Positions 1 to 64,000 of a DNA stretch of 64,000 nucleotides are shown here, piece by piece (the first letter of the stretch is position 1; each line of letters opens with the position of its first letter). A model generated the notes under the pieces. That model saw only the letters and a list, made by a program, of their open reading frames with translations, made no database searches and was not told the DNA's origin. This DNA is from a candidate division WOR-3 bacterium. Lineage in GTDB: Bacteria; Hydrothermota; Tepidihabitantia; Tepidihabitantales; Tepidihabitantaceae. The DNA lies in contig CBFGKH010000001.1 in the NCBI GenBank assembly GCA_965649295.1, positions 256,001 to 320,000 on the forward strand. Reading direction: 5' to 3'. The position numbers and the translations under genes are program-made.

Positions 1-2
1 AG

Positions 3-896
3 AATCTACCCGGAATTGAACCGGTGTTTGCCCCCAGCCGCGACAGCTGGGTCAGCTATCCAACAGTCGAACGGGCACTGGCTGTTGATGCCGACTATGC
101 GGTGCAACTGCTGGAGGACCTCCATCGGCTCGGTTACCTGTCGCGTCGGTTTCACGACCGGGTGGCCTGCTGTCCGGCCTGCAATTCCCAAGACCTCAAA
201 CTAACTAGCTCTTGTCCCAAGTGTGGCTCACCCCATGTTGGCCGCCAGCGCCTGCTCGAACACCGCAATTGTGGCTACGTCGGCCCGGACAGCGATTTTG
301 CCAAGAATGGGTCTCGAGTCTGCCCCAAATGCCGGCTTGAACTTCAGCTCATCGGCAACGACTATCAGAGCCTTGGCCTACGTTACCGCTGTCAGGACTG
401 CGGCGCCCTAATCGAGACGCCGATTGAACGCTGGCACTGCAACACCTGCCAGCGCAACTACGCCAAAGGCGACATTCGCGAGCTACTGCTCTACAGCTAC
501 GTCCTTGACCAGGCCCAGATTGCCAAACTGCGTGTCGAACGGATCCCCAAGGCTCGCGTGCGGGAGTTCCTCGCCCGCGAAGGCTACGAGATTCAAGAAT
601 CGGTCCAGATCACCGGTCGCTCTGGTGCCGAGCATCGCATTGACATCCTTGCCACCAAACGTTCTGGTCCGCTCGAACACCGCATCGTTATCGGCTTTGC
701 CAACGCCGAACAAGAGGTGGACTCGGAAGAGATAATCAAGCTCTACGCCAAGGCCTACGATGTCAACGCCCAGGACATCATCATGATCGCCTCACCCAAG
801 CTGTCCGAAGATGCCCGCCAGTTTGCGGCTCACTACCACATCCGCGTTTACAACGCCGACGAACTCGACAAACTTGAGTTCGGTCGGCCCAAGTAG
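3..896 (+). CDS. TackOD1-like multi-zinc-ribbon protein with C-terminal restriction-endonuclease-like (Mrr_cat-type) domain; 5' partial
   Basis: Frame is open to the window edge. Repeated CxxC pairs (CPAC, CPKC, HRNC, CPKC, CQDC, CNTC). C-terminal GYEIQESVQITGRSGAEHRIDILA...KAYDV resembles PD-(D/E)xK Mrr-like domains. Confidence 0.65.
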   Translation, partial: NLPGIEPVFAPSRDSWVSYPTVERALAVDADYAVQLLEDLHRLGYLSRRFHDRVACCPACNSQDLKLTSSCPKCGSPHVGRQRLLEHRNCGYVGPDSDFAKNGSRVCPKCRLELQLIGNDYQSLGLRYRCQDCGALIETPIERWHCNTCQRNYAKGDIRELLLYSYVLDQAQIAKLRVERIPKARVREFLAREGYEIQESVQITGRSGAEHRIDILATKRSGPLEHRIVIGFANAEQEVDSEEIIKLYAKAYDVNAQDIIMIASPKLSEDARQFAAHYHIRVYNADELDKLEFGRPK

Positions 897-906
897 CTCC
901 CGTCAT

Positions 907-934
907 TTGACAGTTACTGGCCGAACGCTACTCT
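907..934 (+). promoter_or_regulatory. sigma70-type promoter for lspA (leaderless)
   Basis: TTGACA-N16-TACTCT, ending 6 nt before the GTG at 941; no Shine-Dalgarno. Confidence 0.6.
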
Positions 935-940
935 CTAGTC

Positions 941-1447
941 GTGGTACGGCGATGGTTTATCTGGGCGGCGATTACCGCCCTCTTTCTTGACCAGCTTACC
1001 AAGGTTGCCGTTTACGGCGCCCTCCGTCCCGGCGAATCAGCCCGAGTGATTGGCAACCTGCTAAGGATAGTCCACAGCAGCAACGAACACGGTGTCTTCG
1101 GCATCAACTACGGCCCGCGGTTGCTCTACTTCATCCTGCCGCTTATCGGCTGTCTCCTCGTTGTCTTCTTTGCCCTGCGCAGCCGCGACCGCTGGTCGGC
1201 AACTGCCTACGGAATCATTCTTGGCGGAGCACTCGGCAACCTAGTTGATCGAATCCGGCTTGGTGGCAAGGTTATTGACTTTATTGACTTCGGCATTGGT
1301 GGCTGGCGTTGGTACACCTTCAACATTGCCGATGCTAGTGTCGTCATCGGTGTCCTGATGCTCCTTGGCCGCGAGTTTCTATTCCGCCCTCGCCCCAAAC
1401 CCGAAGCAATTGAGGCGACTAATGCAGCGAATCTACCTCGACAATAA
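941..1447 (+). CDS. lspA: lipoprotein signal peptidase II
   Basis: Motifs LDQLTK, NEHGVFG, GGALGNLVDR, VIDFI, FNIAD; hydrophobic segments. Confidence 0.95.
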   Translation: MVRRWFIWAAITALFLDQLTKVAVYGALRPGESARVIGNLLRIVHSSNEHGVFGINYGPRLLYFILPLIGCLLVVFFALRSRDRWSATAYGIILGGALGNLVDRIRLGGKVIDFIDFGIGGWRWYTFNIADASVVIGVLMLLGREFLFRPRPKPEAIEATNAANLPRQ

Positions 1448-2591
1448 CTCAACCACGCCGATTGACCCTCGCGTTGCGGCCGCACTCGAACGCTACATCC
1501 GGGAAGTCTTTGGCAATCCCTCAAACATCCACTCTTTTGGCCGTGAGTGCGCCGATGGGCTAGCCGAAGCCCGCGATGAGGTCGCCCGGTTCCTTGGGGC
1601 AACGCCCGACGAAATCTACTTTACCGGCTCGGGCAGCGAGGCTGATAACTGGGCAATCAAGGGTGTGCTTGCTGCCAGCCCTCCCCATCGGCAGCACATC
1701 ATTGCCAGCCCGATTGAGCACAGCGCGGTGCTCGATACTGTCCGCTATCTCGAATCACGCGGCGCCCGAGTCTCTTGGCTTCATGTTGATGGTCACGGCC
1801 TCGTTGACCCGGACGAAGTCCGACAGCTGCTGGCAGCCGACACTGCCCTGGTCACAGTGATGCTTGCCAACAACGAGATTGGCACAATTGAACCGGTCGC
1901 TGAAATTGCTCGCATCTGTCGTGAGGCGGGTGTGCTCTGCCATACCGATGCTGTGGCTGCCGCCGGCAAGATCGAAGTCAACGTCGCAACCCTTGGCGTT
2001 GACCTGCTTGCCATCTCCGGGCACAAGCTCCAAGCCCCGAAAGGTGTCGGCGCGCTCTATATCCGCAAGGGTACCAAGATCCATCCCCTCATTCACGGCG
2101 GTCATCAGGAACGTGGTCTGCGCGGTGGCACTGAGAATACCATCGGCATCATCGGCCTTGGCACTGCCTGTCGGCTACTTGCCACCGAGTGGCCGGCCAA
2201 CGCCGAACACGAACGCCGGCTTCGCGACCGGCTCGAAGCCGCCCTGCTTGCCCGGATTCCAGCGATTCGCATCAACGGCCATCCCACCCAGCGCACCCCT
2301 AACGTCTGCCACTGCAGCGTCGCCTACATCGAAGGTGAAGCCCTGCTGATGAGCCTTGACCTAGAGGGAATCGCTGTCGCTTCGGGCTCAGCCTGTTCCA
2401 GTGGCGGCAGCGGCCCGTCTCCCACGCTCAAGGCGATTGGCCTGCCGCCGCTCTATCTCAATGCGCCGGTGCGCTTCTCGCTCGGGCCGGGCAATACTGA
2501 AGAAGAGATTGACCGCACGGTTGCCGTCTTCGAGCAGGTTGTCGCCCGACTTCGAGCGATATCGCCACTCTGGCAAAACCGCTCCGGCTGA
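1422..2591 (+). CDS. iscS: cysteine desulfurase (IscS/NifS group I)
   Basis: Motifs IYLDNNSTT, GNPS, EHSAV, ANNEIG, SGHK (PLP Lys), SGSACSS (catalytic Cys). Start moved to ATG 1422 after GAGG. Confidence 0.92.
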   Translation: MQRIYLDNNSTTPIDPRVAAALERYIREVFGNPSNIHSFGRECADGLAEARDEVARFLGATPDEIYFTGSGSEADNWAIKGVLAASPPHRQHIIASPIEHSAVLDTVRYLESRGARVSWLHVDGHGLVDPDEVRQLLAADTALVTVMLANNEIGTIEPVAEIARICREAGVLCHTDAVAAAGKIEVNVATLGVDLLAISGHKLQAPKGVGALYIRKGTKIHPLIHGGHQERGLRGGTENTIGIIGLGTACRLLATEWPANAEHERRLRDRLEAALLARIPAIRINGHPTQRTPNVCHCSVAYIEGEALLMSLDLEGIAVASGSACSSGGSGPSPTLKAIGLPPLYLNAPVRFSLGPGNTEEEIDRTVAVFEQVVARLRAISPLWQNRSG

Positions 2592-2594
2592 GAA

Positions 2595-3014
2595 TCAGGC
2601 GTCGAAGATGACATGCGCCTGCCAGCCCGCCGGCGTTTGCTTCAGGCTATACTCGTGATAGGTCGGTACCTTCAGCTCTATCTTCAGTCCGTGCCGGTCA
2701 AGGTCAAATCGCTCGCCGCTGAGCACCGCCCGCAGCCGAGTGGCTGTCACCTCTTCGAACTCTACCCGGCCAACAACAAAACCGCGCGTCGAGAAGAGAA
2801 ACAGCAACTCCCGCAGCCAGTCGAGCAGTAACTCCGCCTCGTCAGCCGCTGTCAGCGCAACCGTCAAATGCTCGCTGACCCGAACCTGCGCCAAATCAAT
2901 CATCACGTCAAATACACAGTAGGCGGCATTACGCAGTAGTTCGGCAAAACTGGCCCCATAGACCTCAACTCGGACGTCAGCCGTATGGTCAAGCAGCCGG
3001 TACTTCACAGTCAC
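2595..3014 (-). CDS. archease
   Basis: N-terminal YRLLDHTADV, LLDWLRELLF, KVPTYH, C-terminal VIFDA. Confidence 0.9.
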   Translation of the reverse strand: MTVKYRLLDHTADVRVEVYGASFAELLRNAAYCVFDVMIDLAQVRVSEHLTVALTAADEAELLLDWLRELLFLFSTRGFVVGRVEFEEVTATRLRAVLSGERFDLDRHGLKIELKVPTYHEYSLKQTPAGWQAHVIFDA

Positions 3015-4678
3015 TTCCGCCCCTTGCTACCATCATCAGCCAGCATCCGTTGCACCGGTACCACCAGCAGCCCAATTGCGGTCTGGACAACCGCCGGACT
3101 GAACCGCGCTGCGGCCAGCGCCGGCCGCAGACGCACGGCAATCTCACCGCCACCCAGAACTGGTAACGGCAGGCTGCCCTCATCACCGCCTGCCGACCGG
3201 GAACCATATTCTGCTATGACCTCATCACCGACAGTCACGCCGACCCAATCGCAGCCCAGCGCACCGGTCAGCAAGACCAGTGCCTCAACCACGTGCTCAC
3301 GCGGCGGCAGTCCCAGCGCCGTCAACCCAGAAATAGCCGTCAGCAGCGCGGCCTCTGGGTCCTGCTGGCAGTCGAGCTCGAACAGCAACCGGCTGGCAAA
3401 GCGGGCATCATCGGCCGCTCCCAGCCGCCGAAAAACACCGGCAGCCACACTCAGTTGTTCGCGAGCCGGCCCAGCCTCACCCTGCCTGAGCAGAAACCGA
3501 CCAAACTCAAATCGAGCTCGGGCCGATTCATAGCTCTCCTCACCAGAACCAAGAACTTCAAGAGTCTGTTCAAACTGCTGTTGGGCCCTGACTATCTCTC
3601 CGGCTTGCTCAGCCAGCAGGGCATAGACCAGCATTGCTGTCCCCTCCTCAGTCCGAAGCCCAAGCTCACGGGCCAGCGCCTGGGCGGCTGCTGCCAGTCT
3701 GCCAGCAGCCGCTGAGTCATTCTGAACAACCGCCAGCTCGGCCATCCGCAGCAGGCAGACAACCTCGCCGCGCCGGTCCTGCCCGCTCCGACAGAGCTCC
3801 AAAGCCTCGGCAAATGCTCTCTCTGCTGCGTCCACCTCACCCAATCTGGCCCGTGCTCGCCCCAGATTGACAAGTCCGTCCCGCAGTACCATCACGGTCG
3901 TAACCCGACTCCTGCCTGCTGCCACCACCTGCTCAAACAGCTCGGCTGCCGCCATCGCTCGGCCCCGTCCGAGCCATAGCTCGCCAAGCGCGTTCTTGGC
4001 ATAGGCGCCAATGTCTCCAAACCCATACTGATCACAGATGGCGATTGCCCGCTCCAGACACCCCACCGCGTCCTCCCAGCGCCCCAGTTGCCCAAGCACC
4101 AGTCCGATATTGACGTGCAGACCCGCGCCCGAATATCGGTCACCGGTCTCCTCATTCATCTGCAGGCAGGCCTGATAGTGCGCCAGCGCCTCCTCTAGCC
4201 GCCCCTGAAGCAAGGCGATATTGCCCAGTTCGTTGCGAGCCGACTGCACGCCTAGCGCATAGCCGGCCCGCTCTGCTGCTGCAACACAACGCTCGCTGCA
4301 AGTTCGCGCCTCATCATACTCAGCCCTGGCCAGATGGATTGCCGAAAGCAACGACCACGCCGATGCCTCCTGTTTGGCGTCGCCGGCAGCTTGGGCGAGC
4401 TCCAGTGCCCGCCGCACCTGTGCCCTGGCAGTGGCATCGTCGCCAGCCCGTAAGGCGATATTGGCCAGATGGCGACAGGCAGCCGCCTCACTGCTCTTAT
4501 CCCCAAGGCCCTTTGCCAGTTCCAGCGCCTCACGAGCCAGTGGCTCGCTTTCCAGGGCAGCGCCGTCTGAAAGCTCATCAGCGAGTGCCAGCAACCGGCT
4601 CAAACGTTCAGCCGGACTGGTAGCCGCTGCCAGCTCTGCCTGCAGCCGGGCTCGACGCTCTGCGCGCGTCTCAGCCAT
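3011..4678 (-). CDS. tetratricopeptide repeat protein
   Basis: Many 40-aa TPR-like units (e.g. NELGNIALLQGRLEEALAHYQACL, NIGLVLGQLGRWEDAVGCLERAI); 4-bp overlap with archease. Confidence 0.85.
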   Translation of the reverse strand: MAETRAERRARLQAELAAATSPAERLSRLLALADELSDGAALESEPLAREALELAKGLGDKSSEAAACRHLANIALRAGDDATARAQVRRALELAQAAGDAKQEASAWSLLSAIHLARAEYDEARTCSERCVAAAERAGYALGVQSARNELGNIALLQGRLEEALAHYQACLQMNEETGDRYSGAGLHVNIGLVLGQLGRWEDAVGCLERAIAICDQYGFGDIGAYAKNALGELWLGRGRAMAAAELFEQVVAAGRSRVTTVMVLRDGLVNLGRARARLGEVDAAERAFAEALELCRSGQDRRGEVVCLLRMAELAVVQNDSAAAGRLAAAAQALARELGLRTEEGTAMLVYALLAEQAGEIVRAQQQFEQTLEVLGSGEESYESARARFEFGRFLLRQGEAGPAREQLSVAAGVFRRLGAADDARFASRLLFELDCQQDPEAALLTAISGLTALGLPPREHVVEALVLLTGALGCDWVGVTVGDEVIAEYGSRSAGGDEGSLPLPVLGGGEIAVRLRPALAAARFSPAVVQTAIGLLVVPVQRMLADDGSKGRK

Positions 4679-4727
4679 AATCAGCTTCAGAATAGGTCAG
4701 CAACCAACCAAGTCAACGCTGCAACCA

Positions 4728-4753
4728 CAGCGGCGGCCTTACGGCCGCCGCTG
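4728..4753 (-). terminator. GC hairpin after the 4773-7898 gene
   Basis: Perfect inverted repeat CAGCGGCGGCC-TTAC-GGCCGCCGCTG; weak U tract. Confidence 0.55.
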
Positions 4754-4772
4754 GCAAGGTTACGAACCGCGG

Positions 4773-7700
4773 CTACCGGGTCACCACCAGGCGCTGGACC
4801 GACTGCCTGCCCGCCGTTTGCAGCAAGACTAGATAGACTCCACTGCCCACGCGCCCGAGGTCAATCGCCGCCGTGCCATACCCAGTCGCAACACAACGAC
4901 CGGTCACGTCGAAAACCCAAGCACCAGTCCCCTCTGGCAATTGGAGCTTTCTGCCAGACCCGATCGTCTGTGCCGAATACCAACCGGGCCAAAGGCCAGC
5001 CGAAACGCTACCCGCCTGGCAACCATCAAAGCCCTCGGTGAGCTCTTCCTTTTTGCACTCGTAGGACCAGACATCATCACAACCGCCGCCCTTGATTGCT
5101 GGCAACGATACCGGCACCCCAGGTCGGTCAAAGCCGGTGTAACCAGTGATATCGCCACCGGCTTTCACCCGCCAAGGCTTGCCGCCGCTCCGGCTGGCCG
5201 GCATTGAATCGAGCGGCCGCCATTGATTAGTGCTGATGTTATAGACATAGAACTCATTGGTGTTGCCGCCTTTCAGGGCAACAATCACTCCGTCGAGATA
5301 GAACCCCGATGACCCGTCCTTCGCCTTCCGCTTCTTGCCACCGCTTTCAATCGGAATGCCGGGCAAGGCGGTCGGCGCCCATTGCCTGGTCTCGATATTG
5401 AACGTCCAGAGCTCACTGTACTTCGCCTTGTGCGCATAGATTGTGCTCATACCATCGCAGACCACCCAGGAACCTTCAGCCCACTTCGGTTTACGTCCGG
5501 GCGGCGGGCTGGGTAGCACAGACCATACCATGCTATCAATATCAAAGCGCAGGAAGTCGTCCTCGTAGCCCTTGAGGAAGTAGATACTTGGTCCGTCCGG
5601 ACCCTCGGCATAGACCATTCCGCCGCCGCCTTTCACCGCCTTGTTCGAAGGTTCAAGCGGCACCGGTTCCAGTTCCTGCCAGTGACCGGTGAACACATCA
5701 AATCGGAAAAACTCCCGGGTATTGCCGCCCTTGACCATGTAGAGATAGCGATTGCCATCAGAACAGGCGGTGCCACCTTTCTTTACCTTTCGCTGACTGC
5801 TACCGAACGGCACACTTTCCAGTGACTGCCAGCTATCCTGGCGCGGGTTCCAACTGTAGAAGTCCGACGTGTTGTTGCCCTTGACCAAGTAGATAAGCCC
5901 ATTCCCAACATGGTAGGTAAACGAGGCACCAGCCTTCGGCGCTTTACCCGAAGGCTCAGCCGGCACTGTGCTTCGCCAGCGCCAACCGGTAACAATACTC
6001 ATCACCAGCACCGAGTCGCTAATCAAGTCGTTACTCGGATCGCGGTCGTTCGTCGCCTCGGTCACAGCATTCAGCCGATACCTGCCCGTGACAACGGGAG
6101 TCCAGGCTGTGCCGAAAGAATGGTCAACGCTGCCGTTCACCGGCACCACTCCGGTCAACTCCGCCACGTTATAGACCTGGTTCCAAGCCGAGTCATAGAC
6201 GACAAACCGCACCGGGATTGGACTCGGCGCAGTTCCGTAGTTGCTCACCCTCACCTGCGGAAACACCGGCTCCCCAACGAGAATCGTGCCCTGCGGTGCC
6301 AGAATCGCAGTCGCTGCTGCGTCAGAAACGCGCACGTCGCCGCGAGCCACTGCCGTATCATTGCGCGGGTCAATGTCAGCCAGCATCGTACTACAACGGA
6401 CCTCGAACGGTCCCACCAGCAGAGCGTTCCAAGGCGGAGCAAACGTCACCAGCCGCGACTCGCCCTCCTGCAGCATCGTCACCATCTGCGTCTGTTGATA
6501 GCCACCAGTGATAGTCAGCCGAACGGCAAACGACTCGGTAAAAGTACCCCAGTTGCGGACAATCACTTGCGGCGTAATCACTTCACCTGAGTCAATCAGC
6601 CCGACCGGCGTGACAATTGCCTGCACGCCGACGTCGTGGAAACTCGTCGGTCTGCCATCGCGGCAGTAGAGCTCGACACCACCGTCCCGACCCGGCCGCG
6701 AATCCCGCCAGACGACAACCGTTCGCGAAGCATAGCTGCCCGCGATTGACGGCAGGTCAGGATTGCTCCCAGCCGGCAATGTGGTCAGTGCCACAATATC
6801 GTCCCAGGTCCCGCTCGGATTGCGCTCCCGAAATAGAATCTGTGGGTTCGCCATGCCGATAAGCTTGCCGGCCCAGACAACGTGTCCTCGGCCGTCCGGT
6901 GTCATCGCCAACTGACAGCCACCCTGGCCAACAGGGTTGCCCGGCTCCGATACCGTATCTGCTGCACTCCAGCCTCCGCCTGAGCGGAACTTATGGATAA
7001 TACGTTCCGCCGTACCGGTTGTTGGCCTGCCCCGCCAGACCACATGCGGCTCATTCGTCAGGGGGTTACAATTAATCGAAGGCCACCCCTGCGGACCTGC
7101 CGCCTGCGAAACATTCTCCGGCACCGGCTGCCAGCTACCACCACTTCGGGCCAGATAGAATATCTGGAATAGTCCCGAACCTTCGTCAAATCCGGCGTAA
7201 GCAAGATGGACGCTGTTGTTCCTGGCTCCAGCCAGAACCGGATGCTGTTTGGCCGTTGGCGAAGGAACGAGCAGTTGCTCTGGTCCCAGCGGGAGGCCCG
7301 AGGCAAAACTACGATAGGCGATTGCCCAATTATCTATGTCCAACCGCTCAATCCAAACTAGATGTGCTAGCCCATCCGGTGTTGTCGCCAGCCCTGGATA
7401 CTCGCGGTCGAAAGGTGGCGGCAGTGTTGCTGCCGCGATGGTCGGCGACCAGCCGCCATTACCCAGCCCGGTTGGCACGCAGCTCTTGAGATATATCATT
7501 GCGGTCGAACCGATGCCGCCGACCCAAGCCACATACACCCGACCGGTTGAGTCAACGCTAATCACCGGATTGCGGAGGAGGGTATCGCTGATGTCAGAAC
7601 TGATAATTGTGTCGGCAGTCCACTGCTGAGTCAGGGGATTGCGACGGATGTAGTGAATGGCCTGTACTGGTAGCGCCGAATACCAGACAACGTGCACCAT

Positions 7701-7898
7701 CCCATCCGGCCCAATTGCCACGTTACGCTGGCCTGAGAAATCGAGCAGCTCCTCGTAGGAGTTGTTCGTGAGTTGGACCTCCGGCTGCCAAGCAGTCGAA
7801 TCCCTGCCGCCCGGCACCGGCTTGGCGACACCAAGCTCGGCGGCAAGAACTGGACCAGCCAGCAGCCCGGCAACGACGACCACGACCAAGCCTTTCAT
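4773..7898 (-). CDS. large secreted protein: beta-propeller, two CARDB/Ig-like domains, Kelch-like propeller, T9SS/FlgD-like C-terminal domain
   Basis: Signal peptide; GGAGG RBS; HVVW/HLVW repeats; HDVGVQAIVTP...DIDPRND; KGNNT/KGGNT repeats; tail VFDVTGR...GVYLV...QRLVVTR. Confidence 0.8.
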   Translation of the reverse strand: MKGLVVVVVAGLLAGPVLAAELGVAKPVPGGRDSTAWQPEVQLTNNSYEELLDFSGQRNVAIGPDGMVHVVWYSALPVQAIHYIRRNPLTQQWTADTIISSDISDTLLRNPVISVDSTGRVYVAWVGGIGSTAMIYLKSCVPTGLGNGGWSPTIAAATLPPPFDREYPGLATTPDGLAHLVWIERLDIDNWAIAYRSFASGLPLGPEQLLVPSPTAKQHPVLAGARNNSVHLAYAGFDEGSGLFQIFYLARSGGSWQPVPENVSQAAGPQGWPSINCNPLTNEPHVVWRGRPTTGTAERIIHKFRSGGGWSAADTVSEPGNPVGQGGCQLAMTPDGRGHVVWAGKLIGMANPQILFRERNPSGTWDDIVALTTLPAGSNPDLPSIAGSYASRTVVVWRDSRPGRDGGVELYCRDGRPTSFHDVGVQAIVTPVGLIDSGEVITPQVIVRNWGTFTESFAVRLTITGGYQQTQMVTMLQEGESRLVTFAPPWNALLVGPFEVRCSTMLADIDPRNDTAVARGDVRVSDAAATAILAPQGTILVGEPVFPQVRVSNYGTAPSPIPVRFVVYDSAWNQVYNVAELTGVVPVNGSVDHSFGTAWTPVVTGRYRLNAVTEATNDRDPSNDLISDSVLVMSIVTGWRWRSTVPAEPSGKAPKAGASFTYHVGNGLIYLVKGNNTSDFYSWNPRQDSWQSLESVPFGSSQRKVKKGGTACSDGNRYLYMVKGGNTREFFRFDVFTGHWQELEPVPLEPSNKAVKGGGGMVYAEGPDGPSIYFLKGYEDDFLRFDIDSMVWSVLPSPPPGRKPKWAEGSWVVCDGMSTIYAHKAKYSELWTFNIETRQWAPTALPGIPIESGGKKRKAKDGSSGFYLDGVIVALKGGNTNEFYVYNISTNQWRPLDSMPASRSGGKPWRVKAGGDITGYTGFDRPGVPVSLPAIKGGGCDDVWSYECKKEELTEGFDGCQAGSVSAGLWPGWYSAQTIGSGRKLQLPEGTGAWVFDVTGRCVATGYGTAAIDLGRVGSGVYLVLLQTAGRQSVQRLVVTR

Positions 7899-7921
7899 AG
7901 CGTCCTCCCATCACGAGATTA

Positions 7922-7985
7922 GCGGGACTAGGCCCGCGCACCCTGAGCCGGACCCATCAGTCAGCGTGCGGGGCCTAGACCCGCG
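7922..7985 (-). other. long imperfect hairpin in the 5' leader of the 4773-7898 gene
   Basis: Arms GCGGGACTAGGCCCGCGCAC (7922-7941) and GTGCGGGGCCTAGACCCGC (7966-7985). Confidence 0.5.
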
Positions 7986-8376
7986 CATCATAATCACCGA
8001 AGAACTTAGGGTTGTCAAGCCCAAAGAGTATTCACGAATTCCGACATTGAACCACAAAACCTGCCCCGAGCCTATCGGATATCAACAAAGGGACGCCTAG
8101 AGCGCCGAGCAAAAGGAATCTACTGCCTCCATCACCCTCTTTGTGCCATGGGTGTCCTGGTGGTGAGCTTCTATGTCGGATTAGGCCCTCTACCAGACTT
8201 GACAACGAGCCGACGTTGTTCAACAATGATGCTGTCGAGACTGGTCAGGACTCGTAGAGCGCATTGGGCAATTGTCTGCGGACGTGCGGCGCGAACGCAC
8301 GCATCCGACAGCCCGAAGGGCGGTGACTGCCGGACGCACAACTGACTGACCGCCCGGTTGTCCGAAGGAGGCCCAA

Positions 8377-10761
8377 GTGTCCGACACCAAGGTTCTCGCA
8401 CTGGCAGCCTTCTGCTGCCTGCTTTTCACCACCGCGGCATTCGCCGTGGCGCCCTTTGCCAAGTCACAACCAGTTACCAAGTTCGGCAGCGACGCCATCA
8501 CAATTCCCAGAATCCTCTCCTATCAGGGCAAGCTGACCGATACCTTAGGCGTGCCGGTGGCAGACACGCTCCACTGGGTACGGTTCCGGCTCTATACCCA
8601 ACCGTCGGGCGGCACTCCGTTCTGGGATGAGGAGGTCCAGAACGTGCGCACCAGGGCTGGGCTGTTCTCGGTGCTGCTTGGGTCGGTTGAACCTCTCAGT
8701 GCACTGCCCGATGGTGGTGAGGTGTATCTGGGAATGGCGGTTGACGGTGGAGCCGAGCTACTGCCCAGGCTACGGATAGCCAGCGCCGCGTATGCGTTTC
8801 TTTGTGAGCGGGCAGCGAACGCTGACCTGCTGCAGGGCCGGGACACGGCTGCGCTTGATGGTCGGTATGTGAACGAAGGCCAAGCAAACGCAGTCAGCTC
8901 AGCGATGATTACTGACGGCACGATCGCGGCTAGTGACCTTGGGCAGATGGGCGCTACTGTAGGTCAGGTAATGAAGTGGACTGGCAGCGTCTGGGAGCCA
9001 CGAAACGACAGCGTCGGCGTCTCTGGTGGTGGCACGGTAACAAGCATTGGTCAGGGGACAGGCGTGGTCTGCACGCCCAATCCGATCACGACCACGGGCA
9101 CGGTTGGGTTCGACCAGACCTATGGTGATGGACGGTATGTGAACGAAGGTCAGGCTGCGGCCGGTGACCTGGCCGGCACCTATCCGAACCCAACACTCGC
9201 CACCAGCGGCGTCACTGCCGGCACCTATGGCAGCGCGACTCAGGTGCCGCAAGTGACGTTTGATGCTAAGGGCCGGGCGACAGCGGCGGCGAACGTCACG
9301 ATTGCGGGCGTGGCTCCGGGCGGGACTGCCGGCGGCGACCTGACCGGCACCTATCCCAACCCAACCGTGGCCAACAATGCTATCACATCGGCCAAGATAC
9401 AGGATGGTCAGATAGCCACGTCAGACCTCAACGCAACCTCTTTCTCAGCCTGGGATCAGAACGCGGCGAACGACATCACCAACACCACTGCGGCTGGCGG
9501 CGACCTGACCGGCACTTATCCCAGCCCGACACTCGCCACCAGCGGCGTCACTGCCGGCACCTATGGCAGCGCGACTCAGGTGCCGCAAGTGACGTTTGAT
9601 GCTAAGGGCCGGGCGACAGCGGCGGCGAACGTCACGATTGCGGGCGTGGCTCCGGGCGGGACTGCCGGTGGCGACCTGGCCGGCACATACCCCAATCCGA
9701 CCGTGGATGGGCTGCAGGGACGCACCGTGTTGGCGACTGCGCCCGCGACCAACCAGAAGCTCGGGTGGAACGGCAGCGCGTGGGGCCCCACCGACGAGGC
9801 TTGGGTGCGCGTCGGCACGGACAGCGTGCTCTACACCGTGAGGCAAGTCGGCATCGCTCGCGGCGGGTCGTTCAACATATTGAACGGGACACAAACCTTC
9901 ACCCAGACGAACCTGGGCGCCTATCAGTGCACAACCGGTGTTGCCGGCACGAGCTACAACTATCAGACTGTGAGTGGCGGCTGTCGCTGTGTTGCCGAAT
10001 CAACGGGCGCAACGGTTGGCGGCGGAATGGTAAACGAGGCCCGTGGGCAGTATGCGACTGTCGGTGGCGGGTTCGACTGTATCGCGAAGGGGTCGTACTG
10101 CACTATCAGCGGTGGGTATGACAACACGGCAAATTCCGTGGGTGCCACAATCGGCGGCGGGGCCATCAACACCGCGAGCGGACCCTACTCCACAGTCCCG
10201 GGTGGTGCGCAAAACGCGGCTCGCGGTCGGTACAGCTTTGCAGTCGGATTTTTTGCCAAGTCTAATCACGCCGGCTCGTTTGTCTGGAGCGATTCTTCGG
10301 ATCGTTATTATGACTCTGTTTACACCACCGACGCAAACCAGTTCCGGGTCCGGGCTCGGGGCGGGACGTGGTTCTTCAGTAACGCGGGTATGACGACCGG
10401 TGCTTATCTGGCACCAGGCTCCAACTCATGGGCCTCAGCCTGTGACAGTGCCACGAAAGAAGACTTCCGTGACGTGGATAAACAGGAGCTGTTGCGGACG
10501 GTTGCTGGGCTACGGGTGCGAAACTACAAGCTGAAAGACCAGAATGACGGCACGCGACACATTGGTCCCGTGGCCCAGGATTTCCACGCGGCATTTGGCG
10601 TGGGCGAGGACAGTAAGAGCATCAACTTGGCCGATGCCGACGGCGTACTCCTGGCCGCAGTCCAAGCGCTCTATGAGCAGAATCAGCAACTGTTCGACCA
10701 GAATCAGGAGTTGCGGGCTGAGCTCGACGCCTTGAAGGCCGAGCTGGTTGCAAGAAAGTGA
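8377..10761 (+). CDS. secreted tail-fibre-like protein with C-terminal intramolecular chaperone (peptidase S74) domain and coiled coil
   Basis: AAGGAGG RBS; signal peptide; IPRILSYQGKLTD...GLFSVLLGS N-domain; GGDLxGTYPNP repeats; ATVGGG..N.A repeats; HIGPVAQDFHAAFG...LLAAVQAL. Confidence 0.85.
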   Translation: MSDTKVLALAAFCCLLFTTAAFAVAPFAKSQPVTKFGSDAITIPRILSYQGKLTDTLGVPVADTLHWVRFRLYTQPSGGTPFWDEEVQNVRTRAGLFSVLLGSVEPLSALPDGGEVYLGMAVDGGAELLPRLRIASAAYAFLCERAANADLLQGRDTAALDGRYVNEGQANAVSSAMITDGTIAASDLGQMGATVGQVMKWTGSVWEPRNDSVGVSGGGTVTSIGQGTGVVCTPNPITTTGTVGFDQTYGDGRYVNEGQAAAGDLAGTYPNPTLATSGVTAGTYGSATQVPQVTFDAKGRATAAANVTIAGVAPGGTAGGDLTGTYPNPTVANNAITSAKIQDGQIATSDLNATSFSAWDQNAANDITNTTAAGGDLTGTYPSPTLATSGVTAGTYGSATQVPQVTFDAKGRATAAANVTIAGVAPGGTAGGDLAGTYPNPTVDGLQGRTVLATAPATNQKLGWNGSAWGPTDEAWVRVGTDSVLYTVRQVGIARGGSFNILNGTQTFTQTNLGAYQCTTGVAGTSYNYQTVSGGCRCVAESTGATVGGGMVNEARGQYATVGGGFDCIAKGSYCTISGGYDNTANSVGATIGGGAINTASGPYSTVPGGAQNAARGRYSFAVGFFAKSNHAGSFVWSDSSDRYYDSVYTTDANQFRVRARGGTWFFSNAGMTTGAYLAPGSNSWASACDSATKEDFRDVDKQELLRTVAGLRVRNYKLKDQNDGTRHIGPVAQDFHAAFGVGEDSKSINLADADGVLLAAVQALYEQNQQLFDQNQELRAELDALKAELVARK
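9193..9668 (+). repeat. exact 140-bp intragenic direct repeat (9193-9332 and 9529-9668)
   Basis: Copies are identical base by base and 336 bp (112 codons) apart; encode TLATSGVTAGTYGSATQVPQVTFDAKGRATAAANVTIAGVAPGGTAG. Confidence 0.95.
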
Positions 10762-10770
10762 GGCAGAGCT

Positions 10771-11328
10771 GTGAAGACGAATCTTGTTGCGCTGTTGTGT
10801 GGTCTTGGTGCCCTGGGTCTGCTTGGCAGTAACGCTGCTCGTGTCCAACCCTATCGCTGTGACTGGAGCGTGAACGGGATTGGAGGCGGAGAGATGAGTT
10901 CGACCGCGTACAAGTGCGGCTCCAGCGCTGGCCAGACCGCAGTTGGGCTGGCGACAACATCGGGTCTGCAGGTGTTTGCCGGGTTCTGGCTGCCCGACTA
11001 CGGCGTCGGTATCCAGGAACCGAGTGACACCAGAGTCGGCAACGTGGCTCTGGTCACGCGGCTGGAACGGGCCGCGCCGAATCCGGCCCGACGAATCGTT
11101 ACGATTCGCTACACCCTTGCTCTTGACCAGAAGGTGTCACTCGCAGTTTGTGACCTGACCGGTCGGGTGGTGCGCGAGCTTCTCGGGTCGAGCGTCAATC
11201 GAGGCGAGCACACCGTTGTCTGGGACGGCTGTGATGGCAGTGGCCATCTGCTGCCGGCCGGCGTCTATCTCCTGCGGTTCGCTGCCGGCGACTACAGGAC
11301 AACGCAGAAGCTCATTCTGCAGCGGTAA
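10771..11328 (+). CDS. small secreted protein with Gly-rich N-motif and FlgD-Ig/T9SS-like C-terminal domain
   Basis: Signal peptide; WSVNGIGGGEMSS...GSSAGQ...AGFW; PNPA, DLTGRVVR, WDGCDGSG, GVYLL, QKLILQR. Confidence 0.8.
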   Translation: MKTNLVALLCGLGALGLLGSNAARVQPYRCDWSVNGIGGGEMSSTAYKCGSSAGQTAVGLATTSGLQVFAGFWLPDYGVGIQEPSDTRVGNVALVTRLERAAPNPARRIVTIRYTLALDQKVSLAVCDLTGRVVRELLGSSVNRGEHTVVWDGCDGSGHLLPAGVYLLRFAAGDYRTTQKLILQR

Positions 11329-11521
11329 CCGGACGCAGTTCTCAGGATTCTCGGCGGGGCGCAATGCCCAGCCGAGCCGCTGTTTGCCCCACAGCCATCA
11401 TCAAGTTATACGCACGAGTGAACGGCCATGAGCACAAGAAGTTCTGACCGCCAGCTTGCACCCTTTTCAAGGTGCAGAACTAATAGTGGCCGACAGGTCC
11501 TAAATCATTACTTTGCAATCG

Positions 11522-11798
11522 CATAGCCAGCTCCTCGTAAGCTACCCTCCCCCATCCCCGGGACTACCCCCAACAGTCTCTCCTGAACTCCTGCCCCTGC
11601 TCTCCTCCGAACCCGTTGCCAGCGAGCCATCGTCAGTGTGACCGTAGCTACTTTCAAGCCGGTTACCAAATCAGCTATCGGCAGAGTTCTGAACTGAGCT
11701 ACCAATATTGCTCTTGCTTGGACTCCGGACGCCCCTACCGGTTGTCTCGGCGGATGAGCCAGCAACGGTGCTGACAGGCCACCTTGCCGCCGCATCTG
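11522..11798. repeat. degenerate 12-bp periodic tract A
   Basis: In-phase units, e.g. ACCAAATCAGCT / ATCGGCAGAGTT / CTGAACTGAGCT / ACCAATATTGCT / CTTGCTTGGACT / CCGGACGCCCCT (11665-11736). Confidence 0.6.
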
Positions 11799-11985
11799 CT
11801 AAAACCCCCTGCTTGCTCCCTTTACGGTTGCTTCATGTTTGGCATCCTACTGCGAAATGAACCTGCCACCCGTTGTCTGCATCTTCTGGCCGCCCAGCTG
11901 CCGTACGGGCTCAGCGGATGACCAGACTGCAACCGCTCTACTGTCGCACTTCCCATCAGCCAATTCCGGCTTATACTTCTCGCAA

Positions 11986-12705
11986 GTGGCTGCATGCCTT
12001 GTCCGTGACCTTGTCCGCGACTACGGAACGTTGCGGGCACTTGCCGGCATCTCATTTTCGATTCGCCCCGGCGAGATCTTCGGCCTCATCGGCCCGAACG
12101 GCTCAGGCAAAACCACTACCCTGCGCATCATCGCTACGCTGTTGCAGCCGACCGCGGGCAGCGTTGAGGTCCTCGGCCACGATGTCACCAAAGAACCCGG
12201 CCATGTTCGCCGCCTCCTTGCCTACCTACCGGAGGATGCCGGCGCCTATCGCAACCTCACCGGCCGCGACTACCTGCGCTTCATGGCCACGTTCTACTCT
12301 AAGGACAACGCCGGCCGCGATACGCTTGTTGCCCGGGCTGAGCAAATCTGCGGCCTCGGCAACCGACTGCGCGACAAGGTCAAGACCTATTCCAAGGGCA
12401 TGACGCGCAAGCTGCTCCTTGCCCGCGCCCTGATGACTGAACCCAAACTGGCGATTCTTGACGAGCCGACTTCTGGCCTTGATGTCGGCAACTCAATGGA
12501 GGTCCGCAACCGGATTAAGGAATTCGCCGCTCAGGGCACGACTGTCCTGCTTTCGTCCCATAACATGCTTGAGGTGGAGTTCCTCTCCGACCGAGTGGCG
12601 CTGATTCGCGCCGGCCGGATAATCGAAACCGGCACGCCTGCCGAGCTCAAGGCCCGCTACAACTGCCGCAATCTCGAAGAGGTCTTTCTCCAGCTTGACC
12701 GCTAG
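11986..12705 (+). CDS. ABC exporter ATP-binding protein (NatA-like)
   Basis: Walker A GPNGSGKTT, signature YSKGM, Walker B ILDEPTSGLD, SSH. Start moved to GTG 11986 behind TTCCCA-N16-TATACT. Confidence 0.9.
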   Translation: MAACLVRDLVRDYGTLRALAGISFSIRPGEIFGLIGPNGSGKTTTLRIIATLLQPTAGSVEVLGHDVTKEPGHVRRLLAYLPEDAGAYRNLTGRDYLRFMATFYSKDNAGRDTLVARAEQICGLGNRLRDKVKTYSKGMTRKLLLARALMTEPKLAILDEPTSGLDVGNSMEVRNRIKEFAAQGTTVLLSSHNMLEVEFLSDRVALIRAGRIIETGTPAELKARYNCRNLEEVFLQLDR

Positions 12706-12711
12706 CTACTG

Positions 12712-13989
12712 ATGCGCACGATTCTAAACATCGTCCAGAAAGAGGCCCGCGAGCTGCTCACTCCCCAGATGCTCGTGCCCTTTGTGGCGATGATGTTCAT
12801 CTTTCTCGTCATTGGCCGGGTGCTGCGGTCCGAGTTCGCTCGCTCATCCCAGCCCCAGACCGTGCTCGTCTGCGATCTCGACCAGACCAGCCTCTCTGCT
12901 CAGATTCGAGACGACCTGGCGGGCAACCAGCTTGCACCGGTCCTGTTCAGCGGCCCGACCGACTCAGCTTTGGCTCAGGCCCAGACCGCCGGCATCAACT
13001 GGGTGATTGTCATTCCGCCGGGTACGGCCGATTCGGTTGCTCGCCTGCGACCCGCACCCATCGAGGTCTATAACATCATCCGCGGGTTCTCGATCGCCCG
13101 CACCATGCGCCAGCTTCAGCTCAAAACTGTCTTCGAGCAGCTCAACGGGCACATCACCTTGTCTCGACTCCAACAACAGTTTCCTGCTGCCGATTCAGCG
13201 CTCCTCCTCTCACCACTCACGCTGCGTGAGTTTTTGCTCGTCAAAGGCCGACTCGCGGCTGGCAGCGCTGCCATGCTCGAAGGCCTGGTCTTCTCCCAGA
13301 CATTTCTCGTGCCGATCGTCCTGATGATGATCATCATCTACTCCAGCCAGATGATTGCTGCATCAATCGGTCAGGAGAAAGAGAACAAGACCCTCGAAAC
13401 CCTGCTCACCGTCCCCATCAACCGCACTAGCATTGTTATTGGCAAGATGCTCGGCGCGTCGCTCGTTGCTGTGGTTATTGCTGCCCTGTTCATGGTCGCA
13501 ATGACCTACTACATGGGCTCCTTCACCAGTTCGATGCCGTCATCCGGAATGGCCCCACCGGCAATACTTGCCAGCCTCGATATTGGCCTCACCCTGAAGT
13601 CGTTCGCCCTGGTTGCGGTCGCCCTGCTCCTCGCTGTGATTGCCGCACTCTCGCTCGCCACCCTGCTTGCCGCCTTTGCCGATGATGCCAAGAGCGCCCA
13701 GATGACCACCACGCCACTGATGATGCTTGTCACCTTGCCTTATCTTTTCACCATCTTTCTCGACCTCGAGGCTGCATCGCTGCCGGTCAAGATACTTGTC
13801 TATGCCCTGCCTTTCTCCTATCCGTTTCTCACGCCGCGGGCAGTTGCCTTTGGCCAGTATGGCATTGTCTTGGCCGGTTTTGTCTATCTCGCAGCCTTCG
13901 CCCTGGTCTGCATCGTGATTGCCGCCCGGATTTTCGCTACTGACCGGATTCTGACCGCCAAGCTCCGCTTCCGCCGCTCCCAGCGCTAG
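12712..13989 (+). CDS. ABC-2 type exporter permease (NatB-like)
   Basis: N-terminal TM, extracytoplasmic loop, EKENKTLETLLTVP...GK motif, several C-terminal TMs. Confidence 0.88.
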   Translation: MRTILNIVQKEARELLTPQMLVPFVAMMFIFLVIGRVLRSEFARSSQPQTVLVCDLDQTSLSAQIRDDLAGNQLAPVLFSGPTDSALAQAQTAGINWVIVIPPGTADSVARLRPAPIEVYNIIRGFSIARTMRQLQLKTVFEQLNGHITLSRLQQQFPAADSALLLSPLTLREFLLVKGRLAAGSAAMLEGLVFSQTFLVPIVLMMIIIYSSQMIAASIGQEKENKTLETLLTVPINRTSIVIGKMLGASLVAVVIAALFMVAMTYYMGSFTSSMPSSGMAPPAILASLDIGLTLKSFALVAVALLLAVIAALSLATLLAAFADDAKSAQMTTTPLMMLVTLPYLFTIFLDLEAASLPVKILVYALPFSYPFLTPRAVAFGQYGIVLAGFVYLAAFALVCIVIAARIFATDRILTAKLRFRRSQR

Positions 13990-13998
13990 GAAGACACC

Positions 13999-14421
13999 AT
14001 GTCAGTTCGCGAGACTGTCGAGGCCCGCTGCCCGGCCTGCGGTGAGGAATCAACCGTCACGGTCTGGCGCGCCATCAATGCCACGCTCGACCCTGATGCC
14101 CGCGAGCTGCTCCTTGCCGGCAGTGTCAACGTCTTCACCTGCCCCAAGTGCCGTTACGAATCCTTGCTCGACATTGACCTGCTCTATCATGACATGGAGC
14201 GCAAGTTCGCAGTGCAGTACTATCCGTTCGAACGCCTCGCTGACGACAGTTTCCTGGCCGCCTTCGACAGCACCGGCCGACTGCTGCGGCCCGAATACGA
14301 ACTGCCCGAGGCTGCCGAATATCTGCTCCGGCCGCACATCGTCTTCGAGCTGGGTGAACTGGTGCGCTACGTCGCCTTTCGCGAGCGGCTGCACGAGCTT
14401 GCCCAGCCCAGACCGGACTAA
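13999..14421 (+). CDS. CpXC-domain zinc-binding protein
   Basis: CPAC...FTCPKC...LLYHD pattern. Confidence 0.8.
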   Translation: MSVRETVEARCPACGEESTVTVWRAINATLDPDARELLLAGSVNVFTCPKCRYESLLDIDLLYHDMERKFAVQYYPFERLADDSFLAAFDSTGRLLRPEYELPEAAEYLLRPHIVFELGELVRYVAFRERLHELAQPRPD

Positions 14422-14433
14422 CAGTTACCACCC

Positions 14434-14470
14434 AAAACGAGGCGAGGCCCGCCGGCCTCGCCTCTGATTT
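14434..14470. terminator. probable bidirectional intrinsic terminator between convergent genes
   Basis: AAAAC-GAGGCGAGGCC-CGCC-GGCCTCGCCTC-TGATTT. Confidence 0.7.
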
Positions 14471-14484
14471 CGAGCTTGCCTGAA

Positions 14485-17388
14485 TTAGCGCACGAGCACG
14501 AGCTTCTGGAGTTCGCTCGACAGGTTCGTATCCAGCTGCACAAAGTACAGCCCGGCCCGGAGTCCATCAAGCGCAACCTGCCGATCTTGACCGTCAAGCT
14601 GTGCCTTCAACACCTCGCGGCCGGTCAGGTCAAACACCCGCATCATTCCGCTGCCCAGGTTCGCCGGCAAGTCCAGCACTGACCGCTTGTATGGACTCGG
14701 CAGCCGGAACTTCTCGCTCACTACCGATCGCTGGCCCTCAGCCATACCGATGTAGGGCGGATAGTAGTAGAGTACGGTTGTGTTCGGCGCTGGCAGGTGA
14801 TTGGCAGGGTTACCATTGAAGCAGTACTGATGGTACCAGTTACCCGCACCAGTCATACCCTGTATTCCGAGCGTACTTGAGTTCACAGCATCGGGCAGGG
14901 TCTGGTAGTTACACCTTATCCGACCAGAGTTATCAAGAATCACCTGCCCGGTGAAGGTACCGGTTCCTGAATACGGCGGAACATTAACCCAGGCAAAAAC
15001 CGTATAGTTGTTGGCCGGGCTGTTGTACTGATAGACTGCGCCACCGCGGCCAGGATGCAGGTCATCCCAGTAGAGACCGATGAAGTTGGTGATATTGGCT
15101 GCTGGCAACGCCGTGTTGCTGTAGGATGTAGCTGTGCTGGTTTGGAGGAACCCATTAGTGCAGATATTAATGCTGGTTAGGTCCTGACCATAGTAGCGGA
15201 ATGTGAACGGCAGCGCACAGGTCGCATAGCCGTCGTCACTTGAACCCTGCCAGGTCGTTATCTGGGTTCCACCGGTCGGATCAATCCAGTTGTAGGTGAC
15301 AGTGTCACCTTCCTGGGTTGACTCGTAGATATAGCCGAAGCCGTCCGGGTCTGACCCGCGTCGGCACATCGCTCGACCGGCGAGCGTGTCATTGCTCGGA
15401 TTCTCGTCGCCGGCCAGCATTGTCCAGGCGGTTGTAATGAAGACATCGCCGATGTTTGGCCGCAACGAGCCGATGGCAATATCAGCAGTCGCCGCCGGTG
15501 CCAGCCCGGTCACCGTCGCCTCACCCTCAAACCGGTTGGCACCAAGCAATGAATCATACACCTGGAACCGGACATTGAAGGTCTCGGTATTGGCTCCCAG
15601 ATTGACTACTCGCACAGCGAAGTGAGCTGAGTCGCCCGGCCGCACCCGACCGACTGGCGAAACCGACTGCACTGCCACATCATGCTGCAGCGGCGCGAAC
15701 CCAACCGCTGCCACGTCGTCAATCATCCAGCCATTGTTTACGACTGAACCGTCGCTCGTGAACCGCCAACGCAGCATAAACCCGGTGCCGCTGTTGACCG
15801 GAATCTTGAACAAAGCCAGCACCCACTGCCCCGGTCCGGCACCGGTATAGCCGCGGCCGCCGTTGGTATAGACCGTGTCGTCATAAGGCGCACTGTATTC
15901 GAGCCACGGGGTGATAATCGGCCAAGTCATGCCACCATCGGTCGAGATGCGCAAGTTGCCGCCGTCAAAGCGCGTCTCGGTCTGATACCAGTGCCAGAAG
16001 GCCACGACCGGCGTATCAACGTTCGCGGTGTAGCTGGGAGTTGTCAGTCGCCAATCGAGGCTGTTTGGATACTGGCCGGCCAGTGGCGCTCCCCAGACCT
16101 TGCTGCCAGAATGCGCACCGGGCCGCGGTGTCTGAGGCTCGCCCCATTGCCAGCCCGGCGCTGGCGAACCGGAAGCGACAAACCCAGCATCGCTGCTTTC
16201 GAAGTCATAAACAATGTCAGCAATCATCGCGAGCGAAGTCCTAAAGTCGTTGCTAGCCACTTCGTCGCCAGCCAGCATCGTGCTGCAGCGGGCAGTGAAC
16301 ACACCACCGCCAGCCGGCACCCAGTCGTCAAAGGTGACCGTCATCGTCTCGCCGACACCAAGCCCAGGCACCATGGCAGTTGAAACGTAGCCACCGGTTA
16401 TCTCCATTCGGACTTCGAACGACCCGACTGCCGCCGTGCCGAAGTTCTTGACTAGCGCGGCTGGCGTCACTGGGTTGCCAGCATTGAGAAACCCCACTGG
16501 CGCCAGTAGTGCGGCAACACCAACATCGTTCGCCGGTGGTATCACCCGGAAGCAGAAGACCGAATCAAACGGGTCGCTCTGGGCCAAGGCTAAGAGGAAC
16601 GTGTCGCCCCGCCACATCTCGCAACCGCCGTGAACCGGTCCGAGCTCCGGCATCACCATCGTGTCAACGACTGTCCAGGACGGATAGTCATAAAGTATCA
16701 CCTCGCCCGAGTTATCAGCCGTTGTCGCGAACGCCCGGTTATGAGTAAGATCAATCGCCATCCCATAGATGGCATAAGGCGGAACCGGCGCCACCTGCCG
16801 CGACCCAGTTCCATTCGTTGCGAACTTCACCACCGGGCTGTTTGTGAAGTTGGCGCTATACAGCGAATCGCCATCGAACGCCATTGCCCTTACCACGCTC
16901 GGGGTCGTGCTGCCGGAAACCGTGTAGCTAGCGATTAGCGCATGAGTCGTGGCGTCAATCTTGTCCAGACGATTGCCGTCTGAACCGGCATAGACGACAT
17001 CCTCAACCGGGTCATAGGTCATGTCCCGGTATCCCCACTCAGTCGTCACCGCCTGCTGAAACGAATCTACCAGCGTAAGAGTCCGCGCGTCGAAGATGAA
17101 TATCCAGTTCGGGTCGGTTGTCGCCGAGCGCCCGCCCGAAGAAACCCAGATGAGCGTCTCCTGCACTGCGGTGACGCCCAGCGAGAGAATGTTGTTGGTA
17201 CTGAACCGCCACTCGACCGTGTATGGCCATGCATCGCGACTGCGATTAGGTTCACGCAATACGCTGGCCGCATCGGTAGTTGAAGGGTTGATGGACGCTG
17301 GCTGTTTCTTTGCCAGCTCTTTGGTGGCTGCTGGACCGGCCCAGAGAGTCGCCGCCAGCAGCATTAGCGCGATCACTGTGGTACGCAT
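14485..17388 (-). CDS. large secreted protein: YVTN-like propeller, CARDB, MAM/cleaved-adhesin-like domain, T9SS-like C-terminal domain
   Basis: AAGGAGG RBS before ATG 17388; signal peptide; NDVGVAALLAP; WQWGEP...GWMIDDV; PDGFGY module; tail VFDLTGR...GLYFV...QKLVLVR. Confidence 0.8.
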   Translation of the reverse strand: MRTTVIALMLLAATLWAGPAATKELAKKQPASINPSTTDAASVLREPNRSRDAWPYTVEWRFSTNNILSLGVTAVQETLIWVSSGGRSATTDPNWIFIFDARTLTLVDSFQQAVTTEWGYRDMTYDPVEDVVYAGSDGNRLDKIDATTHALIASYTVSGSTTPSVVRAMAFDGDSLYSANFTNSPVVKFATNGTGSRQVAPVPPYAIYGMAIDLTHNRAFATTADNSGEVILYDYPSWTVVDTMVMPELGPVHGGCEMWRGDTFLLALAQSDPFDSVFCFRVIPPANDVGVAALLAPVGFLNAGNPVTPAALVKNFGTAAVGSFEVRMEITGGYVSTAMVPGLGVGETMTVTFDDWVPAGGGVFTARCSTMLAGDEVASNDFRTSLAMIADIVYDFESSDAGFVASGSPAPGWQWGEPQTPRPGAHSGSKVWGAPLAGQYPNSLDWRLTTPSYTANVDTPVVAFWHWYQTETRFDGGNLRISTDGGMTWPIITPWLEYSAPYDDTVYTNGGRGYTGAGPGQWVLALFKIPVNSGTGFMLRWRFTSDGSVVNNGWMIDDVAAVGFAPLQHDVAVQSVSPVGRVRPGDSAHFAVRVVNLGANTETFNVRFQVYDSLLGANRFEGEATVTGLAPAATADIAIGSLRPNIGDVFITTAWTMLAGDENPSNDTLAGRAMCRRGSDPDGFGYIYESTQEGDTVTYNWIDPTGGTQITTWQGSSDDGYATCALPFTFRYYGQDLTSINICTNGFLQTSTATSYSNTALPAANITNFIGLYWDDLHPGRGGAVYQYNSPANNYTVFAWVNVPPYSGTGTFTGQVILDNSGRIRCNYQTLPDAVNSSTLGIQGMTGAGNWYHQYCFNGNPANHLPAPNTTVLYYYPPYIGMAEGQRSVVSEKFRLPSPYKRSVLDLPANLGSGMMRVFDLTGREVLKAQLDGQDRQVALDGLRAGLYFVQLDTNLSSELQKLVLVR

Positions 17389-17517
17389 ACAGACACCTCC
17401 TTGGAACTTCCTGCAGGTGCGACAGCATACCATCACTGGCCTACTTGTAAAGTCCCTTGACACAAATCATTACCGGCAGCAGGACAGGCTGCCACCGACA
17501 ATTCTTTCGACTGCTGC

Positions 17518-17877
17518 CTATTCGAGCCAGACCTCGATGTGCTGACCTTTCTCCGTGTCCTCGATATCAACAATCTTGCCCGTGATCCCACGCTCCAGGG
17601 CCTCGGACACCGCCTGCATATCAATCTCGTGTTCATCAATCTTGGCCTTGGCTGACTCCGGAGCCAACTTCATGGCCCAGCGCACCAAACCAACCGGCAC
17701 GGTGATGTTCACCTTCGGCCGGGCACCATCCTGTTCGGTCACCCGCACCTTGACAAAACGATTGACCTGCCCTCCGCCTTCGCTGCGCCTGATAGCATCG
17801 AGCAGACGGGCTGCTTCCTCAGCCGTGATCTTCTTCTCCTCAAGCAGCTTGAGGATACGATCCTGTTCAGCACTCAC
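17518..17877 (-). CDS. SHOCT-like domain protein
   Basis: EQDRILKLLEEKKITAEEAARLLDA; KVNITVPVGL; GKIVDI. Confidence 0.75.
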   Translation of the reverse strand: MSAEQDRILKLLEEKKITAEEAARLLDAIRRSEGGGQVNRFVKVRVTEQDGARPKVNITVPVGLVRWAMKLAPESAKAKIDEHEIDMQAVSEALERGITGKIVDIEDTEKGQHIEVWLE

Positions 17878-18131
17878 TTTGCCCTCCGAATTTGATTGAT
17901 GGCCTTTTCAACGTCAATCTTGCCAGCTTCGAGATCCGAGATGATCTGCGACCGGGACCGACCCTGCCGTATCTGCCGCCTGATCCTTCGCCAGATAAGC
18001 ACGACGCCGGCCGCGACAACAAGCAGCGGCCAGTCTCGTCGAAACTCCATATACGGTACGCCCAACGCCGAAAGCCAGATCCACAACCCGACGACAACCA
18101 TGAATATTCCCCAGCCGAGCAACCGCTTCAT
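17874..18131 (-). CDS. LiaF/LiaI-like (DUF5668-type) small membrane protein with SHOCT-like tail
   Basis: Two TMs with DWPLLVV; C-terminal LEAGKIDVEKA. Confidence 0.65.
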   Translation of the reverse strand: MKRLLGWGIFMVVVGLWIWLSALGVPYMEFRRDWPLLVVAAGVVLIWRRIRRQIRQGRSRSQIISDLEAGKIDVEKAINQIRRAK

Positions 18132-18171
18132 CGCTCACCTCCTGACAACGACCAACAGTGCCGCTGCTGGC

Positions 18172-18360
18172 TCATCCCCGCCTCCCGCGGCGAATCAGCC
18201 ATGAAATACCCTCACCGATTTCTAGCAATCCGATGATGACGATAATCACCGGCCAGTCACGTCGGAAGATGATTCCCGAAGTTATCACCCCAAGATTGGC
18301 CAGCCATATCCACATACCGATAGCGATGACAATCAGACCCCAGATTATGCTTCGGACCAT
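18172..18360 (-). CDS. LiaF/LiaI-like (DUF5668-type) small membrane protein
   Basis: WGLIVIAIG...RDWPVIIVIIGL; paralogous to the next gene. Confidence 0.65.
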   Translation of the reverse strand: MVRSIIWGLIVIAIGMWIWLANLGVITSGIIFRRDWPVIIVIIGLLEIGEGISWLIRRGRRG

Positions 18361-19251
18361 CTATGCCTCCTTGCTGTTGCGAACAGTTATGTCGCCGGTG
18401 CGCGTGCGGCAGACGAGCTTCGGCCCGCCGGCGCCAACCTTCAGATAGACGTAACCGTCACGTCGTTCCAGCTCCTCAAACTGACCGCTCAGGTCAACTT
18501 CGATTTCGCCGGCGTGCTCTTCCCAAGCTTCTAGCTGAAGTTCAAGCTCAAGATTGACCGCTGCTGGCAGCGCCACCTCGATATCACCAGATTTCGAAAC
18601 CAGCCGCCCAGCGATATTGCCAGTGGCCTCGACATCAATGTCACCGGACTTAGACTCAACACTGACCCGACCCTCAGAGCGGATAAGCTGAACGTCACCG
18701 GCGACTGTGCTAATGCTGACTTCTCCCGCAACTGCTGCCAGGTTTATGTCTCCTGATACCGATTTCAGAGCAATTCGCCCGGCAAGACCCCCAATGTCAA
18801 TCTCGCCCGAAACAGTCTCGGCTTCAAGCGTACCGGCAACTGGCATCGTGGCGTCAACATCACCGGAGATTGACCTTACCTGCACCACCTCACCGCGACT
18901 CCGAATCTTCACCATGCCGCCTGAGTAACTGACACTGACCGTCTCTTCCGAACTGGCCCCAATCGTGACATCACCAGAAACAGTCTTCACCGACAGGTCG
19001 CGTTTGCCGACAAATTCCTGGGTGTCCTCGTCCTTGGCCTCAAGGCCGGACTGAACCGCGTTCGCCACGATGTCCGGCAGAATATCGAGCGTTCGAAAAG
19101 CACCATGTCGCCGGACGCGGATACCTGCGACCTGGGTAGTTGACGGTCCTGACTGGCGCACACCCAGTGCCTCGATTAGCCTTGCTGCCTGATCAGCAGT
19201 AATCCTGCCGTCTTCAAGCAGCTTGAGAATTCGTTCTCGCTCTTCGCTCAT
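18361..19251 (-). CDS. DUF4097 beta-strand-repeat protein with N-terminal SHOCT-like domain (YvlB/LiaX-like)
   Basis: EERERILKLLEDGRITADQAARLIEAL; repeated TVSGD/SISGD/SKSGD. Confidence 0.85.
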   Translation of the reverse strand: MSEERERILKLLEDGRITADQAARLIEALGVRQSGPSTTQVAGIRVRRHGAFRTLDILPDIVANAVQSGLEAKDEDTQEFVGKRDLSVKTVSGDVTIGASSEETVSVSYSGGMVKIRSRGEVVQVRSISGDVDATMPVAGTLEAETVSGEIDIGGLAGRIALKSVSGDINLAAVAGEVSISTVAGDVQLIRSEGRVSVESKSGDIDVEATGNIAGRLVSKSGDIEVALPAAVNLELELQLEAWEEHAGEIEVDLSGQFEELERRDGYVYLKVGAGGPKLVCRTRTGDITVRNSKEA

Positions 19252-19266
19252 ACTTCACCTCTGCCT

Positions 19267-19638
19267 TCATTTGCCGCCACCCCGCAGTAGCTTCTCCGCC
19301 TCTTCGGCAGTTATCTCGCCACGCTCCAGCATTTGAATCACCTCGCTTGAATCAACTCGACCCGCCTGGTCACCAAAACCGAGCGCTGCCAGCGCCGCAT
19401 CGAGCCGGGAACGGACAGTGGGATAAGAAATCCCCAGCTCCTTTTCTACGTCCCGAATCACGCCGCGATTCTTGATGAACACCACCAGAAACTGATAGAG
19501 GTCATCGGGCAGGCTGCAAAGACTTGGAATCGCGAATCGGCCGCGAACAGCAGTGCCGCATTCTTCACAGCCGAGCTCGGTAATGACCATCTTTCCTTCA
19601 CACACTGGGCAATGACTCACAAACTGCTTTCTCGCCAT
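19267..19638 (-). CDS. DUF2089 family zinc-ribbon/HTH protein (probable regulator)
   Basis: CPVC, CEEC, EKELGISYPTVRSRLD, C-terminal LERGEITAEEA. Confidence 0.9.
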   Translation of the reverse strand: MARKQFVSHCPVCEGKMVITELGCEECGTAVRGRFAIPSLCSLPDDLYQFLVVFIKNRGVIRDVEKELGISYPTVRSRLDAALAALGFGDQAGRVDSSEVIQMLERGEITAEEAEKLLRGGGK

Positions 19639-19739
19639 CTCTTCTCCCTATTTCACAAACACACTCAGACCAATTATCGACGGAGAACTGACCAAGCGGC
19701 CGTCTAACGAACGCCACCAGACCTCAGTAAACATCAACT

Positions 19740-19960
19740 CCCCCATAGCCTTCTGCCAAGAAACTGTTGCCACAAAAATCGGGTATTGGCGCGACCAGCC
19801 TTGGCCTCTCAGCAACCATAAGCACCTCCGCCACTACACCAGTCGTACTAGAAACATACAAGTGGCACCTGAACTGCTTGCTCAGCTCACACCCAACCAG
19901 GACACCGAGAATGACAGCGATAGACACCTTCACAGACAATCGATCTCCCAACGAAGCATC
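19740..19960. repeat. degenerate 12-bp periodic tract B (weakest of the four)
   Basis: Units ACCAGGACACCG / AGAATGACAGCG / ATAGACACCTTC / ACAGACAATCGA (19896-19943); phase is less regular upstream. Confidence 0.4.
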
Positions 19961-20072
19961 CTTGATGGTATTGCAATAATGATATTGAATCCTGGTCATA
20001 CTTTGGCTTAATTTCATTGTCGCAATTGCAGCTCAGTTATCTATTAAGCTAATACTAACATTAACTGACTCT

Positions 20073-20100
20073 ATCATAGCACCATAACGGCAAATGTCAA
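20073..20100 (-). promoter_or_regulatory. sigma70-type promoter facing the DUF2089 operon
   Basis: TTGACA-N16-TATGAT on the minus strand within an AT-rich island. Confidence 0.7.
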
Positions 20101-20407
20101 TATCCAATTACATTCATAGTCAATATAGTTAATCTAGCTATCAATAATAGTAATCATGATTCTGTTTTCGTATGAATAATATTCATAAACCAACAGCCGG
20201 TAACGGGCTAAATTGATGATGGCTGACATCCCCTACGAGCTCATCTGAATCTCAGTAGTAGCGAACACCAACAACCTCTGGGATGGCTGTCATTTGCCAA
20301 ACGGCAGTGGACTCCTGAAATCCGCAGTGGGCATAGGATTCAGCCCTAGGCCGGGCCAAAGGCGGGTTGCGTTGACTTTGTTCTGACCATGATTATCTTT
20401 GGACCCA

Positions 20408-21484
20408 ATGCGCAGGGTCACTATGCTACTACTTCTGCTGCCGGTTCTCGGCATCGGCAACCCGCCAAGCGGTGACGTACGGATCGTTGGCCGCTGTCCG
20501 ATTGACAATGTGACCGTAGTCCAATCTGGCCGGTTCGTCACCAGTGACATTGACGACTTGCTTGTGCTGCAGTCATTAGGGGAGACCGAGCTGGCTGGGC
20601 CACGGATTGGTGGCCGCTGCCGGGTATCGCTCGGTCGGCTTGTGCTCTTGCGCTACAACGCCAGCAGATTCAGCCCGGTCTGGCAGAGCAGTATTTTTGT
20701 GACCAACTCCGGCCCAGACATCATCCCAACTGCTTGGACAGCAGCCGACCTCACTGCTGACGACCGCCTTGAGGTCATCTTGGTCCAGGCCGACTCGGCT
20801 CGCATCTTTTCCTTCACTGGCGACACTGTCGGCAGCATCACACTACCCTTTCCCTCAGCCGGTGTTGAACAAGTCACCGGTTGGTTGGCTGATAACAACA
20901 CAAAGGCCATCCTCGTGACAATCGAACGGGCCGGCATTGAACCAACCGGCTACGGCATCGCTGCCTACCGGCTTGAGCAGGATTCCTGGATTTCGGCGTA
21001 CCCGCTGCTCGGGCTGGGCATTGACTCAGCAACCAGTCCGGTTCTACTCGGCACAGCCCGCTTTGCCGACTACTACGAACCGATGCCAGTCGTTGCTCTG
21101 GTCCGCTCGACTCTTCGTCCCAGCAGCTATCTTGCACTGGAACCGCTCGAACTTGGCCGGTGGCGGCTCAATAGTTTGCCATTTCCGCGCCAAGAATGGT
21201 TCAGCAAAACCACCCCCCTGCCTGCCGGACCGCTCAGGCTCTTCAATGTTGGTGACACCCTTGTCGCCTATGGCTACTTTGTCCCGGGTGCAAGACCGGC
21301 TGGGCCGAGTGGCAGCTTTGCCGCTCTCGACGACGGTGAATGGCGAATACTCCAGTTCACTCCAGCTGCCCAGCGACTGACCGGGCCGGCCTGTCGCTTC
21401 CGACTGGCTGGGGTTGACGGCTGGATCGAAATCAGAGACGGCCTAATCTACTTCTACTCTGGCGAAGTATTTCACTGGCGCTGA
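20408..21484 (+). CDS. hypothetical secreted protein
   Basis: Signal-like N-terminus; one FG-GAP-like ADLTADDRLEVILV; start ATG 20408 behind TTGACT-N16-TATCTT. Confidence 0.65.
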   Translation: MRRVTMLLLLLPVLGIGNPPSGDVRIVGRCPIDNVTVVQSGRFVTSDIDDLLVLQSLGETELAGPRIGGRCRVSLGRLVLLRYNASRFSPVWQSSIFVTNSGPDIIPTAWTAADLTADDRLEVILVQADSARIFSFTGDTVGSITLPFPSAGVEQVTGWLADNNTKAILVTIERAGIEPTGYGIAAYRLEQDSWISAYPLLGLGIDSATSPVLLGTARFADYYEPMPVVALVRSTLRPSSYLALEPLELGRWRLNSLPFPRQEWFSKTTPLPAGPLRLFNVGDTLVAYGYFVPGARPAGPSGSFAALDDGEWRILQFTPAAQRLTGPACRFRLAGVDGWIEIRDGLIYFYSGEVFHWR

Positions 21485-21538
21485 CGCTGTTCTATACCGG
21501 TAGTTTGACCGTTTGGGCGCCATTGACTACAATAGGCC

Positions 21539-21970
21539 GTGCGCAAGCTCAAAGTTTCGGAACACGACCTGCTATTTGCCTTGGAAAATCGGGTTGCCGG
21601 CGTAACCCACTACCTGGACACCGAAACTGGCGATGTTGTTCCAGTCTTCACCTATAATCGCGAGCTAATCCTTGCCGCTGTCAAAGAGAATCCTAGCCGC
21701 TATGTTCGGCTTGCGCCCCAATCCGGCTCTCAGGCCTACAAGGCAATGATTGACTTCACCCGCACCGTGAACCGGCCTGACCTACGTACTAAACTTGAGG
21801 CCGCACTCACCCAGCCCAGCCGCTTCCGGCTATTCCGCGAGCTTTTGGCCGAGTACCAAGAAGAACAAGCCCGCTGGCGTCAGTTCCGCGGCGCAGCCAT
21901 GCTCCAGGCGCTCTGCGATCGGCTGCGCGAATCGGCGATTGAACTTGTGCTTGTCCGCTCCCGCTGCTAG
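21539..21970 (+). CDS. UPF0158 family protein
   Basis: HYLDTETGDV, AYKAMIDF, L...AL...FRLFRELL...RW pattern. Confidence 0.8.
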   Translation: MRKLKVSEHDLLFALENRVAGVTHYLDTETGDVVPVFTYNRELILAAVKENPSRYVRLAPQSGSQAYKAMIDFTRTVNRPDLRTKLEAALTQPSRFRLFRELLAEYQEEQARWRQFRGAAMLQALCDRLRESAIELVLVRSRC

Positions 21971-23979
21971 CGTCCCTTCAGTACGAGCTTACGCGAGTCG
22001 TTGTCTGCTCCTGATGCCAGCCGCACCGTATAGACCCCAGCGCCGACCTGCCGCCCCTCCTCATCAGTACAGTTCCAGACCAAACGGTTAGGTCCGGGCC
22101 GCACCGGTCCTGAAACAAGTCGTCGCACCAATCGGCCGGCTGGATTGTAGATGTCAATCTGCACCGATTGTTCAGCAGGCACCGTATAGGTCAGTTCAAC
22201 CCGACCCGTGGCTGGGTTTGGGCCAAGGCTCAGCAGTCGCGCTCGCACTCCGGCACCGACGTCCTCGGCAATGCCAAGCCGGACCGTATGCCGCTCCAGA
22301 ATCCAGTCGTTGGGGTCAAACACGATGCCAGTTGGCTGAGCCGGAACACTAAACACTGCTCGTTGCGGATTGGCCGCAACATCAAACCGAAACGTCTGGC
22401 TCCCGCCAGACCAGCTAACCTTCACCTCAACCGGCATGTGAAAGAGGCTTGGCGCTCCGCTCATGTTATGCTGCTCAACATCAATCACGACTTCCCAGCC
22501 GCCCTGCACCTGACGGCCAAACCAACCAATCGTGTAGTTCGGATAACCAAGACCATAGACCCACTCATCAAAGAACCAGCCTAGGTCAAGCCCAGTAACC
22601 TGCTCATGAATCCGCCGATAGTCCTGGGTATTCGCGTTGCGGTAACGGAATGAGTCGCCATAGACGCGCATCGCCCGAAAGAAAACACCTGGCTCAGCCC
22701 AGACCGTGTCGCCTTCGACGAAACGCAGCATGTGCTGAACCCAAGCTGCCTTGCAGTAGGTATGGCCCCAGTCAAACAACTGGTCCGGAAACGGCGGATC
22801 GTAGATCGGTCTGGGGTCCTGGGCTTCTTCATCAAAGTAGTCTTCGGCCCGACTCGCAATCAAGTTGAGAAACGCGGTTCGGCCACTGCGGTGATATTCG
22901 TAGAGCTCATCCGAGTAGGTTGCAAACCCCTCGTTCAGCCAGATTTCACGCCAGTCCTGACAGGTGACCATATCGCCCCACCATTGGTGCGAGAGCTCAT
23001 GGGCAATACCGTTGTCCGAACCATAGACAACCCAGTAACGATGAACCATCGTCATCGTCTGATTCTCCATCCCGCCCCATTCAAACGGGTAGGCCTCAAC
23101 ATGACCATACTTCTCAAACGGATATCGGCCGTAGCGGAGCGAGTCGGAAAAGAAATCTATCATGTCCACAGTATTGGCAAAGGCGCTCACCGCCGCACCT
23201 GAATCAGCCGGCCAGACAAAGGTCTGAACGTAACTCGACTCGGTCGGGCTATAGTGAAACCAGTGCCGCAACTGGGCCCAGCGCGAGGCTGCGAAGGTCA
23301 TCAGGTAGGTGGTAATCGGATACTCATGCCGCCACCAGTAGGTCTTAGTACGATTGCCAGCATTCACCGTCACGCTGTCAAGCAGCCCATTGGCCGCGAC
23401 CACCATCGAGTCCGGCACAGTCACGTTGATACAACAGCCATTCTCGGCCTTGTCCCATGGTTCATCAAAGCAGGGCAGCCAGTAGCGAGCATCAGCCGGC
23501 TCGGTTGTCGTGTAGGCCAGTGCGTGATGACCAGTCTGATAGCGGGTGTACCAGAAGAAACCGCGGTTGCTGACGCTGCCGGAGCGCCGATAGTAGATGT
23601 CAACTGCCAACGACTCACCCTGCCCGAACTCACGGTCAAGGTCAATCCACAGCCGGCCGGCCCCAGTCGAAAACGCACAGACATTGCCATCGCGCCGGAC
23701 TGAATCGCAAATGAGGTTGATCATGTGCAGACTGAACGTATCGAAGTTTGGTTCGTTTGCCACCAGGGCGACACGCACCCGCGCCGAATACGCGCCTGTC
23801 ACCATCGGTAGGTTCAAGTCAACCCGATAGTGGCGAACATCAAACGAATGGAATGAATCAGCCGGCATTGGCAGAAGCGTGGTCGGAAACAGGGTGAACT
23901 TGCCATCACCCCGCCACGGCGACCGAGAAATACCAAGTCCGACGAACAAGACCAGGCCAAGCAGTAGTAATCTTCGCAC
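21967..23979 (-). CDS. secreted M1 family aminopeptidase with FlgD/T9SS-like C-terminal domain
   Basis: ARYWLPCFDEP, GGMEN, HELSHQWWG...WLNEGFATY; tail PNPA...GVYTVRL...RKLVL. Confidence 0.92.
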   Translation of the reverse strand: MRRLLLLGLVLFVGLGISRSPWRGDGKFTLFPTTLLPMPADSFHSFDVRHYRVDLNLPMVTGAYSARVRVALVANEPNFDTFSLHMINLICDSVRRDGNVCAFSTGAGRLWIDLDREFGQGESLAVDIYYRRSGSVSNRGFFWYTRYQTGHHALAYTTTEPADARYWLPCFDEPWDKAENGCCINVTVPDSMVVAANGLLDSVTVNAGNRTKTYWWRHEYPITTYLMTFAASRWAQLRHWFHYSPTESSYVQTFVWPADSGAAVSAFANTVDMIDFFSDSLRYGRYPFEKYGHVEAYPFEWGGMENQTMTMVHRYWVVYGSDNGIAHELSHQWWGDMVTCQDWREIWLNEGFATYSDELYEYHRSGRTAFLNLIASRAEDYFDEEAQDPRPIYDPPFPDQLFDWGHTYCKAAWVQHMLRFVEGDTVWAEPGVFFRAMRVYGDSFRYRNANTQDYRRIHEQVTGLDLGWFFDEWVYGLGYPNYTIGWFGRQVQGGWEVVIDVEQHNMSGAPSLFHMPVEVKVSWSGGSQTFRFDVAANPQRAVFSVPAQPTGIVFDPNDWILERHTVRLGIAEDVGAGVRARLLSLGPNPATGRVELTYTVPAEQSVQIDIYNPAGRLVRRLVSGPVRPGPNRLVWNCTDEEGRQVGAGVYTVRLASGADNDSRKLVLKGR

Positions 23980-24008
23980 AGCTTCTCCTTGTGACCTAGA
24001 CAGAGATT

Positions 24009-25349
24009 CTAGGACTCGGCCGCGCCAGCGTCAACGCGGTCAGGACCCTGGCTACAGCCGTTGGTTGCCAGTTCTGGCTGAGCTGGCAGTTCATTCGGCT
24101 GACCGAAATACTCAGTAGCCAGCTCACCGGCCCGGGCTAGTCTGTCACCATACTCCGGGTCAAGAAAAACCATGAACTTCCACAACCGCTCCTGCCGCTT
24201 CTTCAGATTCTCAATCTCCTCGTTGTTTTCCAACCGACGCGGCGGCTCTCCGGCCCGCAGCCGGAACAGAGCATTCGCCTCCCGTAACTGCATTGACGAT
24301 GACGGGCAGTAAAGAATCACCGACCGAAATGGTACCCGCAGCTTGCGACAGAGCCAACGCTCTGCCTCAGCCCGCGCGGCTGGGTCAAGATGATACCGGG
24401 TAAAACGCTCTGTCGAAGAGATGCTGCGGCGAGAGACAAGATAAGCCTTCTTATAGAGTCGCCGACCCCAGAATCTTTCCACTAGATAACGGGCAGGCGC
24501 TGGCCCAGAGCCGATAATCCGCAGAAAACCCTCGTCGCCGACGTCATAGAACGACCGCTCGGATAAGCGCATCTTACCGCCCAGACAGAGTTCTAGCGCC
24601 TTCGAGACCATTGCTGAGGCTGCATTCTTGGCCGGATGGTAATAGACCCGCTCGCTCAAGACATACCGCATCCGCAGGACATTCAGAGTCTCAGACAGCC
24701 CGTCCATCCGAAACAGTCCTCCCCGCACGAGATTGATACACAATGCGCCGTCAGCAATCACGAAATACTTGAACAACCGCTCGTCATACTGCTGGGATAG
24801 GCCGGTGAAATATGAGTCCCGTTCCAGATAGTCCAAAAGGTCAGCACAGATAGTGCTTGATACAATATCGTAGTGGTAGGTCGGCCCATCCTTGTACAGC
24901 CGCTTAGTTGCTAGCAGCCGTTCAATATCCGACCGCACTCCCAACTTGGCCAGAACCTTGCCAGTGTCGGTGCGACTGAGAAAGTAATCAATCCGGCCGA
25001 CATTCTGGTCATGCCGCACAAATACCCGCCGCTCGTCCTCAATAGTATGGCCAAAAGGGATATGGGTGATGTCGTGGACAAGAGCATAGAGACAGATTAG
25101 CCGTTCATCCTCAGCCGAAATCGCCCCCTCACCGCAGTTGCGGCGAATGTGACCAATCATCTTCTTCGCAATCCCGCAGGTGCCCAGACTGTGCTCAAAA
25201 CGGGTGTGCACCGCACTAGGATAGACCAAGTAGGACGCACCAAGCTGCTTTATCCCGCGCAGACGCTGAAAAGTGCCAGTATCAATCACTGCCAGCTCAT
25301 CAGCCGTAAACTCAATGTCTCCATGCACCGCGTCGCGAAACGTCTTCAT
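24009..25349 (-). CDS. HD-domain phosphohydrolase (SAMHD1/YdhJ-like dNTP triphosphohydrolase family)
   Basis: RDAVHG, FQRLRGIKQLG, HTRFEHSLG, VHDITHIPFGH, ADLLDYLERD, VYYH. Start moved to ATG 25349 because the called TTG is the -35 box. Confidence 0.88.
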   Translation of the reverse strand: MKTFRDAVHGDIEFTADELAVIDTGTFQRLRGIKQLGASYLVYPSAVHTRFEHSLGTCGIAKKMIGHIRRNCGEGAISAEDERLICLYALVHDITHIPFGHTIEDERRVFVRHDQNVGRIDYFLSRTDTGKVLAKLGVRSDIERLLATKRLYKDGPTYHYDIVSSTICADLLDYLERDSYFTGLSQQYDERLFKYFVIADGALCINLVRGGLFRMDGLSETLNVLRMRYVLSERVYYHPAKNAASAMVSKALELCLGGKMRLSERSFYDVGDEGFLRIIGSGPAPARYLVERFWGRRLYKKAYLVSRRSISSTERFTRYHLDPAARAEAERWLCRKLRVPFRSVILYCPSSSMQLREANALFRLRAGEPPRRLENNEEIENLKKRQERLWKFMVFLDPEYGDRLARAGELATEYFGQPNELPAQPELATNGCSQGPDRVDAGAAES

Positions 25350-25395
25350 CAAAGCCAATCCTAGACCTCGCTTCTTGCTGGTCAAGAACTACAGA

Positions 25396-25730
25396 AGAAC
25401 CACTGCTGCCAAGTCTGTCAGTAATCTCTCCACGGACCCACTATCAGACAGCGGCCAAAACTCCTAAGCAGAGAGAGTGGGAACATCACCCACCAGTGAG
25501 CTGCCAATGCAACCCATAGGCGTTCTCAGAATCAGGTCCGGATGTTCGTCTGCCGATGCCCTGCAAGACCAACCTTCCGACACCTCCAGAAAAGACACCC
25601 AGAAGCCACTGCCAAAACCAGTCCCAAACCACGATACCGGCCCACATGCAAACACTTTGCCAATCAGTTCAGGGAACGACTCCCGGGATGGCCCACTGTA
25701 GGACCTGCCCAGTAACGGCCCTGGCCACTA
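25396..25730. repeat. degenerate 12-bp periodic tract C
   Basis: At least 25 in-phase units with no indel, e.g. GCCGATGCCCTG / CAAGACCAACCT / TCCGACACCTCC ... GCAAACACTTTG / CCAATCAGTTCA / GGGAACGACTCC. Confidence 0.65.
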
Positions 25731-25897
25731 ACCCATTGATTCACAAGCAGTTGCGCCGGAACGCCAAGACAACGCGTTCGATGGCGAATGTGGCAATGGC
25801 CGCGAAGATGAACTGTTCAGTGCCGTTCATCTATCAGTCTTCAGCAAGACTGACGTCCCCTATTACCCAGGCCAGAAGGAAGATTCAATCGGTTTGT

Positions 25898-26989
25898 TCA
25901 GGCGCTGGTTCGGTGACGCCTACGGCTGCCCGGCCCCTTACCAGGAACCCGGCCAATCGCTGCCAACGTGGCCAGGAGCTTCTCATGAAACACTTCTGCC
26001 GTATCCGGCGCACTGGCCTTACCCGGATAGATCTCATACAGAGCACGATAGCGAAGCGGAGTGAGATTCGGCATCCAGACGTTTGCCCCCCGCATTAGCC
26101 CAAGCTCGCGGCCGTGCTCACGATTCACCGTTGCCAGCGCTGTGGTCGAGGGGATATTCGCATCCGGACAGACAAGCCGAGTCAAAGCAACCACCTTGGT
26201 AGTCATTGTGTCTGTTGCCGGCACTTGGTCCGGCAACGTTCGGCGGTTAGGGTCCGGCATTCCTAGTGGCGTATCCGGATGGGGCACGAACGGCCCGCAG
26301 CCAATCATCTCGAGATCAAGTTCACGAAAGAGCATTATGTCATCAGCCAGTGACGCAAAGGTCTGACCCGGGATGCCCACCATCACTCCTGAACCTACCT
26401 CATAGCCCATTGTTTTGGCCGCCCTGAGCAGTCCGATTCGATCGCTCACCTCGTCCGCGCAGTCCGGATGGATGCGTCGAAACAGAACCGGGTCTGAGGT
26501 CTCATGCTTGAGCAGGTAGCGGTCTGCCCCGGCCCGACGCCACTCTTCGAGTTCAGCGAGCGTGCGCTCACCCAAGGCCAGGGTGACCGCCAATGGTGTT
26601 TCCTGCTTGATACGCTTCACCAGGTCGGTAATCAACTCCCGCCCAAGGCCAAGGTCCTCCCCCGACTGAAGAACAACCGTGCCGTATCCGAGTCTGGCTG
26701 CCAGTCGAACGCAGTCCAGCACCTCATCTGCTGTCATTCGGTAGCGCTCAATCCGTCGGCTCGCACGGATGCCGCAGTAGTGACAGTCACGCCGGCAGTA
26801 GCTTGAAAGTTCAATCAGCCCGCGCAGGTGGACTTCGTCGCCGACCTGCTCCTTGCGCACGCGGTCGGCCTCCTCCCAGAGAAAGTCGAGTTTCCACTCC
26901 TCCTCTTCCCGCAACCAGGCAAGGACCTCGTCCCGGGTCAGCCCTTTCGGGCCCGGCCCCTGTCCGCGCCGACCTTGCAGCAGCTTCAT
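25898..26989 (-). CDS. hydE: [FeFe]-hydrogenase H-cluster radical SAM maturase HydE
   Basis: VHLRGLIE, CRRDCHYC, VVLQSGED, STTAL, GANVWMPN, YEIYPGK; operon context. Confidence 0.93.
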   Translation of the reverse strand: MKLLQGRRGQGPGPKGLTRDEVLAWLREEEEWKLDFLWEEADRVRKEQVGDEVHLRGLIELSSYCRRDCHYCGIRASRRIERYRMTADEVLDCVRLAARLGYGTVVLQSGEDLGLGRELITDLVKRIKQETPLAVTLALGERTLAELEEWRRAGADRYLLKHETSDPVLFRRIHPDCADEVSDRIGLLRAAKTMGYEVGSGVMVGIPGQTFASLADDIMLFRELDLEMIGCGPFVPHPDTPLGMPDPNRRTLPDQVPATDTMTTKVVALTRLVCPDANIPSTTALATVNREHGRELGLMRGANVWMPNLTPLRYRALYEIYPGKASAPDTAEVFHEKLLATLAAIGRVPGKGPGSRRRHRTSA

Positions 26990-27045
26990 AACCGCGACCG
27001 CGGCCTGGATAGCAGGTCAGCCGCCTTCCGAGGGATTGAATTGCC

Positions 27046-28299
27046 TCATTCCGTTACTCTGCTAGGGCTGTGCTGTCGTCGTGTTTCCCTAAAAACCTCA
27101 AGCGCTGCTGGAAACGGCTCGAGCGCTCGCTCAAAGATGCCAAGCGAATAGGCAATGGTTAACCCGTAGTTGGTGATGGCAACGCCCTGCTCCCGGCATT
27201 GGGCTACCCGGTTGAGAACTGCCCGACGGTTGGTCATGCAGGCGCCGCAGTGAATCACGAGCTTATATGGCGATAGGTCAGCCGGAAAATCGTGCCCCTG
27301 CTGAGTGACGAATTCGAGCCTGCCGCCGACATACTGGGTGAGCCAGCGTGGAATCTTGACGCGGCCGATATCATCGCCAATCGGGTGGTGGGTGCAGCTC
27401 TCAGCCACCAGCACCCTGTCGCCAGGCCGTAGCTTATCAATCGCCGTTGCCCCGCGCACCATCTCAACCAAGTCGCCCTTGTAGCGGGCAAAGAGAATCG
27501 AAAAAGATGTCAGGCGAACATCTTTGGGCGTGTCACCGGCAACCTTAAGAAACGCCTGCGAGTCGGTAACGACAATATCCGGCTTGCGGTTCAGGCGTAG
27601 CAGCGCGTCGCGCAGCTCCCGCTCCTTCACAACCAGGCAATAGGCATCGTTGTCAAGAAGGTCACGAATCGTCTGCACCTGCGGCTGAATCAGTCGTCCC
27701 CGCGGTGCTTCCTTGTCTATTGGTACGACCAGCACCGCCAGTCCGCCCGCTGGCACCAGGTCGCCGATAATCGTTGGCGGATTCACGAAATCTTCCGGTG
27801 CCACCGCAATCAGCGCCTCACGCAGCGCTAGAATACCTTCTCCCCTTTGCGCCGCAGTTCTCACCACCTGCAGCCCCGCGTCCCGTAACTGCTTCTCGAT
27901 CCCCTCATCGGGCATAACCAGGTCGGTCTTGTTGAAGACCACCACGACTGGCACTCGGCGCTTTCGCAGCTCGTCAACCATCGCCTGCTCGAATACGTCC
28001 CACTGTCCTGCCTCAGCCACGACGATACCGACATCGGTCCGTTCAATCACCCGCCGTGTCTTCTCAACCCGCATCGCTCCCAGCGCACCGATGTCATCAA
28101 CACCGGCCGTATCAATGAACAACACCGGCCCCAGCGGCAATAGCTCCATCGGCTTCTCAACCGGGTCAGTTGTTGTCCCAGCAACGGCTGAGACAATCGA
28201 AACCTGCTGCCGCGTCAGTTCATTCAGTAGTGACGACTTGCCCACATTTCTGCGGCCGAATATACCGATGTGGAGCCGCAGACTCTTCGGCGCCCTCAC
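27046..28299 (-). CDS. hydF: [FeFe]-hydrogenase maturation GTPase HydF
   Basis: GRRNVGKSS, GTTTDPV, DTAG, NKTD, CTHH...HCGAC. Confidence 0.96.
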   Translation of the reverse strand: MRAPKSLRLHIGIFGRRNVGKSSLLNELTRQQVSIVSAVAGTTTDPVEKPMELLPLGPVLFIDTAGVDDIGALGAMRVEKTRRVIERTDVGIVVAEAGQWDVFEQAMVDELRKRRVPVVVVFNKTDLVMPDEGIEKQLRDAGLQVVRTAAQRGEGILALREALIAVAPEDFVNPPTIIGDLVPAGGLAVLVVPIDKEAPRGRLIQPQVQTIRDLLDNDAYCLVVKERELRDALLRLNRKPDIVVTDSQAFLKVAGDTPKDVRLTSFSILFARYKGDLVEMVRGATAIDKLRPGDRVLVAESCTHHPIGDDIGRVKIPRWLTQYVGGRLEFVTQQGHDFPADLSPYKLVIHCGACMTNRRAVLNRVAQCREQGVAITNYGLTIAYSLGIFERALEPFPAALEVFRETRRQHSPSRVTE

Positions 28300-29936
28300 T
28301 GTGCGCTCCCGAGCCGGTTCACCGCTTCCGGCGACACCAATTCGTCAAACCGCGCCGGCGAAATCCCATACTTCGTGGTCGCGAGCTCGCGCAGACCCCT
28401 ACCGGTCTGGCGCGACTCCTTGACCAGTGCCTCAGCCCGCTCATACCCAAGTTCGGCAACGAGGGCAGTAACGGTGGCAGTAGTTGACTCGACGTAACGG
28501 CGGCAGCGCTCGACATTAGCCCTGATACCGCTGACGCAGTGCAGCCGCAGTATGCGGCAGGCATTGTGGAGCAGCTCCAGTTCATCGAGCAAAGCGTGAG
28601 CAATCAACGGCAGAAACTGGTTCAGTTCCAGATTGCCAGCTGAAGCCGCTTGGGAGATGACCGCATCATAGCCCAAAACCATCATCGCCGCCTGAGCCAC
28701 GGCTTCGGGAATCACCGGATTGACCTTGCCCGGCATTATCGTCGAGCCAGCCTGCCGTTCCGGCAGCATGATTTCACCAAGGCCGGCTTCAGGCCCAGAT
28801 GATAGCAAGCGCAGGTCGTTCGTAACCTTGATGAGATTGGCGGCACACGCCTTCATCGTGCCCGAAACCTCAACGAAGGCATCAGCGTTCTGCGTCGCTT
28901 CGACGAGGTTTTCCGCCCGACCAAGGCCGATACCGGTGATGTCGCGCAAATAGTCAACCACGCTGAAGATATAGCTCCGCGGCGCACCAATACCGGTGCC
29001 AATCGCCGTGCCGCCAAGGTTCACAGTCCGCAGCCGTTCCTCGCTCTTGAAGACCCGCCAACGGTCCCGGGCAAAAGCCTCTGCATAGGCACCCATCTCC
29101 CGACCGAGCGTAGTAAGCACCGCATCCTGCATCTCAGTCCTGCCAACCTTGACGACGCCGGCGAACTCCTGCTCCTTGGTCTGAAACGCCTCCTGCAACA
29201 GGACCAGCTCTTCCTCCAGTTCACGCAGGGACTTGATGGCCGCAACCCGCAACGCGGTCGGGAAGGTGTCGTTCGTGGACTGATGCCGATTCAGGTCATC
29301 GTGCGGCGATACCCGAGCATAGTTGCCCAGCGGCTCTCCGAGAATCTGCAACGCACGATTCGCCAGCACCTCATTCACATTCATATTCGTCGAGGTACCA
29401 GCTCCGCCCTGCAAGGCATCCACCAGCACTTGGCCGTCGAACCGACCTTCCATCATCTCCTGACACGCCTGCTCAATTGCATCAGCCTTGGCCTGGTCAT
29501 GCTGCCAAATGCCAAGCGCCCGGTTGGCCCGAGCGCAGGCGAGCTTCACCGCACCGAACGCATGCACCAGCAACACGTGCACCGGCCGGTTGGCAATTGG
29601 AAAGTTCTCCAGCGCCCGGACAGTGTGAATACCATAAAGGGCTGTTGCTGGCACCTGCCGTTCTCCAAGCAGGTCAGTTTCGGTCCGGGTTGCCGCTCCG
29701 GCGCGAAACCGGGCAAACTCCTCGCGCACAAGCTGGGCAAGCTCCCCAGTCACGTTCTCACCGAAAACCGCATACTCCGTGTCCGAGACAACGAGCTCCG
29801 CCGGTTCGAGCCGCTCCGTCCCCACGCTCCAAAGGAAATCCCAGCGCCGGCCATTCGCTTGGCACAGCCAGAGCTTGGCAGCCTGGCCCCGTACCAGTCG
29901 GCCAAGCGTCTCTCTAAAAGCAGAGGTCTCGCTCAT
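28296..29936 (-). CDS. aspA: aspartate ammonia-lyase with an extra N-terminal domain of about 80 aa
   Basis: DLLGE, YGIHTVRALENF, QGGAGTSTNMNVNEV, QSTND, GRTEMQDA, GSTIMPGKVNP. Confidence 0.88.
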   Translation of the reverse strand: MSETSAFRETLGRLVRGQAAKLWLCQANGRRWDFLWSVGTERLEPAELVVSDTEYAVFGENVTGELAQLVREEFARFRAGAATRTETDLLGERQVPATALYGIHTVRALENFPIANRPVHVLLVHAFGAVKLACARANRALGIWQHDQAKADAIEQACQEMMEGRFDGQVLVDALQGGAGTSTNMNVNEVLANRALQILGEPLGNYARVSPHDDLNRHQSTNDTFPTALRVAAIKSLRELEEELVLLQEAFQTKEQEFAGVVKVGRTEMQDAVLTTLGREMGAYAEAFARDRWRVFKSEERLRTVNLGGTAIGTGIGAPRSYIFSVVDYLRDITGIGLGRAENLVEATQNADAFVEVSGTMKACAANLIKVTNDLRLLSSGPEAGLGEIMLPERQAGSTIMPGKVNPVIPEAVAQAAMMVLGYDAVISQAASAGNLELNQFLPLIAHALLDELELLHNACRILRLHCVSGIRANVERCRRYVESTTATVTALVAELGYERAEALVKESRQTGRGLRELATTKYGISPARFDELVSPEAVNRLGSAQ

Positions 29937-31332
29937 CGCTCGTCCTTATTCTCTGAATCCGCTCCCGTACTTGGCGCTGCGTGCGCTCGTCAGCAAGCTT
30001 GGCTACCTCGCGCTCAATCAGCTCGAAACCGGCCTGTCTTGTCTCCTGACTGGCGTAGTCGGTCAGGTATTCAGCCAAAGTCACCAGCGCATTCGGCGTG
30101 CAATAGCGCTTGATGAAACCCGGAATCGAAAACTCCATGAAGTGCTCACCGGTCCGACCCAGCCGATAGCAGGAAGTACACCAACTCGGAATGTAGCCAT
30201 CGGCGATCAGCTCGCGCACCACGACATCAAGCGGCCGGGTGTCATGCAGCTCAAACTGCTCCCGCCGCAGGTCCTGACACTCGCCGTCCTTGCACTCCTG
30301 GTAGGCACCGAGCTCAATCCGCGAGCCGGCGTCAATCTGGGAAACGCCCAACCGCAGTGCGGCGCGACGCAGCTCAGGCCGCTCGCGAGCAGTCAGAATC
30401 AGCCCAGTGTAAGGCACGGCCAAGCGCAGCACTGCAATCACCTTCTTGAAATCATCGTCAGCGACAAAGTGTGACCGGTCAATCGCAATGTTCGAGGCGA
30501 CATTGACGCGCGGAAAGCTGATCGTATGCGGCCCGACACCAAACCGCTCCTCAAGGTGAATCGTGTGGGCAACCAGCCCCATTACCTCGAACCGCCAGTC
30601 GTAGAGGCCGAATAGCGCGCCAATGCCAACGTCATCAACTCCAGCCAGCATCGCCCGGTCGTGGCTTGTCAGCCGCCAGCAATAGTCGCCTTTGCGCGTA
30701 TTCTCAGGATGAACCTTGCGGTAGGTCGCATGATGGTAGGTCTCTTGGAATACTTGGAACGTCCCAATGCCGACCGCCTTGAGCTGACGATAACCCTCAA
30801 CATCAAGCGGCGCGGCATTGACGTTCACCCGCCTAATCTCGCCGTGCCCGAACTTAGTCTCATAGACTAGCTTGATGACTCGCGCCATCTCAGTGGCCGA
30901 GTAGTCGGGATGCTCGCCCCAGACAAGAATCAGCCGCTTGTGCCCCTGAGCTTCGAGCGCAAGCAACTCCCGGCGCAACTCTTCGTCGGTCAACGTCTTG
31001 CGCACCACCTCCCGATTTGTGCTCTTGAAGCCGCAATAGGCGCAGTTGTTCACGCACTTGTCGCCGATGTAGAGCGGCGCGAACAGCACTATCCGATTGC
31101 CATAAACCTCTTCCTTCAACTCTCGTGCACCGGCAAATATCTCTTCCCACAAGTCTGGGTCTTGGACCCGCAGCAGGCTTGCGGTTTCATCGAGATTCAG
31201 TCGCTGCTTGCTCTTCGCCTTGGCCACAATCTCCCGCACTCGCGCTGAGTCGGGCCGGGCCTCGGCCAGTTTCGTCTCAATTGCCCCATCATCAATGAAA
31301 TCAACCAGCTCAGCAACCGAACTAGACTTCAT
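29914..31332 (-). CDS. hydG: [FeFe]-hydrogenase H-cluster radical SAM maturase HydG
   Basis: FAPLYI, CVNNCAYC, FQETY, PHTISFPR, C-terminal CTSCYR-x-C. Confidence 0.95.
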   Translation of the reverse strand: MKSSSVAELVDFIDDGAIETKLAEARPDSARVREIVAKAKSKQRLNLDETASLLRVQDPDLWEEIFAGARELKEEVYGNRIVLFAPLYIGDKCVNNCAYCGFKSTNREVVRKTLTDEELRRELLALEAQGHKRLILVWGEHPDYSATEMARVIKLVYETKFGHGEIRRVNVNAAPLDVEGYRQLKAVGIGTFQVFQETYHHATYRKVHPENTRKGDYCWRLTSHDRAMLAGVDDVGIGALFGLYDWRFEVMGLVAHTIHLEERFGVGPHTISFPRVNVASNIAIDRSHFVADDDFKKVIAVLRLAVPYTGLILTARERPELRRAALRLGVSQIDAGSRIELGAYQECKDGECQDLRREQFELHDTRPLDVVVRELIADGYIPSWCTSCYRLGRTGEHFMEFSIPGFIKRYCTPNALVTLAEYLTDYASQETRQAGFELIEREVAKLADERTQRQVRERIQRIRTSDERDLCF

Positions 31333-31619
31333 CGCCCGCCTCCGTTCTTCCTGCGCAACGCACTCTTGACGCTCACTCCCGGAATCGTACCCAGCTTGCC
31401 GGTCATCGCCCCAATGTCGTCATTGGTGCCGTCAACGATGACCGCCACGACCGACAGATTCCTTTCGCGATAGGGAATGCCCATTCGCCCCACAATCAGA
31501 TGGGCATAGTCAGAGAGCACCTGATTTACCTTGGGTGCCGACTCCAGCCGATTCTCGACAAACAAGGCCACAACACCAAGGCGGTGCTCGTTCCGATTGT
31601 CATTGTCACTACCAGACAT
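31329..31619 (-). CDS. TM1266-family iron-only hydrogenase system putative regulator
   Basis: VNQVLSDY...IVGRMGIPY...IGAMTGKLG.IPGVSVKS; start ATG 31619 after AAGGGAG. Confidence 0.88.
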   Translation of the reverse strand: MSGSDNDNRNEHRLGVVALFVENRLESAPKVNQVLSDYAHLIVGRMGIPYRERNLSVVAVIVDGTNDDIGAMTGKLGTIPGVSVKSALRRKNGGGR

Positions 31620-31793
31620 AACTGCTCCCTTCTGCGACGAACGACACTCTGCCTTCGGTCGCACACTAATACCGGTCGGGAAGCACTGGAGCAGAACCTG
31701 CCCCATCAGACTTAGGCCAAAAGGCCCTCACCCTGGGACAACGGCTTCCTTTGACTCCTCTGGGCCAGCCAACGCCGACCCATCAGCGAAACT

Positions 31794-31884
31794 ATCATAA
31801 CCGCAAATAGCGGCACTGTCAAAACGACTGTTCGCCGCCCTTCCGGATGGGGCAGATTGACAGCCGCCCGCTCTGGCGTATTCT
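31794..31884. promoter_or_regulatory. divergent sigma70-type promoters
   Basis: Minus strand: TTGACA-N17-TATGAT (31822-31794). Plus strand: TTGACA-N16-TATTCT (31857-31884). Confidence 0.65.
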
Positions 31885-31909
31885 GATACGATAAGGAGAA
31901 GTCTTACCC

Positions 31910-34900
31910 ATGAAAAGGCAGATTGCGGTCGCGATTCTAGGCTTTACATTGCTGCTGGCGGCAACTAGCGCCTCCGGTCAAACAGTCCTCCTGTCTGAGT
32001 CGTTCGATTGGATGTGGGAGACTACCATGCCGCCTTTGGGGTGGACGATCACCTTTACCGGTGACACTTCTTCTAACGACTGGCACCGAGCGCGCGAACG
32101 TTCCCAGCCTTGGACCGCCAATACCACTGCCTACCCGCTGATCGACTCGGCTGGGCCCGAAGAAGGTACCGATTCGCTTATCTCGCCGCCCTTTAGTTGC
32201 GCTGGCTACAACCAAATCACTCTTCGCTGCTCAACCTACTTCGCTGGTGCCGGCAACACCGCCTACAGCGCTCAACTACTTGGTTCTGTCGGTGGCGGGC
32301 CGTTTGACCAGCTCATCTTCGACTATACTGGCCAGAACATCGGTCCGACACTTCAGGTCATCGAGTTACCTTGGGCAGCTGGCCAACCCAACGTCCGCAT
32401 CGCCTGGGTATTTACTGGACTTTCCTCCGATTTTTCCTATTGGGCAATCGACAATTTCTCGGTACTCGGAACGCCGGTCAACAACGATGTCGCCTGCACT
32501 GGCATCTCGGTCCCGCCAGCAGTGATTGACTCTGGCACGGAGGTAGCTCCACGAATTGCCGTGACCAACCGCGGCATCAATACGGCCAGCTTTCTTGCCT
32601 ATTTCTCCATTGCCCGCTTTGGTGAGTCAGAGTACTTCGATTCGCTTATTGTCAGTGATCTGGCCCCCGGCGCTACCCGCAACCTCGACTTCACTCGGTG
32701 GACAGCCGGCGCTCGCGGCATTCGAACCGCAACCGCTTACGTTGTCATGGCAGGTGACGAGAATCCGGCCAATGATACCACCCGCATGAATTTCCGGGTC
32801 CGAGTCCTCGACGCTAGCGTCCGCCGGATTATTGCGCCTGCCGATACGGTTGACTCGGGCCTTGTCATCACGCCCCAAGCACTGATCGCCAACTATAGTT
32901 CTGATTCAGCAACATTCTTTGTTTTCTGCCAGATTGATACCCGTCGCGACAGCGCCCTTGTTACTGCACTTCCTCCCAATGAAAGCACTGTGGTTGACTT
33001 TGCTCCCTGGGTCGCGGACCGTGTCGGCCAACATTCAATCCGCTGCACCACCGCTCTTGCCAACGACCTCTTTCCGGCCAACAATGCTCTCAGTCGGGTG
33101 TTCTATGTCGAACGCGACGAGTTCCGCGATGCTGCCGCGATTTCAATTCGGGCGCCAACCGGGACCGTCCCTGAGAGCGCTTGGGTGACTCCGGCCGGCG
33201 TAGTCACCTACACCGGCCCGCGGCCTGCCACTACCAAGGTCCGCCTAGCGCTACTGCGCAACAGCACGATTGTCTATTACGAATCAACCTCGGTCGTGCT
33301 CCAACCCGGTGTTATTGATACTGTGACGTTCCCGCAGTGGTTCGCCACGCCAATCGGCTCCTACACCGCTGAACTACTGGTCCAGACCGCTGGCGACGAC
33401 GACCCGGCCAACAATTTTGTCGCTGACTCCTTTGCGGTCGGTGCTGCCCAGAGCGACGTCGGCGCCACGACGATCCTCGCTCCGACCGGCCGCTTCTACG
33501 TGACGACGGTCACACCCAAGGCGGTTGTCCGCAACTTCGGCAGTCGCGTCGCTACCTTCTGGTCCCGCTTCTCAATCACCAGCGGCTCGGTCCTGCTTTA
33601 CCGCGACTCGGCCCGGGCCGTCTCACTGGCGCCAGGAGAGAGTCTTGTCCTAACCTTCCGTCCCTGGAACGCGATTGCCGGTACGTTCACTGCCCGCTGC
33701 TCGACCCGCCTGCCCGGCGATGCCGTCAATGCCAACGACCGGGTAACAACAACCTTCACAGTTGACACCTTCAGCTTCCCTCGCGGCTGGCATGAAGTAA
33801 GCCAAGTACCTTTCGCGCCCAGTTCCAAGGACGTCAGCGGTGGTGGTAGCCTCGTCTATCTTGCGGCCAACGGTTACATCTATGCCCTGAAAGGCAACAA
33901 GACCTGCGACTTCTTTGCCTACGATCCGCTGCGCGACAGTTGGCTGACCCTGCCGTCAGTGCCCACCGCGCCATCGGGCAAGCCGGTTGCCAATGGCGGC
34001 GCCCTGACCACCGACGGCAACCGCTACATCTACGCCACCAAGGGCAACAACACGACGAATTTCTACCGTTTCGATATTGTGACCAATACCTGGACCACGC
34101 TCGACAGCGTACCGCTCGGTCTCTCCCGCAAAAAGGTAAAAGGCGGCACCAGCGCGGCCTTTGTCGCCGGTGCTGATGGTGACTATGTCTATCTGCTCAA
34201 GGGCTACAAGAACGAGTTCTACCGCTACCGGATTGCCGACGATTCCTGGCAGACACTCGACCCGGCTCCGGCCACAGCCAGCGACAAGTACGACAAAGGT
34301 TCATTCATTGTGACCGACGGCAGCGCAACCATTTATTGCCACCAGGCCAAGCTCCACAAGTTCTATGCCTTCGATATCGCCACCCAGCGCTGGCGGACCG
34401 CTCCGCTCGATTCAATGCCAATTGTCAACGGCCGCGGCAAGGCCAAGAAATCGAAAGATGGTGCAGCAGCAGTCTGGAGCACCGGCTTCATCTACGCCCT
34501 GAAGGGTGGTAATACGAACGAGTTCTGGCGCTACTCGCCGACCCTCGACACCTGGCGCGAGCTCGACACCATCCCCGGCGTTGGCTCAAGCCAGCGCAAG
34601 AAGTATGTCAAGTCCGGCGGTGCCATTGCTTCCTTTAGCAGCGACATCTTCTTCATCCTCAAGGGCGGCAAGACCCACGAATGCTGGCGCTACCGATTCG
34701 GTGGCCCGACCGCTGTCACCGAACCGGCCTTAGCACCGGTCAATCGAAGCTATGATCGGCTCCGGCTCTGGCCCAATCCGGCTCGTGGTCTGGTCACTAT
34801 CAGTCTCTCACCGACAATCGTGGCCAGACCAAGACCGCTGCTCCGAGTTTACGACAGTCGTGGCGCATTACGGCTCGAGCAACCAGCCACCACCGGCCTG

Positions 34901-34990
34901 GTCCGCCTTGACTGCCGTTCCTTGACTGCAGGAGTCTATTTCGTTCGACTGGTCGGCACTGACCAGTCTGCCCAACTGATTCTGGAATAA
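31910..34990 (+). CDS. large secreted protein: cleaved-adhesin-like N-domain, four CARDB/Ig-like domains, Kelch-like propeller, T9SS-like C-terminal domain
   Basis: AAGGAG RBS; signal peptide; LSESFD...PPLGW...WAIDN; four D(V/A)...P.ND units; KGNKT/KGNNT/KGGNT repeats; WPNPA...GVYFV tail; paralogue of 4773-7898. Confidence 0.82.
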   Translation: MKRQIAVAILGFTLLLAATSASGQTVLLSESFDWMWETTMPPLGWTITFTGDTSSNDWHRARERSQPWTANTTAYPLIDSAGPEEGTDSLISPPFSCAGYNQITLRCSTYFAGAGNTAYSAQLLGSVGGGPFDQLIFDYTGQNIGPTLQVIELPWAAGQPNVRIAWVFTGLSSDFSYWAIDNFSVLGTPVNNDVACTGISVPPAVIDSGTEVAPRIAVTNRGINTASFLAYFSIARFGESEYFDSLIVSDLAPGATRNLDFTRWTAGARGIRTATAYVVMAGDENPANDTTRMNFRVRVLDASVRRIIAPADTVDSGLVITPQALIANYSSDSATFFVFCQIDTRRDSALVTALPPNESTVVDFAPWVADRVGQHSIRCTTALANDLFPANNALSRVFYVERDEFRDAAAISIRAPTGTVPESAWVTPAGVVTYTGPRPATTKVRLALLRNSTIVYYESTSVVLQPGVIDTVTFPQWFATPIGSYTAELLVQTAGDDDPANNFVADSFAVGAAQSDVGATTILAPTGRFYVTTVTPKAVVRNFGSRVATFWSRFSITSGSVLLYRDSARAVSLAPGESLVLTFRPWNAIAGTFTARCSTRLPGDAVNANDRVTTTFTVDTFSFPRGWHEVSQVPFAPSSKDVSGGGSLVYLAANGYIYALKGNKTCDFFAYDPLRDSWLTLPSVPTAPSGKPVANGGALTTDGNRYIYATKGNNTTNFYRFDIVTNTWTTLDSVPLGLSRKKVKGGTSAAFVAGADGDYVYLLKGYKNEFYRYRIADDSWQTLDPAPATASDKYDKGSFIVTDGSATIYCHQAKLHKFYAFDIATQRWRTAPLDSMPIVNGRGKAKKSKDGAAAVWSTGFIYALKGGNTNEFWRYSPTLDTWRELDTIPGVGSSQRKKYVKSGGAIASFSSDIFFILKGGKTHECWRYRFGGPTAVTEPALAPVNRSYDRLRLWPNPARGLVTISLSPTIVARPRPLLRVYDSRGALRLEQPATTGLVRLDCRSLTAGVYFVRLVGTDQSAQLILE

Positions 34991-35002
34991 CCACACTAAG
35001 AC

Positions 35003-35860
35003 CTAGGGCAGGTCCCAGTGATAGACCAGGCCGAGCCGCAATGCCTTGATAACGGCTGTTGCCCGGCCAAACTCGCTCACGTCACCGGTCCGCGCTGGCT
35101 GGAGAGCACCACAACGCGGACAGTTGTCATAGCGCACCTCATAGCTGCCGCGCAGGGCCCAGCCCTCAGCAATCACCGCGCTGCTCCCTGGTTCCAGCAC
35201 CCGGAGAAACTCAAGCCCTGGTATTGAGATTTGACTGACACCGACTCGGGCCACACAGCCAGAGCAATCCCGCGGGCAGCGTAGCTCAATCTCAAGTCGG
35301 GCCTTACGTTCAATCTCCTCAGCCAACCAGTAGTCCGGGTATAGCCGGACAATCTCAGTCACTCCTGCTGGGTTGACACCCACCCCAGTGAGAAGCCAGG
35401 TTCGTTCCAGCTCAGGGTTCCCATCATGCACCTCTCTGGTCCGCCGCTTTCGCTCCGCCCCTGTGACAAGCTCCTCCTCGCGCCGGCGCTCGAGATCAGA
35501 CTGGTCGAGATACCACTTTGTTACCCATTGCCGCTGCCGTCGCTCAGCAACATAGCTCTGCAAGTCCTCGTTGGTCGTCCGCTCATGGGGATTGAGATAA
35601 AGCAAGAGCATCTTGATACGGTAGAGGGCTGAACGATCGAAGTAGAAAATCGCCGGCCAGGCTACAAGGTAGGCGAGCCCCCGCAGCACGCTCACAAAGA
35701 TGTCGAGAGCAAGCTGTTCGCGCTGCCGAAACTCGCCATCAAACACGTAGAGACTGATGTGATAGCCAATACCGATTAGTAACCCGACAAGTAGCCAGAG
35801 AGCACCGGCTGACAGCACGAAGACTGCAAAACCTAATACTGGGTTGGAAGCCACACTCAC
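35003..35860 (-). CDS. hypothetical membrane protein with CxxC motifs
   Basis: 285-aa ORF with two TMs, CPRDCSGC and CPRC; AAGGAG upstream. Confidence 0.65.
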   Translation of the reverse strand: MSVASNPVLGFAVFVLSAGALWLLVGLLIGIGYHISLYVFDGEFRQREQLALDIFVSVLRGLAYLVAWPAIFYFDRSALYRIKMLLLYLNPHERTTNEDLQSYVAERRQRQWVTKWYLDQSDLERRREEELVTGAERKRRTREVHDGNPELERTWLLTGVGVNPAGVTEIVRLYPDYWLAEEIERKARLEIELRCPRDCSGCVARVGVSQISIPGLEFLRVLEPGSSAVIAEGWALRGSYEVRYDNCPRCGALQPARTGDVSEFGRATAVIKALRLGLVYHWDLP

Positions 35861-35963
35861 AGGACGACACCATCTCCTTGTCCGTCGCTACCTGCCCAGC
35901 TTAGTTGCACTGGCTGTTCCTTGACCGATAATAGACCCACAGTCCAGTGACGTCAACCCCCAA

Positions 35964-36003
35964 TAGAAAGAGCCCGGCCGCGGCATAGCAGCCACGACCG
36001 GGC
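35964..36003 (-). terminator. intrinsic terminator
   Basis: Minus strand GCCCGGTCGTGGC-TGCTAT-GCCGCGGCCGGGC-TCTTTCTA. Confidence 0.7.
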
Positions 36004-36059
36004 ACGACAGAACCCCTCAGACTACGGTCCGGAACCAAGCCTGTCGGTCATTGCCTGGG

Positions 36060-36254
36060 TCAATGTACCGACATCGGCAGACCTGCCCGGCTCGCCGAGC
36101 GACGCCGGTGCCGATGGGTCTGCTGATGCTGAACAGCCGCGACAAGCGCTGGCCTCAGCAGGGCCGGCCTGACCTCCCCCATCTTGAACAGTAGCGACAG
36201 CGATTCGTTGCTTTCGCGTCGCCGCAAGAGCCTCCGCAAAAACGCAAGCCTCAT
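36060..36254 (-). CDS. small Arg-rich hypothetical protein (64 aa)
   Basis: GGAGGGG RBS just upstream of the ATG; only ORF with an RBS between the sigma54 promoter and the terminator. Confidence 0.4.
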   Translation of the reverse strand: MRLAFLRRLLRRRESNESLSLLFKMGEVRPALLRPALVAAVQHQQTHRHRRRSASRAGLPMSVH

Positions 36255-36462
36255 GTCCCCTCCGCCATCTCAACCCCTCGCTTCTTTGCCTCAGATGCAT
36301 AGGGTCAGCCGCTGCCTCTACGGCTGAACCCCATAAATAGCATCGGCTGAGCCCCTGCAGTCCGCTTTTCTCGTTCGGCCGTTTCCCGACAAGGCCTACC
36401 GAGAAAACCCCACCAAAACCCCCGGACACCCCTCGACTCAGTCTTTAGCCGACCATTTCGAT

Positions 36463-36478
36463 TGCATCAGTCGTGCCA
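36463..36478 (-). promoter_or_regulatory. sigma-54 (-24/-12) promoter
   Basis: TGGCACGACTGATGCA: GG-N10-GC with the TGGCACG core. Confidence 0.7.
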
Positions 36479-36553
36479 AACCTGTCGCAGACCTGACCAG
36501 TTAGCTAACGCTCAATTTTCTTAAAGGTTATGACGGTCGCGCGCAACAGGCAG

Positions 36554-36613
36554 TGCGACAATCCGCCACAAACCGCCGCAGGATTCGGCGTCTTGCTGCA
36601 GCATTTGGCTACA
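36554..36613. promoter_or_regulatory. two candidate enhancer-binding-protein sites
   Basis: Near-palindromes TGCGAC-N5-GCCACA (36554-36570) and TGCAGC-N5-GCTACA (36597-36613), about 100-160 bp upstream of the predicted start. Confidence 0.5.
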
Positions 36614-36792
36614 TTCATTCTCTCGGCCAGGTACAGGACATCGGTCAAAGACTGCTGACATCCATCAGCAGCTTAGCGTGACTCAACTCTGCAAGCGCCG
36701 AGTCCATAACTCCTTGTGCCCCGGGATTGGCAACAAGAATGCCACTGACAGTCATTGCTGTTGACAGTGTCCCAAGCCAGGCTATACTGCCC

Positions 36793-37491
36793 ATGGCCGC
36801 TCTAAGTATGCGAATATTCTCAGTTATCCTGCTGTTCGTTGGTATTGTCGCGGCTCAGGACTCGCCCGAAGCCTGGCTTGTCCCATTCGCCGCAGGCTAC
36901 GCGCCGACAAATCTTCCCGCCTTCAACAGCCGGTTTGCCGGCACCACTCCTCTATTGCCCGAGCGTCAGTTTGGCTGGGGCATTGAGCTGCGAGCACTCG
37001 TTTCGAATCTACTCGTCGGCCCGCTCTATCTGCGGACGTCGTCAGAAGCGACCGGGACTGGCCGCCGTGTTCGCTCAGACGCAACCGCCATTTTCGGCAC
37101 CGCCGGCTTGAAGATTTCGCCGTTCTCATTCCTGACGCTGGTCCCGGCCATCGGCATTGGCGGTCTGAATCAGTCGTTTGCCATTCATGAACTTTCTGGC
37201 GACACTAGTCTCGACTCGTTGCTTCGTAGTCCCGGCCGGAGTATCAGTTTTTCACCCGGCACACAGCTCGCCGGCCTGGCCGCTCTCGAACTTTGTTTTG
37301 TGGTCAACACGACTGCTGGCCGCTACGGCCTCGATCTGCGCGGCGGCTACCTCTACTCTCCCTTCAATCTCACCTGGCGACTATCAAGCGGCGGGCACTT
37401 GACCGGTGTTCCCCAAACCCATCTCGGCGGCCCGTTTGCTAGCGTCGGTATTGCCCTACTGCCAGCCCCGGTCACCGAACCGGCACGCTGA
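36793..37491 (+). CDS. hypothetical outer-membrane beta-barrel-like protein
   Basis: Signal peptide; alternating-hydrophobic strands (FGWGIEL, YGLDLRGGYLY); start ATG 36793 or 36808 behind TTGACA-N16-TATACT. Confidence 0.6.
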   Translation: MAALSMRIFSVILLFVGIVAAQDSPEAWLVPFAAGYAPTNLPAFNSRFAGTTPLLPERQFGWGIELRALVSNLLVGPLYLRTSSEATGTGRRVRSDATAIFGTAGLKISPFSFLTLVPAIGIGGLNQSFAIHELSGDTSLDSLLRSPGRSISFSPGTQLAGLAALELCFVVNTTAGRYGLDLRGGYLYSPFNLTWRLSSGGHLTGVPQTHLGGPFASVGIALLPAPVTEPAR

Positions 37492-38321
37492 TGTCAATTC
37501 GCAACACTGCTGGCCTCGGGCTACTGTTCGCTACTACTGCTATTCTGCTACTCCTTGGCTGCATCTACACCCATCGCTTCGATGATACCACGACCCGCTC
37601 CTTTACGGCAGTTGGGCTGTCCCGGCTGAGCGCTACGACAACGAACGGCGCCATTACGGTTACTGCCGTCACCGACACCGCCATAACCACTACTATCACT
37701 CGGTTCGCCTATGGCCGGTCCCGCGATGATGCCCAGCGGGCGATTATCAATGTCCAGGTTCAGGATACAATCGTCGGCTCAGAACTGCGCATCTGGTCAA
37801 GCCAGCCGGCGGCCGGCACTCGGCCTTATGGTGCATCCTACGCAATAACGTCACCCCCCAACCTGAGCCTGCAGCTCAGCACTACCAACGGAAGCATCAA
37901 CGTGACCGGATTCAATAGCACCGTCACCGCCACCACTACCAACGGAACCATCAGTCTGGCCGACAACCGTGGTCCAGCCGTAATCAGTACAACCAACAGT
38001 GCCATTGATATCAGCGGCCAAGTTGGCCCGGTCAGTGCCAGTACCACCAATGGCCGAATCCGCTGCGACATCGCTGGCCTGACCACTGCTCAGGCCGTAC
38101 TTCTCGAAACGACCAACGGCGATATCACCCTCTTTCTGCCGGCCGACGTGTCGGCAACGATTGATGCCCGCAACACCAACGGCACCATTGCCTTCTACGA
38201 CTTCAACTTCACCTTTGACAGCCTGCCGACCGAACACCATGTCCGGGCAATAATCGGTTCCGGCAGCTCACCCATCAACCTGCGCACCACTGATGGCAAT
38301 ATTACCGTTCGCCGGCGCTAG
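37491..38321 (+). CDS. DUF4097 beta-strand-repeat lipoprotein
   Basis: Lipobox LLGC; repeated TTNG.I. Confidence 0.85.
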   Translation: MSIRNTAGLGLLFATTAILLLLGCIYTHRFDDTTTRSFTAVGLSRLSATTTNGAITVTAVTDTAITTTITRFAYGRSRDDAQRAIINVQVQDTIVGSELRIWSSQPAAGTRPYGASYAITSPPNLSLQLSTTNGSINVTGFNSTVTATTTNGTISLADNRGPAVISTTNSAIDISGQVGPVSASTTNGRIRCDIAGLTTAQAVLLETTNGDITLFLPADVSATIDARNTNGTIAFYDFNFTFDSLPTEHHVRAIIGSGSSPINLRTTDGNITVRRR

Positions 38322-38365
38322 CTGCTTGCAACTGAATCGAAGACGAGAATTGGACCGTCAAATAT

Positions 38366-38665
38366 ATGAATAAATTAATAACCAATGCCGATGCCGACGA
38401 GCTAGAGAAGGTTTTCAAAGCACTGGGCCACCGCCTCCGGTTGCAGATTGTGTTTGGTTTGCTCGACCAGGAATGTAACGTCAAGAACATGACCGAATGT
38501 CTGCGTACGGCTCAGGCTACCGTCTCTCAGCAACTGGCAGTGTTGCGCGCTGCTGGTGTTGTTGATTGCACTCGGCGCGGTAACCAGGTCTGTTATCGGG
38601 TAACCAAACCGTGGATTCGTAGGCTGGTGCGGACTATTGTCCGCAGCCGAGAAAAGGAGCGTTAG
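38366..38665 (+). CDS. ArsR/SmtB family transcriptional regulator
   Basis: VFKALGHRLRLQI, ECNV, QATVSQQLAVLR.AGVV...R.G..VCY. Confidence 0.9.
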   Translation: MNKLITNADADELEKVFKALGHRLRLQIVFGLLDQECNVKNMTECLRTAQATVSQQLAVLRAAGVVDCTRRGNQVCYRVTKPWIRRLVRTIVRSREKER

Positions 38666-38666
38666 C

Positions 38667-38993
38667 ATGGCCGACCTGAAACAGGTAAATGATGCAACCT
38701 TCAAGTCCGAGGTAATTGATAGCGAGCTACCGGTGCTCGTTGACTTCTGGGCACCGTGGTGTGGCCCGTGCCGAATGATTGCCCCGATAGTCGAAGGCAT
38801 TGCCGCCAAATATGCCGGCAAGCTCAAGGTGGTCAAGCTCAACACCGACGAAAGTCCCGATATACCCGGCCGCTACAACATCAGCGGCATTCCCACCCTG
38901 ATTGTCTTCAAGGCCGGCAAAGAAGTCGAGCGCCACGTTGGCTACGCACCGGAGTCGGTCCTGATTGAGAAGATTACCCCCCATCTCGCCTAG
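38667..38993 (+). CDS. trxA: thioredoxin
   Basis: VDFWAPWCGPC, GIPTL; AAGGAG RBS before ATG 38667. Confidence 0.96.
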   Translation: MADLKQVNDATFKSEVIDSELPVLVDFWAPWCGPCRMIAPIVEGIAAKYAGKLKVVKLNTDESPDIPGRYNISGIPTLIVFKAGKEVERHVGYAPESVLIEKITPHLA

Positions 38994-39009
38994 CGCCAGC
39001 GACCATCGC

Positions 39010-39049
39010 CAAAGCACGGAGCGAACGCTCCGTGCTTTGTCTTTGTCTT
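39010..39049 (+). terminator. intrinsic terminator after trxA
   Basis: CAAAGCACGGAGCG-AA-CGCTCCGTGCTTTG followed by TCTTTGTCTT. Confidence 0.8.
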
Positions 39050-39071
39050 CGCTTAGGGTAAAATCGGACCT

Positions 39072-40479
39072 GTGCGCTACCGCCAATTGACTGACTTAGC
39101 GCTAGCCGAGCTACGACGGCTGACCGCAGCCGAACGCGTCATTACCGACCCGGCTGCCATCGTTGACTACAGCCACGACGAGAGCGTTGCCCCACCCTGC
39201 CTGCCCGAAGCTGTCGTCAAACCCATAACCGTCGAAGAAACCGCGGCGGTCGTCCGGTGCTGTGCCCAAGAGCGGATTCCGATCACTCCCCGCGGTCTAG
39301 GCACTGGTCTCTCCGGCGGCGCAGTGCCCAGCTATGGTGGCATCGTCCTATCACTCGAATTGTTCCGCCGGCTCGAAGTTGATCCCCCTAACCTCACCCT
39401 GCGCACCGGCCCCGGCAATACCACTGCCCGGGTCCAGCAGGCTGCTGCCGAATACGGCCTCTACTACCCAGTTGATCCGGCCTCGCTCGAAGACTGCTCA
39501 ATCGGCGGCAATGTCGCCGAGAACGCTGGCGGCGCGCGCGCCTTCAAGTATGGCGTGACCGGCGAACTACCTGCGCGGCATCGAGGCAGTGCTCGCCGAC
39601 GGCTCAGTTGTCCGCTGGGGCGGCGACCTGCACAAGAACGTCACCGGCTACGACCTCTGCCGCCTGCTCACCGGCTCGGAAGGCACGCTCGCCATCATCA
39701 CGAACATCACCCTCAAGCTCATCCCCAAACCGCGCTATACAGTTGACCTGCTCATACCCTTTGCCCGCATGGGCCAAGGTCTTGAACTTGTCAACCGGAT
39801 GGTTCATGACCAGCGACTCGTACCGGCGGTTGTCGAGTTCATCGAACGCAAGGGCATCTGCGCCTGCAATCAAGTTCTCGGCTCGGCCCTGCCGTTCGCT
39901 GATGCCGAAGTCCAAGTACTAGTCGAACTCGACGGTAACGACCGGACCCGGGTCCTCGAAGAATCAGTCCAGGTCGGGGAACTAGCAATGAACCTTGGCG
40001 CACGCGAACCACTGGTCGCCGACAACCCAACCGACCAAGAACGACTCTGGCACGCCCGACGCGAGCTGCACAATGTCCTCAAGCAGACATACGCTGGCCT
40101 CGCCACTGAGGATATCGTCGTGCCCCTGAGTCGGATTCCTGAACTGATTACGGCTCTGGCCGAACTGGAGCAACATCACTCTGTGCCGATCGTGCCCTGG
40201 GGCCACATCGGCGACGGCAACATCCACGTCGGCATGTGCCGCAGCAACGGCTACACCGATGACCAGTGGCAGCAGAAGAAGAGAGCAATTGTTGACGACC
40301 TGACTGGCCACGTACTTCGGCTCGGTGGCCAGATATCAGCCGAGCACGGCATCGGCATAACTAAGAAGCGACTGCTGAAACGCGCCATCGGCCCGGCTGA
40401 ACTAGAGCTGATGGCCCGGCTCAAGCAGAACCTCGACCCAGACCATATCCTCAACCCCGGCAAGATTCTACCCGACTGA
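39072..40479 (+). pseudogene. FAD-linked oxidase (GlcD/D-lactate dehydrogenase family) split by a one-base insertion near 39561-39564
   Basis: PRGLGTGLSGG, SIGGNVAENAGG, KYGVT in one frame; NYLRGIEAVLADG, GYDL...GSEGTL, GHIGDGNIH, AEHGIG, LNPGK in the next. Confidence 0.8.
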
Positions 40480-40482
40480 GGG

Positions 40483-40810
40483 TCGAGGACTCCTCGCCGC
40501 TGCCCACCAATCAGTACCCCAAACTATCCGCCATACCAACTGATAGGTTGACCGGCGAGCACTGTTCCCGACGCTCGAGCCAACAGACCGCCTCGCTGCC
40601 CAGGCAACCCACGACCAAATGGCATAACCAGTAGCTTCCGCCAGGGCCTGGCCGACTGCTGTGACAAGAGTTCGATAGGTAACAGGCAGAGCCATCTCCC
40701 CGACAACCCCAGCCACAATCGGCATGGCTGCCCCGGGGACGCCCTGGGGTAGATTGGTTGGTTTGACATTAGTTATTGACCAGCAGCAAGTTAGCCTCTC
40801 CATCAACAGT
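40483..40810. repeat. degenerate 12-bp periodic tract D
   Basis: In-phase units, e.g. CCCGACGCTCGA / GCCAACAGACCG (40567-40590) and CCCGACAACCCC / AGCCACAATCGG / CATGGCTGCCCC / GGGGACGCCCTG (40699-40746). Confidence 0.6.
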
Positions 40811-40866
40811 CCGGCTCTGTGTACTAACTTTATACTTTCCCGCGTTCATCAGTTTCTTCCCTGCCC

Positions 40867-40902
40867 AAAAAGCAGCGGCGGGGATAGCCATCCCCGCCGC
40901 TG
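40867..40902 (-). terminator. intrinsic terminator
   Basis: CAGCGGCGGGGAT-AGCC-ATCCCCGCCGCTG with a U tract on the minus strand. Confidence 0.8.
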
Positions 40903-40917
40903 AACCACAACCACTGA

Positions 40918-42732
40918 CTAATGGGACAGTATCAGCTTCGTGACCGGCGACTCGCTACCCGCCACACGGGCAAAGTAGATGCCACTGGCCAGCTTGTCAG
41001 CATCAAGCCGAGCCTCGCCCCGCACTAGGTCAAGTCGGCGCACGATACTGCCGCAAGCGTCATAGACCTCAATCGCCCGCTCGCCACCACGCGGATTAGC
41101 GAGCCGCAGCCATGTGACGCTGCCAAATGGATTCGGACTAGCTGTGACTCGCACCGGCACTGGCACTGGCAGCGGAGCAAGCTCTTCCTCGACGCCGACC
41201 GTGCCGCGGACAACCGCGCTGATACAGACATCCCGTGCCGAAGCATCACGGCCTGGTGCCCAGACACCGGTGAACTCCCAGCCCATGTTCGAGAGCGGTG
41301 GCACTGAGTCCATCCCGAACGAGACCGTCGAATCGGGTGAGACGATGCCAACGAAGAACGTTCCGTCTTCAATGACCACCGGCGTCGGCAACGCCTGCTG
41401 GTACCACTGGCCAAGAGTAATCCTGATGGTCGTCTGATACAGCGTGTCACCGGGCCCGCCGCCGATACCGTTGTCATCATAGAGGCCGAATACGCAGTTC
41501 TGGCCACTAGCCGACTGAGCCCAGGCCCGGATTGCAGTCACGGTGCACGGATAGACCGGTGGAATGAACCGGTTACCAAACCCACCAAACCCGTTCCAGT
41601 ACATTGCGCTGTAGGCCGAATCGGTGTAAGTCAGTGTTCCGGGCAGGGTGAGTACCCGCACTTCGATGTTGCAGGTATCGTTCGTCCGGGCCATGTCACC
41701 AGTCAGATTGGTGATGAATCGGGCGATATAGGTACCAGTCGTGGTCGGTGTCCAGGCCGCGAAATTGAGCGACTCTTCCTGCCCCGGGGTCAGGGGCGAG
41801 CTCCAGGCCGAGTCGGTAAAGACCACGCTACCGTTCTGCCGCAGGATTCGAGCATACACCTTGAACGAAGCCTCAGGCTGGTTGCCAAAGTTCTTCACCT
41901 TGGCCCAGAGCCGCAACGGTCGATTGTTCGGCTGGAACACACCGCCGCGATACTCGTTCATCGCCACATCAACACCGACGTCATGAGCCTGATAGGTTGT
42001 TGACTCGGGCGGGAAGAATCGGACTGCCAGGTCTGCGTGGTACATGTTGCCGGGTGGAGTCACGCCGGAAAGGTAGTTCAGTCCGACCGCACCGGAGACG
42101 TTCTCGATACCGGTCTGGTTATTTGTCGGCGACCAGCCGTTGTAGGGCGCGCCCGACTGCTCCTTATACTGGAAGGTAATCGAGGAATCAGGCCGGCTGA
42201 GGATAACCTGGAAGGTGTTGTTGCCGCCGGTATTCCAGAACCGAACGCTGTCATACTGAACAATGAAGGTGTCCTGCGCCGGATTGGTCCAATACCAGAC
42301 CGACCCGTTTGGCGAACCGGTCGGGCTGCAGTCAATATCGGACATCAGGATCGCCAAGGTGTTGTTCGACCGGTTAACCGACGGAATCCGCTGGAACGGC
42401 GAGGCATTCATCGTGTTGTCGTGGAACGCGATGTAGCCGTTCGAACCGATGTAGCAGGACGTCACCTGATACCAGTAATACGGGAACGAAAAGCCGAGCG
42501 GGAAAGGCCCGACAACATTGTCGTCGCCAAGACCGGTAACTCTGGTGCCGATGCCCTTGATGTTAATCCAGTTGAACGTCGGGGCACCAGGACAGACCGT
42601 GTCCGAATCAAGATAGCGATACCCATAGGCATCAGGCCCGCCGCCGCCGAGCAGTGTCGGTTCAGCGGGTGGAGCCTGGATACCGGCTGGGGTCATCGCC
42701 ACCAGCACGGCTGCAAGAATGGTTACGAGCAT
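40918..42732 (-). CDS. secreted protein with GPDAYGY module, CARDB domain and T9SS-like C-terminal domain
   Basis: AAGGAGG RBS; signal peptide; GGPDAYGYRYLDSD; HDVGV...ND; SPNPF...YDACG...GIYFA...KLIL. Confidence 0.8.
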   Translation of the reverse strand: MLVTILAAVLVAMTPAGIQAPPAEPTLLGGGGPDAYGYRYLDSDTVCPGAPTFNWINIKGIGTRVTGLGDDNVVGPFPLGFSFPYYWYQVTSCYIGSNGYIAFHDNTMNASPFQRIPSVNRSNNTLAILMSDIDCSPTGSPNGSVWYWTNPAQDTFIVQYDSVRFWNTGGNNTFQVILSRPDSSITFQYKEQSGAPYNGWSPTNNQTGIENVSGAVGLNYLSGVTPPGNMYHADLAVRFFPPESTTYQAHDVGVDVAMNEYRGGVFQPNNRPLRLWAKVKNFGNQPEASFKVYARILRQNGSVVFTDSAWSSPLTPGQEESLNFAAWTPTTTGTYIARFITNLTGDMARTNDTCNIEVRVLTLPGTLTYTDSAYSAMYWNGFGGFGNRFIPPVYPCTVTAIRAWAQSASGQNCVFGLYDDNGIGGGPGDTLYQTTIRITLGQWYQQALPTPVVIEDGTFFVGIVSPDSTVSFGMDSVPPLSNMGWEFTGVWAPGRDASARDVCISAVVRGTVGVEEELAPLPVPVPVRVTASPNPFGSVTWLRLANPRGGERAIEVYDACGSIVRRLDLVRGEARLDADKLASGIYFARVAGSESPVTKLILSH

Positions 42733-42906
42733 TGGTCCTCCTTTAGGTCCTGCCAGTGCAGCGACCTCTCAATTGTTGCAAGTACTGCAATACTGACAGC
42801 AACTGTGCTGCCAGCATCACTATAGACAGAGACCCCCGGATGTCAAGCTACCGTAATCGCCCTGTTGGTTTGACGCAAGCTCTGTTGGCGCTAGATTGCT
42901 ATCCAG

Positions 42907-43953
42907 ATGAACCTGCTCGCCCTGCTCGTCTTCGCTACCAGCCTTGGCACGAATGACGCCCTCACAGCGGTTGACCAGGCCCGGTCTCGCCTCATTCTCG
43001 AACAGCTTCCTCTTGCCTTGAGCTGGCACGGTACCGCGGCTCTCCTCTATTCAGAACCGGACGCACTGCCAGACAAGATTGGCGTCTATTTTGCGGGTGC
43101 CACGCTCGGCTATTCCGGCACCCTGCTGGCCACCGGCTGGTTACCCCTGAACGAGTCTCAAGCCCATCTCGCCACTGCTCTCGCCTACCGTGGCATCCTC
43201 GCTGGCCACTCGCTCGATTCCTGGGTGAAGTTCCAGCCCTGGTCACGACGCGTACTCGTAATGTGGCTCGGCAGTATCACTGCCCAGGCCGTCGGCCTCG
43301 TCAGCGGCCGCTGCCTGAACCCTGGCCAGGCCGAGCTACTCCTCACCGCCACCGACCTCGGTGCGCTTCAGGGCATCGGCATCGGCACAATCCTAAACGA
43401 CGTAGTATTCCACGATTCGCTCTGGCATTCCTCACCCTCAACCGGCATCCTACCCGGCCAGGTCATCGGTGCGATTGCCGGCCTCGCTATGCTTCAGAGT
43501 TGGCACCGCACCGAAGGCCAGACGCAGCTAATTCGGGCCGGCGGGTTGGTCGGCGGAGCAATTACAACCGCTACCTGTCTCGTTCTGGCTGGCAATGCCA
43601 GCCTACGGACCCAGAGCATTGCCGCTGGAGCCGGTATGGCCGGCTCGCTTGTTGGTGCCCTACTCACTGCTCAGGCTGTGCGCAATTGCGAATTCGGTGT
43701 CGGCAACGGCTGGCGGCTGGCGGCCGCTGGTACCAGCGGCCTGTTGGCTGGCGCCGCCGCCGGCTGGGCATTTCGCGGTACCCGTGGCGCCCTTGGTGCC
43801 GGCTTGGCCGGCCTCGGGACCCGACTGACGACCGAACTTCTCCTTGCTAGCAGACAACAAAAGGCAGGTTGGACTGCTCGCCTGACACCGTTGGCAGCCA
43901 GTTCTTCTCGAATCGACCACCACTGGACAATCGGTCTCGGCATTCGCTTCTAG
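42907..43953 (+). CDS. hypothetical Gly/Ala-rich membrane protein
   Basis: 348-aa ORF with glycine-zipper-like helices, ending in GLGIRF. Confidence 0.6.
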   Translation: MNLLALLVFATSLGTNDALTAVDQARSRLILEQLPLALSWHGTAALLYSEPDALPDKIGVYFAGATLGYSGTLLATGWLPLNESQAHLATALAYRGILAGHSLDSWVKFQPWSRRVLVMWLGSITAQAVGLVSGRCLNPGQAELLLTATDLGALQGIGIGTILNDVVFHDSLWHSSPSTGILPGQVIGAIAGLAMLQSWHRTEGQTQLIRAGGLVGGAITTATCLVLAGNASLRTQSIAAGAGMAGSLVGALLTAQAVRNCEFGVGNGWRLAAAGTSGLLAGAAAGWAFRGTRGALGAGLAGLGTRLTTELLLASRQQKAGWTARLTPLAASSSRIDHHWTIGLGIRF

Positions 43954-44025
43954 CCGACTATCGTCTGCCCGCGGTTGACAGGATTGGTCAGCCGACTAGA
44001 ATACGACACCGAGGAGGTCCAAGCC

Positions 44026-44709
44026 ATGTCCCCAAAGCCTGCTGGTATCGCTCGCTATATCGATCACACGCTGCTCAAGCCGGATGCAACCCCGGCCGAG
44101 ATTGAGCAGCTCTGCCGCGAGGCGATTGAGCACGGATTTGCCGCAGTCTGCGTCAATTCCTGCTACGTTGCCATCTGCCGAAGGCTGATCGGCGAGAAGG
44201 GCCCAATCCGGGTCTGCTCGGTTGTCGGCTTCCCGCTGGGCGCAATGGTGGTGGAGGCTAAGCAAGCCGAAGCCGAACAGGCCATCTTCCGCGGTGCTGA
44301 TGAGCTGGACATGGTTGCCAACGTCGGCTGGCTTAAAGCCAAAGAGGATCGCCGCTACTTGGCCGACATCAAGGCAGTCGTGACTGCGGCCCGCGGACGG
44401 ACTGTCAAGGTCATACTCGAGACCTGCCTGCTGACTGACGAAGAGAAGGAACGGGCCACCCGCCTCGCCATCGAAGCCGGCGCAACGTTTGTCAAGACCT
44501 CGACCGGCTTTGCCAGCGGCGGCGCAACCGTTGCCGACGTGGCCCTGCTTGTCCGGGTTGCGGCGGACCGAATCAAGGTGAAGGCCAGCGGAGGAATTCG
44601 CGACTACGGTACGGCCATGGCAATGATTCAGGCCGGAGCAGCACGAATCGGCACCAGTGCCGGAGTCGCCATTGTCGAACAAGAGCGAGCGCAGCGCTCG
44701 CAAGGATGA
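44026..44709 (+). CDS. deoC: deoxyribose-phosphate aldolase
   Basis: IDHTLLKP, VVGFPLG, KVILET, FVKTSTGF, VKASGGIR, RIGTS; GGAGG RBS. Confidence 0.97.
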   Translation: MSPKPAGIARYIDHTLLKPDATPAEIEQLCREAIEHGFAAVCVNSCYVAICRRLIGEKGPIRVCSVVGFPLGAMVVEAKQAEAEQAIFRGADELDMVANVGWLKAKEDRRYLADIKAVVTAARGRTVKVILETCLLTDEEKERATRLAIEAGATFVKTSTGFASGGATVADVALLVRVAADRIKVKASGGIRDYGTAMAMIQAGAARIGTSAGVAIVEQERAQRSQG

Positions 44710-44732
44710 ACAAAAGCAATCGGAGGAACTGA

Positions 44733-45977
44733 ATGGCGTATGGTAAGATGAAAGAGTTTCTGCAGGCTGAACTCAAGAGCGTTCAGGAAGCAGGGCTCTA
44801 CAAGCAGGAACGTTACATTCACGGCCCGCAGGGCGCGGATATCAAGGTCGAGTTTCCGGCCGGTTCGCCCCAGAAGGACGTGCTCAACTTCTGTGCGAAC
44901 AACTACCTCGGACTGTCCAGTCATCCCGAGGTAATGAAGGCGGCAAAGGAAGGCCTTGACAAGTGGGGCTACGGCATGTCCTCGGTGCGATTCATCTGCG
45001 GCACCCAGGACCTGCACCGCACCCTCGAAAAGAAGATTGCTGACTTCCTCGGCATGGAAGATGCTATTCTCTATTCTTCCTGCTTCGACGCCAACGGCGG
45101 TCTGTTTGAGTGCACCCTGACCGATCAGGATGCGGTCATCTCTGACGCCCTCAATCATGCCTCAATAATTGACGGCATTCGCCTCTGCAAGGCCGAGCGT
45201 CACCGCTACGAGCACGCCAATATGGCCGACCTCGAAGAGAAGCTGAAAGCAACCCAGGGCAAGCGTTTCCGGATGATTGCCACCGACGGCGCGTTCTCGA
45301 TGGACGGCGACGTCGCCAAGCTTCCTGAAATCTGCGACTTGGCCGAGAAGTATGACGCGCTGGTAATGATTGATGACTCGCACGCAACCGGGTTCATGGG
45401 CAAGCATGGCCGGGGTACCCATGAGCACCACAACGTGATGGACCGCGTCGATATCATCACGACGACATTCGGTAAGGCGATGGGCGGTGCCTCCGGCGGC
45501 GTCACTGCTGCTCGCAAGGAGATCGTCGAGATTTTGCGCCAGCGCTCACGGCCCTATCTCTTCTCGAACTCACTCGCGCCGGTTGTCGCTGCCGCTACGG
45601 TCAAGGTAATTGACCTACTGAGCTCCACCACCGAGCGCCGCGACAAGCTCGAGCGCAATACAATGTATTTCCGCAAGGCGATGACCGAGGCCGGCTTCGA
45701 CATCAAGCCGGGGGTCCACCCAATCGTGCCGATAATGCTATACAACGCCAAGCTTGCCCAGGACTTTGCCCGCGACCTCTACTTTGAGGGCATCTACGTC
45801 ATCGGCTTCTTCTATCCGGTCGTGCCCAAGGGCCAGGCCCGAATCCGTGTCCAGCTCTCTGCCGCGCACGAGACCGAGCACATTGACCGGGCAATCGCTG
45901 CCTTCAAGAAGGTTGGCGAGAAATACGGTATCCTCGGCAAGACCCGCGAGCAGATCATCGAGAAATACGGCCTCTAG
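44733..45977 (+). CDS. kbl: glycine C-acetyltransferase (2-amino-3-ketobutyrate CoA ligase)
   Basis: [54 protein letters not shown]. Confidence 0.95.
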
Positions 45978-45998
45978 TTCGCCACAGCCACTAGTAGT

Positions 45999-46032
45999 GC
46001 GTCCCGCCCAGTCTGGGCGGGACGCCAGTTTT
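45999..46032 (+). terminator. intrinsic terminator after kbl
   Basis: GCGTCCCGCCCAG-T-CTGGGCGGGACGC-CAGTTTT. Confidence 0.7.
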
Positions 46033-46052
46033 GGCCCACCATAATCAGAACC

Positions 46053-46913
46053 TCAGAGTGGCCCTGCCCGGCCGGCCTGCTGGTAACCGTTAGCAGACCG
46101 GCTCCTCCGCGTCCAAAGCGGCCGCACGCCCAGGCCGCGCACCTCAACTTGGGAACGGACAAACCCGAACCCCGCCATCTCGGCTGCGCCAAGCGCCGGT
46201 CGCAGCGGATTGTTCTCAACAACAAAGATGTTAGGAATTGAAAGAAGCGGCTCGAACGAACAAGCGCTAACAGCGGTCGGTAGCGAGAACGAACCAAGTA
46301 GAGCAACGTCAGCAACCGGGCCGGATTGAGTCATCATTAGTTCGGCCGGGTCGAGGATGCGGAGTCGGCGCACTCGCTCTTTTGCCGCCTTAGCCTCAAG
46401 ATACCGGCGCAACAGAGGCAGCGGTTCCAGGACAATTACACCAGCCGACTTACGCAAGCGGGGCAGGATGACACTTGTGCCGTCGCCAGCCAGCAGCCAG
46501 CGGGTACGCCAGAGTGGAAACTGGCGCAGAATCGGCTCAAACTTCCACTCATTCCAAGGCAGGGCATCCCAGAGCGGCGGTGCCTTGGCCCGCAACAGCT
46601 CAAATGCGCAGCGCCGCACCAGCTTGGCCTTAGCCTGATCTATTCGAGCCAGTGTCAGTTCGCCTTCTGGCCACGCATAGTAAGCTGGGTCCAGACCAGC
46701 GAGCTCAATCTTGAGGTGACAGAGTACGTGCGGCGCGTTGGTCAGCGCAACTGTCCAGCAATCTTGCCAGTCAGCCGACGGTAACTGACGATTGGCCGCG
46801 AAAACCGCCGCCAGTGTCTGACTGTCGAGAAGACAAAAATCGTCGAACCCGAGCTGGCCCAGTTGGACGAGCCACCCGCCAAGGTCGGTCTGCTCCGTGC
46901 CTGCCGCCGCCAT
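46053..46913 (-). CDS. hypothetical protein (possibly a degenerate class I methyltransferase fold)
   Basis: 286-aa ORF at the end of the fsa-tkt-aminotransferase run; only a weak LAGDGT...VLEP pattern. Confidence 0.55.
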   Translation of the reverse strand: MAAAGTEQTDLGGWLVQLGQLGFDDFCLLDSQTLAAVFAANRQLPSADWQDCWTVALTNAPHVLCHLKIELAGLDPAYYAWPEGELTLARIDQAKAKLVRRCAFELLRAKAPPLWDALPWNEWKFEPILRQFPLWRTRWLLAGDGTSVILPRLRKSAGVIVLEPLPLLRRYLEAKAAKERVRRLRILDPAELMMTQSGPVADVALLGSFSLPTAVSACSFEPLLSIPNIFVVENNPLRPALGAAEMAGFGFVRSQVEVRGLGVRPLWTRRSRSANGYQQAGRAGPL

Positions 46914-46950
46914 CTTGGTGGCCTAGCTCGGCACTGCTGACAGCCAGCCG

Positions 46951-48111
46951 CTAGCGATTGGCCAACAGCCGGCCAATCTTCTCCAGGGCGCGGCCGATGT
47001 TCGCAACTGAATTGGCGTAGCTGAAACGCAGAAACCCGTCGCCATACTTGCCGAAGCAGGTACCAGCGAGACAGGCCACGCCCTGCTCCTCGAGGAGTCG
47101 GTTGGCGAGCACCTGACAGTCAATCCCTGTGCCCTCGACATTGGGGAAAACATAGAAGGCACCCTGCGGAGTGGCACAACGGAATCCCCGCAACTGATTC
47201 AACCCCGCAACGATGAAATCCCGCCGTCGCCGAAACTCCGCAATCATCGCCTCGACCTCATCGCGCGGCCCAGTCAAGGCGCCGAGACAGGCTCGCTGGC
47301 TGAACGTCGCCGTGCAGGAGTTGAGATTGGTCTGAATCCTGGCCAGTTGCTCAGCCATCAGAGTGGGCATTATTCCGTATCCGACCCGCCAGCCAGTCAT
47401 CGCGTAGGTCTTGGAGAAACCGTCGACCACTATCAGCCGATTCTCCAACTCTGGAAACTGGCTAATACTCACAAACCTGCCGTCGTAGATAATCTCGCTA
47501 TACACCTCATCCGCCAGCACCCAGACATCATGTTCGACCGCGGTTCTGGCAATGAGCGCTAGGTCCTCGCGCGTCAGCATCCCGCCGGTCGGATTGTGAG
47601 GTGAGTTGATGACAATCAACTTGGTACGAGGATTGACCAGGCTAGCAAGCTCCTCGGCGTCGAGCCGAAACTGCCGCTCCTCACGCAGTCGGATGGGAAC
47701 CGCATGTCCCCCGAGGAAGTTGATCATTGACTCGTAAATCGGGTACCCCGGATTAGGATAGATTACCTCATCGCCGGGCTCGACCAGCGCCAGCATCGCA
47801 AACGACATTATCGGCTTGGCACCAGGTGCAACTACTACCTGGTCAGGCGTGAACTTGACCCCCCGAAACCGGCCCGCATATTCGGCAATCGCCTCCCGCA
47901 GCTCCGGCAGCCCGGCGGCCGGGCCATAGTGAGTGTAACCCTGGTCCAGTGCCTGCTTGGCTGCTTCCCGAATGTGTGCGGGCGTCGTGAAATCCGGTTC
48001 GCCAATTTCGAGATGGATGACCTCCATCTTGCACTCAAGGGCCCGCGCTCGGCAGAGACAGTCAAACGCAGTCTCGGTTCCCAACTGATTCATCCGACTG
48101 GCAAGTCGCAT
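46951..48111 (-). CDS. class I/II PLP-dependent aminotransferase (AspC-like)
   Basis: IGEPDF, GLPELR, NSPHNPTG, DEVY, GFSKTYAMTGWRVG, GAFY. Confidence 0.93.
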   Translation of the reverse strand: MRLASRMNQLGTETAFDCLCRARALECKMEVIHLEIGEPDFTTPAHIREAAKQALDQGYTHYGPAAGLPELREAIAEYAGRFRGVKFTPDQVVVAPGAKPIMSFAMLALVEPGDEVIYPNPGYPIYESMINFLGGHAVPIRLREERQFRLDAEELASLVNPRTKLIVINSPHNPTGGMLTREDLALIARTAVEHDVWVLADEVYSEIIYDGRFVSISQFPELENRLIVVDGFSKTYAMTGWRVGYGIMPTLMAEQLARIQTNLNSCTATFSQRACLGALTGPRDEVEAMIAEFRRRRDFIVAGLNQLRGFRCATPQGAFYVFPNVEGTGIDCQVLANRLLEEQGVACLAGTCFGKYGDGFLRFSYANSVANIGRALEKIGRLLANR

Positions 48112-50259
48112 CTACTTGGCCTCACTCTTCGGCTTGCGGCCAGGACGACGGCCGGGCTTCTTGACCGGCTCCTCGCCGCTGGCCGCGGTCTCCTTGACCG
48201 GCTCGGTCTTGACCGCCTTCGGCTTCCTGCCCTTGACTACCTTCTGCTCCCGCGTCATATCGTAGAGTGCCTTGGCCCTGGCCGCGATGTGCTCGGCCGA
48301 TACCTCGAACTCCCACATCAGTTCCCAAGGCTGGCCCGACTCGCCGAACCGATCCTTCACCCCAATCGCGTCAAACGCCACCGGTACGCCATAAAGCTCC
48401 GGTGCCCGGTGCAGTGCCAGCGAGACCCAGTTGGCCAAACCACCAATCTGATGCTCCTCAGCCGTCAGAATGATGCCCGTATCAAGTGCCGCCGCAATAA
48501 TCGCCTGCGGGTTGAAGGGCTTCAATGTATGCTGATTGATGACGCGCGTCTGTAGCCCATATTCGGCCCGCAGAATCCAGGCGGCCCGCAGTGCCTCGGG
48601 TACCATCGGCCCGCAGGCAACGATTGCCAGGTCTTCCTTTTCGTTCTTGTACTCCGTCGCCAGTACGCAGTCGAAGGCGTCAAGCAGATACTCCTTCTCC
48701 TCACGCAAGCGGTAGACGTTCGCAATCCCCCACTCATACGGTGAGGTGGGCCGCGTAACAACCGGTGTCGCCTCGCGGGCGAAGCGGATGTACTTAGGCC
48801 CCTTGACCTGAAACAGCATGTATTCGGTCGCCCGCTCGGTCTCCAGCGCATCGCAGGGCACGGCTACACTCATGTTGGGCAAGCCGCAAATCTGGAACAG
48901 GTCCTCCAGTGCCTGATGGGTCGCACCATCTGGCCCAACCGAGACACCGCCGTGAGCACCGGCAATCAGCACGTCGAAGTTACCGTAGCAGACAGTTGTG
49001 CGGAGCTGGTCGAGGTTCCGACCAGCCGCAAAAACGCCATAGGTGCCGAATATCGGCAGCTTGCCTTCCTTGGCCAGACCGGCCGCCACACAGGTACCGG
49101 ACTGCTCAGCAATGCCCACCGAAATCCACCGCTCGCAGCGGTCAGCGTCACACTCGTAGAACTTGGCGATGGCAATTGACCCCGAGATATCCGCGCCAAT
49201 CGCAACTGTCCGCCGATCAGCCCCGGCCCGGGCTAGAGCCTCGCCGAATCCGAAACGGGTCGGCTTCATCTCCACCTTCATCACCGGCTGCCGGTTCCAG
49301 AAGTAGTCCCGACTGAACTTCGGCACCTTGGCCAAAAGCTTCTCGGTCACCGCTGCCTGATAATCCTCAGCCTTCTTGAGAAGTTTCTTATAGTCAAGCC
49401 GGAAGTCGAGGCCAAGCTGCTTCAGCCCTTGCACCATCTGCTCATGATCCGGCGCCTTGCCGTGCCAGCCCGCCACGTTCTCCATGAAGTCAACGCCCTT
49501 GCCTTTGGTAGTGTTGGCGACAATCAAGGTGGGCTGGCCCTTGTGCTGGGCCGCTTTCTCAAAAGCCTTGACAATCTGCTGCATGTTGTGGCCATCAATC
49601 TCGGTCACGTTCCAGCCAAACGCCCGATACTTGTCAGCAATTGGATCAATCGGCATCACGTCCTTTACCCAGCCGTCAATCTGCAACCGGTTCTTGTCGA
49701 GAATGCAGCAGAGATTGTCCAGCCCCCAAGCTCCGGCCTCCATCACCGCCTCCCAAATCTGACCTTCCTGGTGCTCGCCGTCACCAGTGATGCAGTAGAT
49801 GCGATGGGTCTTGCGGTCCATCTTCGCTGCCTTTGCCATCCCCACTGCCACCGACAGACCCTGGCCGAGCGAACCGGAGGATATCTCCACTCCCGGCAGC
49901 TTGAGCCAGTGAGGATGACCCTGAAACGGCGAATAGAGTTTACGCAGCAATACCACGTCTTCGATCGGGAAGTAACCAGCCATCCCCAGCCCCAGATAGA
50001 GAGCCGGCGCCTTGTGGCCGCACGACCAGATGATGCGGTCGCGGTCTGGCCAGTTCGGGTTCTGCGGGTCGTGACGAGCAACCTGCAAATAGAGCGCGGC
50101 AGTGATGTCCATGATCGACATCGTTCCGCCAGCATGACCAGACCCAGCCGCACAGAGCGCAATCAGATTGTAGCCGCGCATCAGATTGGCGGCCTGGGTC
50201 AGCTCCGCCAAACCGTGGCTCTTTCTCACCTGCCCGGTTGCAGAATCAACAAGCGGCAT
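48112..50259 (-). CDS. tkt: transketolase (single-chain)
   Basis: SGHAGG, QGHP, GSLGQG, GDGE...EA, WHGK, GIAEQ, GPDGATHQ, EEH. Confidence 0.92.
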   Translation of the reverse strand: MPLVDSATGQVRKSHGLAELTQAANLMRGYNLIALCAAGSGHAGGTMSIMDITAALYLQVARHDPQNPNWPDRDRIIWSCGHKAPALYLGLGMAGYFPIEDVVLLRKLYSPFQGHPHWLKLPGVEISSGSLGQGLSVAVGMAKAAKMDRKTHRIYCITGDGEHQEGQIWEAVMEAGAWGLDNLCCILDKNRLQIDGWVKDVMPIDPIADKYRAFGWNVTEIDGHNMQQIVKAFEKAAQHKGQPTLIVANTTKGKGVDFMENVAGWHGKAPDHEQMVQGLKQLGLDFRLDYKKLLKKAEDYQAAVTEKLLAKVPKFSRDYFWNRQPVMKVEMKPTRFGFGEALARAGADRRTVAIGADISGSIAIAKFYECDADRCERWISVGIAEQSGTCVAAGLAKEGKLPIFGTYGVFAAGRNLDQLRTTVCYGNFDVLIAGAHGGVSVGPDGATHQALEDLFQICGLPNMSVAVPCDALETERATEYMLFQVKGPKYIRFAREATPVVTRPTSPYEWGIANVYRLREEKEYLLDAFDCVLATEYKNEKEDLAIVACGPMVPEALRAAWILRAEYGLQTRVINQHTLKPFNPQAIIAAALDTGIILTAEEHQIGGLANWVSLALHRAPELYGVPVAFDAIGVKDRFGESGQPWELMWEFEVSAEHIAARAKALYDMTREQKVVKGRKPKAVKTEPVKETAASGEEPVKKPGRRPGRKPKSEAK

Positions 50260-50271
50260 CTTACCTCCCTG

Positions 50272-50922
50272 CTAGCTCCGCGGAATCTTCTGGTAGTCCT
50301 CGAAGAACTTCTTGATGCCCGCGTCGGTCAACGGATGCTGAACCATCTTCTTTAGAACATCAAAAGGAACGGTGGCGATGTGGGCGCGCGCCCGCAGTGA
50401 CTCAACGACGTGCAGCGGATGCCGAACACTGGCAGCAATAACCTCTGTCTCAAACCCATAAGCATCAACCATTTCAACAATATCCGCCACCAACGCCATT
50501 CCGTCATGCGCGATATCATCGAGCCGTCCAACAAACGGCGAGACGAACGTCGCGCCGGCCCGACAGGCAAGTAGCGCCTGGGTCACCGAGAAAACCAGGG
50601 TCACGTTTGTCTTAATCTCGCGCTCCGCCAGCCCGCGCACCGCCTTCAGCCCCTCAACCGTCAACGGAATCTTGATCGTTATCTTCTCGGCGTTGAGCCG
50701 AGCCCATTCTTCACCCTCGCGAATCATGCCGGTTGCATCACTCGCAATCGCTTCTACCGACACCGGGCCATTGACCACCCCGAGAATCTCCTGAACGCAT
50801 TCCTTCAAAGGCCGATTCGTCTTTGCCACCAGTGACGGATTGGTCGTAACTCCATCCAAAATGCCCCAGCTGGCAACTTCCCTAATCTCAACGATATCGG
50901 CAGAATCAAGAAATAGCTTCAC
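50272..50922 (-). CDS. fsa: transaldolase / fructose-6-phosphate aldolase (FSA/TalC type)
   Basis: [40 protein letters not shown]. Confidence 0.93.
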
Positions 50923-51073
50923 CTAAGCCTCCTGTGGGTTGGATTGATTGCGGTTCGTCGCCGCGCCGCGGCTGATTATTGATTATGTGCAAGGGCCGTA
51001 GTATAGCATTACTATTGCCAAGGGCAAGACCGGGCTGCTTGACTTTGGTCAGGCCCAGAGAAGAATATTGCCG

Positions 51074-52336
51074 ATGGACAAACTCCTCATTCACGGCGGT
51101 CGCCGACTGACTGGCCGGGTTACTACCGCCAGCGCCAAGAACGCCACCTTGCCCCTACTCGCAGCCTGCCTCCTCACTGACGAGCCCTGTACTATCCGCC
51201 ATATCCCGCTGCTCGAAGACGTGAGCACGATGATCCGGCTGCTCCGTTCGATGGGCGTGACAATCCAACAGCGCGGCCGCTCCCTGACGATTACTGCCAG
51301 CAGCCGCATCGACCGCACCGCACCCTACGACATCGTCCGGAAGATGCGTGCCAGTTACTACGTTCTCGGCCCACTGCTTGCCCGCTTTGGTGACGCCCGC
51401 GTATCTCTGCCTGGCGGCTGCGCTATTGGCCCACGACCGGTTGATCTCCACCTCAAAGGAATCACCGCCCTCGGTGCCAATGTCGGCATCGAGCACGGCT
51501 ACATCCATGCCAAAGCCAGGCCGCTGCGTGGCAGCACCGTCCTGCTCGAGGGGCCGGCCGGGCCATCAGTCGGTGCCACTGCCAACACCATGATGGCTGC
51601 CACGCTTGCCCGCGGCGAGACGGTCATCGAGGGCGCAGCCTGCGAACCCGAAATTGTTGACCTTGCTAACATGCTCAACTCGATGGGTGCAAAGATTACT
51701 GGCCACGGCACACCCCTCATCCGCATCCGTGGAGTAAGAAGCCTTCACGCTGTCGAGTACCGCCCGATACCCGACCGGATCGAGGCTGGTACTCTGGCAG
51801 TTGCCGCTGCCATAACCCGTGGCCGAGTTGAGGTCACTGGCTGCGAACCCGACCACCTCACCGCGGTCATCACCAAGCTCCGCCAGGCTGGCATCACTGT
51901 CGAACCCGGCCGCCGCACCATCGTCGTTGCTGCCGACACCCGACCTGCGCCAATTACAATCTCCACTGCCCCCCATCCTGGTTTCCCTACTGACCTTCAG
52001 GCCCAGTTCACCGCCCTGCTCACCATCGGTCGCGGCACTAGCGTCGTAACCGAGAACATCTTCGAATCCCGCTTCCTTCACGCCCTCGAACTGAACCGGA
52101 TGGGAGCCCGTATCGACATCAACGGCAACATGGCCATAATCCAGGGCGTTGACCACCTGACTTCAGCCCAGGTAATGGCATCTGACCTGCGCGCCTCAGC
52201 TGCCTTGGTCCTGGCCGGGCTAGTAGCAAAGGGTACTACCGAGCTACTACGCATCTACCACCTCGACCGCGGCTACGAAAGACTCGAAAAGAAACTAGGC
52301 GCCCTCGGCGCTCGCATCGAGCGCCAGACCTACTAG
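51074..52336 (+). CDS. murA: UDP-N-acetylglucosamine 1-carboxyvinyltransferase
   Basis: AKNA, MRAS, LPGGCAIGPRP, SVGAT, PDRIEAGT, PGFPTDLQAQ, DLRASA, LDRGY. Confidence 0.97.
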   Translation: MDKLLIHGGRRLTGRVTTASAKNATLPLLAACLLTDEPCTIRHIPLLEDVSTMIRLLRSMGVTIQQRGRSLTITASSRIDRTAPYDIVRKMRASYYVLGPLLARFGDARVSLPGGCAIGPRPVDLHLKGITALGANVGIEHGYIHAKARPLRGSTVLLEGPAGPSVGATANTMMAATLARGETVIEGAACEPEIVDLANMLNSMGAKITGHGTPLIRIRGVRSLHAVEYRPIPDRIEAGTLAVAAAITRGRVEVTGCEPDHLTAVITKLRQAGITVEPGRRTIVVAADTRPAPITISTAPHPGFPTDLQAQFTALLTIGRGTSVVTENIFESRFLHALELNRMGARIDINGNMAIIQGVDHLTSAQVMASDLRASAALVLAGLVAKGTTELLRIYHLDRGYERLEKKLGALGARIERQTY

Positions 52337-53395
52337 ATGAAGTCCGGCTCCAGCAAGCTCGCCGTTCGTATCGGTTCGCTCACAGTCGGCGGCGGCGCTC
52401 CTGTAGCAGTCCAGTCAATGACCAATACCCGCACCGACGATGTCGCGGCCACCGTACGGCAAGTGCGCCGACTAGTCCGTGCTGGCTGTGAGCTCGTCCG
52501 CATCGCTGTTCCCAATGAGACTGCAGCCCACGCCCTGCCTGAAATCCGCCGTCGCGTTGGGGTTGGGACACCCCTTTGCGCCGATATCCACTTCGACCAC
52601 CGCCTAGCCTTGGCCGCTTTGCGAGCCGGATTCGACAAAGTACGCATCAATCCTGGCAACATTGGCACAAAGGCCAAGGTGAAAGAAATAATCCGACTGG
52701 CAGCCGATTGTGGCGCAGCAATCCGCATCGGCGTCAACTCCGGTTCGATTCACCGCTCAATCCTTAGCCGCCACCATCACCCAACGCCAGCAGCGATGGC
52801 CGAAAGCATGGCCCGCTGTCTCGAACCTTTTGAGGAACTCGATTTCCGCAACATCGTCCTTTCGGCCAAAGGTACCGACGTACTCCAGACGATTGAGGTC
52901 AATCGCGAACTGGCCCGGCGCTGGCCTTATCCCCTTCACCTCGGCCTCACCGAGGCCGGCTTGCTCATCCCCGGTGTCATCCGTTCAGCCGCCGCCCTCA
53001 GTGTACTGCTCCTGGAGGGTATCGGCGATACCATTCGGTTCTCACTTACTGCCGATCCAGTCCTGGAGGTTCGGGCCGCCTGGCACCTGTTGACTGCCCT
53101 CGGTCTGCGTCGGCGCGGACCGCAAATCTACTCCTGCCCCACTTGTGGTCGCACGCAGATTGACGTTGCCCGACTAGCCCGGCAGGTCGAGCAAGCACTT
53201 GCCGACACCCAAGCTCCGGTCAAGATTGCGGTTATGGGCTGTGTAGTCAACGGACCGGGTGAGGCACGGGAGGCCGATTTCGGTATCGCCGGTGGTCGCG
53301 GCCGGGGCGTACTCTTTGCTCGTGGCAGGCCCATCAAGACCTGCCCGGAGTCACAACTCGTCCAGGAACTAGTAGCGCTCGTCAGCTGCGATTGA
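52337..53395 (+). CDS. ispG: (E)-4-hydroxy-3-methylbut-2-enyl-diphosphate synthase
   Basis: VQSMT, ADIHF, RINPGNI, RIGVNSGS, HLGLTEAG, CPTCGR, MGCVVNGPGE. Confidence 0.97.
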   Translation: MKSGSSKLAVRIGSLTVGGGAPVAVQSMTNTRTDDVAATVRQVRRLVRAGCELVRIAVPNETAAHALPEIRRRVGVGTPLCADIHFDHRLALAALRAGFDKVRINPGNIGTKAKVKEIIRLAADCGAAIRIGVNSGSIHRSILSRHHHPTPAAMAESMARCLEPFEELDFRNIVLSAKGTDVLQTIEVNRELARRWPYPLHLGLTEAGLLIPGVIRSAAALSVLLLEGIGDTIRFSLTADPVLEVRAAWHLLTALGLRRRGPQIYSCPTCGRTQIDVARLARQVEQALADTQAPVKIAVMGCVVNGPGEAREADFGIAGGRGRGVLFARGRPIKTCPESQLVQELVALVSCD

Positions 53396-54828
53396 TGCGA
53401 CCGTTGCTCTTCTCGCTAGCACTGACCGGTCTGGCAGCAGCCTGCACTGTCGGTGTCTTCGCTCCCAGCGCCACAGTTTGCGGTCGCCCACTCCTCTGGA
53501 AAAACCGGGACGTGGATAACGACAATCAGGAAGCTGCCTGGCGTCGTGGTTCACGATATGCCTATGTGACCAACGTCTATGGTTCTGGCGATACGCTTGG
53601 GGCCTGGGGTGGCATCAATGAAGTCGGCTTTGCAATCATGAACTCGAACTCCTACAACCTTTCCGGACTTCGTGACGCCGACGACGGCGCCATAATGGCC
53701 GAGGCGCTTGGGTCATGTGCCACGATTGAAGACTTTGCACGGATTCTCGACTCGACCGGCATCATTGGCCGCACCCAGCCAGCAAACTTTGGTGTCTTTG
53801 ACGCCACTGGTCGCGCGGTCTTCTTCGAAGCAGCGAACACGTTCGACACCATGTTCGAAGCCAACACCGACTCACTGGGATTCCTCCTGCGTGCCAACTA
53901 TTCGATGTCAGGTGACACCATCCGCCTACGGGGCAAAAACCGCTATGAACGAGCAATGCAACTAGTACTGCCAGCCCGGCAGGCCAATCGGATTGACGTA
54001 CCATTCCTTGTTCAGACTCTCTCCCGCGACATGGGACAGACAGACTTTGACCCCTATCCGCTTCCCTTCCGTGACTCGCTCCCTAGCTACCGGTTCGGCT
54101 ATATCCCGGCTGATTCAACCATCTGCCGTCGAACCACACGGTCGGTCGAGATAATGGTCGGGCCAGAGCCAGGCGGACCGGCCAGCCGCGGCATGATGTG
54201 GATTCTGCTCGGCGCGCCCGAAGCAGCCTTACCCATTCCACTATGGGTTCAGGGTGGCCCGGTTCCTGAGGCAATGAATGGCCAGTTGCGCTCGCAGATT
54301 TGCGACGCGGCAATACGCGTCCGCGACTTCATTCGCTCTGACCCGCAGCGGCCGACTGCTGTAAACACATTTCGTCTCCATCTTATCCGTTCCAAGCTGG
54401 CGCCGGTGGAGTCAACGCTATTGAGAATGGTCGCCGATTCTGAAGCAGTCTGGCCTTACGGTCCCAGCGCTGACCAAGCCCGGCGTCTCACCGCCACTGC
54501 CTGTGAGCTAGTACTTCAGGCCTATATTGACCTCTGGGATACCCTCAGCCGCTACGAATGGGGTGACAGCTCGTTCCGAGCTGCTCGGCAGACGCCACCA
54601 CCACCGGTCATCGTCCGTAACCTAGTTCAACTGACTTTGCCCGGAGCTGATTGGCAAGGCTCGGTTCGAGTTGCCGATGCGTTCGGTCGTACAGTTGCCG
54701 TTTTCCCAGACTGTCAGGCAGGCTCGACAATCAACTGGGAAACAGCAAGCATCAGCACCGGTAACTACTTCTTCATCTTTCCTACCAAGGCCCGAGTTCC
54801 GACCCACCGCATAACTATAGTTCGCTGA
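53395..54828 (+). CDS. secreted Ntn-hydrolase (peptidase C45-like) with degenerate T9SS-like C-terminal domain
   Basis: Signal peptide then CT (N-terminal nucleophile), GRPLLWKNRD, GINEVGFAIMN, NFGVFDA; tail DAFGR...GNYFF...RITIVR. Confidence 0.75.
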   Translation: MRPLLFSLALTGLAAACTVGVFAPSATVCGRPLLWKNRDVDNDNQEAAWRRGSRYAYVTNVYGSGDTLGAWGGINEVGFAIMNSNSYNLSGLRDADDGAIMAEALGSCATIEDFARILDSTGIIGRTQPANFGVFDATGRAVFFEAANTFDTMFEANTDSLGFLLRANYSMSGDTIRLRGKNRYERAMQLVLPARQANRIDVPFLVQTLSRDMGQTDFDPYPLPFRDSLPSYRFGYIPADSTICRRTTRSVEIMVGPEPGGPASRGMMWILLGAPEAALPIPLWVQGGPVPEAMNGQLRSQICDAAIRVRDFIRSDPQRPTAVNTFRLHLIRSKLAPVESTLLRMVADSEAVWPYGPSADQARRLTATACELVLQAYIDLWDTLSRYEWGDSSFRAARQTPPPPVIVRNLVQLTLPGADWQGSVRVADAFGRTVAVFPDCQAGSTINWETASISTGNYFFIFPTKARVPTHRITIVR

Positions 54829-55585
54829 ACAAGGCCGCGCCCAGCGCTGCCGACAGCAGTGGCTGCTCCGCCGCAGTCACGGGCAGACCGAACGCTGACT
54901 CCAGCTCGGCGCGCATTGCCGGATTCTGCGCCACCCCGCCGGTGAAGACCACCGGCGGCTCGACATGCAACCGAGCTGCCATGTTGGCTATGCGCCGGGC
55001 CAGGGCTGCGTGCAGACCCGCAATGATATCGCCAACCGGCGTATCCGCGGCCAGCAGCGAGAGTATCTCCGACTCGGCCATCACGACACAAAGGCTCGAT
55101 ATCGGCACTGGCCGTTGCGAATCAAGCGCCAACCGACCGAAATCGGCAAGCGGCACCGCCAAGGTCCTCGCCATGACTGACAGGAACTGTCCGGTACCGG
55201 CTGCGCAGCGGTCATTCATTACAAAGTCGCGCACCCGACCATTTTCATCCAGCACCAACACCTTTGAGTCCTGACCGCCAATGTCAACTATTGTCCGACA
55301 CTCCGGATACAGAAACCTGATACCCAGTGCTGCGGCCTTGATCTCGGTTATCGTTCTAGTGGCAGCATAAACAGTATTCCGGGCGTAGCCGGTGGCAACA
55401 ACCATCCCAATCCTGTCGGCCAGTTCGGGATGCTCGACCCGACACCGCTCTTGCAACCGGGCAGCGGTCTCACGCGGTCGTGGTCCGGTTGGCTCTACCA
55501 GCGTACAGATGGTTTGACCGGTCTGGCGGTCAAGGACGACAAGCTTGGTGTTTACCGAACCAACATCAATTCCGGCAACTATCAT
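54815..55585 (-). CDS. acyl-CoA dehydratase activase (HgdC/BadF-like ASKHA ATPase with [4Fe-4S])
   Basis: GIDVGS, ATGYAR, DIGGQDSK, MNDRCAAGTG, SSLCVVMAESE, TGGVA; ATGA-coupled start at 55585. Confidence 0.92.
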   Translation of the reverse strand: MIVAGIDVGSVNTKLVVLDRQTGQTICTLVEPTGPRPRETAARLQERCRVEHPELADRIGMVVATGYARNTVYAATRTITEIKAAALGIRFLYPECRTIVDIGGQDSKVLVLDENGRVRDFVMNDRCAAGTGQFLSVMARTLAVPLADFGRLALDSQRPVPISSLCVVMAESEILSLLAADTPVGDIIAGLHAALARRIANMAARLHVEPPVVFTGGVAQNPAMRAELESAFGLPVTAAEQPLLSAALGAALFSEL

Positions 55586-56646
55586 CGTTGACCTCCGACC
55601 TTCCTCCAACCCGGCCAAGCATCGTTCCGACCGACCTCTTTCGCGACGGCAACAAATGCCTGAACGTTCTCGAACGGAGTGTCAATCGGCACTTCGCAGC
55701 CAGTCGCAGCCACGAACCCTTTCGGACACCTTTGTCCCTGCTCAACCATCTCCGCAACCGCAGTTCCTATCTCCTGCTCTGTCCCCAGCAGGATGTCGCT
55801 CGTGCTCAGATTGCCGACAATCCGCACCCGTTCGCCAACGAGGGCAACTGCTTCCGAGATTTGGAGCCGGTCAATACTCACTAGGTCAGCCCCGGTATCA
55901 GGCATCAGCGCGACTATCGAGCCGGTATCACCGCAGATATGAAGCACGATGTCAAGGTCGTAACGGTGAAGATAGTTGATAACTTGCTTCTCCCAGGGCA
56001 GAGCAAACTCCCGATACTGCTCAGCCGAGATGACGCTACCAGAGGCCAGCGGGTCAACCAGCACCGGCAATCCTCCCGCGCCGATTATCGCCCGACAGAG
56101 ACTGATGCATGACTTGCTCGCGTAGGCAAGTAGCTCGTGCACCTGTTCGGGCATGGTCAGCAAGCCGGTAAGAAACGCCTCTTGGTCCACCAACTGCTGG
56201 GCGGTGGTGAATGGTGCCGGCACGTAGGCGACGATCGGTACCGTATCGCCACGAGCCTCATAGGCATAGCTGATGGCATCGAGATAGACACGCAGGCGGC
56301 CATCGTGCCATGGATCAACTACCGCGTCATCAGCATTTCCGAGATCGTTCCACTTCGGCCGGTCGAGTAGCGGCAGGTCGTCATCAGGATAGTAGTATCT
56401 AGAACCCAATGCTTCAGCGACAAGTCCGACCTCGGAAAAGAACGTAATGAAGTCAATGCCGTATCGCTCTTGGGCCAAAAGCTGACAACGTGCCATCACA
56501 TCGCCCTGGGTATAGTAGTCGCGGATGGGCGTACCGGCAACGCGGGCGGCGTGAGCGGTGACCAGCGGATAGACCGGCACCCGGTCCTGCGGCTCGTCAA
56601 TTACCAGCAGGCCGAAGCGCTCGCGGGGAGTCAATGGCTCACGCAT
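55582..56646 (-). CDS. UroD-fold methylcobamide-dependent methyltransferase (MtaA/CmuA-like)
   Basis: DRVPVYP, AEALG, PFTTA, Zn motif LHICG...GCEVP..TP.EN. Confidence 0.85.
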   Translation of the reverse strand: MREPLTPRERFGLLVIDEPQDRVPVYPLVTAHAARVAGTPIRDYYTQGDVMARCQLLAQERYGIDFITFFSEVGLVAEALGSRYYYPDDDLPLLDRPKWNDLGNADDAVVDPWHDGRLRVYLDAISYAYEARGDTVPIVAYVPAPFTTAQQLVDQEAFLTGLLTMPEQVHELLAYASKSCISLCRAIIGAGGLPVLVDPLASGSVISAEQYREFALPWEKQVINYLHRYDLDIVLHICGDTGSIVALMPDTGADLVSIDRLQISEAVALVGERVRIVGNLSTSDILLGTEQEIGTAVAEMVEQGQRCPKGFVAATGCEVPIDTPFENVQAFVAVAKEVGRNDAWPGWRKVGGQR

Positions 56647-56649
56647 CTC

Positions 56650-58044
56650 TCACCTCCGGCTTCTCAAGACCTCCAGAAACGCATCAATCCTCGTCTGCAA
56701 TTGGCGGTCAACCTCCCGGGCTGGCGGCGCGACATCAAACTCGAGAACCGGCAGACCGAGTTCCTGCTTTACCTGTTCGGCAATCAGGCCTGACTCCATC
56801 GCACAATGCGACCCGCCAAAGACATTGGCGATGATCACGCCCTCGGCTCGATTCTCTCGCGCCTGTTCGATAATCCGGGATGTGCGCTGTCGCGAAGTAC
56901 CGATAAGCGACGCCTGCATAAACGACTCAGCAATCGCTGGCAGGGGTGGCTTTGTCTCGTCGATAATCGCCAGCGCCTGATTAATGACATACTCGGTGCC
57001 GACTACCCGCGCGCCGGCATCCTCCACATAGGTCAATAGCAGAGGTTCGGCCGGTGGCGTAACCCAGACAAGCCGCAACGCATCAGGCGAGAGCGGCCGC
57101 TGCCCCGTCCTGACTCTTTCCTCGGCAGTTGCCACTAGGTGCTCGAGCACACTGGACCACTCACCGATGTCGGAGTAGTAGTGGAGGTTACCAAACTCAA
57201 TGACCATCATCTCGAGCGCTGGCAGCGCCGCATTGCGGTAACCAAGCTCTCGCAATCGAGAGACAAGTCGGCGCACACGGTTAGCTCGACGTACGCCCGC
57301 TCGCAGCTCATCCTGAGTCAACCGATGACAGGTTAGCTCCTCAAGCCGAGTAATAACACGCTCGTACTCTGCCACCAGCAACCTGACCGCTGCCTCGGTA
57401 TCAGCCTGCGCTTCGCCTGTCGCAATCCGACATTCCCGCCGCATCGGCTCCTCAACCCACACGACTTCGCTAGCAATGTCCGCCACCAGTTGCTCGACGC
57501 CAGAAAAGTCATCACAGGACGCACCCGTCGAGGCAATCACCAGTTCGGGGTCTGGGAAATAGGCATGCTTAGCAAAGGCTCCCAGCGCAGCCCGCGAGAA
57601 ACAGGTTCCCTCGCCGATGCCAAGTTCAGCCGCCGCATCGAACAGCACCTTCGACTCCATTACAAACGGAGTCCACCAAATGCAGTCAGGGTAGAACGCT
57701 ACACAATCGGGAAATGAGTTCACGATAACCGGCAATGCCCCAAGATCACCCATCGTTGCAATGACCCGGCGGCCAAGCTGCCTGGCCCGAAACAACCGCT
57801 CTGTCTCATTCTGAACAAATCCCCACAGCCGCAGCGCCGCCAGGGAATTATCGAACCGAAGCCGCCGCAGGTGCCGCATACCGTAGATGGCAAAAGTTTG
57901 GGGTGGAAATAGATACTTAGAGAATCCTTCCTGGTTCGGAGGAAAGTAGTGGTAACGCTCAATCAGCTCATCCGGCACTCGCTCAAATAGCTCCTGCCAT
58001 TCAGCAAACCCAATTCGCTTCGGCTCTGGATCTATCCAGCCCAT
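56650..58044 (-). CDS. 2-hydroxyacyl-CoA dehydratase family (HgdA/B-like) Fe-S protein
   Basis: TCF, ASCDD, SHC cysteines; LGLPVLEFD...TRIDAFLE C-terminus. Confidence 0.8.
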   Translation of the reverse strand: MGWIDPEPKRIGFAEWQELFERVPDELIERYHYFPPNQEGFSKYLFPPQTFAIYGMRHLRRLRFDNSLAALRLWGFVQNETERLFRARQLGRRVIATMGDLGALPVIVNSFPDCVAFYPDCIWWTPFVMESKVLFDAAAELGIGEGTCFSRAALGAFAKHAYFPDPELVIASTGASCDDFSGVEQLVADIASEVVWVEEPMRRECRIATGEAQADTEAAVRLLVAEYERVITRLEELTCHRLTQDELRAGVRRANRVRRLVSRLRELGYRNAALPALEMMVIEFGNLHYYSDIGEWSSVLEHLVATAEERVRTGQRPLSPDALRLVWVTPPAEPLLLTYVEDAGARVVGTEYVINQALAIIDETKPPLPAIAESFMQASLIGTSRQRTSRIIEQARENRAEGVIIANVFGGSHCAMESGLIAEQVKQELGLPVLEFDVAPPAREVDRQLQTRIDAFLEVLRSRR

Positions 58045-58060
58045 CAGGTCCTACCCTTGC

Positions 58061-59149
58061 TCACAACATCTCCAGAAATGCCTCAACCCGGGTGCGCACC
58101 TGCTCCCGGTTCTCCTGCGAGTAGTCAGTATCGAGGTGGAGCACGGGCAGACCGACAGCAGTCTTCAACCGCTTCGCCTCGAAGTTCCAAGGGTCGCAGT
58201 AAAGCAGAGTCTTGTACACAATCCCCAGTACCTGCCGCGCCCGGGCCAGCCGACGGATATAGTCGTAAAGGCCGTCGTTCGGCCGACGGAAAGCACAAGG
58301 AACCCGGCAGTAGTAACCAGCGGCCAGACCCTCCATTGGGTCCGGCGTAATCGGAACGTCATCGGCATACGAACGACTGCCGGTGCAGAGGAAGTCGGCA
58401 ACGATATTCGCCTGCTGTTCGATCAATTCCAGTAGCCAGCGATCCTCAACGGCGAGGATGCTACCGCCGATCATCAGCCGCGGCACGTGTCCAAACAAAA
58501 CCCGCTGCTCGCTCGGCAGGGCCTTCAACATCTCAACCGCCCGTTCTGGCGCTAGTAGCCAAGCCAGAGCTACAAGGTCAAGCAAACGGCGCTGACTTGG
58601 CCCGGTCACAACTGACCGTCGCTCGTCAAGTTCCCGTAGCACTGCCCGCAGTTGATTGTAACTGACCGTCGCGGCTCGGATTGACTCATCACTTGCCCGG
58701 ATGCCGGTGAGGCTAGCCAGCTCAAGCCGTAGCTGTTCGAGCTGACGCCGAAACTCAGCCAGCCGCTGGGGCAGCGGCTCACTCGTGCGTGGCAGATAGA
58801 CCTGCAGCACCGGCCGGCCGAAATAGCGCTCGATTGACTCTGGCAGTCGCCGCATCATGTCGCAGGTATTGACAGCAACGACCGCATCGGTCAATCGGTA
58901 CAGCGGATCGAGCTCAAATCCACCCAAACAGCTCTTGCAAAAAGAACACGCATCAGCTCGCAGGTATTTGCTGCCGACCAGTTCTGCGGAGTAGCTACCA
59001 TGTTCAAGTCGCACCGGTATTGCGCCGGCCGCCGCAATCAACTCCACCGGCGCGTAGTTGCACAGATAGCCGATGACCTTCCCTCCCTGGCCGCGCGACC
59101 CTTCAATCTCAGCCAATCGCTGAGTTCGCAACTCGACTAGTCTGTCCAT
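58061..59149 (-). CDS. 2-hydroxyacyl-CoA dehydratase family protein, cysteine-rich (double-cubane-like)
   Basis: IGYLCNYAPVELIAAAG, CSFCKSC, NTCD, LCTG, VPCA, YCD, DTDYS...TRVEAFLEML. Confidence 0.85.
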   Translation of the reverse strand: MDRLVELRTQRLAEIEGSRGQGGKVIGYLCNYAPVELIAAAGAIPVRLEHGSYSAELVGSKYLRADACSFCKSCLGGFELDPLYRLTDAVVAVNTCDMMRRLPESIERYFGRPVLQVYLPRTSEPLPQRLAEFRRQLEQLRLELASLTGIRASDESIRAATVSYNQLRAVLRELDERRSVVTGPSQRRLLDLVALAWLLAPERAVEMLKALPSEQRVLFGHVPRLMIGGSILAVEDRWLLELIEQQANIVADFLCTGSRSYADDVPITPDPMEGLAAGYYCRVPCAFRRPNDGLYDYIRRLARARQVLGIVYKTLLYCDPWNFEAKRLKTAVGLPVLHLDTDYSQENREQVRTRVEAFLEML

Positions 59150-60522
59150 GGCTCCAGACTCATTCCATCAACAAACACCGTCTCAAACCTAGGGTCCTCC
59201 GCTAGTAACAACTCGCTGCACTGCTCGGCCAGCCTCTCGCTCAGCTGTAACCGGTCTGGACTGAGCGCTGCCTGCACCGCCCCGCGCAGAGCCAAGTTCC
59301 CATGCTGCCGCACTCGGTCAAGCGACAGAGTCGGCAGCAGGCCAATTGCCATTGCCGAACGCGGATTCAGCGCCGCTCCAAACTTGCCGGTGACATGCAG
59401 CCGGTAGATATCTGCCACCCGCGCACCCCACTCTCGAAGGAGCAACCGGACAGCAGCCATAATCGCGCCCTTAGCCAGTTGCACCGCCCGCAAATCATCC
59501 TGACTCAAGAAGACATGCCGGCCCAGTTCGAGTCGGCCGGCCCTGACTCTGCCTGATCGGTTAATCAGTCCCAAGCGCAGCCCACAGGCCACTGCATCGA
59601 CCACCCCTGAACCGCAGATGCTCCTGGGCTCGCTCTGACCGACAACACTAGCTACCAGTCGCCCCCCTCGTATCGCTACCGCCCTGATTGCTCCGCGTAT
59701 AGCAAGACTGCCGCACGCAAGCGTTGCCCCCTCAAATGCCGGCCCGGCCGCCGTCGAGCAGACAAGCAACCGCTCACAATTGCCTATTACCACCTCACCG
59801 TTGGTGCCGGCATCAATAAGCAATCCCAGTCGCCGACTACGCCAGATTCCTGATGCCAGTATTGCCGCAGTGCAGTCGCTGCCCACAAAGCTGCCCAGCA
59901 AAGGCAGTATCCGCAGCCGCAGACCACCGGCCGCAAACCGCAGCACTCTTTTGAGTGGCAGTCTTGAGCGATAAGGGTACTCGCCGAGGCTCGCCGGACT
60001 CTTCCGGGCGAGAAAATGCGCCATCACCGTGTTCCCAACCGCGACCAGCTCCTGTCTGCGGCTCACCCCATGACCTTCGGCAAATCCGGCGATCAACTTA
60101 TGCAGCCCGGCTTTCATCGCCCTAGCCCCGGCCCTAATCCGGCTCATCACATCTGCTCCGAATGGTAACTGAGGGTTGAGAGCATCCTGCCGGGCAACAA
60201 TCCTACCCGACTCACTATCTACGACCGCAAGAGCGACCGTCGTCGTGCCGACATCAGCGACAAGCTTGCGCGACACACCCGCGTATTGGCGTCTTGACTG
60301 TCGTGTCCTAGTGTTGGCGACGGCTGGTCTCACCCCGCTGACTTTCACCACTTCTGTCGGGACGTACCGGCACGCGAACACTCGGCGAGTGCCAGTCGAA
60401 TCGGTGACAGTGACGCGGCACTTGCCACAAGTACCGGCGCCACCGCAGTCCGACGTAACGCGCACACCCCGTTCCTGCAGCAGCCGCAGCAACGTCTGCC
60501 TGGCCCTCGGCACAATCCTCAC
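59137..60522 (-). CDS. ATP-dependent reductive activator of corrinoid proteins (RACo/RamA-like; 2Fe-2S plus ASKHA)
   Basis: CGGAGTCGKC...AC, DVGTTT, NPQ..FGADVMSRI, GNTVM, FVGSD, DAGTNGE, TAAGPAFEG, CGSG, QLAKGAI. Confidence 0.88.
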   Translation of the reverse strand: MRIVPRARQTLLRLLQERGVRVTSDCGGAGTCGKCRVTVTDSTGTRRVFACRYVPTEVVKVSGVRPAVANTRTRQSRRQYAGVSRKLVADVGTTTVALAVVDSESGRIVARQDALNPQLPFGADVMSRIRAGARAMKAGLHKLIAGFAEGHGVSRRQELVAVGNTVMAHFLARKSPASLGEYPYRSRLPLKRVLRFAAGGLRLRILPLLGSFVGSDCTAAILASGIWRSRRLGLLIDAGTNGEVVIGNCERLLVCSTAAGPAFEGATLACGSLAIRGAIRAVAIRGGRLVASVVGQSEPRSICGSGVVDAVACGLRLGLINRSGRVRAGRLELGRHVFLSQDDLRAVQLAKGAIMAAVRLLLREWGARVADIYRLHVTGKFGAALNPRSAMAIGLLPTLSLDRVRQHGNLALRGAVQAALSPDRLQLSERLAEQCSELLLAEDPRFETVFVDGMSLEPWTD

Positions 60523-61541
60523 TGCACCGTCTGCCCTTTGTTACCTTCGGACTGCTCCTCCCGCCCTGCCGCCACAACCGCCTGCACGTTCTCCTTCGGC
60601 GTGTCCGGCGGCACGTCGCAGCTCGTCGAGAGCAACAGGTTCGGCCCGCCAGTGGCAAGACACAGCCGAGCCGCGGCGGTCACTTGGTCGGCACTGCCCT
60701 GTAGCAACAGGTGAGTGGAGACATTACCCATCAGAACAATACCTGGGCCGACTTCAGCCCGGACCCATTCCAGGTCCATCTCATCCAGACTCAGTAGGTC
60801 GGCTCGCGTCGCGACCATTTGCTTCAGGATGTGCCGAGTTTCACCACAGATGTGCAGGCCACAGCGACTGCCGTTCTCGTGGATAGCAGCAACGAGCTGG
60901 GCAAGACCAGGCTGGGCGAACTCACGGAAAATGCTCGAACCGACCATGCTACCAGAAGCCACCGGATCACCGATAAATGGCACACCACCGGCTTTGATGA
61001 TTGCCTCAGCGTAGCGCACCTGGTTCTCAAGCGCCAGCCGGAGAAACTCCCGGGCCCGCTCCGGATTGTCAATCAAATCCGCAAGAAAGCCCTCAATACC
61101 ACGCAGAAAAGACGCAAGCGAGAACGGGCCCTTGAGCGATACCAGCACCGGTGCCTCACCGTTGAGCAGTTTCGTTAGCCGACGCGTCGTCTCGAGCACC
61201 ACTGGCATGCGGCCATCCTTTTCTGGCTCGGCCGGCTCCAGCTTCGACACGCGGGGCGGTTCGAGCAGAAACGGGTCGTCGTCTTCGGGGATGATTATCT
61301 GGGCACCCATCGCCTCAGCCTCGACCATTGTGTCGGTAAAGACCATCACCAGGTCGTAGCCATAGTACCGATACGCTGCATAGAGCACCCGGCTCAGTAC
61401 GTCCGCGTCCGTCACCGCTTCCGCTATTGAGTAACCTTCAAGCCGTGCCGCATGATTAGCCACGACCATCGGAAACACAACCGGTGCATCCGGCTTCTCG
61501 CCGCGCAACAGTTGGGCAAACCGCTTTGCCTTGTCCTTCAT
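60519..61541 (-). CDS. second UroD-fold methylcobamide-dependent methyltransferase (MtaA/CmuA-like)
   Basis: VEAEAMG, DGRMPVVLE, GPFSLA, LHICGE...SCDVP.DTP.EN. Confidence 0.85.
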   Translation of the reverse strand: MKDKAKRFAQLLRGEKPDAPVVFPMVVANHAARLEGYSIAEAVTDADVLSRVLYAAYRYYGYDLVMVFTDTMVEAEAMGAQIIIPEDDDPFLLEPPRVSKLEPAEPEKDGRMPVVLETTRRLTKLLNGEAPVLVSLKGPFSLASFLRGIEGFLADLIDNPERAREFLRLALENQVRYAEAIIKAGGVPFIGDPVASGSMVGSSIFREFAQPGLAQLVAAIHENGSRCGLHICGETRHILKQMVATRADLLSLDEMDLEWVRAEVGPGIVLMGNVSTHLLLQGSADQVTAAARLCLATGGPNLLLSTSCDVPPDTPKENVQAVVAAGREEQSEGNKGQTVQ

Positions 61542-61658
61542 CAGCCTCGTGACCTTGTAACGGCTCTCATCTTTGTATCTTGGTGCTCGTGACAGTTCTT
61601 CCTTTGCCCGAACCCACCAGCGCCCTTCTTCGTGCCCTCGTCTCCTTCGTGATTTGTC

Positions 61659-62306
61659 CTAAGTCTCGCTGACCAGACGTTCGACTTCCCGCACTGCCGC
61701 GTAGGCATCGGCTGCATAGCCATCAGCACCAATCCGGCGAGCAAACTCAGCCGTGACTGGCGCACCGCCGACAATCACCCGCACCTGCTGCCGCAACCCG
61801 GCTTTGTCCAGCAGTTCGATGACCTTCCCCATCTTTGGCATCGTCGTTGTCATCAGCGACGACATCCCCAGCACCGCTGCACCGTACTCGCTAGCTGCCT
61901 TCACAAAACCATCGAGAAACACGTTGCGACCAAGGTCAATGACCTCAAACCCGGCTGCCTGCACCATCACCTTGACGATATTCTTGCCAATATCGTGGAT
62001 ATCGCCCTGCACCACACCCAGAATTACCCGGCCCCGGCTCTGAGGAAGCGCGCCGATATGCTCTTTCAGGATGTCGAACCCGGCGTACATCGCCCGCGAT
62101 GCAAGCAATACTTCCGGCACAAAACACTCCTTCGCCGCGTAGCGCTCACCCATTCGGCGCATTCCAACAGCAAGGCCATTAGTGATGGCATCCTGCGGCG
62201 ATAGCCCCAGTTGAATTACCCGGTGGGCAAGTTCGACCACTCGCTCGGGCTTCATCGCCACCACTGCCTCGGCCAGTTGCCCAAATAGGGGATGATTCTC
62301 ACTCAT
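61659..62306 (-). CDS. corrinoid (B12-binding) protein, MtaC/MttC-like
   Basis: Cap FVPEVLLA; DIHDIGKNIV; SSLMTTT; VGGAPV; GADGY. Confidence 0.93.
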   Translation of the reverse strand: MSENHPLFGQLAEAVVAMKPERVVELAHRVIQLGLSPQDAITNGLAVGMRRMGERYAAKECFVPEVLLASRAMYAGFDILKEHIGALPQSRGRVILGVVQGDIHDIGKNIVKVMVQAAGFEVIDLGRNVFLDGFVKAASEYGAAVLGMSSLMTTTMPKMGKVIELLDKAGLRQQVRVIVGGAPVTAEFARRIGADGYAADAYAAVREVERLVSET

Positions 62307-62351
62307 TGCTAGAGGATAGCGCAGCCACCAGCCTGAGCAAATCTAGTCCAA

Positions 62352-63386
62352 CTAGCAAACCTGTAGCCGCCCATTGCCCACAACCACCTCACCGATGACA
62401 GTCGCCGCCTCAACTCCCCTGGTCAGCAGTCGGTCTAGCAACCTGTCCTTACGTTCAGCAGCCACTGCCATCAATAGCCCGCCCGCAGTCTGCGCGTCAC
62501 AGAGCAGTAGGCGTAGCTCTTCGGTAACCCCAGCAGCGAAATCTGCCCGCTCACGAATAAAACTGTAGTTCTTCAGCGACCCGACTGGAAAGAGACTCTG
62601 CCTGGCCAGCTCAATTGCTTCGGCAATAATCGGGACCCGGTCAGCATGAATGAGAATATCTATCCCTCCGCTCTGAGCCATCTCCCAGGCATGACCAAGG
62701 AGACCGAATCCGGTAACATCGGTGGCGGCGTTCACGCCGACCTCAACCATTACAGCCGCGGCAGTACGATTGAGCTGAGACATCACCCGGTTGGCCGCGG
62801 CTACCGCTTCTCGCGAAGCCAGGTTCGCCCGTAGCGCAGTTGTAATAATGCCAATGCCGAGCGGTTTGGTAAGGATGAGGACGTCCCCAGGGTTTGCCCC
62901 AACGTTCCGGACAACCCGGTCGGGGTGCACCAGCCCGGTCACTGCCAGACCGCACTTCACCTCCGAGTCCTTTAGAGTATGGCCGCCGGCAATCACCGCC
63001 CCAGCCTCGCGCACCTTGTCCCTCACGCCAGCAAGAATGGCACGGATAGTCTCGTGCCCAATCTCACCGACCGGAAAGGCAATGATGTTCAAGGCAACAA
63101 CTGGCCTGCCGCCCATCGCATAGACGTCAGAAAGCGAGTTCGCCGCCGCAATCTGACCGAAGACGTAAGGATCGTCGGCAATCGGCGTCAACACGTCCAC
63201 AGTGAGCACCAGTGCCAATTCGTCGGCAACCCGATAGACCCCGGCGTCATCTGCTGTCTCGCCGCCAACCAGCAGCCGCGGGTCAGTGAACTCAGGAAGC
63301 TGCTGCAGTACCTGCATCAGGTCTTCCTGACAGACCTTGGCCGCTCAGCCGGCAGCCCGCGCATAGTCAATAAGGCGACGCTTCAT
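62352..63386 (-). CDS. selD: selenide, water dikinase (selenophosphate synthetase), selenoprotein with Sec at codon 14
   Basis: GAGGAG RBS; ATG 63386 gives MKRRLIDYARAAG-UGA-AAKV in frame with DDAGVY, NSLSDVYAMGG, GGHT, TDVTGFGL, DAQTAGGLL. Confidence 0.93.
63312..63337 (-). promoter_or_regulatory. candidate bacterial SECIS hairpin just after the selD UGA
   Basis: mRNA AGGUCUGUCAGGAAGACCUGAUGCAG starts 8 nt after the UGA; folds as UCAGG-AAGA-CCUGA or AGGUCU-GUCAGGA-AGACCU. Confidence 0.55.
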
Positions 63387-63417
63387 TGCGCTCCTCTTCC
63401 CTCTGCCGCCGCGATTA

Positions 63418-63999
63418 CTAGAGTACGACGAGCTGTTCGCCAGCTAGTAGCGTCCCGGCCAACTCATACATATTGGAGACCGTGCCAACTCGAACCCGCT
63501 CCTTTGCTCCGAAGTAGTCAAGGCACGTCCCGCACGCCTTGATTGTCACACCGGCAGCTTCAAGAGTCTGCAGAGACTGCAGTTGGTCCGAGCCATCCAA
63601 GGCCAACTTCACGCCGCTATTTATGAGCAGCAGGTACGCTGGCCGCGTCGGTAGTTCGTTCAATGTCCGCAAGAATAGCGTCATCAGCAGACGGCCAAGT
63701 TCACGATCGCCCCGACCAAACTCGTCTGAGCTGATAACCAGCACGCGACCCTTGCGCTCCGCTGACTGCTGCTGGCTCGCACCCGGGCAGATGCTGACAA
63801 CATAACAGCCCGGCTCGCGCTCTGACCACGAAACCTGGCACCCGGCACCTTGGGCAAAGCGTACGATGTTGTCCCGTGACTCCGGACTGTCAGTCAGCAC
63901 GGCGATTGTCTCACCCTTGTGCGCTGCCAGTGCCCGCTTCGTCAGCACGATCGGTTCTGGGCAGACGAGTCCGCGAACGTCAACCTCGATTGTGACCAC
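63418..63999 (-). CDS. yedF: sulfurtransferase-like selenium metabolism protein YedF (TusA + DsrE domains); start at window edge
   Basis: DVRGLVCPEP; FGRGDRELG.LLM..F; CGTCLDYF; VSNMYE; upstream of selD. Confidence 0.85.
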   Translation of the reverse strand: MVTIEVDVRGLVCPEPIVLTKRALAAHKGETIAVLTDSPESRDNIVRFAQGAGCQVSWSEREPGCYVVSICPGASQQQSAERKGRVLVISSDEFGRGDRELGRLLMTLFLRTLNELPTRPAYLLLINSGVKLALDGSDQLQSLQTLEAAGVTIKACGTCLDYFGAKERVRVGTVSNMYELAGTLLAGEQLVVL

Positions 64000-64000
64000 G

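Follow-up and report, generated by a model that had tools for sequence, protein, structure and literature searches.

A selenium-linked gene cluster in a WOR-3 bacterium combines a predicted double-cubane/single-cubane reductase with corrinoid methyl transfer

The window, a 64,000-nucleotide stretch from an uncultured, anaerobic candidate division WOR-3 bacterium, contains seven co-oriented minus-strand ORFs. Domain searches place their products in the B12-binding, URO-D (two), RACo, HGD-D (two) and BcrAD_BadFG/CoA_E_activ families. The original prediction had listed seven such genes, mostly overlapping or abutting, directly downstream of yedF–selD, and the ORFs and domain models bear out all of them, as well as the position of yedF–selD. 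It missed the gene of a SAM methyltransferase, a core part of the system that lies beyond the window. The genes are as follows.

63418..64000, minus strand: flanking yedF-type selenium metabolism protein with TusA and DsrE domains (TIGR03527, 184.5 bits; cut-off 110)
62352..63386, minus strand: selD, selenophosphate synthetase, a selenoprotein (TIGR00476 above cut-off; TGA at codon 14)
61659..62306, minus strand: corrinoid protein (PF02310 and PF02607; DxHxxG at residues 102–107)
60519..61541, minus strand: MT1, UroD-fold methyltransferase with His-Cys-Cys (domain search), dispensable in some kin
59137..60522, minus strand: RACo-type corrinoid activator with N-terminal 2Fe-2S cysteines (domain search), dispensable in some kin
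58061..59149, minus strand: beta subunit with six Cys matching double-cubane ligands (alignment to 6eno; NF040772, 193.7 bits; cut-off 350)
56650..58044, minus strand: HADx, predicted catalytic subunit with one [4Fe-4S] cluster (conservation in 47/47, structure model, fold matches)
55582..56646, minus strand: MT2, UroD-fold methyltransferase with His-Cys-Cys, closest to Mlp2 among the references and central to the corrinoid module
54815..55585, minus strand: HgdC/DCCP-R-type ATP-dependent activase with C127 and C166 (TIGR00241, 225 bits; cut-off 125.4)
G000:C1:328012-328803, minus strand: class I SAM methyltransferase, core part, about 8 kb past the window end and upstream of the operon

From the corrinoid gene to the activase gene, the intergenic gaps are 117, -4, -13, 16, 3, and -4 bp; the most likely activase start is 55585. 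Because relatives at 26–79% identity keep the gene order, the arrangement reflects more than chance. Promoter and terminator scans of the locus gave matches at or below chance level. The host genome is 100% complete by markers.

The selD gene starts at 63386, and its in-frame TGA, shared by selD of relatives, lies in the selenocysteine read-through context AG-U-AAK. YedF is likely a selenide carrier. Co-occurrence profiling upholds the proposed selenium link. Among 201 phylum genomes, in which kin are not independent, selA is present in 54 of 56 HADx carriers and in 26 of 145 non-carriers; in other groups, 46 of 50 carriers have it. At the best 80 of 236 HADx stretches, selA, selB, or selD lies within the fetched locus in 26; no sel gene is present in the DNA fetched for the other 54, many of which stop at contig ends. 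Genes resembling ferredoxin-thioredoxin reductase, or SelD fusions, recur near related loci. Two selenoprotein candidates were rejected: the TGAs flagged in HADx and beta relatives terminate their reading frames and never coincide with a conserved cysteine, and a tandem TGA in an FtrB-like gene is not conserved.

The SAM enzyme is found in 54 of the 56 HADx carriers and in none of the 145 other phylum genomes, a pattern that includes patchy losses inside genera. It is the most conserved member of the system (58–89% in the phylum). Its full-length fold matches phosphoethanolamine N-methyltransferases (TM 0.83–0.89) with the equivalent of Tyr19 kept, but it differs from them in a Tyr at the His132 position, an identity of 20–27%, and many invariant aromatic residues. 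The family may be related to sulfonium-forming enzymes; we found no supporting paper and do not use this link as evidence.

An ABC transporter was rejected as a core member, because the ABC binding protein is limited to 12 of the 56 carriers and also occurs in 8 non-carriers. The neighboring ABC subunits score best against SaoA, SaoP, SaoX, or sulfonate models, and there are weak matches to ArsM models. These matches, with the co-occurrence of double-cubane proteins (DCCPs) and SAO, would suit organometal(loid) chemistry, that is, turnover of methyl-arsenic or methyl-mercury akin to the SAO hypothesis. We regard this as highly improbable: every Sao and ArsM score is below cut-off (SaoA 254 against 360 and SaoP 156 against 295 in related loci; SaoX 47 against 300 in G000, the host), the nine-gene SAO set is not present, the binding protein is distributed as above, and no MerB-like gene is among the annotated neighbors.

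The His-x-Cys...Cys motif of zinc enzymes, noted before in both UroD-fold methyltransferases, is invariant. It comprises H230/C232/C308 in MT1 (43/43 non-redundant orthologues) and H236/C238/C317 in MT2 (48/48). The site is a mark of sulfur and selenium methyltransferases (PMC10418091) and supports the reading of MT1 and MT2 as thiol- or selenol-type enzymes; it does not separate sulfur from selenium. The genome has no URO-D genes other than these two. The best reference for MT2 is Mlp2 (29.5% identity, 191 bits), with Mlp3 at 94 bits; the Mlp references take their labels from the gene order of Acetoanaerobium noterae, which PMC10418091 lists, and span only the closer relatives of this species. 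In a quick tree, neither MT1 nor MT2 falls inside the Mlp1, Mlp2, or Mlp3 clade as sampled; each has a clade of its own. Grouping of MT2 with Mlp3 is rejected (p-AU 0.033). Grouping with Mlp2 gives p-AU 0.37 and 0.059, and MT2 lies nearest the Mlp2 side without falling among the Mlp2 sequences sampled. MT1 as a distant sister of Mlp3, not inside the sampled Mlp3 clade, gives p-AU 0.07 (support 87 without Mlp1).

The absence of classical methyl-transfer partners from the cluster, stated in the original prediction, extends to the genome. MtaB and MttB were not found genome-wide, the single pterin-binding match lies on another contig and reads as dihydropteroate-synthase-like, and no homocysteine methyltransferase domain was found; domain searches of the genome thus returned no folate or homocysteine methyl-acceptor enzyme. 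A glycine-reductase B search gave no match, and neither did its control query.

The methyl half resembles, at the level of gene content and motifs, the mlp clusters that Kountz and Balskus described for methyl-selenide use (PMC10418091). Type 1 mlp clusters and SdmABC of Methanococcus likewise have two His-Cys-Cys UroD-fold methyltransferases, a corrinoid protein, and RACE, lack a folate methyltransferase, and have selenium genes nearby; some mlp clusters carry DCCP/DCCPR (PMC10418091 Fig. 5). Measured against the MGC definition of that paper, the operon has the gene set, the type 1 His-Cys-Cys zinc site by sequence, and no tetrahydrofolate methylase within 20 kb, but 2,490 bp, holding beta and HADx, separate RACo (59137) from MT2 (56646), where at most 2 kb is allowed. 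The operon differs from type 1 mlp clusters in that its reductase is consistently a heterodimer, one subunit of which is new, and the SAM methyltransferase belongs to the core. HADx is not seen in gene maps of type 1 mlp loci over 8 kb, and WOR-3 is absent from the organism table of PMC10418091. A search of the open literature found no description of this gene set. The claim of an uncharacterised pathway therefore stands for the missing classical partners and falls for the methyl half, already described as mlp clusters with DCCP/DCCPR accessory genes.

ClMlp2 methylates selenide from methylcobalamin with a KM of 79.8 uM, and sulfide 4.3-fold more slowly (PMC10418091). This sulfide activity and the identical His-Cys-Cys site leave room for methyl-sulfur metabolism, in which the reductase would be an analogue of methylthio-alkane reductase, the methyltransferases would recycle methanethiol, and the selenium link would reflect lifestyle; MarHDK-like ATP-driven reductases do travel with non-selenium mlp clusters. 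However, carriers nearly always have selA, often with the system among selA, selB, and selD, unlike the non-selenium clusters, and no methionine synthase homocysteine domain was found in the genome. We consider methyl-sulfur metabolism unlikely.

In the beta subunit, Cys 30, 68, 96, 255, 285, and 318 match the double-cubane ligands (6eno alignment and cysteine survey), and the protein is predicted to be the electron-transfer subunit. HADx has a three-Cys cluster (C148, C177, and C414), an N-terminal extension, and invariant D100, D179, H413, and E417 (47/47); Asp or Glu at position 120, a candidate for the catalytic glutamate of 2-hydroxyacyl-CoA dehydratases, is also kept in 47/47. It is predicted to be the catalytic subunit with a single [4Fe-4S] cluster. 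Its structure model (pLDDT 92.4) matches BzdN/O, HadB/C, and DCCP with Z 30–36, and its identity to all solved relatives is 14–22%; the proteins are thus not placed within a clade of known substrate, in line with the earlier view. The N-terminal profile of HADx matched no PDB sequence, and an ESM Atlas search returned automatic family names only.

The two proteins fit, by ligand pattern, a BzdNO-like pair of a double-cubane and a single-cubane subunit, not a canonical DCCP; HADx–DCCP fusions, seen in P0012, P0020, and P0023, also speak for such a pair. DCCP/DCCP-R (6eno, 7yyl; NF040772) share with the operon the six ligand Cys, in sequence, and an ASKHA activase. Unlike DCCP, beta lacks the seventh motif Cys and is paired with a single-cubane subunit: the seven-Cys motif, with spacing relaxed from the published one, is present in 0 of 89 beta-type rows and 20 of 25 DCCP-type rows, and on NF040772 beta (193.7) and HADx (87.6) fall below the cut-off of 350, as compared with 430.6 for the type B protein L129. 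Class I benzoyl-CoA reductase BzdNO, a precedent for double-cubane and aqua-cubane pairs (PMC11971306), would share a predicted double-cubane electron-transfer subunit, a three-Cys catalytic cubane, and an ATP-driven activator; beta/HADx differ in their 16–18% identity, single activase gene, and lack of aromatic pathway genes among annotated neighbors. The 2-hydroxyacyl-CoA dehydratases HgdABC and HadBCI have the same fold, catalytic three-Cys cluster, and activase, but identity is 14–16%, double-cubane ligands are kept here, and the cluster has no CoA-transferase or dehydrogenase.

The last point agrees with the original prediction; a family I CoA-transferase lies on another contig. Beta/HADx could thus act in amino-acid fermentation as a conventional radical acyl-CoA dehydratase or reductase, with the genes for CoA activation located elsewhere, the more so as heterodimeric relatives of known function use CoA esters (PMC11971306) and the three-Cys catalytic site is as in HadB and BzdO. 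We judge this quite unlikely. No CoA-transferase, ligase, or dehydrogenase is among the recurrent annotated neighbors at the best 80 of 236 loci, scores are far under cut-off (HadC 94.8 against 700, BzdN 72.6 against 453.8, BcrC 51.5 against 421, and BzdQ 146 against 380), and the SAM enzyme is left unexplained.

The original prediction proposed ATP-dependent reduction coupled to thiol or selenol methyl transfer, with co-conservation of the two halves as its test. Within the phylum the halves are co-conserved: of 201 genomes, 56 have HADx, and exactly these also have MT2. Across phyla they are separable, with the corrinoid module missing at 29 of the best 80 of 236 loci, in genomes without an MT2 orthologue (best 24–34%); because the reductase occurs there without corrinoid genes, the halves are not obligate partners. 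Instead of the module, 23 of these 29 loci carry a canonical DCCP, found only in these type B sister loci, and remain selA-linked; selA, selB, or selD lies within the fetched locus in 14 of the 29. The SAM enzyme, found in both architectures, adjoins the reductase in 24 of the 29 and is its steadier partner. The original interpretation is thus supported in part. The distribution of the SAM enzyme (54/56 against 0/145), the loss of the corrinoid module, and the DCCP in its place indicate that SAM methyltransferase and reductase together form the unit and that their partner can be exchanged. This exchange between types A and B is a single evolutionary split, and the extra DCCP can be put down almost equally well to the type B beta subunit having lost its second cubane.

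MT1 was not found in kin G010 and G019, nor RACo in G018, G009, G010, and G019 (control G005 found), although these four genomes are 95–99% complete and keep the corrinoid protein, MT2, and the reductase. The reductase and SAM enzyme might therefore reactivate or load the corrinoid by reductive methylation of Co(II), the operon being a SAM-fed methyl-transfer chain. The 29 loci without corrinoid gene or MT2 orthologue, 24 of them with the SAM enzyme beside the reductase, make this very unlikely, but it may be a side activity.

With a probability of about 0.5, the operon and the SAM enzyme supply selenium through methyl-selenium compounds, feeding YedF and SelD. From the observed gene content, ligand residues, and selA co-occurrence, we infer the substrate and steps of this salvage, which would draw on methylated or other organic selenium compounds. 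The SAM enzyme would methylate a selenium center to a methyl-selenide or selenonium. The activase would spend ATP to pass low-potential electrons through double-cubane beta to the open-iron [4Fe-4S] cluster of HADx, which would cleave the C–Se bond with no CoA ester required. MT2, a zinc enzyme (and MT1 where present), would move the methyl group from (di)methyl-selenide to the corrinoid protein, as Mlp2/SdmC do; use of dimethylselenide needs SdmC (PMC11097638). The methyl group would then pass to a thiol or sulfide or be removed reductively, and selenide would enter selenophosphate and selenocysteine synthesis. Canonical DCCP would replace the corrinoid transfer step in the sister lineage. 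This exact order is doubtful. Against selenium supply itself, a system that both adds and removes methyl groups could run in a futile cycle, MT2 is only ~30% identical to Mlp2, and 26 selA-bearing phylum genomes do without the system.

Flow could instead run toward methylation, the SAM enzyme catching selenide as methyl-selenide for Se/S discrimination, storage, or detoxification, and the reductase acting on oxidized forms such as diselenides. The SAM enzyme being the most conserved member in both architectures, and the recurrent reductase-like genes or SelD fusions nearby, favor such trapping. Diselenide reduction, however, needs no ATP-driven potentials, and linkage to selenocysteine synthesis fits supply better than disposal; the chance of trapping is slim.

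Selenium supply would be a natural function, open to experimental tests, for an enzyme family whose natural substrate is stated as unknown in the literature. In about a dozen uncultured lineages, the system links selenocysteine synthesis to a double-cubane/single-cubane pair, a SAM methyltransferase, and a corrinoid module or canonical DCCP. The candidate substrates come down to a small set of methyl- or alkyl-selenium compounds, all open to assay with recombinant enzymes. If true, it would be a route to selenium for anaerobes living where sulfide is abundant, and possibly also a route to traces of methane. There is also a small chance that beta/HADx uses ATP to reduce methyl-selenide or methyl-corrinoid, releasing methane without methyl-coenzyme M reductase, with type B DCCP a reductive methyl-selenide demethylase. 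Double-cubane proteins would then have an identified natural substrate, and the dehydratase/benzoyl-CoA reductase family would gain a CoA-independent branch that cleaves C–Se bonds.

The original prediction of seven co-oriented genes at positions 54815-62306 of the window is borne out: all are on the minus strand and fill the span as described, overlapping or abutting each other. Immediate surroundings are as follows.

Window 54815-62306 (-): corrinoid protein, two UroD-fold His-Cys-Cys methyltransferases (MT1 and MT2), RACo, the six-Cys dehydratase-family β subunit, the predicted single-cubane dehydratase-family subunit HADx, and activase
Upstream of the cluster: yedF and selD, the latter containing selenocysteine
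Window 53392-54828 (+): convergent gene, Ntn-hydrolase-like by a weak match below cut-off (PF03417) and probably unrelated to the operon; its downstream position is kept in close kin, together with ispG and murA

GC content is even throughout the window, which spans C1:256001-320000 of the source genome (G000); close homologues are named candidate division WOR-3. G000 additionally encodes selA, selB, tRNA-Sec and a second selD, which sits beside selB at G000:C1:355292-358247, ~36 kb away from the other copy. Two weak HGD-D matches accompany a second activase-like gene at G000:C2:253826-255886.

The operon is real and conserved. Among 60 relatives, 40 loci were cut around strong HADx matches; each of them has a corrinoid gene or MT2, and all seven genes are present in 24, several loci ending at contig ends. 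RACo was not found in four of four near-complete kin genomes whose loci had none, nor MT1 in two of these four; both genes are dispensable. Across 201 evenly sampled genomes of the phylum, HADx and MT2 occur in the same 56. The methyl and reductase halves are co-conserved within the phylum, but 29 of 80 loci from a GTDB scan have no corrinoid module. These 80 are the best of 236 HADx stretches, and some repeat contigs of the relatives set. Their hosts are WOR-3-like genomes, KSB1, Calditrichota, Zixibacteria, Electryoneota, Planctomycetota, Lentisphaerota, Kiritimatiellota, Verrucomicrobiota, Hydrogenedentota, Sumerlaeota, Acidoferrum and Anaerolineales.

Sorted by gene content, 48 loci have the corrinoid module (type A), 29 lack it (type B) and three have HADx alone. 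The canonical double-cubane cluster protein (DCCP) is present in 23/29 type B loci versus 0/48 of type A; a more distant DCCP occurs in two type A loci. With the MT2 query used, no MT2 orthologue was found in type B genomes (best match 24-34%); the three lone-HADx genomes have one elsewhere (44-46%). In the HADx tree, types A and B group as sister clades, so their difference counts as one contrast. Most type B β subunits retain three cysteines only, a possible second reason for the extra DCCP. This explanation is weakened by several type A loci that combine a three-cysteine β subunit with no canonical DCCP, and by locus L117, which has both. Thirteen of the 29 type B loci contain a NapH-like 4Fe-4S protein (e.g. 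L136:14163-15044), and 11 of the 48 type A loci a small hydrophobic protein directly before the corrinoid gene (e.g. L089:5224-5640).

Alignment to DCCP (E 6e-32) places six cysteines of the β subunit (362 aa) at cluster positions; the subunit lacks the seventh motif cysteine, and its NF040772 score is under the cut-off. In HADx (464 aa), C148, C177 and C414 are the only invariant cysteines, and D100, D179, H413 and E417 are also invariant (47/47 sequences each). The structure model of HADx (pLDDT 92.4) matches BzdN/O, HadB/C and DCCP about equally (identity 14-22%). HADx makes up a small family of its own, with 41 representatives at E up to 1e-30, three of which are fused to a DCCP-type domain. 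The β/HADx pattern is that of BzdNO, in which the double cubane transfers electrons and the single cubane with free iron is the site of catalysis (PMC11971306). Iron-sulfur clusters and a β/HADx heterodimer are predicted from sequence.

The original prediction missed a class I SAM methyltransferase, which lies beyond the window, ~8 kb upstream of yedF.

G000:C1:328012-328803: class I SAM methyltransferase

The gene recurs in 50/80 HADx loci and, in the phylum sample, is present in 54/56 HADx genomes versus 0/145 others. The enzyme has a fold like that of phosphoethanolamine methyltransferases, but Tyr takes the place of His132 and many of its aromatic residues are invariant. We infer that its pocket binds an onium or thioether. 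Sequence clusters similar to this enzyme are listed in the ESM Atlas for Thermoplasmatota and Fermentibacterota.

Part of this picture is already in print. Kountz & Balskus describe the mlp methyltransferase clusters, demonstrate that ClMlp2 methylates selenide and name DCCP/DCCPR among the accessory genes (PMC10418091); the maps in Fig. 5 of that paper could show a similar reductase pair. SdmABC is cited as a related system (PMC10418091, PMC11097638). Reference sequences came from the mlp cluster of Acetoanaerobium noterae, a species listed in PMC10418091, whose genes were labelled by their order, and from 77 metagenome loci retrieved with the Mlp2 of that cluster. The best scores are against Mlp2 for MT2 and against the auxiliary Mlp for MT1 (identity 28-30%). 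In a quick tree of 83 rows, with MT1 and MT2 each thinned to 24, the two form separate clades that fall outside Mlp1, Mlp2 and Mlp3, and topology tests favour no arrangement decisively. The 2 kb spacing rule of mlp clusters is exceeded by 490 bp. The methyl module would work like an mlp cluster and is a candidate for type 1. The A. noterae record NZ_CP154629.1 (L147; 2.63 Mb), filed as a plasmid, has the look of a chromosome; four methyltransferases are encoded in its type 1 mlp cluster.

In the phylum sample, selA is present in 54/56 HADx carriers versus 26/145 non-carriers; it is also present in 46/50 carriers from other groups, the frequency quoted for bacteria at large in PMC10418091 being 21.5%. 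Sel genes lie inside 26/80 HADx loci. Although these counts are inflated by kinship, types A and B both show the selenium link, as do different phyla. Selenium salvage would most simply explain why a SAM enzyme, a reductase of very low potential, demethylases of the Se/S type and SelD occur together; the rival accounts are methyl-sulfur recycling, selenium trapping, CoA-ester chemistry, corrinoid reactivation and metalloid chemistry. In salvage, every step of which we infer, an organic selenium centre would be methylated or activated, the C-Se bond broken reductively, methyls stripped onto cobalt, and selenide delivered. MtaB, MttB and a homocysteine methyltransferase domain were all looked for across the G000 genome and not found; the only pterin-binding gene looks like a dihydropteroate synthase. 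As these searches turned up neither a folate nor a homocysteine acceptor, the methyl has to pass to a thiol or be removed by reduction, and the second route would be the novel one. DCCP function is stated as unknown in PMC9351452; the operon opens the substrate of double-cubane enzymes to direct testing.

The SAO system, which is rich in selenoproteins, is connected with DCCPs by Haft & Gwadz (bioRxiv 10.1101/2022.07.06.499078). ABC transporter genes near the operon (G000:C1:325136-327900; L001:7037-9900, -) resemble SaoA/SaoP/SaoX, but below cut-off. The transporter was considered as a core member of the system and rejected; it is possibly an importer of a selenium compound. Its binding protein occurs in 20/201 phylum genomes, of which 19 also have selA. 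Upstream of yedF there is a free FtrB-like gene (G000:C1:323966-324235). In L089 (- strand, ~1570-2885), a Cys-rich domain like ferredoxin-thioredoxin reductase β reads through a selenocysteine codon into SelD, and at L129:12060-13235 (+), SelD is preceded by a cysteine-rich extension.
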